Part shown: positions 1 through 32,000 of the stretch, piece after piece
How the letters are laid out: every line of letters starts with the position of its first letter
How positions within the stretch are numbered: position 1 is the first letter of the stretch
From: Pyrodictium abyssi
GTDB taxonomy: Archaea; Thermoproteota; Thermoprotei_A; Sulfolobales; Pyrodictiaceae
Direction of reading: 5' to 3'
Assembly: GCF_036323395.1 (NCBI RefSeq)
Contig: NZ_AP028907.1
Span: 1,860,001 to 1,892,000 of the forward strand
Length of the DNA stretch: 32,000 nucleotides
Translations under genes and position numbers: made by a program
The notes under the pieces: generated by a model
Told to the model about the DNA's origin: nothing
What the model saw: only the letters and a program-made list of their open reading frames with translations
The model's database searches: none

Positions 1-96
1 AGGTGACGTAAGCGTCAAGACTCTTCACCTTGGCTCCATCCGGGCTAGAAGCCCAGTGATATAACGGGTTTATGCACTGAGGTTGGCTTGCCGCGC

Positions 97-921
97 CTAA
101 AGTATAATACGTGTCCCGCTACCATGCCCCATTAACGCTGCGTAGGTATTCCCTTCACGCAGCCCATTTGTCACTAGGATTTCTCTTAGAGTAAGGCATC
201 GATTAGCCCTTATTGCGTCAAGCTTCCTCTTTATACCACCAGTTACGTCTATCTTGCTACCCGTCTTCTGCTGCTCCACTATGCTGCTCTCCTCCAGCTC
301 GTCCACATGGATCTCGTCTATCACCTTTCCATCAGCGTCAATTACACCATCTACATCCGTTACATAGACGACTAGAGGGCTGCCAAGACTGCAAGCCATT
401 TCTATTGCCAACTCGTCACCGGATACTATGCACCAACTTTCCCCACACGCATAGACATCGCCATAGACTAGCGGTGTGACGCCCACCTTCATGTCGCGGA
501 GAACGCTATTCCAGTTGCATCTGGGCACTAGCCCGTCAGGGTCGCAGAAGCTGTGCGGCGGGTATACTACTGGCTTTACCCCCTTAGACGCGAGTATATC
601 CGCCATAGCGAGCACTAGCTCGAACATATACATTGTTACTAGCGTGAGCGCGTCTGCCGGTGGAGCGTCCAGCATACGCGCGCTAGAAGCAGCCACGTGA
701 CCGTAGCTACCACCTCCAAGTACTATGCCTACCTTGATGCCGTTGCTTACTGCAGCCGCTATTTCTCCGGCTATACGGTTAGCTATAGCGTAGTTTAGCT
801 TAAACGTTCTTTTGTCCGTTATTACGCTGCCTCCAATCTTTATAACACGAACTCCAGGGTATCGCCCAGCCCTGCTCCGGGTTTGCATATCCCGTATACC
901 CTCTGAAGTGATGGTGTCCAC
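97..921 (-). CDS. ipk: isopentenyl phosphate kinase (amino-acid-kinase fold)
   Basis: 274-aa ORF. It has the N-terminal VIKIGGSVITDK motif and a VSGDELA segment typical of the IPK branch of the amino acid kinase family. It sits in the rps2-proximal isoprenoid neighbourhood common in archaea. The start is uncertain: ATG 921 overlaps the upstream ORF by 82 nt, and ATG 888 is the alternative. Confidence 0.75.
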   Translation of the reverse strand: MDTITSEGIRDMQTRSRAGRYPGVRVIKIGGSVITDKRTFKLNYAIANRIAGEIAAAVSNGIKVGIVLGGGSYGHVAASSARMLDAPPADALTLVTMYMFELVLAMADILASKGVKPVVYPPHSFCDPDGLVPRCNWNSVLRDMKVGVTPLVYGDVYACGESWCIVSGDELAIEMACSLGSPLVVYVTDVDGVIDADGKVIDEIHVDELEESSIVEQQKTGSKIDVTGGIKRKLDAIRANRCLTLREILVTNGLREGNTYAALMGHGSGTRIIL

Positions 922-1700
922 TTACACTCTGCGCGGGGTGTCTCAGCACCGTAGAGGAGGTAGAATACAGCATTGTCTACCCGCTGTACTAGTCTGAATA
1001 CCTCTGCTTCTCCTTCTCTTAGCCGTTTCACGGCCTCTACCACTGCTAGCCCACTCAGCCTTGTAAGCGCCGAGAAGAGGGGTTCTTCTAGTGCCTCTGC
1101 CGCCTCTTCTCCTATGTCCTCTTCTCCGACGAGCTCGAGTTCCAGCCTTATACCGGTACTTAGCTCTATGAGTTCTTCACCCTTCCTGTATACTATACTC
1201 TTGCCGAGCATAACGGCTTCACGGAGCCCATCTATGTAGTCCAGGCCTACGCCTGCCTCCGCGTCAATACTGCTAGCAGAGTCTAGCACTTCTCGCTGGT
1301 CTAGCTCGTAGCCTGCTGCATCGGCTATGCTCTTGACTAGCGCTAGTGTTGTCGCTGCATAGACCGAGGCAGCCGGGGGATATGATACGGGTTCGCCGAC
1401 ATTCACGGTGATATTGACTTTTATGGGCTGCTCAAGCCTTGCAGATAGTGTGTCTACAAAAGACTTCACCGCCAGGTCATAGCGCCATCCAAGCCTAACG
1501 CCATCTATTCTCGTGGTGGTCGTCTCGCTCTCTTCAACGTCAACATCTATTGACACAACCGGGTTAGGTGTCAAGAGTATTATGTAGGGGTTGGTTCTGC
1601 CCGGTAGCGGCACGCCCGCAAATACTATTGCTAGTGGAAACTCGTACAATGCTAGCCTCACACCCCGGTGCCGCAGGGCATGAATGCCACGTAGGCGCAA
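840..1700 (-). CDS. GHMP-kinase-superfamily-like protein with degenerate phosphate-binding motif, function unknown
   Basis: 286-aa ORF with a TTG start at 1700; an in-frame GTG 13 codons downstream is the alternative. The C-terminal CKPGAGLGDT resembles GHMP motif III (K.sGAGgGG). Where motif II (PxGxGLGSSAA) is expected the sequence reads EPVSYPPAASVYAATTLAL, so the glycines and serines are lost. It occupies the position between the MEMO-like gene and ipk where mevalonate kinase often sits. Confidence 0.5.
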   Translation of the reverse strand: MRLRGIHALRHRGVRLALYEFPLAIVFAGVPLPGRTNPYIILLTPNPVVSIDVDVEESETTTTRIDGVRLGWRYDLAVKSFVDTLSARLEQPIKVNITVNVGEPVSYPPAASVYAATTLALVKSIADAAGYELDQREVLDSASSIDAEAGVGLDYIDGLREAVMLGKSIVYRKGEELIELSTGIRLELELVGEEDIGEEAAEALEEPLFSALTRLSGLAVVEAVKRLREGEAEVFRLVQRVDNAVFYLLYGAETPRAECKWTPSLQRVYGICKPGAGLGDTLEFVL

Positions 1701-1721
1701 TCCTATGCTATAGGGCTAGGC

Positions 1722-2600
1722 CTAGTATACCTGTATAGATGCATAGCCCACTACACTGCTCTTATCTCCGGCTACATCGCCGCTTGTCGCGTATCTGAGG
1801 AGTTTAGCACTGCTAGCTCCCGCTCCGCGGGCGTAGTAGAGCATCGCCATTACTGGGCCCGGTCCGCACATGCTTATACTGTGCTTCTGTATAGTCTGGT
1901 AGAGTTTCAGAGGGTCCAGCTCTAGTATAGCCTCAATAGCCAGCTTGTCTTTAGCTACTGCTACGTCGTGGGGCTCGTAGTGTGTAAAGTCGCTGCTAGC
2001 TATCACTACGATGTCTCTACCAGTCTTCTCTGCTGCCTCTAGTATGGCTTTTCCCAGGTCTTCCGCTATTTCTGGGGTCTGTTCGTACACGACTATGGGG
2101 ACTATCCGGAATCTGTCCCCGAACATGTACTGGAGGAACGGCACCTGGACTTCGACGCTATGCTCGTATAGATGGGCCTTCTCGTCGGGAGCTGCGAAGC
2201 TGCTGGCACCAACTATCGCTCGTGCAAGCTCGGTATCAACCTCTACTTCGCCTAGTGGCGTGACCCATGCCCCACCCGGGTAGACTGATACTATTTCTCC
2301 TAGCCCGGTATGGTTGGGGCCTATGATTACGTAGGTTTCAGCTGGGCCCTCAGCTGCCATCTGGAAGTAGCTATTAGCAGCTATAGGGCCACTGTACATG
2401 TAGCCAGCGTGGGGCACAACAAAGCCCTTGCTTAATGGCTGTCTCTCATCGCTTACTACGGGGAGCTTGCCCGGGCCTAGAGGGTGGCGAAAGGCCCATT
2501 CTATCTGGGCCTTCAAGGCCTCTGCGTCGGCCTCGTAGAACATGCCAGCTACTGCTGGAAGCCTTTTACCTCCTATTATACGGCCCGAGTATATAGCCAT
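1722..2600 (-). CDS. MEMO1 family / AmmeMemoRadiSam system protein B
   Basis: 292-aa ORF with an ATG start. It begins PAVAGMFYE, contains VVPHAGYMYSG and IIGPNHTG, and ends SSVVGYASI. This is the characteristic motif set of the MEMO1/AmmeMemoRadiSam-B family. Confidence 0.85.
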   Translation of the reverse strand: MAIYSGRIIGGKRLPAVAGMFYEADAEALKAQIEWAFRHPLGPGKLPVVSDERQPLSKGFVVPHAGYMYSGPIAANSYFQMAAEGPAETYVIIGPNHTGLGEIVSVYPGGAWVTPLGEVEVDTELARAIVGASSFAAPDEKAHLYEHSVEVQVPFLQYMFGDRFRIVPIVVYEQTPEIAEDLGKAILEAAEKTGRDIVVIASSDFTHYEPHDVAVAKDKLAIEAILELDPLKLYQTIQKHSISMCGPGPVMAMLYYARGAGASSAKLLRYATSGDVAGDKSSVVGYASIQVY

Positions 2601-2796
2601 ACCATGCCACCACAGCTTCTAGAGTGCTAGGCCCAGCACTGGCTATACCATGGAGAGGAGTAATTCTGTTCCGCTATCGGACCTGTCAGTTATACCCTAG
2701 AACCGGCAACAGAGGCACACGATACAAGGATGTTGTAGGAGAAGGAGATACGACCCAGCCTTAAAACTGCGGCTAACTTAGGGCGCCGGTCTACGA

Positions 2797-3462
2797 CTAC
2801 CGCCGGCGCACCTTGAACTCGAAAGCTTCCGGAGGCTCGGGGAGGTCCTGGTCTGGCTGTAGCTTGCCCTGCTCTCTTAGTATCTCTCTTGCTAGTATCC
2901 AGTATGTCAGTGCCAGGCTCCTCCTACCCTTGTTGTTGACGGGTATAACGAGGTCTATGTTCTCTATGCGGTTGTCGGTGTCAGCGAGCGCTACTGTAGG
3001 TATGCCCATACGGGCAGCCTCGTCAACAGCCTGGCTGTCTGCGCGCGGATCGCTTATTATCACCACGTCCGGCTCCATATACCATTCAAGGCTAGGGTTG
3101 GTGAATGTACCCGGCAGTATCCTGCCGGTTAGGGCTTTACAGCCTAGGTAGGTGCAGAACTTTTGCACTGGCCTTTGGCCGTACTGTCTAACAGACACCG
3201 CTACTATCTTTGAGGGGTCGAAACGTGCTAGGAACTTGGCGGCTACTCTGAGCCTCTCATCGGTCTTTCTTATGTCGAGTATGTACAGGCCATCCGGCCT
3301 GACACGGTATACGAACTTCTTCATGTACGCCGTACATATATGCGTACCTATGTGCATGCCCGCAGAGAGGTAGCGCTCTAGGGGTACTAGCAGCTCAACA
3401 GTCCTACCGCCAATCTCCACCTGCTGACGGCCCAGCTCCTGGCTCACAACCATACACCCCAC
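2797..3462 (-). CDS. rps2: 30S ribosomal protein S2 (uS2)
   Basis: 221-aa [20 protein letters not shown] and the following uS2 core are recognisable. Start is GTG 3462 (possibly leaderless, see the TATA at 3486-3493) or ATG 3453. Confidence 0.95.
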
Positions 3463-3485
3463 ACGGCCTGTGCATGTTTAGAGGC

Positions 3486-3493
3486 TAATATAA
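3486..3493 (-). promoter_or_regulatory. TATA-box-like element upstream of rps2
   Basis: The minus strand reads TTATATTA, centred about 27 nt upstream of GTG 3462, inside the flanking inverted repeat AGGC...GCCT. The spacing fits an archaeal TATA with a near-leaderless transcript. Confidence 0.4.
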
Positions 3494-3535
3494 GCCTGGC
3501 AGCTCTGGAGGAAGATTCAGACTGCCGAAACCACA

Positions 3536-3736
3536 TTACAATACACGTTTGAATCTGCGAACTTCGTATATCGCGGGCACATGGGCTAACAGCATCTTTC
3601 TGCAGCAATACCTCTTGATGCCAAGATCGTCTAGCACTTTGCCTGGCTCTTCACCGTTTTCAACACGCTTACGGAACTCTTCCCAATAATGAGCGAGAGG
3701 AGAACCGCAGGTAAAGCAGCGAACCGGTATTATCAA
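3536..3736 (-). CDS. rpoN: DNA-directed RNA polymerase subunit N (Rpo10)
   Basis: 66-aa ORF starting [11 protein letters not shown], with ...RYCCRKM later. This is the canonical Rpo10/RpoN zinc-binding sequence. The start codon is TTG. Confidence 0.95.
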
Positions 3737-3742
3737 TACACG

Positions 3743-4207
3743 TCACCTGTAGCTCTTCTGCCAGCGCCTCCTAGCGCTCCTCCTCATTGGCTTCTCTGGC
3801 TCTGTCTGCCTAGGATCGCCAGCAAGCATAGATCTGTCATACTCCTCGTATATCTTGCGTAGCTCTTCGCTGCCTGTGTATGCTACTAGCCCTCTTGCTA
3901 TAGCCATCCTCACTGCATCCGCCTGGCTCATGTAGCCGCCTCCGCGGACATTAACACGTATGTCTACACTGTTGGCTATCTCCTCGCCTGCTAGCAGTAG
4001 GGGCTCCATCATCTTCCAGCGAGCCATCTCTATAGGCCATATCTCAATCGGTACACCGTTTATCCATACACGGCCCTTGCCAGGCTTTATCACGGCCCTA
4101 GCTATGCTGGTCTTCCTCTTGCCGCTGGAGATGACTATCCTTATCGGCTTCTCGGCCTGCACGTAGGCGCCGAGAACCCTAGGTGTCTGGACTGTTTCGC
4201 CTGTCAA
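3743..4207 (-). CDS. rps9: 30S ribosomal protein S9 (uS9)
   Basis: 154-aa ORF with GKRKTSIARA, GGGYMSQADAVR and a C-terminal KSYR, all typical of uS9. The TTG start overlaps the rpl13 TGA stop (cTTGAc), which suggests translational coupling. Confidence 0.95.
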   Translation of the reverse strand: MTGETVQTPRVLGAYVQAEKPIRIVISSGKRKTSIARAVIKPGKGRVWINGVPIEIWPIEMARWKMMEPLLLAGEEIANSVDIRVNVRGGGYMSQADAVRMAIARGLVAYTGSEELRKIYEEYDRSMLAGDPRQTEPEKPMRRSARRRWQKSYR

Positions 4208-4716
4208 GGCCTAGTAGCCACCCCCTTCCATCCGAGTCTCTGAGCGAGCTCGCCTACGCGTATAAACTTGTGACCCAGCCTCTTTGCGTCAGCGAACTCG
4301 AACTTCTGGAACTTCTTATTGCTTAGCTCTTCCGGCACACCTATGTATACACGTAGGCGGCGCGCAGCCTCACGTCCCTTCTGTTTGCTCTTAGGCAGCA
4401 TACCGAGGACCGCCTTACGGACTATGGCTATAGGGCTACGTGGCCGGTGTGGAGCCCACTTGTAGGGGTTCACGTGGACCTTGAGCTCCCACCATATACG
4501 GTAGCTCTTGATAACCATATGTGGGTCGCCGCTCACTACCGCCTTCTCCGCGTTGACTATGTAGACACGGTAGCCCTCCAGCAGCTTCTTTGCCACCTCA
4601 GATGCAAGCCTGCCCAGTACCTGGTCAGTCGCATCAATGTAGAGCACTCTTTCAGGAGGCCTAGGCGCCACGACCTTAGCCGCCATCTCTAACGTCCCCC
4701 ACCGCCCACGTTTCAT
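4204..4716 (-). CDS. rpl13: 50S ribosomal protein L13 (uL13)
   Basis: 170-aa ORF. IDATDQVLGRLAS..AKKLL.G and the MLP.....GR motif are typical of uL13. An alternative start is ATG 4686 (MAAKVV). Confidence 0.93.
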   Translation of the reverse strand: MKRGRWGTLEMAAKVVAPRPPERVLYIDATDQVLGRLASEVAKKLLEGYRVYIVNAEKAVVSGDPHMVIKSYRIWWELKVHVNPYKWAPHRPRSPIAIVRKAVLGMLPKSKQKGREAARRLRVYIGVPEELSNKKFQKFEFADAKRLGHKFIRVGELAQRLGWKGVATRP

Positions 4717-4725
4717 GGACTAAAG

Positions 4726-5097
4726 TCATATTATGATTTTCACTCTGCTGCCTCGTGGATTCTCCTCTATAAGCTGGAGTATGTGCACTGCTTTGCCTCC
4801 TGCAGCACGTATCTTCTCTACTGCCTGCCTGCTGAACCCGAGAGCAGCCACCGTTACAGGATGGTCTATACTGCCGGCGCCAAGCACTTTGCCGGGCACG
4901 ACGACGACGTCGCCGCTCTGCGTGTATCGGTTTATCTTACTGAGATTCACTTCTACGCGTAGCCGGCGTGGCCTATCGATTAGCTCTGCTACATACTTCC
5001 ATATAGGCGCGTTATTCCTGTTTGCAGCGCTCTTTAGCGCGCGTATCGTCTTTCTTACTATTATGTTTGTTGGCCCGGTTCTCTTCGTAGTCTGCAT
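4726..5097 (-). CDS. rpl18e: 50S ribosomal protein L18e (eL18)
   Basis: 123-aa ORF starting TKRTGPTNI.., with ...VNLSKINRYT..GDVVVVPGKVLG, which is the eL18 pattern. It is in the conserved position between rpoD and rpl13. Confidence 0.9.
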   Translation of the reverse strand: MQTTKRTGPTNIIVRKTIRALKSAANRNNAPIWKYVAELIDRPRRLRVEVNLSKINRYTQSGDVVVVPGKVLGAGSIDHPVTVAALGFSRQAVEKIRAAGGKAVHILQLIEENPRGSRVKIII

Positions 5098-5113
5098 GGA
5101 TGCTCACCCGGCG

Positions 5114-5953
5114 TTACCCTTCCTCCCGGCGTAGACGCGCTATCTCTGAGAGTAGGTTTTCAGCCTTCCTCACAATGGCTCGCGCTGCTTCACGCACAAT
5201 CTCCTCCGGAGGAAGAGCACCGGTAGACTCTATTTTCAGTAGAAACTGACTATCGTCAAAGCGTAGCTGGACAGCGTCACCACAGCGCTTTGTTGTACAC
5301 CAGTAGAGTGCCGAGGTGTTTATGTCCTCAGTTATCTTTAGTTCTCCCTTGCCCAGCTTTTTCATCTGCTCAGCTATCCACGGGTATGCAGCCTCTATAC
5401 ACTCAATGCACTCTTTGCTCGCCTTTTCCAGGTCAAAGCTAAGTATCGGGAGATACTTGTGGGCTGCTATGCTTACAGGCATCCATTTCGCGTGCTCGCG
5501 GCCGTAGCCTAGCCTCGCATAGGCTTGCAGCCTTAGCCTCTGGTCGGGAGCCATCACCACTATCGGTATATTGTCGTAGGCTGGCCTCACATCGGGATCG
5601 CTGCTCTCCAGGTCGCCGCTGTACACTATGCGTTCCTCCCTTGGGCCCGTTTCAACATCCAGGCGGAGTGTCACATAGCAGTCTGGGTCACCAAGCTGCG
5701 CATTGGCGCACTCTTCTGGGCTCTTATACTTCTTCAAAGCTTCGCTACTCGTGAGCGGTATCAATCCAAGCCTGTGAGCTATGATCTCATCGTAGAGCAC
5801 TGTATTGTTGTCAAACACCTCAACTATGTCCACAGCCATAACCGGTACATCTATGTAGCATGCACGCCTTATTGCATTCACGAGGGGGAGCGATACACCC
5901 TTTATTGCTATTCTGAGCTTATTGCCGGCCTTTTCGAGTATGCATATCTCCAT
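5114..5953 (-). CDS. rpoD: DNA-directed RNA polymerase subunit D (Rpo3)
   Basis: 279-aa ORF with VSLPLVNAIRR and IAHRLGLIPL motifs of Rpo3/RpoD. An insert carries four Cys (KECIECIE...WCTTKRCGD), consistent with the Fe-S cluster domain known in crenarchaeal subunit D. A GAGGT Shine-Dalgarno element lies 8 nt upstream of the ATG. Confidence 0.92.
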   Translation of the reverse strand: MEICILEKAGNKLRIAIKGVSLPLVNAIRRACYIDVPVMAVDIVEVFDNNTVLYDEIIAHRLGLIPLTSSEALKKYKSPEECANAQLGDPDCYVTLRLDVETGPREERIVYSGDLESSDPDVRPAYDNIPIVVMAPDQRLRLQAYARLGYGREHAKWMPVSIAAHKYLPILSFDLEKASKECIECIEAAYPWIAEQMKKLGKGELKITEDINTSALYWCTTKRCGDAVQLRFDDSQFLLKIESTGALPPEEIVREAARAIVRKAENLLSEIARLRREEG

Positions 5954-6107
5954 GGCTGTTACCTCTTATTTGCCTGGTCTAGTCACGCCCGAATTCTAAT
6001 AGCATTTTGAGCCGCGTTACCCGGTAGCGATACAACGGCAGAGAGGTGGAGATCCGAGAAATAGTGCATACAGGGTAAGCTGTAGCTGTGTTGAGGACGA
6101 TGCTGTC

Positions 6108-6509
6108 TTAGACGCGGCGGCCTCTTCTACCGCCAGGCCTGCGCGTAGTATCGTGTGGTATTGGCGTCACGTCCTCTATCCTGCCTATGATGAAGCCTGC
6201 TCTTGCTAGTGCACGTATTGCTGCCTGAGCGCCAGGGCCCGGCGTCTTGGGCCCATGGCCGCCGGGTGCACGTACCTTTATGTGGAGCGCAGCAATGCCT
6301 TTCTCCATTGCCTGCTGTGCAGCCCTGCTAGCTGCGAGCATAGCCGCGTAGGGGCTCGGCTTCTCTCTGTCAGCCTTTACCACCATTCCACCGCTAGCAC
6401 GTGCTACTGTCTCAGCACCCGTTAGGTCCGTTATGTGGATTATTGTGTTGTTGTAGCTAGAGTATATGTGAGCAACCCCCCACTTTATCTCACGAGCAGA
6501 GAACGCCAT
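6108..6509 (-). CDS. rps11: 30S ribosomal protein S11 (uS11)
   Basis: 133-aa ORF with [19 protein letters not shown] and a C-terminal [21 protein letters not shown], a clear uS11 signature. GGTGAGGAGG lies directly upstream of the ATG. Confidence 0.95.
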
Positions 6510-6551
6510 TCCTCCTCACCCTGAACCTACAACCTTTACATCATGGATTAT

Positions 6552-7088
6552 TTAGACAGATTCCATGGATTCTTCGGATTCACTGCCAGCTTCCTTAGCA
6601 CGCTTGGCGAGTGGACTTGTTGGTGCATAGTCTACTAGGTCTTCCTCGTCACGCTTTACGAGGTAGCCTGGGCTCCTTATTCTACGCCCAGCTATAGCTA
6701 TATGACCGTGCACTATTAGCTGGCGGGCCTCGTGTATGGAACGGGCTAGACCCTTCTTGTAGACTATTGTCTGTAGCCTTCTCTCTAGGAAGTGCTCCGC
6801 CGTTAGACCGAGTACGTCGTCGAGGGTCGCGTTCTCAGGGAGCACGCCCAGCTGGTGGAGGCGCGACAGTAGCGCCTTTTCCTCCTTGGCTCTTACCTCA
6901 GGGGGCAGAGCTAGTAGGCCACGCGCACGGTGGCGGAAGTACCTGGCAAGAGTCTCAAGCTTCCATAGCTCCTTCTTGTTACGAAGACCATACTTGCCCA
7001 TTAGGTCTATCTCGCGGAGCAGACGCTCCTTTATCCAGGGGTGCTTAGGACCCTCCCACTTTTTACGAGGCTTCTTAGGGTCGCCCAT
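6552..7088 (-). CDS. rps4: 30S ribosomal protein S4 (uS4)
   Basis: [18 protein letters not shown] is the canonical archaeal uS4 N-terminus, and an S4 RNA-binding domain ([18 protein letters not shown]) follows. The ORF track begins at GTG 7097. I prefer ATG 7088, which is preceded by GGGGTG. Confidence 0.93.
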
Positions 7089-7117
7089 GAGCGCCACCCC
7101 GGGCTAGTTTTCTAAGG

Positions 7118-7540
7118 CTACTTGCGCCTCTTCACACCAACAGTCATGCCTATACGGCCGGTTGTAGCCGTCCTCTGGCCGCGCACCTTGAGGCCGAGAG
7201 CGTGGCGTATACCTCTCCAGCTCTTAATCCTCTTCTCCCTCTCAATGTCCTTCTTGACGTAGTAGATTAGGTCAGCGCCTACCAGGTGTAGGTCCTTACC
7301 GGTCTCGTAGTCCTTACGCCTATTAAGCATCCATGCCGGGATGCCTATGGCGCTAGGGTTGGCTATAGCATTCTCTATCTTCTCCACCTCCGCATCGGTT
7401 AGGAATCCTATTCTCTTGTTCGGATCGATGCCCAATAGACGGCACAGAGCATATGAGAAGTTTATCCCGACGCCCTTTATGAGTGCCAGACCGTACACTA
7501 CCTTTAGGTCGCCTGGTATGTCTGTACCCATTATTCTCAC
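7118..7540 (-). CDS. rps13: 30S ribosomal protein S13 (uS13)
   Basis: 140-aa ORF from GTG 7540 with the uS13 core (IKGVGINFSYA..., WRGIRHALGLKVRGQRT.TTGR). The conserved N-terminal EQYRYIVRI segment continues in frame upstream to 7570 without any ATG/GTG/TTG, so the true start is probably upstream of 7540 (see finding). Confidence 0.93.
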   Translation of the reverse strand: MRIMGTDIPGDLKVVYGLALIKGVGINFSYALCRLLGIDPNKRIGFLTDAEVEKIENAIANPSAIGIPAWMLNRRKDYETGKDLHLVGADLIYYVKKDIEREKRIKSWRGIRHALGLKVRGQRTATTGRIGMTVGVKRRK

Positions 7541-7570
7541 GATGTACCTATACTGCTCGCTCAGGCCAGC

Positions 7571-7577
7571 TCACCTC
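7571..7577 (-). promoter_or_regulatory. Shine-Dalgarno-like GAGGTGA upstream of the rps13 extension
   Basis: The minus strand reads GAGGTGA, complementary to the archaeal 16S 3' end. It lies 6 nt before an in-frame CTG at 7562-7564. It is too far (30 nt) from GTG 7540 to serve that codon. Confidence 0.4.
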
Positions 7578-7646
7578 TGCCCCGTCTCCCGCGCAGAGAA
7601 TCCCCGCTCACCCGGCTGGATAAACCCCTCTATAAGTAGCGTTGCC

Positions 7647-7707
7647 TCAGCCGCCACGGTATCACGTCAGCGCCCCCAAAGGGCTCATATGGGCAAGTCC
7701 TCATCAC
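7647..7707 (-). ncRNA. candidate box C/D sRNA
   Basis: The minus strand reads GUGAUGA-GGACUUGCCCAU-AUGA-GCCCUUUGGGGGCG-CUGACGUG-AUACCGUGGCGG-CUGA. That is a perfect box C, a 12-nt spacer to a D'-like AUGA, a degenerate UGA-containing C', and exactly 12 nt to a perfect box D, 61 nt in total. There is no convincing terminal stem and the guide targets are not verified. Confidence 0.3.
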
Positions 7708-7792
7708 CGGGCCAGGCACTGGCCAGCCTATGACATGCCCACAAGTTTCTCGGAGAAACTGCGAGAGGTGAAGAGGGCGTGGACCGGGCGGC

Positions 7793-7867
7793 TGGTGCCG
7801 CCGCGGGGATTCGAACCCCGGACCGCCCGGTCTTCAGCCGGGCGCTCTCCCGCTGAGCTACGGCGGC
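7793..7867 (-). tRNA. tRNA-Phe (anticodon GAA)
   Basis: The reverse complement folds as a cloverleaf: GCCGCCG acceptor, anticodon stem CCCGG/CCGGG with loop CUGAAGA, T arm CGGGG-UUCGAAU-CCCCG, discriminator A and encoded CCA. Confidence 0.95.
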
Positions 7868-8030
7868 ACCGTGTATAGAAGCCACCGTGGCCAGGGGCTC
7901 TTAAGGCTAACCATTCATGGCGCTGCGAGAGGACTAGTCTCAGCTTTTCCGGCTCTCTTCATCCCTCATCCCGAGGTCAAGAGACCCTCTTCTCAGCACA
8001 ACCCGGCATCAAGGGTTATAATTACTCCCG

Positions 8031-8038
8031 CTTTTAGA
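8031..8038 (+). promoter_or_regulatory. TATA-box-like element for tRNA-Gly
   Basis: CTTTTAGA is centred about 24 nt upstream of the tRNA-Gly 5' end. A second A/T box, GTTATAATTA, lies at 8015-8024. Confidence 0.4.
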
Positions 8039-8057
8039 GTGATGCCTATGTGGGGGC

Positions 8058-8136
8058 GCGGCGGTCGTCTAGCCTGGACTAGGACGCCGGCCTTCCAAGC
8101 CGGTGATCCCGGGTTCAAATCCCGGCCGCCGCACCA
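8058..8136 (+). tRNA. tRNA-Gly (anticodon UCC)
   Basis: GCGGCGG acceptor pairs with CCGCCGC, the anticodon stem is CCGGC/GCCGG with loop CUUCCAA, the T arm is CCGGG-UUCAAAU-CCCGG, and CCA is encoded. Confidence 0.95.
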
Positions 8137-8263
8137 AACCATAATCCAGCGCCTCTATCCACATCGGTTCCCGCTTGCCGTGTCCCTTGTTCTTCTACCT
8201 CTTCTACCCATACTTTCGCCTCTCAGTATACTGCAGGCTAGGAGCCGAGGACCCGGGAAGAGT

Positions 8264-9694
8264 ATGGTCTTAGCCAGGATACTTCGGCGGCTACGTTCCC
8301 GCAGCATAGTGGAGGTTACTGGGGTCAGCGAGCAGTTTATAGACCACATGGACGTTTTCTACAAGCGTTTAGCAGCTATTGGTGGACGCTATGTCTTTGA
8401 GTGCCGCTCGGGAACATGTCTATCGTTTATAGAGCTCCCATCAAGCGATTACCAGGCAATAGTCGCAGCGCCAGGCCTAGACGTGAGAAACCCTAGCCAA
8501 CAAGGCAAGATGAATGGATACACGCTACTTCCCCCTCCGCGTGGCGATAGAATACTCTGGTGCGGCAAGACTAAGCCAGATAGCGATGAACGCTATGGGA
8601 TAATCCTGGGCTACTGTGCTAATGCAGCTGTAGTGCTCGACGAGGATAGCTTGCTCAGACACATACTCGTAGTTGGCTCCACGGGCTCGGGCAAAAGCCA
8701 TACCGCGGCACGGATAGCCATGTGTAGTAGTAGAATAGGTTTTAAGCCCATTATACTAGACTGGCACGGAGAATACGAACAACTGTTGGGGAGACACTAC
8801 GCCGGAGACTACACGGTCCTATCTTATCCGGATCTGCCGCGCGTAGCGTTTACCAGTAGCAGTATCCCTCTAGAGTCGTCCATATCGGTACTGGAACGCA
8901 CTCTAGACCTTAGCCCATTCCAATCCAGTATACTAGCTGCGTTCCTAGTGCTGGCTACACAGCAAGACGCTGCTACTGCTAAAGGGCTTCTAGACGTCGT
9001 GGTCAACCACATAGAGCGGGACGAGGTAAAGGAACTAATGGATACACTCAAAAGCGGGAACACCGTGCACGAACTTATACATGTAATTTCTACAGTATTC
9101 AATAAAAAGCGAAATGATTTCACGAGAGCCGAGCAGGAGATATGGCTTGCACTTCTAAGAAGACTCAACATAATAGCTACAAGCCGATATGCAAACATCT
9201 TCGCTATAAGGGAGACAAAAGAGTTGCTTAAGACTATACATATTGACGACTATTCCCCCACTATAGTTAGGCTGGACACTATATTATCGCTACGTATAAG
9301 GAAAATGTACGCTGTATACCTGCTGCAGATGCTATACACACTCGCAAACACTAATGGCACTAGGATATTGGTTGTAGTAGAGGAAGCACACAACTTGCTA
9401 GATAATAAAGTCGTCTCGGAACTTATAGCCGAGACACGCAAATATGGGATAGGGTTTTTAGTAGTAGTCCATACGCCGCGCATACTCCCTGAGCTGAGCG
9501 AGGCGAACTTCAACACAATAATAGCGCACAGAATAACGTCAGTAAACGATAGGCTTGTCATTGCAAAGACACTAGGGCTAGATGACGACTCAATCTTATC
9601 AAAACTTGAAGAAGGCGACGTACTAGTAAGAAGACACGACATGAAGACACCGCTACTTGTAAAGGTTGAACATAAAGCCCCATGTACACCCTAG
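8264..9694 (+). CDS. HerA/FtsK-superfamily ATPase (DUF87-type, HerA/VirB4/CedB-like)
   Basis: Walker A is in LLRHILVVGSTGSGKSHT (about 8672-8703). Walker B is ILVVVEEAHNLL (about 9361-9400), the EEAH signature of HerA/DUF87 ATPases. The ORF track starts at 7871 but that reading runs through tRNA-Gly. The first ATG after the tRNA is 8264 (MVLARILRR), giving 476 aa. Confidence 0.75.
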   Translation: MVLARILRRLRSRSIVEVTGVSEQFIDHMDVFYKRLAAIGGRYVFECRSGTCLSFIELPSSDYQAIVAAPGLDVRNPSQQGKMNGYTLLPPPRGDRILWCGKTKPDSDERYGIILGYCANAAVVLDEDSLLRHILVVGSTGSGKSHTAARIAMCSSRIGFKPIILDWHGEYEQLLGRHYAGDYTVLSYPDLPRVAFTSSSIPLESSISVLERTLDLSPFQSSILAAFLVLATQQDAATAKGLLDVVVNHIERDEVKELMDTLKSGNTVHELIHVISTVFNKKRNDFTRAEQEIWLALLRRLNIIATSRYANIFAIRETKELLKTIHIDDYSPTIVRLDTILSLRIRKMYAVYLLQMLYTLANTNGTRILVVVEEAHNLLDNKVVSELIAETRKYGIGFLVVVHTPRILPELSEANFNTIIAHRITSVNDRLVIAKTLGLDDDSILSKLEEGDVLVRRHDMKTPLLVKVEHKAPCTP

Positions 9695-9800
9695 ACACAC
9701 ATAACAATGATGCCGCAGGGACATAATGCTACAGGTTGCCCCAGCCACTAGCCCGCCGGCATGTATGATCTTTGGACCTCAGGGAGGCCGGCAGAATGTG

Positions 9801-9888
9801 TGGTGCGGGGGGTGGGATTTGAACCCACGCCGGCCTACGCCAGCGGGTCTTAAGCCCGCCCCCTTCGACCTGGCTCGGGCACCCCCGC
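9801..9888 (-). tRNA. tRNA-Leu (anticodon UAA)
   Basis: The reverse complement is GCGGGGGUGCCCGAGCCAGGUCGAAGGGGGCGGGCUUAAGACCCGC plus a long variable arm, T arm GUGGG-UUCAAAU-CCCAC, and encoded CCA. A CATAATAG TATA-like box lies 21-28 nt upstream (9909-9916). Confidence 0.95.
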
Positions 9889-10261
9889 ACCCGATGTGTG
9901 CCCCCATGCTATTATGCCCTACCCCCTGGCTCCAGATATACCCTTCTTGAGGACTGACATATACCCTCAGCCATAGACCGGGAAGCAGCCATGCAACTCG
10001 AGCTAGAGGTGTACTTCGTCACATAGCAGCATCCTGACATGTTACCAAGCTATTGTACACTATACATCGGAAAAGCATAGTCTAGCACAATTAGAAGCGC
10101 GAATAATGGCTATAGGAGCGCCATGCCGGGATTCCGGCCTGGTTCGCAGAAGTGCCCAGCATAAATGTATAGCACGGAGCTATAGGCACATCATGGACTG
10201 CTTTGACCAAAAATAACTACCCACTACGGGGTCTGAGACAGCATCTTGCTAATGTCAACAG

Positions 10262-10558
10262 TTACTCCTCTACACCTTCCAGCTCCTCTTGTAGAAGTTC
10301 TTGAAGCACCTCCCTGTATTCCTCGCGCTCCTGCTCCCACTCTTCAAGCGACTTTATCGGCCGACGCTTAGCCTCACTCACCTTAAGGGTTGTGATTGTA
10401 CGCTCCTGCTCCGGCGTAGCACCCACTATAGTGTAGTCCCGGAGCTGGCCACCCTGAGCGGATACCGTGTGCCCGCACCGGGTGCAGCGTAGCAGTACGC
10501 TGCCACCCTCACGGCCTACTGGTATCATCAGTCCCCCACAGCGTGGACAGAACTCCAT
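10262..10558 (-). CDS. zinc-ribbon protein resembling the N-terminal ribbon of TFS/Rpo12(RPB9), with acidic helical tail
   Basis: 98-aa ORF. MEFCPRCGGLMIPV...LLRCTRCGH matches the CPxCG...CxxCG N-terminal Zn ribbon of TFS/RPB9-type proteins. There is no second (C-terminal) ribbon. Instead there is a Glu-rich helix (EEWEQEREEYREVLQELLQEELEGVEE). GGAGGT lies 9 nt upstream of the ATG. Confidence 0.6.
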   Translation of the reverse strand: MEFCPRCGGLMIPVGREGGSVLLRCTRCGHTVSAQGGQLRDYTIVGATPEQERTITTLKVSEAKRRPIKSLEEWEQEREEYREVLQELLQEELEGVEE

Positions 10559-10637
10559 ACGGCGTTTACCTCCCCTCTCGTCTCCCCTTACATGTCTTTG
10601 CCGTTCAACCAGCGCTACACATCCCGCATAAGCCCAC

Positions 10638-10646
10638 TATATATAC
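10638..10646 (-). promoter_or_regulatory. TATA box upstream of the Zn-ribbon gene
   Basis: The minus strand reads GTATATATAG about 85 nt upstream of ATG 10558, immediately after the deoA stop. This implies a 5' UTR of roughly 55-60 nt if it is used. Confidence 0.4.
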
Positions 10647-10667
10647 CTAACTCCTTACTTCATCGGC

Positions 10668-12179
10668 TTAGGGGAATAGCTTCACTATAACACCCTCAAC
10701 GACAACCGCATTATACTCCTCGATGATTCTTACCGCCTCGTGCAGTCTTGCATCGCTTGATGCATATATAGTCAGCAAGGGGTCACCCTTCTTAACACGG
10801 TAGCCCGTCTTAACATGAAGCTTTATGCCAGCCGTCTTATCGTCGGGCGCGCCAGCAGCCTTAGCTGCAAGAGATATAGCCACATTATCTATAGATGATA
10901 CTATCCCGTCACGTCGTGCCTCGAGCGTGAACCTCTTAGGAGCTAAACGTATATCCTCAGGCTTGACGTCGGGATCGCCCTCCTGAACCTCTATTATTTC
11001 TCTAAACTTCTTGTAGGCCATACCGCTTCTGAGTATCTCGCAGGCAAGACTATACCCCCTGCCGCGGGGCGCAACGCCACCTAGCTCTAGTACGAGGCCG
11101 GCAAGACTGCACGCCTTCTCGACTAGTCCCAGCGGCCCATCACCTTTCATTAGGGTCTCTAGGGCTTCTCTGGCCTCCAACGCCGGACCTACTGAAAGCC
11201 CTATAGGCTCGTTACCAAAGGTTAGTGCAACACGCATAGTGACGCCAAGCCTACTAGCCTGGGATAGGAACATAGATGCCAACATTGCGGCGTCCTTCTC
11301 GTTCTCTACTTTAGCACCGCGCCCCACTGGGATGTCGATAACAAGCCTTGACACGCTCATAGCGAGCTTCTTTGCCAGTATGCTCGCCACCATCTGGGTA
11401 GGAGGGTCAACCCCTATACGCCTTTCAACTCTCACGAAGACGTCGTCCGCCGGTGCCAGGTTGAGGGCACCACCCCAGACGATGAGCCCCCGCGCACGTA
11501 GAGCCATGTCATGTATCTCCTCAGCCGAGAATGTTACCCTAGCTAGAACCTCCATGGTGTCTGCAGTACCTGCGGGGCTGGTTATGGCTCGACTGCTCGT
11601 CTTAGGTATGAGGAGGCCCTTAGAAGCGACTATGGGCACAACTATGAGAGCTACCTTACTGTTACCCGGCACACCACCTATACTATGTTCGTCGTATACG
11701 GGTTCACCAAAGCTAACAATCTCGCCGGTATCAACCATAGCCCTAATAAGATATCCTAGCTCCTCGTCGCTGAGCCTATGATGGAGCTGGCTCACGAGAA
11801 AAGCGGCTATCTGGGCCTCGTCATAAAGCCCAGCTACTATGTCGCCTACTAGCCGCTTATAGTCGCCCGCATCGAGACGCTTACCTTCGAGACGGCGTTT
11901 GAAAGCATCAAAGCTAGGCGGGAGATCAACTGGATAAACCTCGGCTGCTTTACAGTCACCTAGCTTCTTCAACAACTGGTGTGAAGCAGCTACAGAGCCA
12001 GGACTAACAAGGTGGCTTAAAGCAGCCAAGGCCCCAAGACTGCGCCCGCCACACACTATGCTGACACGTGACCCGGCTAGTATACTCATTCGTTCAGCAT
12101 CCCGTGGATTCAAGAATACAGCGTCACAGCCAACATCAATATCTAGTTGTTCTACGCGGAGACTACGTCCAAGCTCCAC
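10668..12179 (-). CDS. deoA: AMP phosphorylase (thymidine phosphorylase family, archaeal DeoA type)
   Basis: 503-aa ORF with a GTG start. It has the extra N-terminal domain, then the glycosyltransferase-family-3 core (HSIGGVPGNSK, TSSRAITSPAGTADTME) and the C-terminal alpha/beta domain (GDPLLTIYA). Length and N-terminal extension fit archaeal AMP phosphorylase rather than bacterial TP. Confidence 0.85.
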   Translation of the reverse strand: MELGRSLRVEQLDIDVGCDAVFLNPRDAERMSILAGSRVSIVCGGRSLGALAALSHLVSPGSVAASHQLLKKLGDCKAAEVYPVDLPPSFDAFKRRLEGKRLDAGDYKRLVGDIVAGLYDEAQIAAFLVSQLHHRLSDEELGYLIRAMVDTGEIVSFGEPVYDEHSIGGVPGNSKVALIVVPIVASKGLLIPKTSSRAITSPAGTADTMEVLARVTFSAEEIHDMALRARGLIVWGGALNLAPADDVFVRVERRIGVDPPTQMVASILAKKLAMSVSRLVIDIPVGRGAKVENEKDAAMLASMFLSQASRLGVTMRVALTFGNEPIGLSVGPALEAREALETLMKGDGPLGLVEKACSLAGLVLELGGVAPRGRGYSLACEILRSGMAYKKFREIIEVQEGDPDVKPEDIRLAPKRFTLEARRDGIVSSIDNVAISLAAKAAGAPDDKTAGIKLHVKTGYRVKKGDPLLTIYASSDARLHEAVRIIEEYNAVVVEGVIVKLFP

Positions 12180-12406
12180 AGTACATCACCTATAGAGGCA
12201 CAGCCAGAGACAATAACCCTGACGGACACTATACCTGGATACGCCTGCAACCCCGAGCCACACATCTAACCCTCTTTAGAGCTACAGCACACAGTAACAT
12301 AGTAGCCGGTGCTAGAATAAAAATGTGCAAGACAAGGCTCCATGCCTACATCTCAACACCCCAACAAAGGCTTGAAAAAGACATACACTACCATCCAAGA
12401 AACTGC

Positions 12407-12676
12407 ATGAAGGCTAAACAGCCACACATAGACTTACCATGCATCGAGCCCCTCTGCAGCCTAGCCATGAAGCAAGGTATCAAGCTCCTATGCAGAAGCC
12501 GTGACAGCTGCATAAAGCTTCTAGAGCCACTAACTGGTATAGAAGTCGAAATATGCACAGATACAGGAAAGCCCCGTTGCCAAAGACAAGTATACATAAT
12601 GAAGACGAGAAGCGGAAACATATACATAGGTCCAGTAATAGTAACCACAGAGAGCATAATGAGTAAGAAGAAATAG
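12407..12676 (+). CDS. hypothetical small Cys- and Lys-rich protein (speculative)
   Basis: This is the internal ATG of track ORF 12068-12676, whose 5' part is antisense to deoA. It gives 89 aa (MKAKQPHIDLPCIEPLC...IYIGPVIVTTESIMSKKK). An AATAAAAA box lies at 12316-12323 upstream and CTTTTA follows just after the stop. I recognise no family. It lies in a compositionally odd tract, so it may be non-coding. Confidence 0.2.
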   Translation: MKAKQPHIDLPCIEPLCSLAMKQGIKLLCRSRDSCIKLLEPLTGIEVEICTDTGKPRCQRQVYIMKTRSGNIYIGPVIVTTESIMSKKK

Positions 12677-12763
12677 TACTTTTACCACCTAAATTACCTA
12701 AACAACGCTGAGTCCAACTAGTAACAGAGCCAGGAGCCGTAGATACGAACATAACTAGTCCAA

Positions 12764-12793
12764 CAGTGGACAGAAAGCTAGTGATATCCACTG
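12764..12793. repeat. 7-bp perfect inverted repeat CAGTGGA / TCCACTG with 16-nt spacer
   Basis: Read directly from the sequence: 12764-12770 and 12787-12793. Each arm is flanked by CAACAG. It lies in the A+C-skewed non-coding tract. Confidence 0.6.
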
Positions 12794-12947
12794 CATCAAC
12801 AGAAACGCAACAAGAGAATAGACGTCAAGCAGACACTAAAGATGCGCCGGGGAATCCCTGCCCCAGACGCGCAGATAGCCGGAACAGCCGTCTAGAAGTC
12901 AGTAGACGTATACGTATACATAGGTAGCGGACGAGCCAGTAGGGGTG

Positions 12948-13035
12948 TGGTGCGGGGGGTGGGATTTGAACCCACGCAGGCCTACGCCAGCGGGTCCTCA
13001 GCCCGCCCCCTTTGACCTGGCTCGGGCACCCCCGC
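12948..13035 (-). tRNA. tRNA-Leu (anticodon GAG)
   Basis: The reverse complement is nearly identical to the Leu-UAA gene, differing in the anticodon loop (CUGAGGA), one D-loop base and one variable-arm base. It is a full cloverleaf with encoded CCA. Confidence 0.95.
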
Positions 13036-13090
13036 ACCCTGCAGCCGTGTGGAGACGGGATAGAGAGGGGAGGTTTTTGAAGCTTAACGG

Positions 13091-13215
13091 TGGCGCCGGG
13101 GGCGGGATTTGAACCCGCGCGCCCCTCCACGGGGCAGTGGGTCTCCCGGTCCTGCCTAGAGCCGGAAAAGGTCTGGTCTCGAGCCCACCGCCTTGGACCG
13201 CTCGGCCACCCCGGC
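13091..13215 (-). tRNA. tRNA-Ser (anticodon CGA) with 35-nt intron at the canonical 37/38 position
   Basis: The reverse complement has acceptor GCCGGGG/CCCCGGC, the 5' anticodon stem strand GUGGG and loop CUCGAG. A 35-nt insert follows (plus coordinates 13143-13177), then A-CCCAC, a long variable arm, T arm GCGGG-UUCAAAU-CCCGC, and G-CCA. Confidence 0.9.
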
Positions 13216-13289
13216 ACCCATCCTAGGGCCGTGTCCTACTAGTCAGAATAGTTAGGGGGCTTTTACCCTTGCTTTGTCACCTAGATGGG

Positions 13290-14243
13290 CTACACTGGGA
13301 CGTAGACCGGGTTACTATCTGTCGCTATATCTTTGTAGCTTTCGAGCATATTGCGTATGGGTTTTGGTAACGTGAACATCCATTGATGTGTTGCACCGTC
13401 GTAGAATCGAAGACTACCGTTAATCCTGTTCTTTATTAGTTCGTCTACCTCTTCGGAGCTTAGTCTGGCTGGGTCTACCGTGTCTGACGCTGCGACAAAT
13501 CCCCATATGCCGTTGTAGCTTCTGACGTAGGTTATGTATGGCCTTGTTATCTTGAATACGGACGCTATAGTATTCCTTATTGTTGCGTAGACTCTCGGGG
13601 TTAGTATCGGAGACGAGGCCTGCGTCACAATTACCCCGCCAGACTTAAGCACGTTGGCCACCAGCTTGTAGAACTCAAGCGTATAGAGCAGAGCCGCGGG
13701 ACCACCCTCCATAGGGTCCACTAGGTCGAGGATCACTACGTCAAACTTCCGGTCGGTTTCTGAAAGGAACTTTCTACCATCAGCGAATACTAGCTCGAGT
13801 TTCTCGCTGTCAAAGGCACCCTGGTGCCACTCCGGTAGATACTTCTTAGCCAGCTCTATCAGCTCAGCATCTATATCAACCATCGTCACACGTTCAACGC
13901 ACTTGTGTTTAAGCACTTCACGAGCCGTAGCTCCCTCTCCACCGCCTATTATCAGAACCTCCTTCGGGCAAGTATGCGCCAGCATTACCGGATGCACAAG
14001 AGCTTCGTGGTACCAGTGTTCGTCGAAAAGACTACTCTGCACTTTACCGTCCAGCACTAGCGACTTTCCAATACCTGCTAGCTCTCCAATGAGGTACTCC
14101 TGGAATCTCGTTGCGCCTGCTGCATAAATCTTCTCAACACTCCGTATACACGCCTCGCCCTCTGTTATCCACTCAGCCACTATCCTCCATGGGAGCTTCT
14201 GCGTCAAGACCCCGGACCTCCTACCCAAGAGCATGCCCGGCAC
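13290..14243 (-). CDS. speE: spermidine synthase / polyamine aminopropyltransferase
   Basis: VLIIGGGEGATAREVLKH, VTMVDID and DVVILDLVDP motifs match the spermidine synthase family. The track start is GTG 14243. The likelier start is TTG 14205-14207, which is preceded by AGGAGGT (14216-14222) at an 8-nt spacing. Confidence 0.88.
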   Translation of the reverse strand: MPGMLLGRRSGVLTQKLPWRIVAEWITEGEACIRSVEKIYAAGATRFQEYLIGELAGIGKSLVLDGKVQSSLFDEHWYHEALVHPVMLAHTCPKEVLIIGGGEGATAREVLKHKCVERVTMVDIDAELIELAKKYLPEWHQGAFDSEKLELVFADGRKFLSETDRKFDVVILDLVDPMEGGPAALLYTLEFYKLVANVLKSGGVIVTQASSPILTPRVYATIRNTIASVFKITRPYITYVRSYNGIWGFVAASDTVDPARLSSEEVDELIKNRINGSLRFYDGATHQWMFTLPKPIRNMLESYKDIATDSNPVYVPV

Positions 14244-14459
14244 AGCACTCTAGGGGCCCGCCGCGTTCCCTCTCTAGGGCCCAAGGCGGGGAGCATTGCT
14301 GGAGGGGAGTATAAACGCGGTGCAGGATCTGGCCCGCGGACTAGCCGATAGAACGAGGCCAGCCACACGCTCACGGGCTAGGCGTTACTAGGGTGACAGT
14401 GAGCGTCAAGATGCTTGCAGTTCACAGTGTTGCCGCCATGTGTTGGAGGACTTGAGGAG

Positions 14460-14537
14460 TGGTGGGCCCGCGGGGATTTGAACCCCGGACCTCCGCCGTG
14501 TAAGGGCGGCGTCCTAACCAGGCTAGACGACGGGCCC
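14460..14537 (-). tRNA. tRNA-Val (anticodon UAC)
   Basis: The reverse complement has a GGGCCCG acceptor, anticodon stem CCGCC/GGCGG with loop CUUACAC, T arm CGGGG-UUCAAAU-CCCCG, and A-CCA. Confidence 0.95.
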
Positions 14538-14713
14538 ACCCGCGGGCCTCCGCTATCGGATTCATGCAGAAAGACCGGGGTTATAAGCTCTACGTTACAC
14601 TGTCATATTGCTATGGACCCTGGCTAGACGCTTGTAGGAGCTGCCTAGGCCCGCCGCATGACTTGTAGCAAAACTGCTAAGCATCTGGCCCTAACAGCTT
14701 CTCCACCGGGTAG

Positions 14714-14773
14714 ATGATGAGGTTCGCTAGGGGTGAGCAAGCTCTGCGATGAGCATGGTATGGCGGAGGCTGA
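14714..14773 (+). ncRNA. candidate box C/D sRNA
   Basis: AUGAUGA (14714-14720), then the 12-nt GGUUCGCUAGGG, GUGA (D'-like), about 10 nt, CGAUGA (C'-like, 14747-14752), 17 nt, and CUGA (14770-14773). Total length is 60 nt, in an ORF-free spacer between tRNA-Val and ppcA. The C'-D spacing is longer than the usual 12 nt and there is no clear terminal stem. Confidence 0.3.
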
Positions 14774-14822
14774 TAGTTTGTGCGGTGTTTTAATGCGTGG
14801 ATGGCAGGTGTGGCTGCTTAAT

Positions 14823-16358
14823 CTAGCCTAGGCTTCCTCTCATAACGCCGGCACGGGCTATGGCTTGTTCTGCTGCCTCCTTTATGCCGAGCTTTATCGC
14901 TCGCTCCGCGCTCTTCAAGGTCTCAACGTATTCTTCAGTTGGCTCTGCTGTATTGCCGCCTAGGAAGCTCCTAACTATTGATATATCTTCCTTCAAAAGC
15001 TGCATGGCTTTCTCATCCTTGATATAGCTCATCGCCACCTCTGGTACATAGAACCTTATGTCGTACTCCATATCATGTCTTAGTAGCGGCAGGGCCTTGA
15101 GCAGGAACTCTAGCGCCTCGCCACCGAGCTCTTTCTCCACTCGCTGGAGCCCCCTACCTAGCCCTATAAGCGATGGCGGCACACCCATGGTGTAGAGGCT
15201 GGCAGCATATGATATCGCGCGCGGCAGCTTGAGGTTCTTCGGGGGCTTCATGGCCAGTAGTTCCTTCTCTGCTGCAAACGCTAGGCTCATCTCTATACTC
15301 CTAGGATATTCTCCATGCGACAGTCTAGCCCTCCTACGGGGCACAAACACTGCTATGTGGGGTATCAGCTCTACTACGCGGAGTATGAACCGGAGATACT
15401 CTGATGTGAACAGCCTGGCTATGTTTATCAACAGTTTCTCCTCCTCGGGGCTGAGGATCCGTGGCTTCTCGTGAAGGTTCTCCAGGAGAGTGTTGACCAC
15501 CTTTTCTACGGCGCGAGGACCCTGGTCGTAGCGGATACCAGACTGTATAGTCACGGTAGAGTAGCCGGAGTACTGCTTGACGAACACCTCGACACTCCAT
15601 GGCGAGAGGTGGCCACGGAAGGGAAGGGCCCCCACGCCTATTATTGGGTGTACTCTCGTGTTCTCTTCCTCGGCCCACTTGTAGAGCCGCGACAGAGCGT
15701 AAACTAGAGCGATGCTCGAAGCCGCATGCCCATATGCTAGCGCGGTGTCTGATTTCCCCAGGAGTACACGATAGTGGCTGTAGTGTAGCCCCAGGTGTGT
15801 GAGGAGCGCGTTCTTCATGCCTTCGAGTATCTTATCGACGTGCAATAGTGCCTCCATATCCTCGACCAGCGGTATCACCTCTATATAGCCCGTCTTTACA
15901 CCTAGCTCTTCCTCCGCCAGGCGCTGCATCTTGAGAATCCTGCGCTGGAGTACATAGACCTCGTAGCCGCTAGAGCACATTGGGGTTATAATGTACCTGA
16001 CTGCCTGCGAGCCCGCCTTAACTATGGACTTCTTGTTGGCTACTAGGACGCCCCAGAGGACCATTATTTGACGCTCCGGGTCTTCGAGGCGCTCGGATGG
16101 TATACGGGGTGTCAACAGGAAGTCCTCGCCTGGCTGTAGCCCGTGGCGGAGAGTCTCCTCTACAACCCAGGAGACCTGGTGGTACGGGGTAAGCTTGCCC
16201 TCGTAGTCTATCATCTTCTCGTCTAGACCCAGCCCGCCCCGGCTACGTGGGAGCAGGTCGCGTAGAGCTTCCTCTACCTCCTCTTCTACCGTGAACCCCC
16301 GGCTTGCCGAGTCAGGGTGCTGTGTAGCCATTGCCAGAGGTACTGGGTACCCTAGCAC
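14823..16358 (-). CDS. ppcA: archaeal-type phosphoenolpyruvate carboxylase
   Basis: 511-aa ORF. The N-terminal PLAMATQHPD motif and the roughly 510-aa length are characteristic of archaeal-type PEPC (PpcA). The start is GTG 16358; ATG 16331 is the alternative. Confidence 0.85.
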   Translation of the reverse strand: MLGYPVPLAMATQHPDSASRGFTVEEEVEEALRDLLPRSRGGLGLDEKMIDYEGKLTPYHQVSWVVEETLRHGLQPGEDFLLTPRIPSERLEDPERQIMVLWGVLVANKKSIVKAGSQAVRYIITPMCSSGYEVYVLQRRILKMQRLAEEELGVKTGYIEVIPLVEDMEALLHVDKILEGMKNALLTHLGLHYSHYRVLLGKSDTALAYGHAASSIALVYALSRLYKWAEEENTRVHPIIGVGALPFRGHLSPWSVEVFVKQYSGYSTVTIQSGIRYDQGPRAVEKVVNTLLENLHEKPRILSPEEEKLLINIARLFTSEYLRFILRVVELIPHIAVFVPRRRARLSHGEYPRSIEMSLAFAAEKELLAMKPPKNLKLPRAISYAASLYTMGVPPSLIGLGRGLQRVEKELGGEALEFLLKALPLLRHDMEYDIRFYVPEVAMSYIKDEKAMQLLKEDISIVRSFLGGNTAEPTEEYVETLKSAERAIKLGIKEAAEQAIARAGVMRGSLG

Positions 16359-16374
16359 CGTCGTCTACCCCTAG

Positions 16375-16391
16375 CCGCCGCATAGCGGCGG
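16375..16391. promoter_or_regulatory. perfect palindrome CCGCCGC-ATA-GCGGCGG between a TATA-like box and the ppcA start
   Basis: 7-bp arms with a 3-nt spacer, read directly. It lies 17 nt upstream of GTG 16358 and downstream of the minus-strand CTTAAATG box (about 16400-16408). That is roughly at the expected TSS, a typical position for an archaeal repressor operator. Confidence 0.35.
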
Positions 16392-16484
16392 AGAACTCAC
16401 ATTTAAGCTGCTCTCTCAGCGGCTAGAGGCCCGAGGCATAGAGCCGGGCTACTCCGGCCTAAACTGGCTCGGGGGTCGCGCGCT

Positions 16485-17432
16485 TTGGCCGGAGGCGTGA
16501 AGGTTAGGGCTTACTCGAGTAGCGCGAATCTAGGCCCGGGCTTCGACGCGCTGGCCGTAGCGCACACAGCGTTCTACGACGAGGTGGAAGCTCGCCTGGA
16601 GCCAGGCAACGGACAAGTGCTCGTTGAGTCTGTGTACGGCCCGTACGCCCACGAGGCCGGGAGAGCCGAGACCGCTAAGAAGGCTGTCGAGGAGCTATTG
16701 AGGCTCACAAACATAGACATAGGGGATCGTAACATAGTACTCCGTATATACAAGGGTGTACCTCCTGGAAAGGGCCTAGGGAGCAGTGGAGCCTCTGCCG
16801 CCGCCGCTGTAAAGGCCGCCGAGCTGCTACTCGACCTAGATGTGCCAGATAACGTTCTTGTCGAGGCTGCCGGTAGAGGCGAGGCTGCGGCTGCTGGCAC
16901 ACCACACTACGACAACGTCGCTGCCAGCCTACTCGGCGGCCTCGCCATAGTAGCCTTTGACAAGAATGGTAAGCTCTACGTCACTCACATGGAGATTGAT
17001 GCGTGGTTTACACTCTTCATACCTAGAGCTGAGATAGCGTCTGCCAAGACTAAGCTTATGAGAGAGATTCTACCCAAAGAAGTGGGTCTTGACCAAGCAG
17101 CAAGAAACTGGAGCAGACTAGCACTCCTTGTAGCAGCAGCTGCAAGGAACGATCTCCAGACACTCGGGCATATGATGATGCAGGACGAGATAGTCGAACC
17201 CGCCAGGTCGAGATTCATACCCTGCTACGACTCGGTCATAGAGGCCGCCATCGAGGCTGGAGCGTTAGGGGTGTCAATCAGCGGAGCCGGTCCATCACTT
17301 ATAGCGCTGTCGCGCTCACGCGAAGACGCAATAAGAGTTGCCAACGCGGTTGCAAAGAGCTGTAGGTGCTGCGAAGTAGAGGACATAAAGGTTGCACAAA
17401 CCGCTGGGCCCGCGACGAGAGTCAAGTGGTGA
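16485..17432 (+). CDS. thrB: homoserine kinase (GHMP family)
   Basis: 315-aa ORF with ANLGPGFD (motif I), PPGKGLGSSGASAAAAV (motif II) and SISGAGPS (motif III). The start is TTG 16485 or GTG 16497. Confidence 0.88.
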   Translation: MAGGVKVRAYSSSANLGPGFDALAVAHTAFYDEVEARLEPGNGQVLVESVYGPYAHEAGRAETAKKAVEELLRLTNIDIGDRNIVLRIYKGVPPGKGLGSSGASAAAAVKAAELLLDLDVPDNVLVEAAGRGEAAAAGTPHYDNVAASLLGGLAIVAFDKNGKLYVTHMEIDAWFTLFIPRAEIASAKTKLMREILPKEVGLDQAARNWSRLALLVAAAARNDLQTLGHMMMQDEIVEPARSRFIPCYDSVIEAAIEAGALGVSISGAGPSLIALSRSREDAIRVANAVAKSCRCCEVEDIKVAQTAGPATRVKW

Positions 17433-18598
17433 TTGCTGTGGGGCGCTATAACGCCACCAGGGCCATACACGCACTAAGGGAGGGACCGTCAGCCGACGAT
17501 ATAATACCACCTATAAACATATCAGTTATATATAAGTTCATTGAGGTCACAACACCACCTATCGAAGAAATAAAGTACGGCCGTGAGAATAACCCGACAG
17601 TGATGCGGCTCGAAGAAGCACTATCCGCTGCCGAGTCCGCCAACTGGTGCCTCGCCTTTAACACAGGGATGTCCGCCATCTCGACTCTACTACTACATAT
17701 GCTTCCCCGGGCAAAGAGAATAGTGGCAAGCAGGCTCCTGTACGGTTCCACGCGCACACTTCTCGAGAAAATGACCGGGCTTAACGACAAAGTAGAACTC
17801 GTGTACGCTGGGCCCCCATGGGATGAGCTACTCTCAACCATACGTGCGGGAGATATGGTCTTCATAGAGACTGTCGGGAACCCTACTCTCCGCATACCTC
17901 CCATAGACGAGATGGTCGAACTGTGTAGACAAGTGGACTGCACTGTTATCGTTGACAATACTTTCGCGACACCTGTGCTATACCGCCCCCTAGAGGCGGG
18001 TGCCGACATAGTAGTTGAGAGCATGACCAAGTACATAGCCGGGCACAATGATGTCCTCGGTGGCCTACTCTGCAGCAACATAGACACTCTAAAGGAGAGT
18101 ATATGGGACTGGAGAAAGCTCACGGGAACGATAATTCAGCCCCTCGACGCATACCTGGTAGCCAGGGGGCTTAAGACGCTCCACATCCGCGTAAAACGCT
18201 CCTCCGAGACAGCTATGGAGATAGCCAAGTGGCTCGCCGAGCGCCCAGAAGTAGTTAAAGTCCACTACCCTGGCCTCCCCAACCACCCCGACCATAATAC
18301 TGCAACAAGAATGTTTAACGGGCTCTATGGCGGCGTAGTCTCGTTCGAGATCAAGGGTGGCGCGAGCGCCGCAAAGAAGTTCCTCAACGCGTTAAAGATT
18401 ATAGTACCCTCCCCGAGCCTAGGCGGTACAGAGAGCATAGCAACATATCCCTACGAGAGCAGCCATAGGAATCTCAGCGAGGAAGAGAAGTATAGGCTTG
18501 AAATAACGCCTGGCCTGATAAGGCTGAGCATAGGCCTCGAAGACGTAGAGGACCTCATAGCTGATATAGAAAACGCGTTGAAGGCGTCACAAGCCTAG
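17426..18598 (+). CDS. Cys/Met-metabolism PLP-dependent enzyme (cystathionine gamma-synthase / O-acylhomoserine sulfhydrylase family)
   Basis: TRAIHA near the N-terminus, the PLP-lysine motif ESMTKYIAGHNDV, and a C-terminal IRLSIGLEDVEDLIADI place it in this family. The track start 17366 overlaps thrB by 67 nt. An in-frame GTG at 17426 or 17429 overlaps the thrB stop (GTGGTGA) and is more plausible. Confidence 0.85.
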   Translation: MVIAVGRYNATRAIHALREGPSADDIIPPINISVIYKFIEVTTPPIEEIKYGRENNPTVMRLEEALSAAESANWCLAFNTGMSAISTLLLHMLPRAKRIVASRLLYGSTRTLLEKMTGLNDKVELVYAGPPWDELLSTIRAGDMVFIETVGNPTLRIPPIDEMVELCRQVDCTVIVDNTFATPVLYRPLEAGADIVVESMTKYIAGHNDVLGGLLCSNIDTLKESIWDWRKLTGTIIQPLDAYLVARGLKTLHIRVKRSSETAMEIAKWLAERPEVVKVHYPGLPNHPDHNTATRMFNGLYGGVVSFEIKGGASAAKKFLNALKIIVPSPSLGGTESIATYPYESSHRNLSEEEKYRLEITPGLIRLSIGLEDVEDLIADIENALKASQA

Positions 18599-18629
18599 AA
18601 CAACTCTTACTATTCCTTTAACGACCCCG

Positions 18630-19205
18630 CTAAATGAACTCCTTGAGTATTTTTGCCACCTCCTTCGCCAGCTGGTCCTCCTCCACGCCTCTGAGACCTT
18701 CGAGTTTTTCGGCTAGCTCTTTATTCCCTAGTACAGTTCTCACCCATGCCACTAGGTACCCGTTTCTCACAACGTAGGACAGTTCCTCTGGCCTGACTAT
18801 CCCGTATACCACGGCGGCTGCCAGCTGCTCTAAGCTGGATACGCGGAGTGGTACTAGGCCGCCTTTATTGATGAAGTAGAACGGTTCAATGGTCTCAGTT
18901 GCAGCGGCCCCAATGGCTTGGGCTGCTTCGGCCTCTGTTTTCTCGTGTACTTCTCTGGCTTCCTCTTCCTGGGATTCTTTGGGCTTCGAGAAGAGTGCTA
19001 GACCCTGCTCTGTTATCTTTACCGTGTTTCCGATTCTTGTAGCTAGCCCTAGCTTCTCGAGCTCCGAGGCATATTTCCTAACCGTAGCAGTCTTTATGCC
19101 TAGTAATTTTGCTAGCTCGCTTACTTCGCATTCTTTCTTATCAGCGAGGATTTCAAGCATTCTTCTCTTAGTGGCTGTGAGGTCTTCTAGTAGCATAGGA
19201 CACAC
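18630..19205 (-). CDS. winged-helix transcriptional regulator with C-terminal domain of unknown function
   Basis: 191-aa ORF. The N-terminal RRMLEILADKKECEVSELAKLLGIKTATVRKYASELEKLGL has a wHTH pattern. An acidic linker follows, then an approximately 90-aa C-terminal domain (EPFYFINKGG...YLVAWVRTVLGNKELAEKL) that I cannot assign. Confidence 0.6.
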   Translation of the reverse strand: MCPMLLEDLTATKRRMLEILADKKECEVSELAKLLGIKTATVRKYASELEKLGLATRIGNTVKITEQGLALFSKPKESQEEEAREVHEKTEAEAAQAIGAAATETIEPFYFINKGGLVPLRVSSLEQLAAAVVYGIVRPEELSYVVRNGYLVAWVRTVLGNKELAEKLEGLRGVEEDQLAKEVAKILKEFI

Positions 19206-19242
19206 CCCGCGGGGCTCTGTAACTCTACTCCAATAATCAACT

Positions 19243-19252
19243 CCTTATAAGG
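19243..19252. promoter_or_regulatory. palindromic TATA-like element CCTTATAAGG in divergent intergenic region
   Basis: It lies 38-47 nt upstream of the wHTH gene start and 127 nt upstream of the protease gene. The symmetric sequence could seed TBP binding in either orientation. Confidence 0.35.
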
Positions 19253-19378
19253 TAATACCGTCGTGAGGCCTCCCGAACCAAACTAGCCTAGCCGGTCTAG
19301 CTGGCATACCAGGCGACAAGTACATGCAGCGATAGGCGTATCAACAGCTGACCTATACGACCCATCAAGGAGATTGCT

Positions 19379-21445
19379 ATGAGGGCGCGCGGCCTCGCTG
19401 CAATTTTTCTAACATCTATACTCATCCTAATTACCCTAGCATCGTCGCTGGGCTATGCAAGCGCCCCCATATATAAGTGGATGAACACTGTAGAAGTTAT
19501 GGTACCCGGCGTTGTAGCTACGCCACACGGCTATACGGGAGCAATGTCTAAGCTTGTAGTCACTGTGGCATGGCCTGGGAAGGGTATAGTATACTTTTCC
19601 GCCGATCCCCTAACGGAGCTAGATACACAGGCAGCTGCCAGGATGGCGGCACTCGTGGCGTCTATACTAGCAGGCGTCAACTACTATTCATACGACTACT
19701 TTATCCGTCTTGAGTCAAATACAGCGCTGATAGGCGGGCCTAGCGCGAGCGGCGCAATGACTATAGCCATTCTAGCGGCCCTACGTAGTACGAAGATCTC
19801 CACAGACTTCTCTATGACCGGCATGGTCGATCCGGATACCACTTTAGGACCTGTGGGCGGTATTCCGCAGAAGCTTGAAGCAGCCGCCAGGGCTGGCGCG
19901 AAGATATTCGTCATACCCATAGGCGAGCGTTATAGTGTGGACCTCAATACGGGCGAGAAGGTTGACGTGGCTGCTCTCGGCAAAGAGCTTGGAGTAAAGG
20001 TGGTGGAAGCGGGTACTATAGCTGAGGCGTACGAGATAGCAACGGGCGACAGGCTCTTTGCCGAGAATGACTTGCCAATAGTTAGTTACCCTTCGTGGCT
20101 CGCATCTGCGCTAAACGAGAGCATGAACGTATACCGGGAAGCAGCGCTCTCGAACATGACGTGCGCCGAGAAAGCTCTAGCTAAACTGCCTAGCTCCTTA
20201 GCTTCACAGCTATCAAGTATACTTGAGGATGCTAAACACAACATAGAGGTAGCAGAGAATCTCAAAGAGGCTGGAAAGCTCTACGCTGCTGCATCTAGGT
20301 ACTTCGCCGCCGCCATAGAAGCGACCTACGTATGCAGCGCCGCTAACGCTTACACCAAGGACGACCCGCTTACCGCGCTTGCTAGCACCGCGAAAAACTA
20401 TGCAGATGAAGCGGCAACGCTACTTGAACACGTAAATGGGACTCTGAACAAGGTTCTTGCCGGCAAGACTAATATAACCGATATAGGGCTACAACTATAC
20501 ATAGCCTCCATGACTAGACTTGTTGACGCGAGCAGCAACCTTGACACAGTCTACACTATGCTAGAAATAGCTAAGAAGGCTGCAAGCTACCAGGCATTAC
20601 AAGCGCTCGACAAGGCTCTGCAAGCAGCAGTCTATGCGTACTATAGAGCAATGACGGCCAACCAGTGGCTGGGGCTCGCGCTACAAGCCAGCGGGGGTAC
20701 ACCAATAGACTTTGACCTCTTGTTTAGAGGCGTGGAGATCTATGTGTACTTTGCCGAGTCCGCTATGAGCTATCTCCAGGCCCTTGGAGTAGACGTGTCA
20801 GACGTTGGAGAGAAGATAGCTGCTGCAAAGGCCATGATACAGCAGAGCGCTGACAGCGCAGACAAGGTAGCACTACTACGTGCTCTAGCGTATAGTGTTG
20901 AGGGGCTAGCCGAGATAAATAGTAAGCTCCATGTAGCATTCAACACTGGTGTGACCGTTCTCGACGCTTCACAGAAGAGCCTCCGGGTACTCCTGCAGAG
21001 GCTATCAAGCCTCAATATAACACCCGTGCTACCGCTACTCTATTCAGAGTATGCTGACACCCGAGTAGACATTAATGCCAAGCTGAGCCTCTATGTTCAA
21101 GCATCAAGCTACGCGCTACTGCTCGCACTCATTGGGAATAGGCAGCCCAGCGCGCCATCAACGACTACCGAGAACATCGGGACGACAGCTGCAAACGAAA
21201 CTACAACATCAACAACGGCTGCCACACATGCCAGAGAAGCCGTGACGGTAACGACCACAGTAACAACAATACACACGCTCACAACCACTATAACTAAGAC
21301 TAAGGAGGTTGGGGAAACCACCGTCCGGGCCTCGGAGAAGAATACAACGCCACTACTGGGCTACCTAGTGGTAGCCGGTACCGCCCTTGCCATAGGCATT
21401 ATGCTAGAGCGTCTACGCAGAAGCCCCCGCGAGGAGCTCTACTAG
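19379..21445 (+). CDS. secreted, C-terminally membrane-anchored Lon-type (S16) serine protease domain protein
   Basis: 688-aa ORF. It has an N-terminal signal/TM segment (LAAIFLTSILILITLASSLGYA). A Lon proteolytic-domain Ser-Lys dyad is suggested by LIGGPSASGAMTIAILAAL (Ser about nt 19742) and PVGGIPQKLEAAARAG. An approximately 370-aa helical region with many N-x-S/T sequons follows, then a Thr-rich stalk (about 21130-21330) and a C-terminal TM helix plus basic tail. GGAG lies 7 nt upstream of the ATG. Confidence 0.75.
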   Translation: MRARGLAAIFLTSILILITLASSLGYASAPIYKWMNTVEVMVPGVVATPHGYTGAMSKLVVTVAWPGKGIVYFSADPLTELDTQAAARMAALVASILAGVNYYSYDYFIRLESNTALIGGPSASGAMTIAILAALRSTKISTDFSMTGMVDPDTTLGPVGGIPQKLEAAARAGAKIFVIPIGERYSVDLNTGEKVDVAALGKELGVKVVEAGTIAEAYEIATGDRLFAENDLPIVSYPSWLASALNESMNVYREAALSNMTCAEKALAKLPSSLASQLSSILEDAKHNIEVAENLKEAGKLYAAASRYFAAAIEATYVCSAANAYTKDDPLTALASTAKNYADEAATLLEHVNGTLNKVLAGKTNITDIGLQLYIASMTRLVDASSNLDTVYTMLEIAKKAASYQALQALDKALQAAVYAYYRAMTANQWLGLALQASGGTPIDFDLLFRGVEIYVYFAESAMSYLQALGVDVSDVGEKIAAAKAMIQQSADSADKVALLRALAYSVEGLAEINSKLHVAFNTGVTVLDASQKSLRVLLQRLSSLNITPVLPLLYSEYADTRVDINAKLSLYVQASSYALLLALIGNRQPSAPSTTTENIGTTAANETTTSTTAATHAREAVTVTTTVTTIHTLTTTITKTKEVGETTVRASEKNTTPLLGYLVVAGTALAIGIMLERLRRSPREELY

Positions 21446-21465
21446 CCTACGAATCCGGAGCTCTT

Positions 21466-22335
21466 TTACACCCACGGCACTTGATCCGGGTTTTTAATGT
21501 CCAGTACCACGTCTACGCGTAAGCCGAGCCTGTCGAGAGCGCGGCTAACACGGTTTCTGAGCCTAGCAGTGTCTAGTCGTGGGGCTCTCCTTATCGCTGC
21601 TGGATGTGACCTCCTCGGAACCCATATGGTTATCTCTAGCTCTATGCTGCTACTATCTCCTTTAGAGGAGATGCCGGCGACTGTATAGCCAGCAGCATCT
21701 GCAAGGACGCGCGCAGCCTCACGAATGGGCGTATCTTGCTCTAGACTTTCCGTAGCCAACTCTTCGGGCGTAGCTGGCAAGTATTGGGATAGCTCGAGTG
21801 ATAGGAGCAATACATACTCTGGAACCGGGTCGTCTAGGTCATACCGGCTAGCTAGCGAATCCACTACGCCGGCTCTAACGGCCAGAGAGTACGCCTGGAG
21901 CACCGTACGCTGTGGCAGTGTCTCTACCCCGCATCCTGTCGCCGTTACCACCTCCGACTCGGCTACCAAGGCAGGCTTCATCTTCTTCTTTATCAGCCAG
22001 GCTGCTGCAACCGTTGAACTTCTTCCACAGCCACGGAAGCAATGAACTAGAGCAGGCTCATCAATCTTACCGATTATGTAGGCTAGCTCGGCTAGAGTGG
22101 GTGCGTTATACTCGCCTATAGGGCGCCATACTAAGCGCTTACCAATACCCTCTACCAAGCGTGGATCGTAGCCGCCGCTATAGACGTGTTCTATCGGGGT
22201 TGCTAGCGATATTATTGTATCGAATTCTGACAGCATGCTTTCTACGTCTTCTGATTTAGGCATAGGTGACACGGCCAAAGCGCCTTTCTCTACCCAGCGT
22301 GCTCGTAGCCCCGGTGCATTTAGATGAGCCTCCAT
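21466..22335 (-). CDS. Cys-based protein phosphatase (PTP/DSP fold) with extra C-terminal domain
   Basis: 289-aa ORF with the active-site P-loop VHCFRGCGRSST (HCx5R[S/T]). About 130 C-terminal residues have no recognisable motif. The start lies 6 nt after the nikR-like stop. Confidence 0.7.
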   Translation of the reverse strand: MEAHLNAPGLRARWVEKGALAVSPMPKSEDVESMLSEFDTIISLATPIEHVYSGGYDPRLVEGIGKRLVWRPIGEYNAPTLAELAYIIGKIDEPALVHCFRGCGRSSTVAAAWLIKKKMKPALVAESEVVTATGCGVETLPQRTVLQAYSLAVRAGVVDSLASRYDLDDPVPEYVLLLSLELSQYLPATPEELATESLEQDTPIREAARVLADAAGYTVAGISSKGDSSSIELEITIWVPRRSHPAAIRRAPRLDTARLRNRVSRALDRLGLRVDVVLDIKNPDQVPWV

Positions 22336-22341
22336 CGGCGT

Positions 22342-22770
22342 TCACCCGGTCTTCGTGCCTGCCTCCATGCTGCTATGGACTGTCGAAAATGGTATGTACC
22401 TTACATTACAGCCTTTAACTGAGGATAGCCTCGTGTGCATCTCAGCTATCCTTCCGGAGGGGCCTTGCACGACCACGATCTCTGTGCATACTTCGTTGAC
22501 GTGGACGTGGGTCGTACTCACTACTATGTCCTTATACTTGTCGAGCAGCGATGCCACTTCGCCTCTGTCGAAGCTGCCTAGTATTATCATTACACCGCTA
22601 CACTCGTGGTCGTGGAGATAGTGGCGGTATTCGTTTAGAAACGAAGCTACTGCATGCTCTACGAGCCTCGATCTATCGGTTCTCAGCCTGGCTGCTAGGG
22701 CGTCGAGTTCCCCGGCTATAGTACTGGGTAGTGATACACCGAAGCGTCTTCTCCGGGTCAATGCTAGCAC
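22342..22770 (-). CDS. nikR: NikR-family metal-responsive repressor (ribbon-helix-helix plus ACT-like metal-binding domain)
   Basis: 142-aa ORF with a GTG start 1 nt after the permease stop. It has an N-terminal RHH (RRFGVSLPSTIAGELDALA), then His/Cys ligand candidates (HDHEC ... THVHVNEVC) spaced like the NikR high-affinity site. Confidence 0.7.
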   Translation of the reverse strand: MLALTRRRRFGVSLPSTIAGELDALAARLRTDRSRLVEHAVASFLNEYRHYLHDHECSGVMIILGSFDRGEVASLLDKYKDIVVSTTHVHVNEVCTEIVVVQGPSGRIAEMHTRLSSVKGCNVRYIPFSTVHSSMEAGTKTG

Positions 22771-22771
22771 C

Positions 22772-23638
22772 CTACCGCGATCTAGTTACAAGGAACAGAT
22801 ACGTAGAGAGCATGACCAGGCCAGTTGCCCCTGAAGGCGATATGCCGAGCACGAGGCTGAGGATGAGGCCCAGCCCTGCAGCAGCGAGAGCAGAGGATAC
22901 CGATAATAGCACGGCTTCACTAGCACTGCGCGCATACATTGCTGCCGCTGCACCAGGCAGCAGTATGAGTACGTGTTCCAGGACAAAGCCTACTATCTGC
23001 ACCATTGTGCCCACTACTACACCGACTAGCGTGAAGAAGGCTAGATCATATAGCCATACCGACATCCCTGTTATCTTGGCTAGATCTCTCTCGACGCCTA
23101 TGTATACTTGTTCTCGGTAGCTTAGCGCAACTACTAGGCATACAGCGAGAGCTGTAGCTACAGCTATCCATGCTTCCAGAGGGCCTACAAGCAACGGGTC
23201 ACCAAATACGATCGAGGCTATGTCTGCCCCGCCGGCCGCGCTTTTGACGTAGTAGGCTAGAATGACACTAGTAGAGGCGGAGAATGAGACTAGGACAGAA
23301 GTAGCTATATCGGGCTCAACATCACTAAATATCATGTAGCCCGCTATATATACTAGCAACACTGTTAAGAGTACCGTCAACACGTATGCCGGTGCATCCA
23401 TGCCGCCGGTGACTAGCACCGCTAAGAGCGCTGCGAGAAGAGCCGAATGTGGAGTAGCCCCTGCAAGGAAGAAGAGCCTCCGTGCTGCAACAAGAGCACT
23501 CATTAGGCCAAAGGCTAGCCCAGCAGCAAGCACCGCAAGCGCTGGATAGATAGATATCCTTGTAGAATAACTAATTAGCGATATTGCTGCCAGACTAGCT
23601 GCGCCGAGCAGACTAGTTGCACCCACATTCTTCGCCAT
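22772..23638 (-). CDS. ABC-3 family metal transporter permease (ZnuB/MntB/TroC-like)
   Basis: 288-aa polytopic membrane protein, Ala/Leu/Val-rich, with about 8 hydrophobic segments. It lies between the cluster-A-I binding protein and NikR. Confidence 0.75.
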   Translation of the reverse strand: MAKNVGATSLLGAASLAAISLISYSTRISIYPALAVLAAGLAFGLMSALVAARRLFFLAGATPHSALLAALLAVLVTGGMDAPAYVLTVLLTVLLVYIAGYMIFSDVEPDIATSVLVSFSASTSVILAYYVKSAAGGADIASIVFGDPLLVGPLEAWIAVATALAVCLVVALSYREQVYIGVERDLAKITGMSVWLYDLAFFTLVGVVVGTMVQIVGFVLEHVLILLPGAAAAMYARSASEAVLLSVSSALAAAGLGLILSLVLGISPSGATGLVMLSTYLFLVTRSR

Positions 23639-23650
23639 AGCAGTTCCCCA

Positions 23651-24562
23651 CTAATTATTTGTGTCATTAGATAATTCTTTTACTTGTTCTATTATCTGCC
23701 CCAGCTTATAGGGAATAGTCCCGGGCTCGTATGGAGATGGGACACGTAGTACTGGTATACCATACTCCTCTGCTATTTCAAGTAGCCTTGCATCTGCACG
23801 AGTAGCTGGTTTACCATTGTATACCGATATGATTGCAAGCACTGCAGAGCCATCAGCTATAGCTTGTTTAATCTGCTCCATGTCCTCTGGGGTAACCGGT
23901 ACACCATGCTCCCTGCTAAGGAACTTTATAACGTCAATTCCCAGCCAGTCTACAGCATACTGTATGTATGGGAGAGATGCAATAGCCCTCACGTGAACTC
24001 TAGGAGCCTCGCTAGTGAGTCTCTTTACTTCTGCCTCTAGCTCAGAGGCTCTGCCTAAGTAGTAGCTACTACAGTCAGGCCTTAGGGATGCCAGCTTAGC
24101 TGCAACCTCCTTGACAAATAGTATGTAGTTATACGGGTCATAGATAATCATGTGTGGGTTAACAGACCCAGTATCCGGGTTGACGAGAATCCTCATACCC
24201 TTGATGCTTGGTATTTCTATTAACTTGTCCTTATCTACCAGCGACCTTAGCTTTACCTCGAACGGCGCATGCCCAAGAGTTATCACTAAATCTGCCCTTT
24301 TCACATGATCTATGTCGTCTACTGTGAGCTGGTACTCATGCGGGTCTACACTCGACGACGCTATTACGTAGACTCTGTCACCACTACAAAGTAATTGTGA
24401 TACATCGTATTCTATATTAGGAAAACTAACGACTACAAGGAGCCCCTTATCAGCGCTGTTGGATCCATGACCGCTACTCTGCCCGGCTATATATGCCGCT
24501 GATGCTAGTACCAGGGCTAGTACACCGGCTGCTAGTAGCACCGCCAATCTTCGCCGGTCCAT
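23651..24562 (-). CDS. metal ABC transporter substrate-binding protein (ZnuA/TroA family)
   Basis: 303-aa ORF with an N-terminal anchor (LAVLLAAGVLALVLASAAY). VDPHEYQLTVDDIDHVKRADLVITLG and NPHMIIYDPYNY are the two metal-ligand His regions typical of the family. Confidence 0.8.
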   Translation of the reverse strand: MDRRRLAVLLAAGVLALVLASAAYIAGQSSGHGSNSADKGLLVVVSFPNIEYDVSQLLCSGDRVYVIASSSVDPHEYQLTVDDIDHVKRADLVITLGHAPFEVKLRSLVDKDKLIEIPSIKGMRILVNPDTGSVNPHMIIYDPYNYILFVKEVAAKLASLRPDCSSYYLGRASELEAEVKRLTSEAPRVHVRAIASLPYIQYAVDWLGIDVIKFLSREHGVPVTPEDMEQIKQAIADGSAVLAIISVYNGKPATRADARLLEIAEEYGIPVLRVPSPYEPGTIPYKLGQIIEQVKELSNDTNN

Positions 24563-24600
24563 TCACGCCTCCCAGGGGTTACACCCTCTTGTGCACACTG

Positions 24601-24609
24601 TTTATAATA
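24601..24609. promoter_or_regulatory. TATA box TTTATAATA in the divergent metal-transporter control region
   Basis: It lies 39-47 nt upstream of the binding-protein ATG (24562) on one side and 36-44 nt upstream of GTG 24645 on the other. It falls inside the first codons of the long ORF-track version of the ATPase gene, which argues for the shorter gene. Confidence 0.5.
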
Positions 24610-24644
24610 TTTCTCGTAGACTGTGCACAAGGTGGGGTACAACG

Positions 24645-25448
24645 GTGCAAGAGAGATGCAAAGACGCGAAGATAGAGCTCACATCAATAGAGGTACTATA
24701 CGGCTCTACCAAAGCGCTTGAGATAGACCATTTACTATTGCTTGGCCCGGCCCTAGTACAAGTACTCGGACCAAATGGTGCGGGAAAGACTACCCTGTTG
24801 AAGACTATTCTAGGCCTAGTAGCTCCTCGTAGAGGACGCGTCTACGTATGCGGATACGACGCGACAGGAAGACCTAATAGGGCCGGCCGCTTTATAGGCT
24901 ATGTTCCACAGCTCGCCAATGTTCCTAGCCACTTCCCAATAACGCCATGGGAGATAATAGAGTACGAAGCGTCGGCACGCAGTAAGGGCGGCTCGTTCTT
25001 CGCGAGAAAGGAGGAGATCAGCAGGATTGTAGAAGCCTCTCTCATGGCCGTCGGTCTTCATGAAGATGCATGGTTTAAGCCTCTGCGCGACCTTAGTGGA
25101 GGCCAGCGCCAGCGCGTTTTCATAGCAAGAGCGCTTGTCCACAACCCCCCGATACTGCTGATGGACGAGCCATTCTCCGCAGTTGATCCCGGAGGGCGGG
25201 TGGAGCTAGCTGAGCTTGTAGCCTCGCTTGCTCGTACCCATCTAGTTGTAGTGACCAGCCATGACCCCATGCTTCTCCTAGACTACACTGATACTATAGT
25301 CCTTATCAATCGCAAGCTAGTAGCTGTTGGCGATCCTCACACTGTGCTCAGAGAGGATATACTAGCAGAAGTGTATGGTGCAGCCGTACTACGTGTAAAA
25401 GACCATGTACACATCAGCGACGAGCATGGTGTAGCCGGCTGGCGCTAA
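24645..25448 (+). CDS. metal ABC transporter ATP-binding protein (ZnuC/TroB-like)
   Basis: Walker A is GPNGAGKTTLLK, the signature is LSGGQRQRV, and Walker B is ILLMDEPFSAVD. The track start, ATG 24591, leaves only a 28-nt intergenic region and covers the TATA box, so I prefer the in-frame GTG 24645. Confidence 0.85.
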   Translation: MQERCKDAKIELTSIEVLYGSTKALEIDHLLLLGPALVQVLGPNGAGKTTLLKTILGLVAPRRGRVYVCGYDATGRPNRAGRFIGYVPQLANVPSHFPITPWEIIEYEASARSKGGSFFARKEEISRIVEASLMAVGLHEDAWFKPLRDLSGGQRQRVFIARALVHNPPILLMDEPFSAVDPGGRVELAELVASLARTHLVVVTSHDPMLLLDYTDTIVLINRKLVAVGDPHTVLREDILAEVYGAAVLRVKDHVHISDEHGVAGWR

Positions 25449-25477
25449 AGTGGCTCCCATGAACTCACTTTACTCTC

Positions 25478-26347
25478 ATGCATTCAGAGAGAAAACTGAA
25501 GTCTGAGGAACAAGCCATGAAGCCCCGCTGTAGCCCGGACCTGGTCCCAGCTGATAATGCTCTAACAAGAGCCCTGGAGAACGCGCTAAGAGCTGTGAAG
25601 GAGGAGTATCCCTTCCTCGACGAGAGGGTTGAGGAGATAGCTGTATCCCGGAGATTCACTCTTGTCCGGTTAGCCGGTGGAGGTATAGGCATAGCCTTCT
25701 CCGGCGACTATGAGCCACCGCCAGAGGAGCTCGTGCTCGGAGAAACTACTGCCTCTGAACTAGCCCGGTACGCATGGAGGCATCCAAGCCTCACAAGCCT
25801 CGCACTAGCTGCTGTAAATGCAGCCACTGGTATGCTCATTGAGGAAAAGCCTGGACTGAATGGACTCGTACGCGATAGAAATATCGTCGAGGTGATTAAT
25901 CCGGGCCCAGACGAGGCTATAGCCCTCGTGGGATACATACAGGGTGTTGCACGCAAGCTAGCTGCGAAAACGAGCAAGATAGTGGTTTACGAGGACAATC
26001 CTATACATCGCGCCTTAGCTCGTGAGAAAGGGTTCACCACGTATCCGGGAAGCCAGCTGCTCCTGGACGCAGACAACTATGACATAATAATAGCTACTGG
26101 AGCGAGCCTACTAGACCCCCGCATCACAGTAGTATTCACCAACGCCAAGAGGGCCCGTCTACGCGGCTTCATAGGCCCTACATCGAGCTTCCACATAGCA
26201 GCCGCCAAGCACTTAGGCGCTGACTTCATAGCAGGGATTACCATCCCCAGCAGACATAGAGACACCGTAGCGAAGCTCGTCAAGGCGGGCTACGGGTTTA
26301 AGCGCATATCACGCTTCGTGACAAAGTGGATATGGCTGAGACCATAG
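25478..26347 (+). CDS. DUF4213/DUF364-like Rossmann-type protein (putative metal-chelation family)
   Basis: 289-aa ORF. The pattern G-IGIAFS in the N-terminal half, then IALVGYIQGV...KIVVYEDNP...YDIIIATGASLLD, resembles the DUF364 family, which is frequently linked to metal transporters. The likelier start is ATG 25517, preceded by GAGGA. The assignment is from memory of family motifs only. Confidence 0.5.
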   Translation: MHSERKLKSEEQAMKPRCSPDLVPADNALTRALENALRAVKEEYPFLDERVEEIAVSRRFTLVRLAGGGIGIAFSGDYEPPPEELVLGETTASELARYAWRHPSLTSLALAAVNAATGMLIEEKPGLNGLVRDRNIVEVINPGPDEAIALVGYIQGVARKLAAKTSKIVVYEDNPIHRALAREKGFTTYPGSQLLLDADNYDIIIATGASLLDPRITVVFTNAKRARLRGFIGPTSSFHIAAAKHLGADFIAGITIPSRHRDTVAKLVKAGYGFKRISRFVTKWIWLRP

Positions 26348-26415
26348 CCTTATACAAACAAGCCCCGGTGGGAGCGAAATAGCCAATAGTATCGAGAACC
26401 AGTGAATGCCGTATA

Positions 26416-26651
26416 CTGGGGCGATGAGGAGCGGTCACGGGACGGACCGCCCTCTGACCAGGGGTGTACGGCGGGCTGGTATGAGGAGCGCAATCCTTGT
26501 CCGAAGCCCCTAGGCAGCAATATAACCGGGACCGATACTCCTTCAGAGATCCTTGTCCAGGTGGATGAGGAGTGCCGAGTTCGCTGAAGCCTCTCGCGGG
26601 CAGTACCGTACCCAGCTGATGAGGCAGTGTGGGCCTTAGAGCCGACACCCC
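26416..26651 (+). ncRNA. candidate structured RNA with four box-C/K-turn-like AUGAGG motifs and regularly spaced D-like boxes
   Basis: GC-rich, ORF-free spacer. ATGAGGAG occurs at 26424, 26481 and 26565, plus TGATGAGG at 26617. The first three are followed by CGGA (+12 nt), CCGA (+13 nt) and CTGA (+12 nt). An 11-bp helix with one bulge pairs 26461-26472 with 26641-26651. ATCCTTGTCC is repeated at 26493 and 26549. The strand is inferred from box orientation and the ends are unknown. Confidence 0.45.
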
Positions 26652-26654
26652 GAT

Positions 26655-26660
26655 AAAAAA
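26655..26660 (-). terminator. oligo-T terminator after the EMAP-domain gene
   Basis: The minus strand reads CCCTCTC-TTTTTT-AT starting 7 nt after the TAG stop at 26668-26670. Archaeal RNAP terminates at T runs. Confidence 0.5.
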
Positions 26661-26667
26661 GAGAGGG

Positions 26668-27375
26668 CTACTTCCCCTTCACGATACTATATATTATCTT
26701 CTCCACTTCGCTCCGCTCTATCCCGTTGACGGGCGGCCTCTTGCCTGCTGTGCAGCCTGACTCTATGCGTCCTCGGCTACAGTACATGGCTTCGCTTAGC
26801 TGCCCTCTTAGGTCTACTGGAGGCAGTATAGCTGCTGCGCGCAAGTCGCCTTTACGCACGTCCTTGATGTTTGTGACTATAGTGTAGGTGAACACTCCCT
26901 TGGCGCGGGTTATATACAGGTTGTCTGCGTTAGGATGCTTGGCTACGCTGAGGACTTCGACACACTCGATATCCACCGCATAAAGCGGATCGTTGTCGTC
27001 TCCAAGGCTTAGCCTGGCAGGGAGCCCGTACAGCGTCCTTATAGCGTATTTTATCTCTGCTATTGTGCGCCTAGTCTTCTGGTCTATCTGGGTCTTTTCG
27101 AGCCATTCACGTGGCAGCAGCACTGCAGCGAGCTCTCGTGCCAGCTCCTGTAGCCTCTTGGCTAGCTCGCTGTGTGCCAGCATAGTGGGCGGCATAAAGC
27201 TGAATTTTATCTGCATGAGTGCGGAGCGTGTCTGGCTGTGCAGCTCTTGTGCCTTTTTCCAGTTGACCGGTATGGGGAGCTTCTTTGCCTTTATGACTGA
27301 CTCGAGGATGCCTAGAGCGTGTTCGGCTACTAGTATTCTGTAGTCACTACGTGTGTCGCTCATTGGCTTTACCAC
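26668..27375 (-). CDS. RNA-binding protein with C-terminal tRNA-binding (EMAP/Trbp111/CsaA-type OB) domain
   Basis: 235-aa ORF. The C-terminal VEVLSVAKHPNADNLYITRAKG...KGDLRAAAILPP...LSEAMYCS matches the HPnADkL ... SeGMlcs signature of the tRNA-binding OB domain. The N-terminal approximately 130 aa are helical. This architecture matches the conserved archaeal 'predicted RNA-binding protein with C-terminal EMAP domain' group. The start is GTG 27375 or ATG 27363. Confidence 0.75.
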   Translation of the reverse strand: MVKPMSDTRSDYRILVAEHALGILESVIKAKKLPIPVNWKKAQELHSQTRSALMQIKFSFMPPTMLAHSELAKRLQELARELAAVLLPREWLEKTQIDQKTRRTIAEIKYAIRTLYGLPARLSLGDDNDPLYAVDIECVEVLSVAKHPNADNLYITRAKGVFTYTIVTNIKDVRKGDLRAAAILPPVDLRGQLSEAMYCSRGRIESGCTAGKRPPVNGIERSEVEKIIYSIVKGK

Positions 27376-27390
27376 CCTGCATACTGTTTC

Positions 27391-27735
27391 TCATTCTTCC
27401 ATCTCGGCTAGCCGCTCAAGCGCCAACCGCATCTGCGCATATACTACGGGCTTCTTTTCCGCTATCTTCCGGGCCAGCTCTCCCACATCTCTGGCGAAAC
27501 TGTAGAGCCCATAGGGTGTATAGAATACCTCGCTACAGTGCCACATGTGGGGCTTTAGCGAGCCTTCAGCCACCATCTTGGCGTACACCCAGTCATAGTA
27601 GCTGGCTACTGCTATCAGTATGCCGTCCTCATCCCCACAGTATAGTAGGGAGCATTCTCCGCTACTCTCTACCTCTACTATCTTGCTACATGCTCCAGTC
27701 TTCCTTAGCTCCTCGGCGAGCAGCTCTGTAGACAT
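27391..27735 (-). CDS. hypothetical protein (114 aa)
   Basis: ATG start preceded by GGGAG at a 5-nt spacing. The stop is 15 nt before the EMAP-domain gene, so the two are probably co-transcribed. The composition is plausible for a globular protein. I recognise no family. Confidence 0.5.
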   Translation of the reverse strand: MSTELLAEELRKTGACSKIVEVESSGECSLLYCGDEDGILIAVASYYDWVYAKMVAEGSLKPHMWHCSEVFYTPYGLYSFARDVGELARKIAEKKPVVYAQMRLALERLAEMEE

Positions 27736-27926
27736 GATTCTCCCTGGTAAAGCAGTTGAAGCCTGGGAGGTCTAAGTCTGTGCCCCAGAAGCATGCTCGC
27801 AAGCAGCGCCATAGAGCACTTGATTCTAGTATGAATTGGTTAATGAGAGCCCAATTCTGGCATGGTGGCGCGGTGTTACAAAGACCGGGGTAGGTGGGCC
27901 CGAACCGCCGAGCCAAGTAGTGGATT

Positions 27927-27963
27927 GGGGTACCGCGGGGAGGACTAGCGGGTCTGGTACCCC
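27927..27963 (-). other. perfect 8-bp GC-rich hairpin (GGGGTACC / GGTACCCC, 21-nt loop) just downstream of the 372-aa gene
   Basis: Read directly from the sequence. It starts 12 nt after the stop at 27975-27977 and sits inside a GC-rich, ORF-poor 240-nt spacer (27736-27974). It could be a 3'-end or stability element, or part of a small RNA. Confidence 0.4.
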
Positions 27964-27974
27964 TAACAGTGTTG

Positions 27975-29093
27975 TTAGTATGCTCTTACACTGCATCTGG
28001 CTATGTTGCGTTCGCATAGCTGTAGTGCTGCTTTTAGATACTCTTCACCACGCTTGTACACCTCTAGGAGGTCGATGACGTCCTTTTCTACTAGTTCTAT
28101 TAGTAGCTCTTCTTCTAGCCTTGTTAGGCCCAGCTGCTCTCTACCCACTGCTATGACTTCTATTATCTCTGCAAGGCTGACCGCTGTCTGGTTTATACCT
28201 GCAGCTGAGGCTATCCTCGATGATAGCTTCTCCACTAGACGCCGTGTATTGCTTATCTTCTCGTAGGCCTTACGTACACCAGCCACTATTACTCCTAGCT
28301 CGTCTAGGTCGTTAGCTTGGCTAAGCTTCTCTGCAGACTCGTAGGCTGACACTATGCTTGTGACTACCTGGGATAGCCACCTACAGTAGGGAGCGTCATC
28401 ACCCATATAATCACGGCATACCTGTAGCGCCTCGGATAGGTCGACAAGGCTAGAAGTTAGTGTATCTAGTAGCTGTACTATTTCTGTGAGCCGCATAGCT
28501 ATGGTATCCAGCCGCGCTAGGCTTGTGTCGAGGCTATCAGACTTTACGAGCTTTGATACTAGTATGACGATGTCGTGTATCTTGGCTGTCTCCCTGGCTT
28601 CTAGCTTCCGGGCAGCCTCGTAGACCTGTACTAGCTGGCTGCTTACTGTGTCCCAGCGGGCTGCGATACGCTCTGCGTTCTTAACAAGGTCGCTAGCTAT
28701 CTCAGCTCCGGCTGCGAGGAGCGAGTACACTATGGGCGTTAGTGGCCCACCCGCCTTCATGACTGCTACTAGGAGCTCCATGCTCTTGGCGGATGGGCAT
28801 TCTCCGGCTTCGAGGGGCGACCCTGCAATTCGGTGTGCTAGTGTCTGGAGGGCTTGGCGGCATGCTGTAGTCGATTCCTCGTGCGCCTTGGCGTAGCTGG
28901 AAGCTGCGGTGTAGTCCCGTACCGCTCGCAGGTGATGGAGTATCTCCTGGCGTAGACTCTCGGGAACAGCTTGAAACGCTGTAATGGTTGCTTCTACGTT
29001 CTCGGCTATCTCCTCTAGGGTCTTCTCTATAGCCTGCTGAGAGTTCAGTATCGACTCGTACTCCTGGACAAGCCCTTCAAGGGCCCACGCCAT
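27975..29093 (-). CDS. hypothetical all-alpha / coiled-coil-like protein (372 aa), partner of the upstream NTPase
   Basis: The ATG at 29093 is preceded by GGGTGAT, which overlaps the TGA stop of the upstream gene. Ala/Leu/Glu/Ser-rich sequence runs throughout with heptad-like stretches. The C-terminal approximately 60 aa (LTRLEEELLIELVEKDVIDLLEVYKRGEEYLKAALQLCERNIAR) could be a small helical or winged-helix-like module. I recognise no family. Confidence 0.65.
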   Translation of the reverse strand: MAWALEGLVQEYESILNSQQAIEKTLEEIAENVEATITAFQAVPESLRQEILHHLRAVRDYTAASSYAKAHEESTTACRQALQTLAHRIAGSPLEAGECPSAKSMELLVAVMKAGGPLTPIVYSLLAAGAEIASDLVKNAERIAARWDTVSSQLVQVYEAARKLEARETAKIHDIVILVSKLVKSDSLDTSLARLDTIAMRLTEIVQLLDTLTSSLVDLSEALQVCRDYMGDDAPYCRWLSQVVTSIVSAYESAEKLSQANDLDELGVIVAGVRKAYEKISNTRRLVEKLSSRIASAAGINQTAVSLAEIIEVIAVGREQLGLTRLEEELLIELVEKDVIDLLEVYKRGEEYLKAALQLCERNIARCSVRAY

Positions 29094-29099
29094 GGCATA

Positions 29100-31826
29100 T
29101 CACCCTACTACTGCTTCTTCACTAGCCTCTCGGTGGGCGTGTTCAACTGGAGCCTGGGGCGAAATAACACGGTCTATTGCCTCTATTATCTTCTTCTTGA
29201 GTTCCTCTATTCTTGCCCCGCCTTTCTCGGAGAGCGTCCTCAGCTTGTTCACTAGGCCTACCGCCTTGGAGAGATAATGGGCGGCGTCGGTGAGACTGGC
29301 TATACTGGATAGGTCTCTAGCGATGGCCTCCTCCGCCTTCTTGCGGAGATCACTAGGTAGTTCGCCAAGCCCGACTTCAAGGCCTTCGTAGACCCGGTAT
29401 ATGGCTGCAAGCTCCTCAGCAAGTTTTGGCACGACAGCTGTTATCTGTGAGACTGCTATGGCCGCTAGAGCCCCTGCAGACGGGCTGGTTTTTGCTATCC
29501 TCTCTGCCTCTGACATCACAGCCTTCATTTCTTCAGCTATCTTTGCTGCTTCTCCAAGGATTCCTACTCGGGGGATATGCTTGGCATAGGCTGCTAGTCT
29601 TTCCGTCAGCGAGGCAGCCTCAGCTAGGCTTGCCTCAGCCTGGTACTTTTCTAGGCCGAGCAGTACTGCTACTAGCCGCGCTACTCTAGGCCTGCCGGCT
29701 CCACTAGCTCCGCAAGATGGCGAGACGTTGGCAACTAGGGTGTACCCCTTCTCTTCTAGCGTCGTGTAGATCTCCTCGACGCTGCTGAAAGCCTTCGAGA
29801 TCGTCTTTGTTCTTGCAGCTCCTGCTTGCTCAACGCCAGCTATACCGGCGGTCTTCTCTGCAAGTAGACGTGCGCGCTGCTGCAGAGATGCTATTTCTGC
29901 TGCTATCTTCCTCGCTGGCTCGAGACCCGCTTCGCGTATTAGCGCGGCAACTGCGTAGCCTAGCTCACCGTACTCGCGTTCTACTACCTGGGCGCGTGCC
30001 TCTATACTGGATAGTTCCTGGATACTCCTGGATGCCAGCACCTCTATTACGAGGCTGCGTAGAAGATCCGCGTAGAGGTTCACCGTGCGCCTATCGTGCC
30101 CAGAGAGGTTCTCTGGCAGACACCCGGTCGTCGCCACGGAGAAGCCATAGAGCAGCGAGTATACGAAGAGGCTTAGTCTTGGCCCTGCCTCTATCACCAC
30201 GCTGCCAGTTATGTCGGCCACGGCTTCTAGCAGCTTTGGCACTTGCCTTTCCCGGCGCCCCGCGTCGGGTTCGAGTACGAGAATCGCTAGAGGCTCTCCG
30301 GATAGCATCTGGCACGCGAGCTCCTGGGCGTAGGACTGGAGGCTGCGTGCGGGAACCGCTGCTAGCTTTAGCCCGTGCTTTTCGAGCAGCTCATTGAGCC
30401 CTAGGAACTCTGAGAGCCTCGAACTGTACTCGGAGAACTCGCTCAGTGATAGGCTGTTTACCACCTCGACTACCTGGCCTGGTCCGGTCCTCCTGGCACA
30501 GCCTACGAGCGGCGAGCTGCTAGCCATCGGGTATAAGCGCGCCACTATACCGGGTCTTAGCGCTGCTACGGGCTCATCGAATCTCTCCAGGGGTGGGCTC
30601 AGGAGGTCAGGGTTTAGGGACTCGATTAGCTGGGCTGCGTGCGGGTCGTCGCCGTATATCTCACGGGCCACGTCTGCCGCTATAGCGAATAGCTCACGTA
30701 GAGCCTGGGGGTCGTATACGATGAGGCCGTCTCGGCTCCATGCTAGTGCTGTGTGCTCTAGTGCCGAGACTGCATGCTCTACGGAAGAAGCCTGGAACCC
30801 TTTAGCCCGCGCGTAGCGGGTCATCCAGGTCTCTGCTTCTGAGAGGAGGTCCTCTACGCGGACAGCAGTCCTAGAGTATACTACGGCTAGGCTGGCTTCG
30901 GGGAGGACCTCGTAGCCCAGCAGCTTGCCTAGAAGCGAGAGGGGGACCGGCCCCGGGAGGACTGCCAGTAGTGGTACCATCTTCTTGTCCTCTATGAGTC
31001 GGCGAGCCTCCCTGTACCCAGCCTTATCGAATAGCGGCACGCCTTCGACTATCTCACGGGCTAGGGCCTCCTCGCCGAGGAGCACTGTCTCGACATGCTC
31101 TGGCCCCTGTTTGAGAGCAGCAGCAAGCTTGCCGACAACAGTGTCTACGAGCATACGGGCCCAGGCTATACGGCCCTTAGATGCCCACCACACCATGTTG
31201 GCTAGAAGGCTGGATACCTCTGGGAACTCGCCTCCCAGGGCCTCCGAGACCATACGCTCTATCACGGGCTTGGGGAGCAGGGGGAGCGTGAATACACGAC
31301 TACGCCACGCCACTGGACCGAACACTGCTTCCTTCAGTGTCGAGGAGGGGCCGAAGGCGAGCACGACGTATACGCTTGTGCTACGCGTCCTTATAGCCTC
31401 GGCTACACCGCGGAACGGCGAGGTCTCGTACTCCACGATGCCGCGGAGTAGATCATAGCTCTCCTCCACCTCATCCACAAGGATCACTACGACGCCGCTA
31501 ACATTGCCGAGCTTCTCCCTGGCATACTCCTCTAGTATCTTCGGTAGCTCGGACTCGTGTATGCTGCCGTAGCGCTCAACTATGTACTCCACGATGTCGG
31601 CGAGCTCTACGCGGATCGCCTTAGCACCAATACTTTCGACAAACCGCTCCAGGTACCGCAGGAGAGTGGTCTTGCCCGAGCCGTAGGGGGCTACTACCAC
31701 CGGCATCCAGTACTCGGCAGCATTACCCTTCACGTAGCTAGTGATAAGCTCTTCTAGCTCCGTCCTTATCCGGCGATGCTCTTCGCTTAGATCACACCAC
31801 CCGGTCTCGAAGCAGCTGGCCTCCAA
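29100..31826 (-). CDS. large P-loop NTPase (908 aa) with about 700-aa helical C-terminal region, family unassigned
   Basis: The TTG start follows immediately after an in-frame TGA. Walker A is VVVAPYGSGKTTLL (about 31668-31700) and Walker B is VVVILVDEVEE (about 31462-31496). The rest is Ala/Leu/Glu/Arg-rich with no catalytic motif I can recognise. The antisense ORFs on the plus strand are Arg/Ser/Ala-rich artefacts. Confidence 0.75.
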   Translation of the reverse strand: MEASCFETGWCDLSEEHRRIRTELEELITSYVKGNAAEYWMPVVVAPYGSGKTTLLRYLERFVESIGAKAIRVELADIVEYIVERYGSIHESELPKILEEYAREKLGNVSGVVVILVDEVEESYDLLRGIVEYETSPFRGVAEAIRTRSTSVYVVLAFGPSSTLKEAVFGPVAWRSRVFTLPLLPKPVIERMVSEALGGEFPEVSSLLANMVWWASKGRIAWARMLVDTVVGKLAAALKQGPEHVETVLLGEEALAREIVEGVPLFDKAGYREARRLIEDKKMVPLLAVLPGPVPLSLLGKLLGYEVLPEASLAVVYSRTAVRVEDLLSEAETWMTRYARAKGFQASSVEHAVSALEHTALAWSRDGLIVYDPQALRELFAIAADVAREIYGDDPHAAQLIESLNPDLLSPPLERFDEPVAALRPGIVARLYPMASSSPLVGCARRTGPGQVVEVVNSLSLSEFSEYSSRLSEFLGLNELLEKHGLKLAAVPARSLQSYAQELACQMLSGEPLAILVLEPDAGRRERQVPKLLEAVADITGSVVIEAGPRLSLFVYSLLYGFSVATTGCLPENLSGHDRRTVNLYADLLRSLVIEVLASRSIQELSSIEARAQVVEREYGELGYAVAALIREAGLEPARKIAAEIASLQQRARLLAEKTAGIAGVEQAGAARTKTISKAFSSVEEIYTTLEEKGYTLVANVSPSCGASGAGRPRVARLVAVLLGLEKYQAEASLAEAASLTERLAAYAKHIPRVGILGEAAKIAEEMKAVMSEAERIAKTSPSAGALAAIAVSQITAVVPKLAEELAAIYRVYEGLEVGLGELPSDLRKKAEEAIARDLSSIASLTDAAHYLSKAVGLVNKLRTLSEKGGARIEELKKKIIEAIDRVISPQAPVEHAHREASEEAVVG

Positions 31827-32000
31827 TCAGAGAGTCCCCTTAGCGAGAAATACTCCTAACCGCCAAGCCGGAGTAGTAAAAACCCTCAGACCCATACACT
31901 CCATCCAACCGGGCGTGATGACCCCGCGCCTCCGGAGCCCAGATACGCAAGGCTCCACAGAAGGGGCTGTGAAGAGGGTCTTGAGTGCTGATTACCCCTA

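Follow-up and report, generated by a model that had tools for sequence, protein, structure and literature searches.

The 320-base spacer very probably carries two adjacent box C/D sRNA genes on the plus strand, termed here sRNA-1 and sRNA-2, as judged from their anatomy, their conservation and the complementarity of their guides. Most likely these are previously unannotated RNAs of the known box C/D type, not a new class of structured RNA, and both are most likely ordinary archaeal guides of ribose methylation, predicted to serve rRNA and perhaps tRNA, albeit longer than usual. The most plausible reading of the repeated motifs listed in a preliminary description of the region is that they form boxes C, D', C' and D of two neighbouring genes in a Pyrodictium-like crenarchaeon. 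(Coordinates refer to the window, the whole 32,000-nucleotide stretch of DNA that was analysed.)

Anatomy of the two proposed genes

The genes flanking the spacer, one for a DUF364 protein and one for a tRNA-binding-domain protein, are convergent, and a T-run read from the sequence as the terminator of the minus-strand gene is located at 26652-26667. As the preliminary description had stated, the spacer is GC-rich (0.58-0.61 compared with about 0.52 nearby) and carries repeated 8-mers on its plus strand, ATGAGGAG at 26424, 26481 and 26565 and TGATGAGG at 26617, whose occurrence is non-random. In the whole window ATGAGGAG was found five times against an expectation of 1.25; two of these copies, at 3780 and 11608, are part of long ORFs and were set aside as unrelated to the sRNAs. 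The shorter ATGAGG is not enriched overall (17 observed, 16 expected), and four same-strand copies fall within 200 nt. The reported repeat of ATCCTTGTCC at 26493 and 26549 was also confirmed; its second copy is not conserved in the relatives.

The box order C, D', C', D occurs twice in the spacer, and pairings of the K-turn type are possible throughout. The C/D pair is AUGAGGA/CCGA in both RNAs (U4-type K-turn), and the C'/D' pair is AUGAGGA/CUGA in sRNA-1 and CUGAUGA/CUGA in sRNA-2. In the K-turn of the U4 snRNA 5' stem-loop AUGAGG stands on the bulged strand with CCGA opposite, and a G-C pair replaces the U.U pair of canonical C/D motifs. U4 belongs to the eukaryotic spliceosome and is bound by 15.5K/Snu13, whereas here the same motif is a common archaeal variant of the C/D boxes. 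A search of both strands of the window with a four-box C/D'/C'/D pattern gave three matches, all of them non-coding and two of them in the spacer, compared with 0.49 +/- 0.73 in shuffled windows, the pattern having been written after the data were seen.

The comparison set comprised three Pyrodictium sequences (the window, L001 and L004) and Hyperthermus butylicus. The features of sRNA-1, which is kept as a block in all three Pyrodictium sequences and at the syntenic site of Hyperthermus, are as follows.

26377-26392, plus strand: putative TATA-like promoter element AAATAGCCAATAGTAT of sRNA-1, conserved in relatives, about 26 nt upstream of the stem
26418-26510, plus strand: sRNA-1 box C/D gene, about 93 nt between the outer ends of the terminal-stem arms, four boxes in canonical order
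26418-26422, plus strand: 5' arm of the terminal stem, GGGGC, pairing with GCCCC at 26506-26510
26424-26430, plus strand: box C, AUGAGGA, invariant in Pyrodictium, AUGUGGA in Hyperthermus
26431-26453, plus strand: C-to-D' spacer of 23 nt, the last 12 nt of which (26442-26453, ACGGACCGCCCU) are the candidate D' guide
26454-26457, plus strand: box D', CUGA, invariant in all four sequences, pairing with box C' (26481-26487)
26458-26479, plus strand: variable D'-C' loop, closed by CCAG (26458-26461) and CUGG (26476-26479)
26481-26487, plus strand: box C', AUGAGGA, invariant in Pyrodictium, GUGAGGA in Hyperthermus
26488-26500, plus strand: D guide, GCGCAAUCCUUGU, 13 nt, core UCCUUG invariant
26501-26504, plus strand: box D, CCGA, invariant in all four sequences

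Between box C and box D of sRNA-1, G26.A04 and A27.G03 can make sheared pairs, and G28-C02 and G29-C01 can pair; with the Hyperthermus C box one sheared A.G pair is lost. The terminal stem was present in the minimum free energy folds of all four homologs, with 5 bp in the window, 7 in L001, 6 in L004 and 8 in Hyperthermus, and one of its pairs reads G-C, G.U or A-U across the sequences, a compensatory change. Another such change was found in the stem closing the D'-C' loop, which is CCAC/GUGG in Hyperthermus. Inside this loop CGGCGGG is invariant and the middle varies in sequence and length (17-24 nt).

CGGA at 26443, which had been proposed as a D box, is probably not one: as a candidate for D' it was dropped in favour of the conserved CUGA at 26454 with its covarying closing stem. 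The region of this CGGA weakly resembles a Pyrococcus sR28 guide. An alternative fold of sRNA-1, in which C pairs with D' and C' with D, was rejected because its first stem fails in Hyperthermus.

For sRNA-2, whose four canonically ordered boxes are conserved in the three Pyrodictium sequences, the features are:

26518-26525, plus strand: putative TATA-like element CAATATAA of sRNA-2, CGATATAA in L004 and a weaker CAATACAG in L001
26560-26649, plus strand: sRNA-2 box C/D gene, about 90 nt
26560-26563, plus strand: 5' arm of the terminal stem, GGUG, pairing with CACC at 26646-26649
26565-26571, plus strand: box C, AUGAGGA, invariant
26572-26583, plus strand: D' guide, GUGCCGAGUUCG, 12 nt, invariant
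26584-26587, plus strand: box D', CUGA, invariant
26588-26615, plus strand: D'-C' loop, about 29 nt, with a hairpin insertion
26616-26622, plus strand: box C', CUGAUGA, invariant
26623-26641, plus strand: C'-to-D spacer, 19-21 nt, variable, with a mini-hairpin of 3-4 bp
26642-26645, plus strand: box D, CCGA, invariant, within the invariant block GCCGACAC

The terminal stem of sRNA-2 is short and not significant alone. It reads AGUG/CACU in L004, a compensatory change, and has 2 bp in L001 as read from the alignment. The D'-C' loop differs in sequence among the three genomes, and in each it folds into a hairpin of 4-6 bp. The C'-to-D spacer is probably not a guide, its sequence being unconserved among the three Pyrodictium genomes.

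An element similar to the upstream element of sRNA-1, ATAATAGC, is found upstream of a tRNA-Leu gene in the window, and Hyperthermus has TATATTAATATAAT at the matching position.

Conservation in relatives

The eight boxes and three guide stretches do not vary among the Pyrodictium genomes, in which loops and neighbouring bases diverge. This bears out the proposal that the AUGAGGA repeats are K-turn elements of the C/C' type, whose box order is conserved in relatives, and that CCGA (26501) is a genuine D box and CUGA (26584) a genuine D' box. The fourth unit, thought earlier to be without a D box, has the conserved CCGA at 26642, 19 nt after C'.

This pattern also bears on whether the boxes are decaying, non-functional remnants such as sRNA pseudogenes or MITE-like copies. 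Each RNA contains an overlong spacer, the guide is orphan or variable at two of the four positions, the presence of the RNAs among relatives is patchy, the C box of Hyperthermus is degenerate, and MITE-like elements resembling sRNAs are known in Pyrobaculum (PMC6009581). However, decay would hardly leave boxes and guides invariant where neighbouring bases diverge freely, and the stems show compensatory changes, the guide of sRNA-2 still pairs without mismatch over 10 bp with a 23S site known to be methylated, and the window holds no other copies. That these are remnants is therefore very unlikely.

In each of the three Pyrodictium genomes sRNA-1 and sRNA-2 are found together. Hyperthermus butylicus has just the first of the two at the syntenic locus, with an 8-bp terminal stem of its own and with compensatory changes in the terminal and the internal stem. 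sRNA-2 was absent from the syntenic locus in Hyperthermus and in P. occultum, and neither P. occultum nor six further Pyrodictiaceae-like loci had a spacer RNA at the syntenic site. A degenerate pattern of sRNA-1 gave no match in the JGI metagenomes, and a genome scan with the neighbouring protein yielded one relevant locus.

The preliminary description had left the choice between two tandem C/D RNAs and a single RNA of about 240 nt, and its headline was a novel structured RNA. In the latter reading one RNA of about 240-300 nt with four K-turns, closed by a helix between 26461-26472 and 26641-26651, would be an L7Ae-binding scaffold and not two methylation guides. The complementarity behind this helix, which would enclose units 2-4, is real in the window: the duplex energy is -22.8 kcal/mol, a value reached by only 0.2% of shuffled partners. 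One of its G-C pairs is A-U in both relatives, the plus strand has a somewhat better fold than shuffled sequences (z = -2.3), and the co-occurrence of the two units in Pyrodictium is also as a single RNA would have it. In L001 and L004, however, the duplex has only -12.4 and -10.8 kcal/mol, respectively, which is no better than with shuffled partners. Hyperthermus lacks units 3 and 4 and closes sRNA-1 by its own stem, a TATA-like element lies between sRNA-1 and sRNA-2, the sequence between the two is poorly conserved, and the helix would sequester box D and the terminal stem of sRNA-2. Moreover, in Ignicoccus and Methanococcus the homologous guides belong to separate sRNAs, which are about 57-75 nt long. 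Thus the comparative data favour two tandem genes, and a single large RNA is very unlikely.

The spacer might, instead, be the 3'-UTR or terminator structure of the two convergent genes. Its position and the T-run would fit, but in P. occultum and other relatives these genes are only 0-29 nt apart, and four ordered C/D boxes and an rRNA-complementary guide would be left unexplained. We regard this as extremely unlikely.

Hardly any weight can be given to a small protein encoded by the spacer. A 61-aa ORF on the plus strand (26402-26587) and a 116-aa ORF on the minus strand (26298-26648) exist in the window, but neither frame is open in L001 or L004 because the indels are not multiples of three. 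Comparison of the window with these two sequences revealed no conserved ORF on either strand of the spacer; conservation occurs in blocks, without codon periodicity, and there was no Pfam match. The small-ORF reading was therefore rejected.

Candidate guides and their predicted targets

When the spacers were compared with rRNA and tRNA, as had been suggested, two guides found a 10/10 match and the D guide of sRNA-1 found none. Positions 2-11 of the D' guide of sRNA-2 show perfect Watson-Crick pairing with the conserved 23S sequence GAACUCGGCA. The match holds in the 23S of Pyrobaculum, Thermoproteus, Sulfolobus and Ignicoccus (supplement of PMC4644070) and in the archaeal 23S of locus L139; 0.5% of permuted guides matched 23S equally well. 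Most likely, then, sRNA-2 targets GAACUCGGCA, the Pyrodictium target being taken from the rRNA of other archaea. For the C'-D spacer of sRNA-2 no target was found.

The archaeal rRNA operon of L139 was found by a search with the translated antisense ORF of Ignicoccus 23S. A metagenome scan for archaeal 23S (query AAGGAAC, the archaeal form being AGGGAAC) returned at least 120 loci; all six that were inspected were bacterial, and none had an archaeal 16S signature.

The D' guide of sRNA-1 (target form GGGCGGUCCG) pairs 10/10 with the tRNA-Phe encoded in the same window. Statistically the match is weak: among permuted guides of matched composition 1.7% also had a perfect tRNA site, and the comparison covered five guide windows. 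That this guide addresses tRNA-Phe is only suggestive. Positions 2-11 of the guide are identical in the window, L004 and Hyperthermus; in L001 there is a single C-to-U change, with which pairing to G is still possible. A further candidate site for this guide is in helix 68 of 23S, which reads CUGGCGGUCCGU in Ignicoccus and GGUACG in Pyrobaculum. The L139 operon looks Thermoproteales-like and is therefore no guide to the Pyrodictium 23S at this site.

The 23-nt C-D' spacer of sRNA-1 holds a copy of the candidate target sequence, GCGGUC, which pairs with positions 4-9 of the guide; the resulting hairpin (26431-36 with 26445-50) appears in the folds. It is conceivable, if unlikely, that sRNA-1 is a tRNA-directed guide with a built-in switch, in which the hairpin would mask the guide until the RNP or the substrate opens it and C44 of tRNA-Phe could be methylated. 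We know of no report of RNA-guided modification at tRNA position 44.

The D guide of sRNA-1 aligns with the D' guide of Ignicoccus hospitalis sR157, boxes AUGAGGA and CCGA included, and by this alignment the two are homologous. In its target form, CAAGGAU(U)GCG, it had no rRNA or tRNA site in the sequences searched.

Comparison with known archaeal sRNAs

Archaeal box C/D sRNAs, for which RNA-seq has provided a catalogue from seven archaea (Dennis et al. 2015, PMC4644070), have the same order C, D', C', D, pairs that form K-turns, terminal stems, a guide of 12-13 nt upstream of D or D', and variants with AUGAGGA and CCGA; tandem clusters and intergenic location are typical of them, as here. There is also documented precedent for C/D sRNA genes clustered in twos or threes and for sRNAs that address tRNA and have one orphan guide (PMC7994747). 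In both RNAs of the spacer box C near the 5' end and box D near the 3' end can form tandem sheared G.A pairs, a terminal stem stands beside them, and internal D' and C' boxes are present in this order and conserved. A guide complementarity of about 9-10 bp, with Watson-Crick pairing at N+5, was found for sRNA-2 with 23S and, more weakly, for sRNA-1 with tRNA-Phe. The box variants are common in the sRNAs of M. kandleri and I. hospitalis, and AUGAGGA with CCGA cannot be called unusual, since the table with the sequences of 489 archaeal C/D sRNAs identified by RNA-seq contains ATGAGGA 93 times.

The differences concern size. The two RNAs have 93 and 90 nt, outside the typical 50-70 nt, and their D'-C' loops have 23-29 nt compared with 3-10 nt. 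We treated length as typical and not as defining, because RNA-seq-identified sRNAs as long as 85-97 nt are known from M. kandleri and I. hospitalis. Two of the guide spacers are near the norm of about 12 nt (13 nt for C'-D of sRNA-1 and 12 nt for C-D' of sRNA-2), whereas the other spacer of each RNA is partly self-paired and has 23 nt and 19-21 nt, respectively. One spacer of 19-23 nt per RNA in place of about 12 nt is expected to strain the canonical RNP geometry.

Rfam models, those for C/D, H/ACA, SRP RNA and RNase P RNA included, gave no match in the spacer at gathering score. At E values up to 10 the only C/D-family match was sR28 (13 bits, E = 0.6). A chance match to CRISPR-DR28 at this threshold lies inside the DUF364 gene.

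Among the closest likenesses to sRNA-2 is Methanococcus maripaludis sR105 (MmasR105, M5 on the 23S alignment of PMC4644070), which reads AUGAUGA-GUGCCGACUUCA-CUGA. Its D' guide GUGCCGACUUCA with CUGA has the same 23S register and N+5 position as GUGCCGAGUUCG with CUGA in sRNA-2, and the single internal G-to-C difference between the guides mirrors a C-to-G difference in the organisms' own 23S (PMC4644070). sR105 belongs to another phylum, however, and has the canonical C box AUGAUGA and an unrelated second guide and loop; the likeness may stem either from convergence or from common descent. The 23S site addressed by Pca sR38, Neq sR21 and Iho sR169 is 2 nt away from that of sRNA-2 (PMC4644070).

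In Ignicoccus hospitalis, sR157 (AUGAGGA-CUCGCAUCCUUGC-CCGA; PMC4644070, additional file 1) is the counterpart of the C'-guide-D half of sRNA-1 and, like the D guide of sRNA-1, is without an annotated rRNA target. In sR103 the D guide, GAGCCGAGUUGG, precedes CCGA and is similar to the guide of sRNA-2 (PMC4644070, additional file 1); the D' guide of sR103 addresses 23S CACUGGCGGUC, which in Ignicoccus overlaps a 10-bp match to the D' guide of sRNA-1. The Ignicoccus RNAs have 68-75 nt, and in them the guides are split otherwise among the RNAs and occupy the other halves (D' versus D).

Proposed function and significance

By analogy with established archaeal C/D RNPs, each transcript would fold with C paired to D and C' paired to D', and each of these pairings would produce a K-turn or K-loop in which two G.A pairs are sheared. 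L7Ae would bind these motifs, a Nop5-fibrillarin dimer would assemble there, the stretch just upstream of D or D' would pair with the target RNA, and fibrillarin would 2'-O-methylate the target nucleotide paired to the fifth guide position. For the D' guide of sRNA-2 this would be the C marked in 23S GAAC*UCGGCA, at about E. coli C1668-1670, and the C'-D spacer of this RNA would be a variable, structured, non-guiding stretch. For the D' guide of sRNA-1, within its overlong 23-nt spacer, the best available target would be C44 of tRNA-Phe(GAA), encoded at 7793-7867. Each gene may have a TATA-like promoter of its own, or both RNAs may be processed out of a longer transcript.

The literature searched contained no description of the C/D sRNA set of Pyrodictium, a genus growing above 100 °C, to which two methylation-guide genes would thus be added. 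A Methanococcus guide addresses the 23S site predicted for sRNA-2 as well, and guides of Pyrobaculum, Nanoarchaeum and Ignicoccus point to within 2 nt of it, which supports the view that this rRNA segment is a hotspot where methylation recurs. That one spacer of each RNA is overlong and partly self-paired is a small curiosity with regard to how far C/D RNP geometry may tolerate insertions, and genes like sRNA-1 and sRNA-2 would escape C/D-box scanners set for a length of 50-70 nt and spacers of 12 nt.

Conservation of the spacer

The 320-nt spacer (26348-26667) separates two convergent genes and runs from stop codon to stop codon. Its G+C content (0.58-0.61) is above that of the flanks, as claimed in the preliminary description, and the repeats reported there were found: ATGAGGAG on the plus strand at 26424, 26481 and 26565, TGATGAGG at 26617, and ATCCTTGTCC at 26493 and 26549. 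The CNGA tetramers also lie where they had been placed. A scan of the whole spacer returned no Rfam family at threshold; with permissive settings, the sole C/D-family match was Pyrococcus sR28 (13 bits, E = 0.6).

The spacer was compared in three Pyrodictium versions that differ from one another: the window and the homologous loci L001 (here identical to L009) and L004. The neighbouring protein shares 89-94% identity with Pyrodictium delaneyi proteins and 80% with the P. occultum protein. In the alignments, sharply bounded conserved blocks are separated by freely diverging sequence. Block invariance is confined to the four AUGAGGA/UGAUGA motifs, the four CUGA/CCGA tetramers and the stretches directly upstream of three of the four tetramers. 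Such block-wise invariance at boxes and guides is characteristic of box C/D guide RNAs rather than of one large fold. The spacer most likely carries two tandem box C/D sRNA genes, sRNA-1 and sRNA-2.

Predicted features of the spacer, and its neighbours
25478-26347, plus strand: DUF364/DUF4213 gene
26418-26510, plus strand: sRNA-1, ends forming a terminal stem (GGGGC paired with GCCCC)
26424-30, plus strand: sRNA-1 box C, AUGAGGA
Between box C and D', plus strand: sRNA-1 C-D' spacer, 23 nt
26454-57, plus strand: sRNA-1 box D', CUGA
Between D' and C', plus strand: sRNA-1 D'-C' loop, closing stem CCAG/CUGG
26481-87, plus strand: sRNA-1 box C', AUGAGGA
Between C' and D, plus strand: sRNA-1 D guide GCGCAAUCCUUGU, 13 nt
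26501-04, plus strand: sRNA-1 box D, CCGA
26560-26649, plus strand: sRNA-2, ends forming a terminal stem (GGUG/CACC; AGUG/CACU in L004; only 2 bp in L001)
26565-71, plus strand: sRNA-2 box C, AUGAGGA
Between C and D', plus strand: sRNA-2 D' guide GUGCCGAGUUCG, 12 nt, invariant
26584-87, plus strand: sRNA-2 box D', CUGA
Between D' and C', plus strand: sRNA-2 D'-C' loop, about 29 nt, differing in sequence between genomes, a hairpin in each
26616-22, plus strand: sRNA-2 box C', CUGAUGA
Between C' and D, plus strand: sRNA-2 C'-D spacer, 19-21 nt, variable
26642-45, plus strand: sRNA-2 box D, CCGA, within the invariant block GCCGACAC
26668-27375, minus strand: Alpha_Helical + tRNA_bind gene

Of the structured RNA first proposed, the repeats and boxes are real, but the conserved blocks fit C/D boxes and guides, not parts of a large fold. 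For the proposed 26461-72/26641-51 helix, pairing is strong in the window and at chance level in both relatives. The second ATCCTTGTCC copy is not kept in the relatives, and the first merely coincides with the D guide and the start of box D. Coding was not supported either: the 61-aa ORF is frameshifted in the relatives, and frameshifts there also break an antisense 116-aa ORF.

A four-box search pattern, composed post hoc with the data already in view, matched only three places over both strands of the window, always in non-coding DNA (shuffled sequences, 0.49 +/- 0.73). TATA-like elements precede each unit, and comparable motifs precede tRNA genes of the window. The sRNAs may share a transcript with the DUF364 gene, or be made together as a two-gene precursor.

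A 13-nt inverted repeat (26386-26398/26678-26690, ATAGTATCGAGAA/TTCACGATACTAT, 92% complementary) flanks the pair of sRNA genes. The right arm falls inside the tRNA-binding-domain gene, at its 3' end, and in L001 the arms, judged by eye, are not complementary.

Probable structure of the sRNAs

The Hyperthermus butylicus spacer is homologous to the sRNA-1 unit alone, with an 8-bp terminal stem (AGAGGGCU/AGCCCUCU). Over four sequences, one pair of this stem varies between G-C, G.U and A-U, and the internal stem CCAG/CUGG becomes CCAC/GUGG in Hyperthermus. An alternative fold, pairing C with D' and C' with D, was rejected; its first stem is missing in Hyperthermus. The C-D' spacer of sRNA-1 includes GCGGUC, identical to a portion of the candidate target and complementary to guide positions 4-9. 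The resulting hairpin might mask the guide or be accidental; it is weakened in Hyperthermus by a U-to-A change. CGGCGGG in the D'-C' loop (26468-26474) does not vary among the four homologs, Hyperthermus included, despite the free variability expected there. The weak sR28 match spans 26420-26450 (plus strand). Nucleotides 1-12 of the sRNA-1 C-D' spacer, GCGGUCACGGGA, with CGGA after them, are similar to GCGGUUUCGGGA, the D' guide of sR28, and might reflect an ancestral guide.

The box variants are ordinary. Among 489 C/D sRNAs that RNA-seq detected in seven archaea (Dennis et al. 2015, supplement, PMC4644070), ATGAGGA occurs 93 times in the sRNA table, the D box CCGA is common in Methanopyrus kandleri and Ignicoccus hospitalis, and sRNAs of these two species reach 85-97 nt, some with D'-C' loop hairpins. 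The likeness noted earlier to the U4 K-turn (AUGAGG/CCGA) is chemically apt but no mark of unusualness.

Candidate targets

Positions 2-11 of the sRNA-2 D' guide are perfectly complementary to 23S rRNA GAACUCGGCA, which is present in Pyrobaculum, Thermoproteus, Sulfolobus and Ignicoccus (alignment, PMC4644070). It corresponds approximately to E. coli 1661-1670 in the retrieved copy, whose numbering is, by landmarks, 4-6 nt below standard. The guide was also tested on L139, a complete archaeal 16S-23S operon retrieved with a translated antisense ORF of Ignicoccus 23S as query; the match was 10/10, equalled by only 0.5% of permuted guides. Considering the conservation of this segment in every crenarchaeal sequence examined, we infer that Pyrodictium 23S rRNA would carry the target. 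Methanococcus maripaludis sR105 (GUGCCGACUUCA followed by CUGA) pairs in this register with the 23S of its own species (GAAGUCGGCA). The two 23S sequences differ, and the single internal difference between the guides therefore mirrors the rRNA difference. Pca sR38, Neq sR21 and Ignicoccus sR169 address a position 2 nt farther downstream.

For sRNA-1, the window, L004 and Hyperthermus agree at D' guide positions 2-11 (26443-26452), and a single C-to-U change in L001 would still allow pairing with G. These positions are perfectly complementary to nucleotides 41-50 (GGGCGGUCCG) of tRNA-Phe(GAA) (7793-7867, minus strand), with predicted methylation at C44 (N+5). The G+C content of this guide is very high. 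With perfect tRNA sites also found by 1.7% of composition-matched permuted guides, and with five guide windows tried, the match is only suggestive of a tRNA-Phe target. A rival 23S site pairs with positions 3-12 (10 bp) at Ignicoccus CUGGCGGUCCGU, adjoining the Ignicoccus sR103 site; L139 has GGUACG there. A second rival 23S site, GGGCGGUUUG, offers 8 Watson-Crick and 2 G.U pairs. The sRNA-1 D guide has an alignable counterpart in the D' guide of Ignicoccus sR157 (AUGAGGA-CUCGCAUCCUUGC-CCGA), an RNA that lacks an annotated rRNA target (PMC4644070); no target for the sRNA-1 D guide was found among the rRNA and tRNA sequences compared. According to a review, tRNA-directed sRNAs typically have one functional and one orphan guide (PMC7994747), a habit that sRNA-1 would fit.

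Other RNAs

The third four-box match is an independent, canonical-looking 60-nt candidate (14714-14773, plus strand) in the spacer adjoining tRNA-Val, with the order AUGAUGA-GGUUCGCUAGGG-GUGA-GCAAGCUCUGCG-AUGAGCA-UGGUAUGGCGGAGG-CUGA. Its D' guide forms 10/10 pairs with L139 23S GCCUAGCGAACG; its D guide forms 8 Watson-Crick and 2 G.U pairs about 80 nt upstream on that 23S. Rfam also reports a 122-nt tRNA (13094-13215, minus strand, 41.8 bits), presumably intron-bearing, which is absent from the ARAGORN output.

Gene callers have placed spurious antisense 'proteins' within archaeal 23S genes in public collections. L139 (ENA ERZ27262685, contig k141_231266) was found with such a translation, a usable route to archaeal rRNA operons.

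Distribution of the locus

In P. occultum just 29 nt separate the same two genes (L005 3694-3722), without an sRNA. Hyperthermus, which lacks the DUF364 gene at this locus, has a 117-nt spacer (L007 3703-3819) with the sRNA-1 homolog only. None of six more Pyrodictiaceae-like loci has the spacer; the flanking genes overlap in four, on contigs L011, L012, L136 and L137, and the neighbours differ in two. Both sRNAs would be additions to a well-known family, above its usual length and of low general interest. The patchiness of the locus among relatives fits the mobility and turnover for which C/D sRNA genes are known.

Follow-up and report, generated by a model that had tools for sequence, protein, structure and literature searches.

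A two-gene AAA+ ATPase-partner module of Pyrodictium abyssi that appears to derive from five-gene helicase-nuclease operons

The 32-kb window, meaning the whole stretch of Pyrodictium abyssi DNA that was analysed (32,000 nt), carries two adjoining minus-strand genes, for a 908-aa ATPase and a 372-aa partner protein, both of which lie where the initial annotation had placed them (Table 1). As had been claimed, the ATPase gene starts with TTG directly after an in-frame TGA (ctgaTTGgag), and this start is credible because homologues align from residue 1 of the N-terminus, MEASCFETGWCDLS. Internal stops were seen in neither gene, and dN/dS relative to a 98%-identical relative is 0.18 for the ATPase and 0.19 for the partner, with values of 0.07–0.14 at greater distance. 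By these measures both genes are evidently genuine and under constraint. Nor is the longer reading frame a fusion artefact: its homologues, 830–910 aa long, span 94–100% of it, and it has no internal stops.

Table 1. Features of the ATPase-partner locus, in coordinates of the window.
Feature	Position	Strand	Basis
114-aa Cys/His-rich neighbour gene (p114)	27391..27735	-	next to the pair at 13 loci (either strand)
8-bp inverted repeat GGGGTACC/GGTACCCC, 21-nt loop, 3′ of pair	27927..27963	.	arms 27927–34 and 27956–63
Partner gene, 372-aa all-helical acidic protein	27975..29093	-	ORF; adjoins ATPase gene 3′; dN/dS
Partner C-terminal small winged-helix module, residues 325–368	27990..28121	-	alignment and model
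Shine-Dalgarno-like GGGTGAT, contains ATPase TGA stop	29099..29105	-	sequence; distance to partner ATG
ATPase gene, 908 aa	29100..31826	-	ORF, 47 homologues, AlphaFold model, Foldseek matches, dN/dS
ATPase C-terminal all-helical arm, residues about 576–888 (about 310 aa)	29163..30101	-	DSSP string of model
R219 (WWASKGR motif), invariant, start of lid helix 220–240	31170..31172	-	alignment and model
R175 (with W174), invariant, base of strand 176–180	31302..31304	-	alignment; position from DSSP string of model
Walker B VVVILVDEVEE, residues 112–122	31461..31493	-	invariance; strand 113–118 in model
Walker A/P-loop APYGSGKTTLL, residues 46–56	31659..31691	-	sequence and invariance
Conserved 21-nt block ATGGGTCTGAGGGTTTTTACT (minus-strand reading), includes A/T box	31877..31897	.	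alignment of relatives

The ATPase stop codon (29100–29102) does lie within GGGTGAT, as the initial annotation had it, but the 7-nt gap it gave needs correction: the genes are 6 nt apart, and the partner ATG (29091–29093) follows GGGTGAT after 5 nt. Of 19 listed loci, about 14 carry a GGTGA- or GGAGG-type motif some 3–12 nt 5′ of the partner start. The proposed coupling extends well beyond this genome, with the partner gene directly 3′ of the ATPase gene at all 47 non-redundant archaeal loci; counted from the longest-ORF partner start, 46 of the gaps fall between -44 and +48 nt, and the remaining one is +172 nt. The two genes are co-transcribed and translationally coupled, and across these genomes the partner appears as an obligate companion of the ATPase. 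A bacterial branch has the ATPase joined to the product of its downstream gene in one 1701-aa protein; because bacterial partners show no detectable homology to the archaeal ones, this fusion backs an ATPase-partner interaction only by analogy.

The flanks of the pair are those of a stable chromosomal region. Upstream lie genes for desulfoferrodoxin, SfsA and a HAD protein, and downstream p114 followed by a tRNA-binding protein, DUF364, ZnuABC, NikR, PTP and Lon; the same genes flank the pair in P. delaneyi and P. occultum, both sides are shared by the 98%-identical relative, and in H. butylicus the downstream block alone is shared. Amino-acid identity to P. delaneyi (80% for the ATPase, 70% for the partner) falls within the range of nine neighbouring genes (62–89%). 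A patchy, island-like distribution, which the initial annotation had raised as a point to check, is not what this lineage displays; in Pyrodictium and Hyperthermus the pair belongs to a conserved block of housekeeping genes and evolves at the rates of its neighbours. None of the 24 larger window ORFs that were compared with Pfam was recognised as a mobile or defence gene. The p114 protein, in which C16, C28, C33, H66 and C67 are conserved, matched no family or PDB entry, and is a possible, putative third member of the short-form block.

Two non-coding elements had been pointed out beside the pair. The 8-bp GC-rich repeat 3′ of the pair is present but is not conserved at orthologous loci: P. 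delaneyi and P. occultum lack it, and in the 98%-identical relative it is degraded. With its 21-nt loop and the lack of a T-run, it is therefore no conserved terminator, and the repeat is probably not functional. The upstream A/T box, GTAAAAAC (31877–31884), is both present and conserved. Within the surrounding block GTCTGAGGGTTTTTACT is invariant across Pyrodictium and Hyperthermus, and the preceding ATGG differs at one position in P. occultum and H. butylicus. The block is a candidate shared or divergent promoter. A conserved divergent C/D-box sRNA-like element is found 31 nt downstream of the A/T box, whose main role may be to serve it.

Both Walker motifs recognized by the initial annotation are intact, with A46, Y48, G49, S50, G51, K52, T53, D118, E119, E121 and E122 invariant among 36 homologues. 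Two further invariant residues are candidates for roles that we infer, R175 as an arginine finger and R219, alongside the invariant W213 and W214, as a sensor-2 arginine. The AlphaFold model (pLDDT 86.3) is ordered as an N-terminal helix, AAA+ core, lid, winged-helix-like domain, helical and alpha/beta middle domains and a C-terminal helical arm, with two helices between strands 2 and 3 and the winged helix following the lid. Foldseek matched it in the PDB to RuvB, spastin, Orc1/Cdc6 (2qby_A), RFC and p97 (E about 1e-5 to 3e-4; target-normalised TM-scores 0.4–0.5), in agreement with the ORC/Cdc6-like style perceived earlier, and the model shows the first gene product to be a divergent ORC/Cdc6-style AAA+ ATPase. 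It does not bear out the giant all-helical tail of some 700 aa that had been read from the sequence: beta strands continue beyond the NTPase (258–260, 315–323, 368–370, 413–423, 487–492, 513–518 and 543–547), indicative of several globular domains, and only the stretch of about 310 aa at residues 576–888 or so is purely helical and forms an arm. Conservation falls after about residue 470, and the arm is poorly conserved. Support for DNA binding is weak: the two proteins have acidic pI values of 5.3 and 4.9, and residues 257–323 are the only basic stretch.

The C-terminal winged helix guessed for the partner agrees with its model, in which the module (helices 325–333, 342–346 and 350–361; strands 339–341 and 366–368) has pLDDT 84–92; the N-terminal half of the model, with pLDDT below 50, is unreliable. 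The module is acidic (pI 4.7) and contains the invariant C360 and C367 in a motif, LCxxG(I/L)xxCxV. The form LCxxGxxxCxV is common to all archaeal partners, and an HMM of this region picks up the remaining ones. The partner is the faster evolving of the two genes. Its model yielded no Foldseek match among known structures, nor was a sequence match found. It had been considered as a possible effector in its own right, but this idea finds no support: the protein is acidic and shows no catalytic signature or fold match, and relatives encode the nuclease in a gene of its own.

Searches of Pfam, NCBIfam, PADLOC, PHROGs and PDB sequences gave no above-threshold match for either protein, so the apparent lack of a family signature was real. 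Below threshold, the Pfam search returned AAA_22, nSTAND_NTPase5, NACHT and ORC-CDC6-like, and weak LmuB-type PADLOC matches fell on helical parts of the window partner (E 0.021) and of two relatives (6e-5 and 6e-4). None of the findings that the initial annotation had named as grounds against its reading emerged, whether a match to a characterised housekeeping family, homologues without Walker motifs, unlinked genes or a fused reading frame.

Comparison among genomes shows that the pair forms the conserved core of a family so far without annotation. In archaea other than the Pyrodictiaceae and Desulfurococcales it nearly always heads a five-gene operon in the order ATPase, partner, YprA/DpdJ-like helicase, DrmB-like protein and PLD nuclease, which is complete or nearly so at about 27 loci; the carriers are Thermoproteales, Thermofilum-like archaea, Culexmicrobium and one Pyrodictiaceae MAG (L017), with no Sulfolobales locus among them. 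The split helicase matches DpdJ best in PADLOC (1e-58), then DrmA and DruE, and also Pfam DEAD and Helicase_C; the DpdJ model carries on into the fourth gene (positions 783–838), which also has weak MZB matches, and the PLD gene matches PLDc_2 (2e-11) and DpdK/DrmC. Distant bacterial members adjoin RloB/AAA_21, BrxC/DUF499, SLFN-type helicases and methylases in defence islands. The conjecture of a defence-type NTPase is thus supported by relatives with helicase and nuclease genes directly 3′ or in such islands.

In the window itself no helicase, DrmB-like or PLD gene was found. In a neighbour-joining tree of the ATPase N-terminal region alone, with a distant outgroup and with one bacterial member (L025) misplaced, the short-form clade was monophyletic in 200 of 200 bootstraps, and the long and Sulfolobales forms grouped together in 2 of 200. 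By this comparison the pair-only form of the window appears as a monophyletic sub-clade, comprising the Pyrodictiaceae and allied Desulfurococcales, nested among five-gene operons, and this clade appears to have lost the helicase, DrmB-like and PLD genes while retaining the pair. It has kept all ATPase motifs, purifying selection and a fixed place in a housekeeping gene block; the C-terminal arm of the window ATPase is shorter than that of the five-gene relatives, whose ATPases have 1000–1118 aa. This reduction from an operon of five genes could not be seen by the earlier reader.

We propose, with a probability of roughly 0.6, that the pair descends by vertical inheritance from a defence-type sensor/scaffold module, is now without effectors and has probably been exapted to a host DNA role. 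The ATPase would oligomerise via the candidate arginine finger and bind nucleic acid through its basic winged helix and middle domains, and the partner would be held on the helical arm, its acidic winged helix making a protein-protein contact. Such an ATP-gated complex would, in the five-gene relatives, first sense the target DNA or mark it, and the helicase-nuclease would then be loaded or licensed by the complex. Here the complex would work with no nuclease dedicated to it, and exaptation to host DNA surveillance or maintenance is favoured over a retained antiviral sensing with effectors supplied in trans.

The latter alternative, clearly the less probable of the two although a serious contender, holds that the pair has remained a sensor of viruses or plasmids, which detects invading nucleic acid and triggers nucleases or helicases encoded elsewhere in the genome, or blocks the invader directly by ATP-dependent binding. 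Its descent from, and homology to, the front half of helicase-nuclease operons, the situation of distant bacterial members in defence islands, the faster evolution of the partner, and a DUF123 (GIY-YIG-type) nuclease gene that overlaps the partner gene end at two distant short-form loci are all compatible with such a role. Against it stand the strict synteny with housekeeping genes across genera, the neighbour-like rates, the absence of defence or mobile genes among the 24 larger window ORFs checked and of helicase, DrmB-like and PLD genes from the 32 kb, and the usual behaviour of defence systems, whose distribution tends to be patchy and which move horizontally.

An SMC/kleisin-like or cytoskeletal scaffold, in which a kleisin-like partner bridges a long coiled-coil ATPase and caps the ATPase head with its C-terminal winged helix, so as to organise the chromosome or another cell structure, is improbable. 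The long arm, the helical partner with its C-terminal winged helix and the LmuB-type matches recall such a design, but both Walker motifs lie in the first 122 residues of an AAA+ fold rather than an ABC/SMC head, the arm helices are 10–45 residues long instead of one long antiparallel coiled coil, Foldseek did not match the partner to ScpA or kleisins (best E 0.57), and the LmuB matches fall on compositionally biased regions, all reported as E 1e-5 to 1e-2. Least likely of all is that the ATPase belongs to a known family, BrxC/PglY of BREX or the STAND NTPases, diverged beyond profile detection: despite a domain order like that described for BrxC and the sub-threshold matches listed above, Pfam BrxC-PglY_N, DUF499 and DUF2791 and the PADLOC BrxC/PglY models gave no match, hhalign against one BrxC-PglY_N and one DUF499 protein aligned the P-loop or Walker B alone (probability 27–45%), and the ATPase has no TPR, WD40 or LRR sensor repeats and, unlike typical STAND proteins, has a candidate arginine finger.

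BrxC is described as an ORC/Cdc6-type AAA+ ATPase with an arginine finger, a winged helix, an alpha+beta domain, more modules of winged-helix or alpha/beta type and, at the C-terminus, a variable arm, helical or coiled-coil, of 250–500 aa; it is proposed to form an oligomeric scaffold that is bound to DNA and belongs to a multi-gene defence system (PMC12839542). The layout so described for BrxC/PglY (DUF499/DUF2791) matches that of the window ATPase model, whereas homology at the sequence level does not extend beyond the P-loop and Walker B. BrxC/PglY is also larger (1200–1300 versus 908 aa); PglZ, PglX, BrxA, BrxB and BrxL were never found with an ATPase of this type at the loci compared, and BREX lacks an obligate helical partner gene. 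Orc1/Cdc6 and RuvB, the best structural matches, share the AAA+/lid/winged-helix triad, but at E of only about 1e-5 and 13–17% identity, with no sequence-profile match and no counterpart for about 600 extra residues. Lamassu LmuB/LmuC and Wadjet JetABC are similar in concept, a long helical-arm ATPase and a helical winged-helix adaptor controlling a nuclease, although their ATPase fold is ABC/SMC and the LmuB matches are the sole ones. The split helicase and PLD nuclease of the relatives' operons match the core of DISARM (DrmA/DrmB/DrmC; background in PMC12458937) and DpdJ-DpdK of Dpd, whereas methyltransferase and 7-deazaguanine genes are lacking from those operons, and the window has none of these helicase and nuclease genes. 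More broadly, the relatives' operons come close to the YprA-helicase defence systems (Druantia, ARMADA), with accessory proteins that are not DrmD/DrmE/DrmM, DruH or BrxHII/PglX but an AAA+ ATPase and its partner.

The two adjoining minus-strand genes, which encode a 908-aa ATPase and a 372-aa partner, represent a new, unannotated family of AAA+ ATPases and their adaptors, familiar in their fold and in their defence-type ancestry. In this lineage, the pair is a reduced, chromosomally fixed form of that family. The initial annotation had hedged between a conflict- or defence-type NTPase sensor and a scaffold, cytoskeletal or chromosome-organisation role, and our analysis supports that interpretation in part. 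ORF calling recovered both genes where they had been placed, with the ATPase reading frame beginning, as described, at a TTG directly after an in-frame TGA. Similarly, the GGGTGAT that overlaps the ATPase stop codon is present, although the partner ATG follows the stop by 6 nt, not by 7. The ATPase is closest to a metagenomic protein (98% identity), followed by its homologues in P. delaneyi (80%), P. occultum (68%) and Hyperthermus butylicus (53%). Homologues of 830–910 aa span 94–100% of its length, and comparison with the 98%-identical relative gives dN/dS values of 0.18 (ATPase) and 0.19 (partner), with no internal stops; at larger distances the values are 0.07–0.14. Judged by this conservation of sequence, both are real genes, and the full-length homologues together with the low dN/dS rule out a frameshift or fusion artefact as the source of the long ATPase reading frame.

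Features of the window, domains of the ATPase model and genes of related loci (nucleotide positions are window coordinates unless a locus is named)
Feature	Position or size	Strand	Description
ATPase gene	29100-31826	-	908 aa
Partner gene	27975-29093	-	372 aa
p114 gene	27391-27735	-	114-aa product; conserved C16, C28, C33, MWHC (H66, C67), PYGxYxF
Inverted repeat	27927-27963		after partner gene; 21-nt loop, no T-run
Conserved 21-nt block	31877-31897		ATGGGTCTGAGGGTTTTTACT (minus-strand reading); nearly invariant from Pyrodictium to Hyperthermus
C/D-box sRNA-like element	31915-31991	+	divergent from ATPase gene
C box	31915-31921	+	GTGATGA
D'-like box	~31933-31936	+	CGGA
C' box	31969-31975	+	GTGAAGA
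D box	31988-31991	+	CTGA
Mechanical ORF, 607 aa	7871-9694		HerA-like DUF87 from residue 252
tRNA-Gly	8058-8136		inside the 607-aa ORF, same strand
tRNA match, 122 nt	13094-13215		given by Rfam, not by ARAGORN
ATPase N-terminal helix	residues 15-33		WxDLSxEHxxxRxxLE motif, kept in distant bacterial members too
ATPase AAA+ core			five strands; two helices (75-85, 91-106) between strands 2 and 3 (model)
ATPase helical lid	residues 186-256		model
ATPase winged-helix-like domain	residues 257-323		basic, pI 9.2 (model)
ATPase middle domains	residues 324-575		helical and alpha/beta (model)
ATPase all-helical arm	residues 576-888		helices 10-45 residues long (model)
Five-gene operon, gene 1	1000-1118 aa		ATPase
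Five-gene operon, gene 2	370-446 aa		partner
Five-gene operon, gene 3	875-993 aa		SF2 helicase
Five-gene operon, gene 4	776-922 aa		DrmB-like protein
Five-gene operon, gene 5	240-265 aa		PLD nuclease
DUF123 gene, L091 (short-form locus)	L091:11665-12159		overlapping partner gene end
DUF123 gene, L092 (short-form locus)	L092:11776-12273		overlapping partner gene end

The ATPase had been described as an NTPase of about 200 aa followed by some 700 aa of helix. The AlphaFold2 model, built on a 36-sequence alignment (mean pLDDT 86.3), instead shows several domains and then a helical arm. The Walker A and Walker B motifs that had been recognised by eye lie at residues 46–56 and 112–122, with their key residues invariant in the 36 homologues. 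Within them, GSGKT (49–53) and ILVDE (115–119), also invariant in this set, fall on one alpha/beta core, with which the strand order of the model is consistent. Foldseek comparison with the PDB returned AAA+ proteins only (RuvB, spastin, Orc1/Cdc6 2qby_A, RFC, p97 and proteasomal Rpt subunits), the first five at probability 1.00 and E values of 2.5e-5 to 3e-4 over 260–330 columns, with TM-scores of 0.4–0.5 (normalised to the target, ~300 columns), and viral structures likewise yielded generic AAA+ proteins only. According to the model, the ATPase is an AAA+ fold in which a helical lid is followed by a winged-helix domain in ORC/Cdc6-like fashion, and the ORC/Cdc6-like style suspected earlier agrees with the matches to RuvB, Orc1/Cdc6 and RFC. 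By the DSSP string of the model, invariant R175 occupies the base of strand 5, and R219, which is likewise invariant, sits where a lid helix starts; these are the places expected of an arginine finger and a sensor-2 arginine, for which the two residues are the respective candidates. The ATPase appears to have the features of an oligomerising AAA+ protein.

The partner model derives from a shallow alignment and is good in the C-terminal half only, where it consists of long helices and a terminal winged helix, while the N-terminal half is unreliable. The winged-helix-like module anticipated near the C-terminus was modelled at residues 325–368 (pLDDT 84–92), and Foldseek gave no fold match for the partner (best E 0.57). 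This winged helix is acidic (pI 4.7), which argues for a role in protein contact, not DNA binding; the ATPase and partner are both acidic overall. Linkage of the two genes was surveyed in species-representative genomes and metagenomes, using six-frame ORFs labelled with HMMs. The linkage proved constant: in all 47 non-redundant archaeal loci in which the ATPase gene is complete and followed by 1 kb or more of sequence, the partner gene lies immediately downstream on the same strand. The gaps between the genes cluster near −4 to +7 nt, and in approximately 14 of the 19 loci listed the partner start has an SD-like motif, GGTGA or GGAGG, ahead of it. A C-terminal LCxxG(I/L)xxCxV motif with two invariant cysteines occurs in all archaeal partners, including those beyond full-length detection. 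Within a distant bacterial branch, a 1187-aa ATPase and a downstream 513-aa gene are found fused into one 1701-aa protein, which supports, by analogy, a physical association of ATPase and partner. Homology between the archaeal and bacterial downstream genes gave no signal with hhalign of the partner profile, and the C-terminal HMM misses the bacterial proteins too.

As the initial annotation had surmised, neither protein belongs to a recognisable family: both remain below threshold in Pfam, NCBIfam, PADLOC, PHROGs and PDB sequences. The top profile match was AAA_22 (21.9 bits versus a cut-off of 27), and the ATPase scored lower still against nSTAND_NTPase5 (13.8 bits, cut-off 34) and NACHT (12.4, cut-off 26.7). 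PDB sequence and profile searches gave no meaningful match, the partner aligning only to designed coiled coils. An exhaustive profile search with the ATPase collected 222 cluster representatives from archaea and bacteria at E ≤1e-3, mostly of 1000–1700 aa, a set without a model in Pfam, NCBIfam or PADLOC; none of seven distant family members tested exceeded a Pfam threshold. PADLOC has no model that covers the operons of the five-gene form, the Sulfolobales variant or the bacterial members, and in the literature searched neither locus tags nor keywords led to a published account of the family.

A five-gene operon is nearly always the setting of the archaeal family beyond the Pyrodictiaceae and Desulfurococcales. 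It is complete or nearly so in ~27 loci, and examples come from Vulcanisaeta, Caldivirga, Thermofilum-like organisms, Culexmicrobium, a single MAG of the Pyrodictiaceae and numerous contigs of hot-spring metagenomes. Its helicase has DpdJ as the top PADLOC match (1e-58), followed by DrmA, DruE, SngC and BrxHI. The fourth gene extends the DpdJ model (positions 783–838) and carries an invariant Cys4 cluster, with an MZB/DUF1998 signal that is recurrent yet weak (4 of 15, best E 0.035), and the PLD gene matches PLDc_2 (2e-11) and DpdK/DrmC. These operons stop at the PLD gene, the following gene being mostly on the opposite strand, and no methyltransferase occurs among the profiled genes of the operons themselves, as distinct from their flanks. 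A Sulfolobales variant (loci L002, L082 and L083) combines an ATPase of ~1015 aa with a 356-aa partner, a 130-aa protein and a 708-aa DEAD helicase (SngC/BrxHI-like), and an extra 1030-aa ORF is present in the metagenomic L082 and L083 only. In Saccharolobus shibatae (L002), the variant shares its island with toxin-antitoxin genes, IS110 and Csa3. Defence islands also house the distant bacterial members: a Bacteroidaceae member adjoins RloB/AAA_21 and has AAA_5 and VWA genes after it, and others adjoin DUF499/DUF1156 or BrxC-PglY_N genes. Among the bacterial loci L023 and L024 (Bacteroidaceae) and L032, a seven-gene operon lies within a defence island and encodes, in order, proteins of 134, 311 and 317 aa, the ATPase (1187), a 513-aa protein, AAA_5 (582) and VWA (585); the fused form belongs to another lineage, and none of these genes is in PADLOC.

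The pair-only form, to which the window belongs, was found in ~17 loci from Pyrodictium, Hyperthermus, other Pyrodictiaceae and some Desulfurococcales and Thermoproteota MAGs. The conserved N-terminal region was used for a neighbour-joining tree with a bacterial root and 200 bootstraps, in which this short clade was monophyletic in 200/200 replicates, with a Thermofilum-like group as its sister in 150/200. Because the long and Sulfolobales forms were jointly monophyletic in just 2/200, the short clade falls within the five-gene forms, so that the simplest reading of the pair-only state would be that the helicase, DrmB-like and PLD genes were lost. The 32-kb window contains no match to HMMs made from the relatives' versions of these three genes. 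A 1385-aa family member from a Polyangiaceae MAG (L025), which lies ~5 kb from a helicase-MZB-PLD (DISARM-like) cassette with IS21-like fragments between, was misplaced within the archaeal short clade, either by long-branch attraction or because of horizontal transfer. At L091 and L092, both of them distant short-form loci, a gene for a 164–165-aa protein of DUF123, a family that we take to be equivalent to COG1833, runs ~22 nt into the partner gene at its 3′ end. The GIY-YIG pattern is clear in the L092 protein (GVYILV...YYYVGSA) and weaker in that of L091 (STYILV...YSYIGSA). GIY-YIG proteins of the COG1833 type are predicted archaeal repair nucleases (PMC1564403), and the DUF123 product is a candidate stand-in for the lost PLD nuclease.

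The same housekeeping block surrounds the pair in the window, in the 98%-identical relative, and in P. delaneyi and P. occultum, with desulfoferrodoxin, SfsA and a HAD hydrolase upstream and p114, an Alpha_Helical/tRNA-binding protein, DUF364, ZnuABC, NikR, PTP and Lon downstream. H. butylicus has only the downstream block in common, its upstream region being different (DUF432 and an MS-channel gene). Relative to P. delaneyi, the identities of the ATPase (80%) and partner (70%) fall within the 62–89% range of nine neighbours and give no sign of arms-race acceleration. Together, synteny and rates fit a vertically inherited, constrained cellular pair rather than a mobile defence island. The gene for the small Cys/His-rich p114 is a neighbour of the pair, in one orientation or the other, in 13 short-form loci; its product has no match above threshold in Pfam, NCBIfam, PADLOC or PHROGs and none in the PDB, and hhalign gave no sign of a relationship to DUF123. 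It may be a small metal-binding protein tied to the module, or its position may be mere synteny. The remaining genes of the window encode ribosomal proteins, RpoD, tRNAs and metabolic enzymes. Among them, the 607-aa mechanical ORF contains a tRNA-Gly, so its true start lies further downstream, and the 122-nt tRNA match probably carries an intron.

Upstream of the ATPase gene, an sRNA-like element was recognised for which Rfam has no match. Across more than 15 related loci, its 12-nt D-box guide, GGGTCTTGAGTG, hardly changes and the C-box guide, CCCCGCGCCT, is mostly conserved, while the spacer between the guides is variable; these loci include Hyperthermus and a MAG with an ATPase of just 34% identity. 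The A/T box noticed previously is present and forms part of the conserved 21-nt block, in which GTCTGAGGGTTTTTACT is fully invariant from Pyrodictium to Hyperthermus. Lying upstream of both the sRNA-like element and the ATPase gene, at 31 nt from the C box of the former and ~50 nt from the start of the latter, the block may serve as a shared divergent promoter or regulator site. An 8-bp GC-rich hairpin had been reported beyond the partner gene; the inverted repeat exists but is decayed in the 98%-identical relative and missing in P. delaneyi and P. occultum, and we rejected its reading as a terminator because it is not conserved in orthologous loci.

For the five-gene relatives, we propose that ATPase and partner together form an ATP-gated sensor or loader, through which the YprA-type helicase and the PLD nuclease would be recruited or licensed; in the lineage of the window, the complex would have survived without these two. 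Based on synteny, housekeeping rates and the DUF123 overlap in the two distant short-form loci, we favour the view that the pair was exapted to a host DNA-surveillance or maintenance role. That both proteins are acidic overall weakens the proposed mechanism. A serious rival is that antiviral sensing continues, with effectors encoded in trans, although the synteny and housekeeping rates point to exaptation instead. A bolder reading, to which we give a probability of roughly one in three, is that a defence-derived complex was domesticated in the Pyrodictiaceae, which grow at 100 °C or above, as a core, vertically inherited DNA-surveillance or maintenance machine after loss of its helicase and PLD nuclease, and that its five-gene parent in the Thermoproteota, with its split YprA helicase, would constitute a hitherto unnamed YprA-helicase immune class.

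In this family, a scaffold ATPase in the style of ORC/Cdc6 or BrxC is linked with the helicase-nuclease modules of the YprA type (DISARM, Dpd and Druantia), and its front end of AAA+ protein and adaptor in hyperthermophilic archaea is a simple candidate for the means by which YprA helicases are recruited or licensed. The Pyrodictium lineage serves as a natural experiment in which this front end has long been retained after effector loss. If the pair works alone, it would reveal what the sensor/scaffold half does by itself and would provide a clear instance of an immune module exapted for the host; if its signal goes instead to effectors in trans, it would show that the parts of a defence module may lie far apart in the genome and yet be vertically inherited.

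Among known systems, an SMC/kleisin pair was rejected, as both Walker motifs lie at residues 46–122 of an AAA+ fold and the partner has no kleisin match. In contrast to this arrangement, an SMC protein has an ABC head, with Walker A N-terminal, Walker B and signature C-terminal and an antiparallel coiled coil between, and acts with a kleisin. A STAND NTPase was also rejected, the NOD profiles being below threshold and a TPR, WD40 or LRR repeat sensor being absent. The nearest likeness is to BrxC, the BREX scaffold ATPase, which consists of an ORC/Cdc6 AAA+ domain, wHTH, alpha+beta, a second wHTH and a 250–500-aa coiled coil (PMC12839542); compared by description, the order of secondary structure in our model agrees with the published domain order. 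Neither BrxC-PglY_N, DUF499 nor DUF2791 was matched in Pfam at E up to 1, PADLOC gave no BrxC/PglY, hhalign alignments with a BrxC-PglY_N protein and a DUF499 protein were confined to the P-loop or Walker B (probability 27–45%), and PglZ, PglX methyltransferase, BrxA and BrxB are adjacent neither in the window nor in ~60 related loci. The pair may resemble BrxC by analogy of working and layout, while it fails every BREX test of sequence and context. The window locus itself was rejected as DISARM or Dpd, having no helicase, nuclease or modification genes, and the operons of its relatives differ from these systems in that the cognate modification genes (DrmMI/MII and DpdA-C) are absent from their own profiled genes. 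A YprA-like SF2 helicase, an OB-CON-DUF1998 protein and a PLD nuclease in one operon form the core of the DISARM-/Dpd-type YprA-helicase restriction modules (PMC12458937), and the relatives carry such a DISARM-like core equipped with a new front end.
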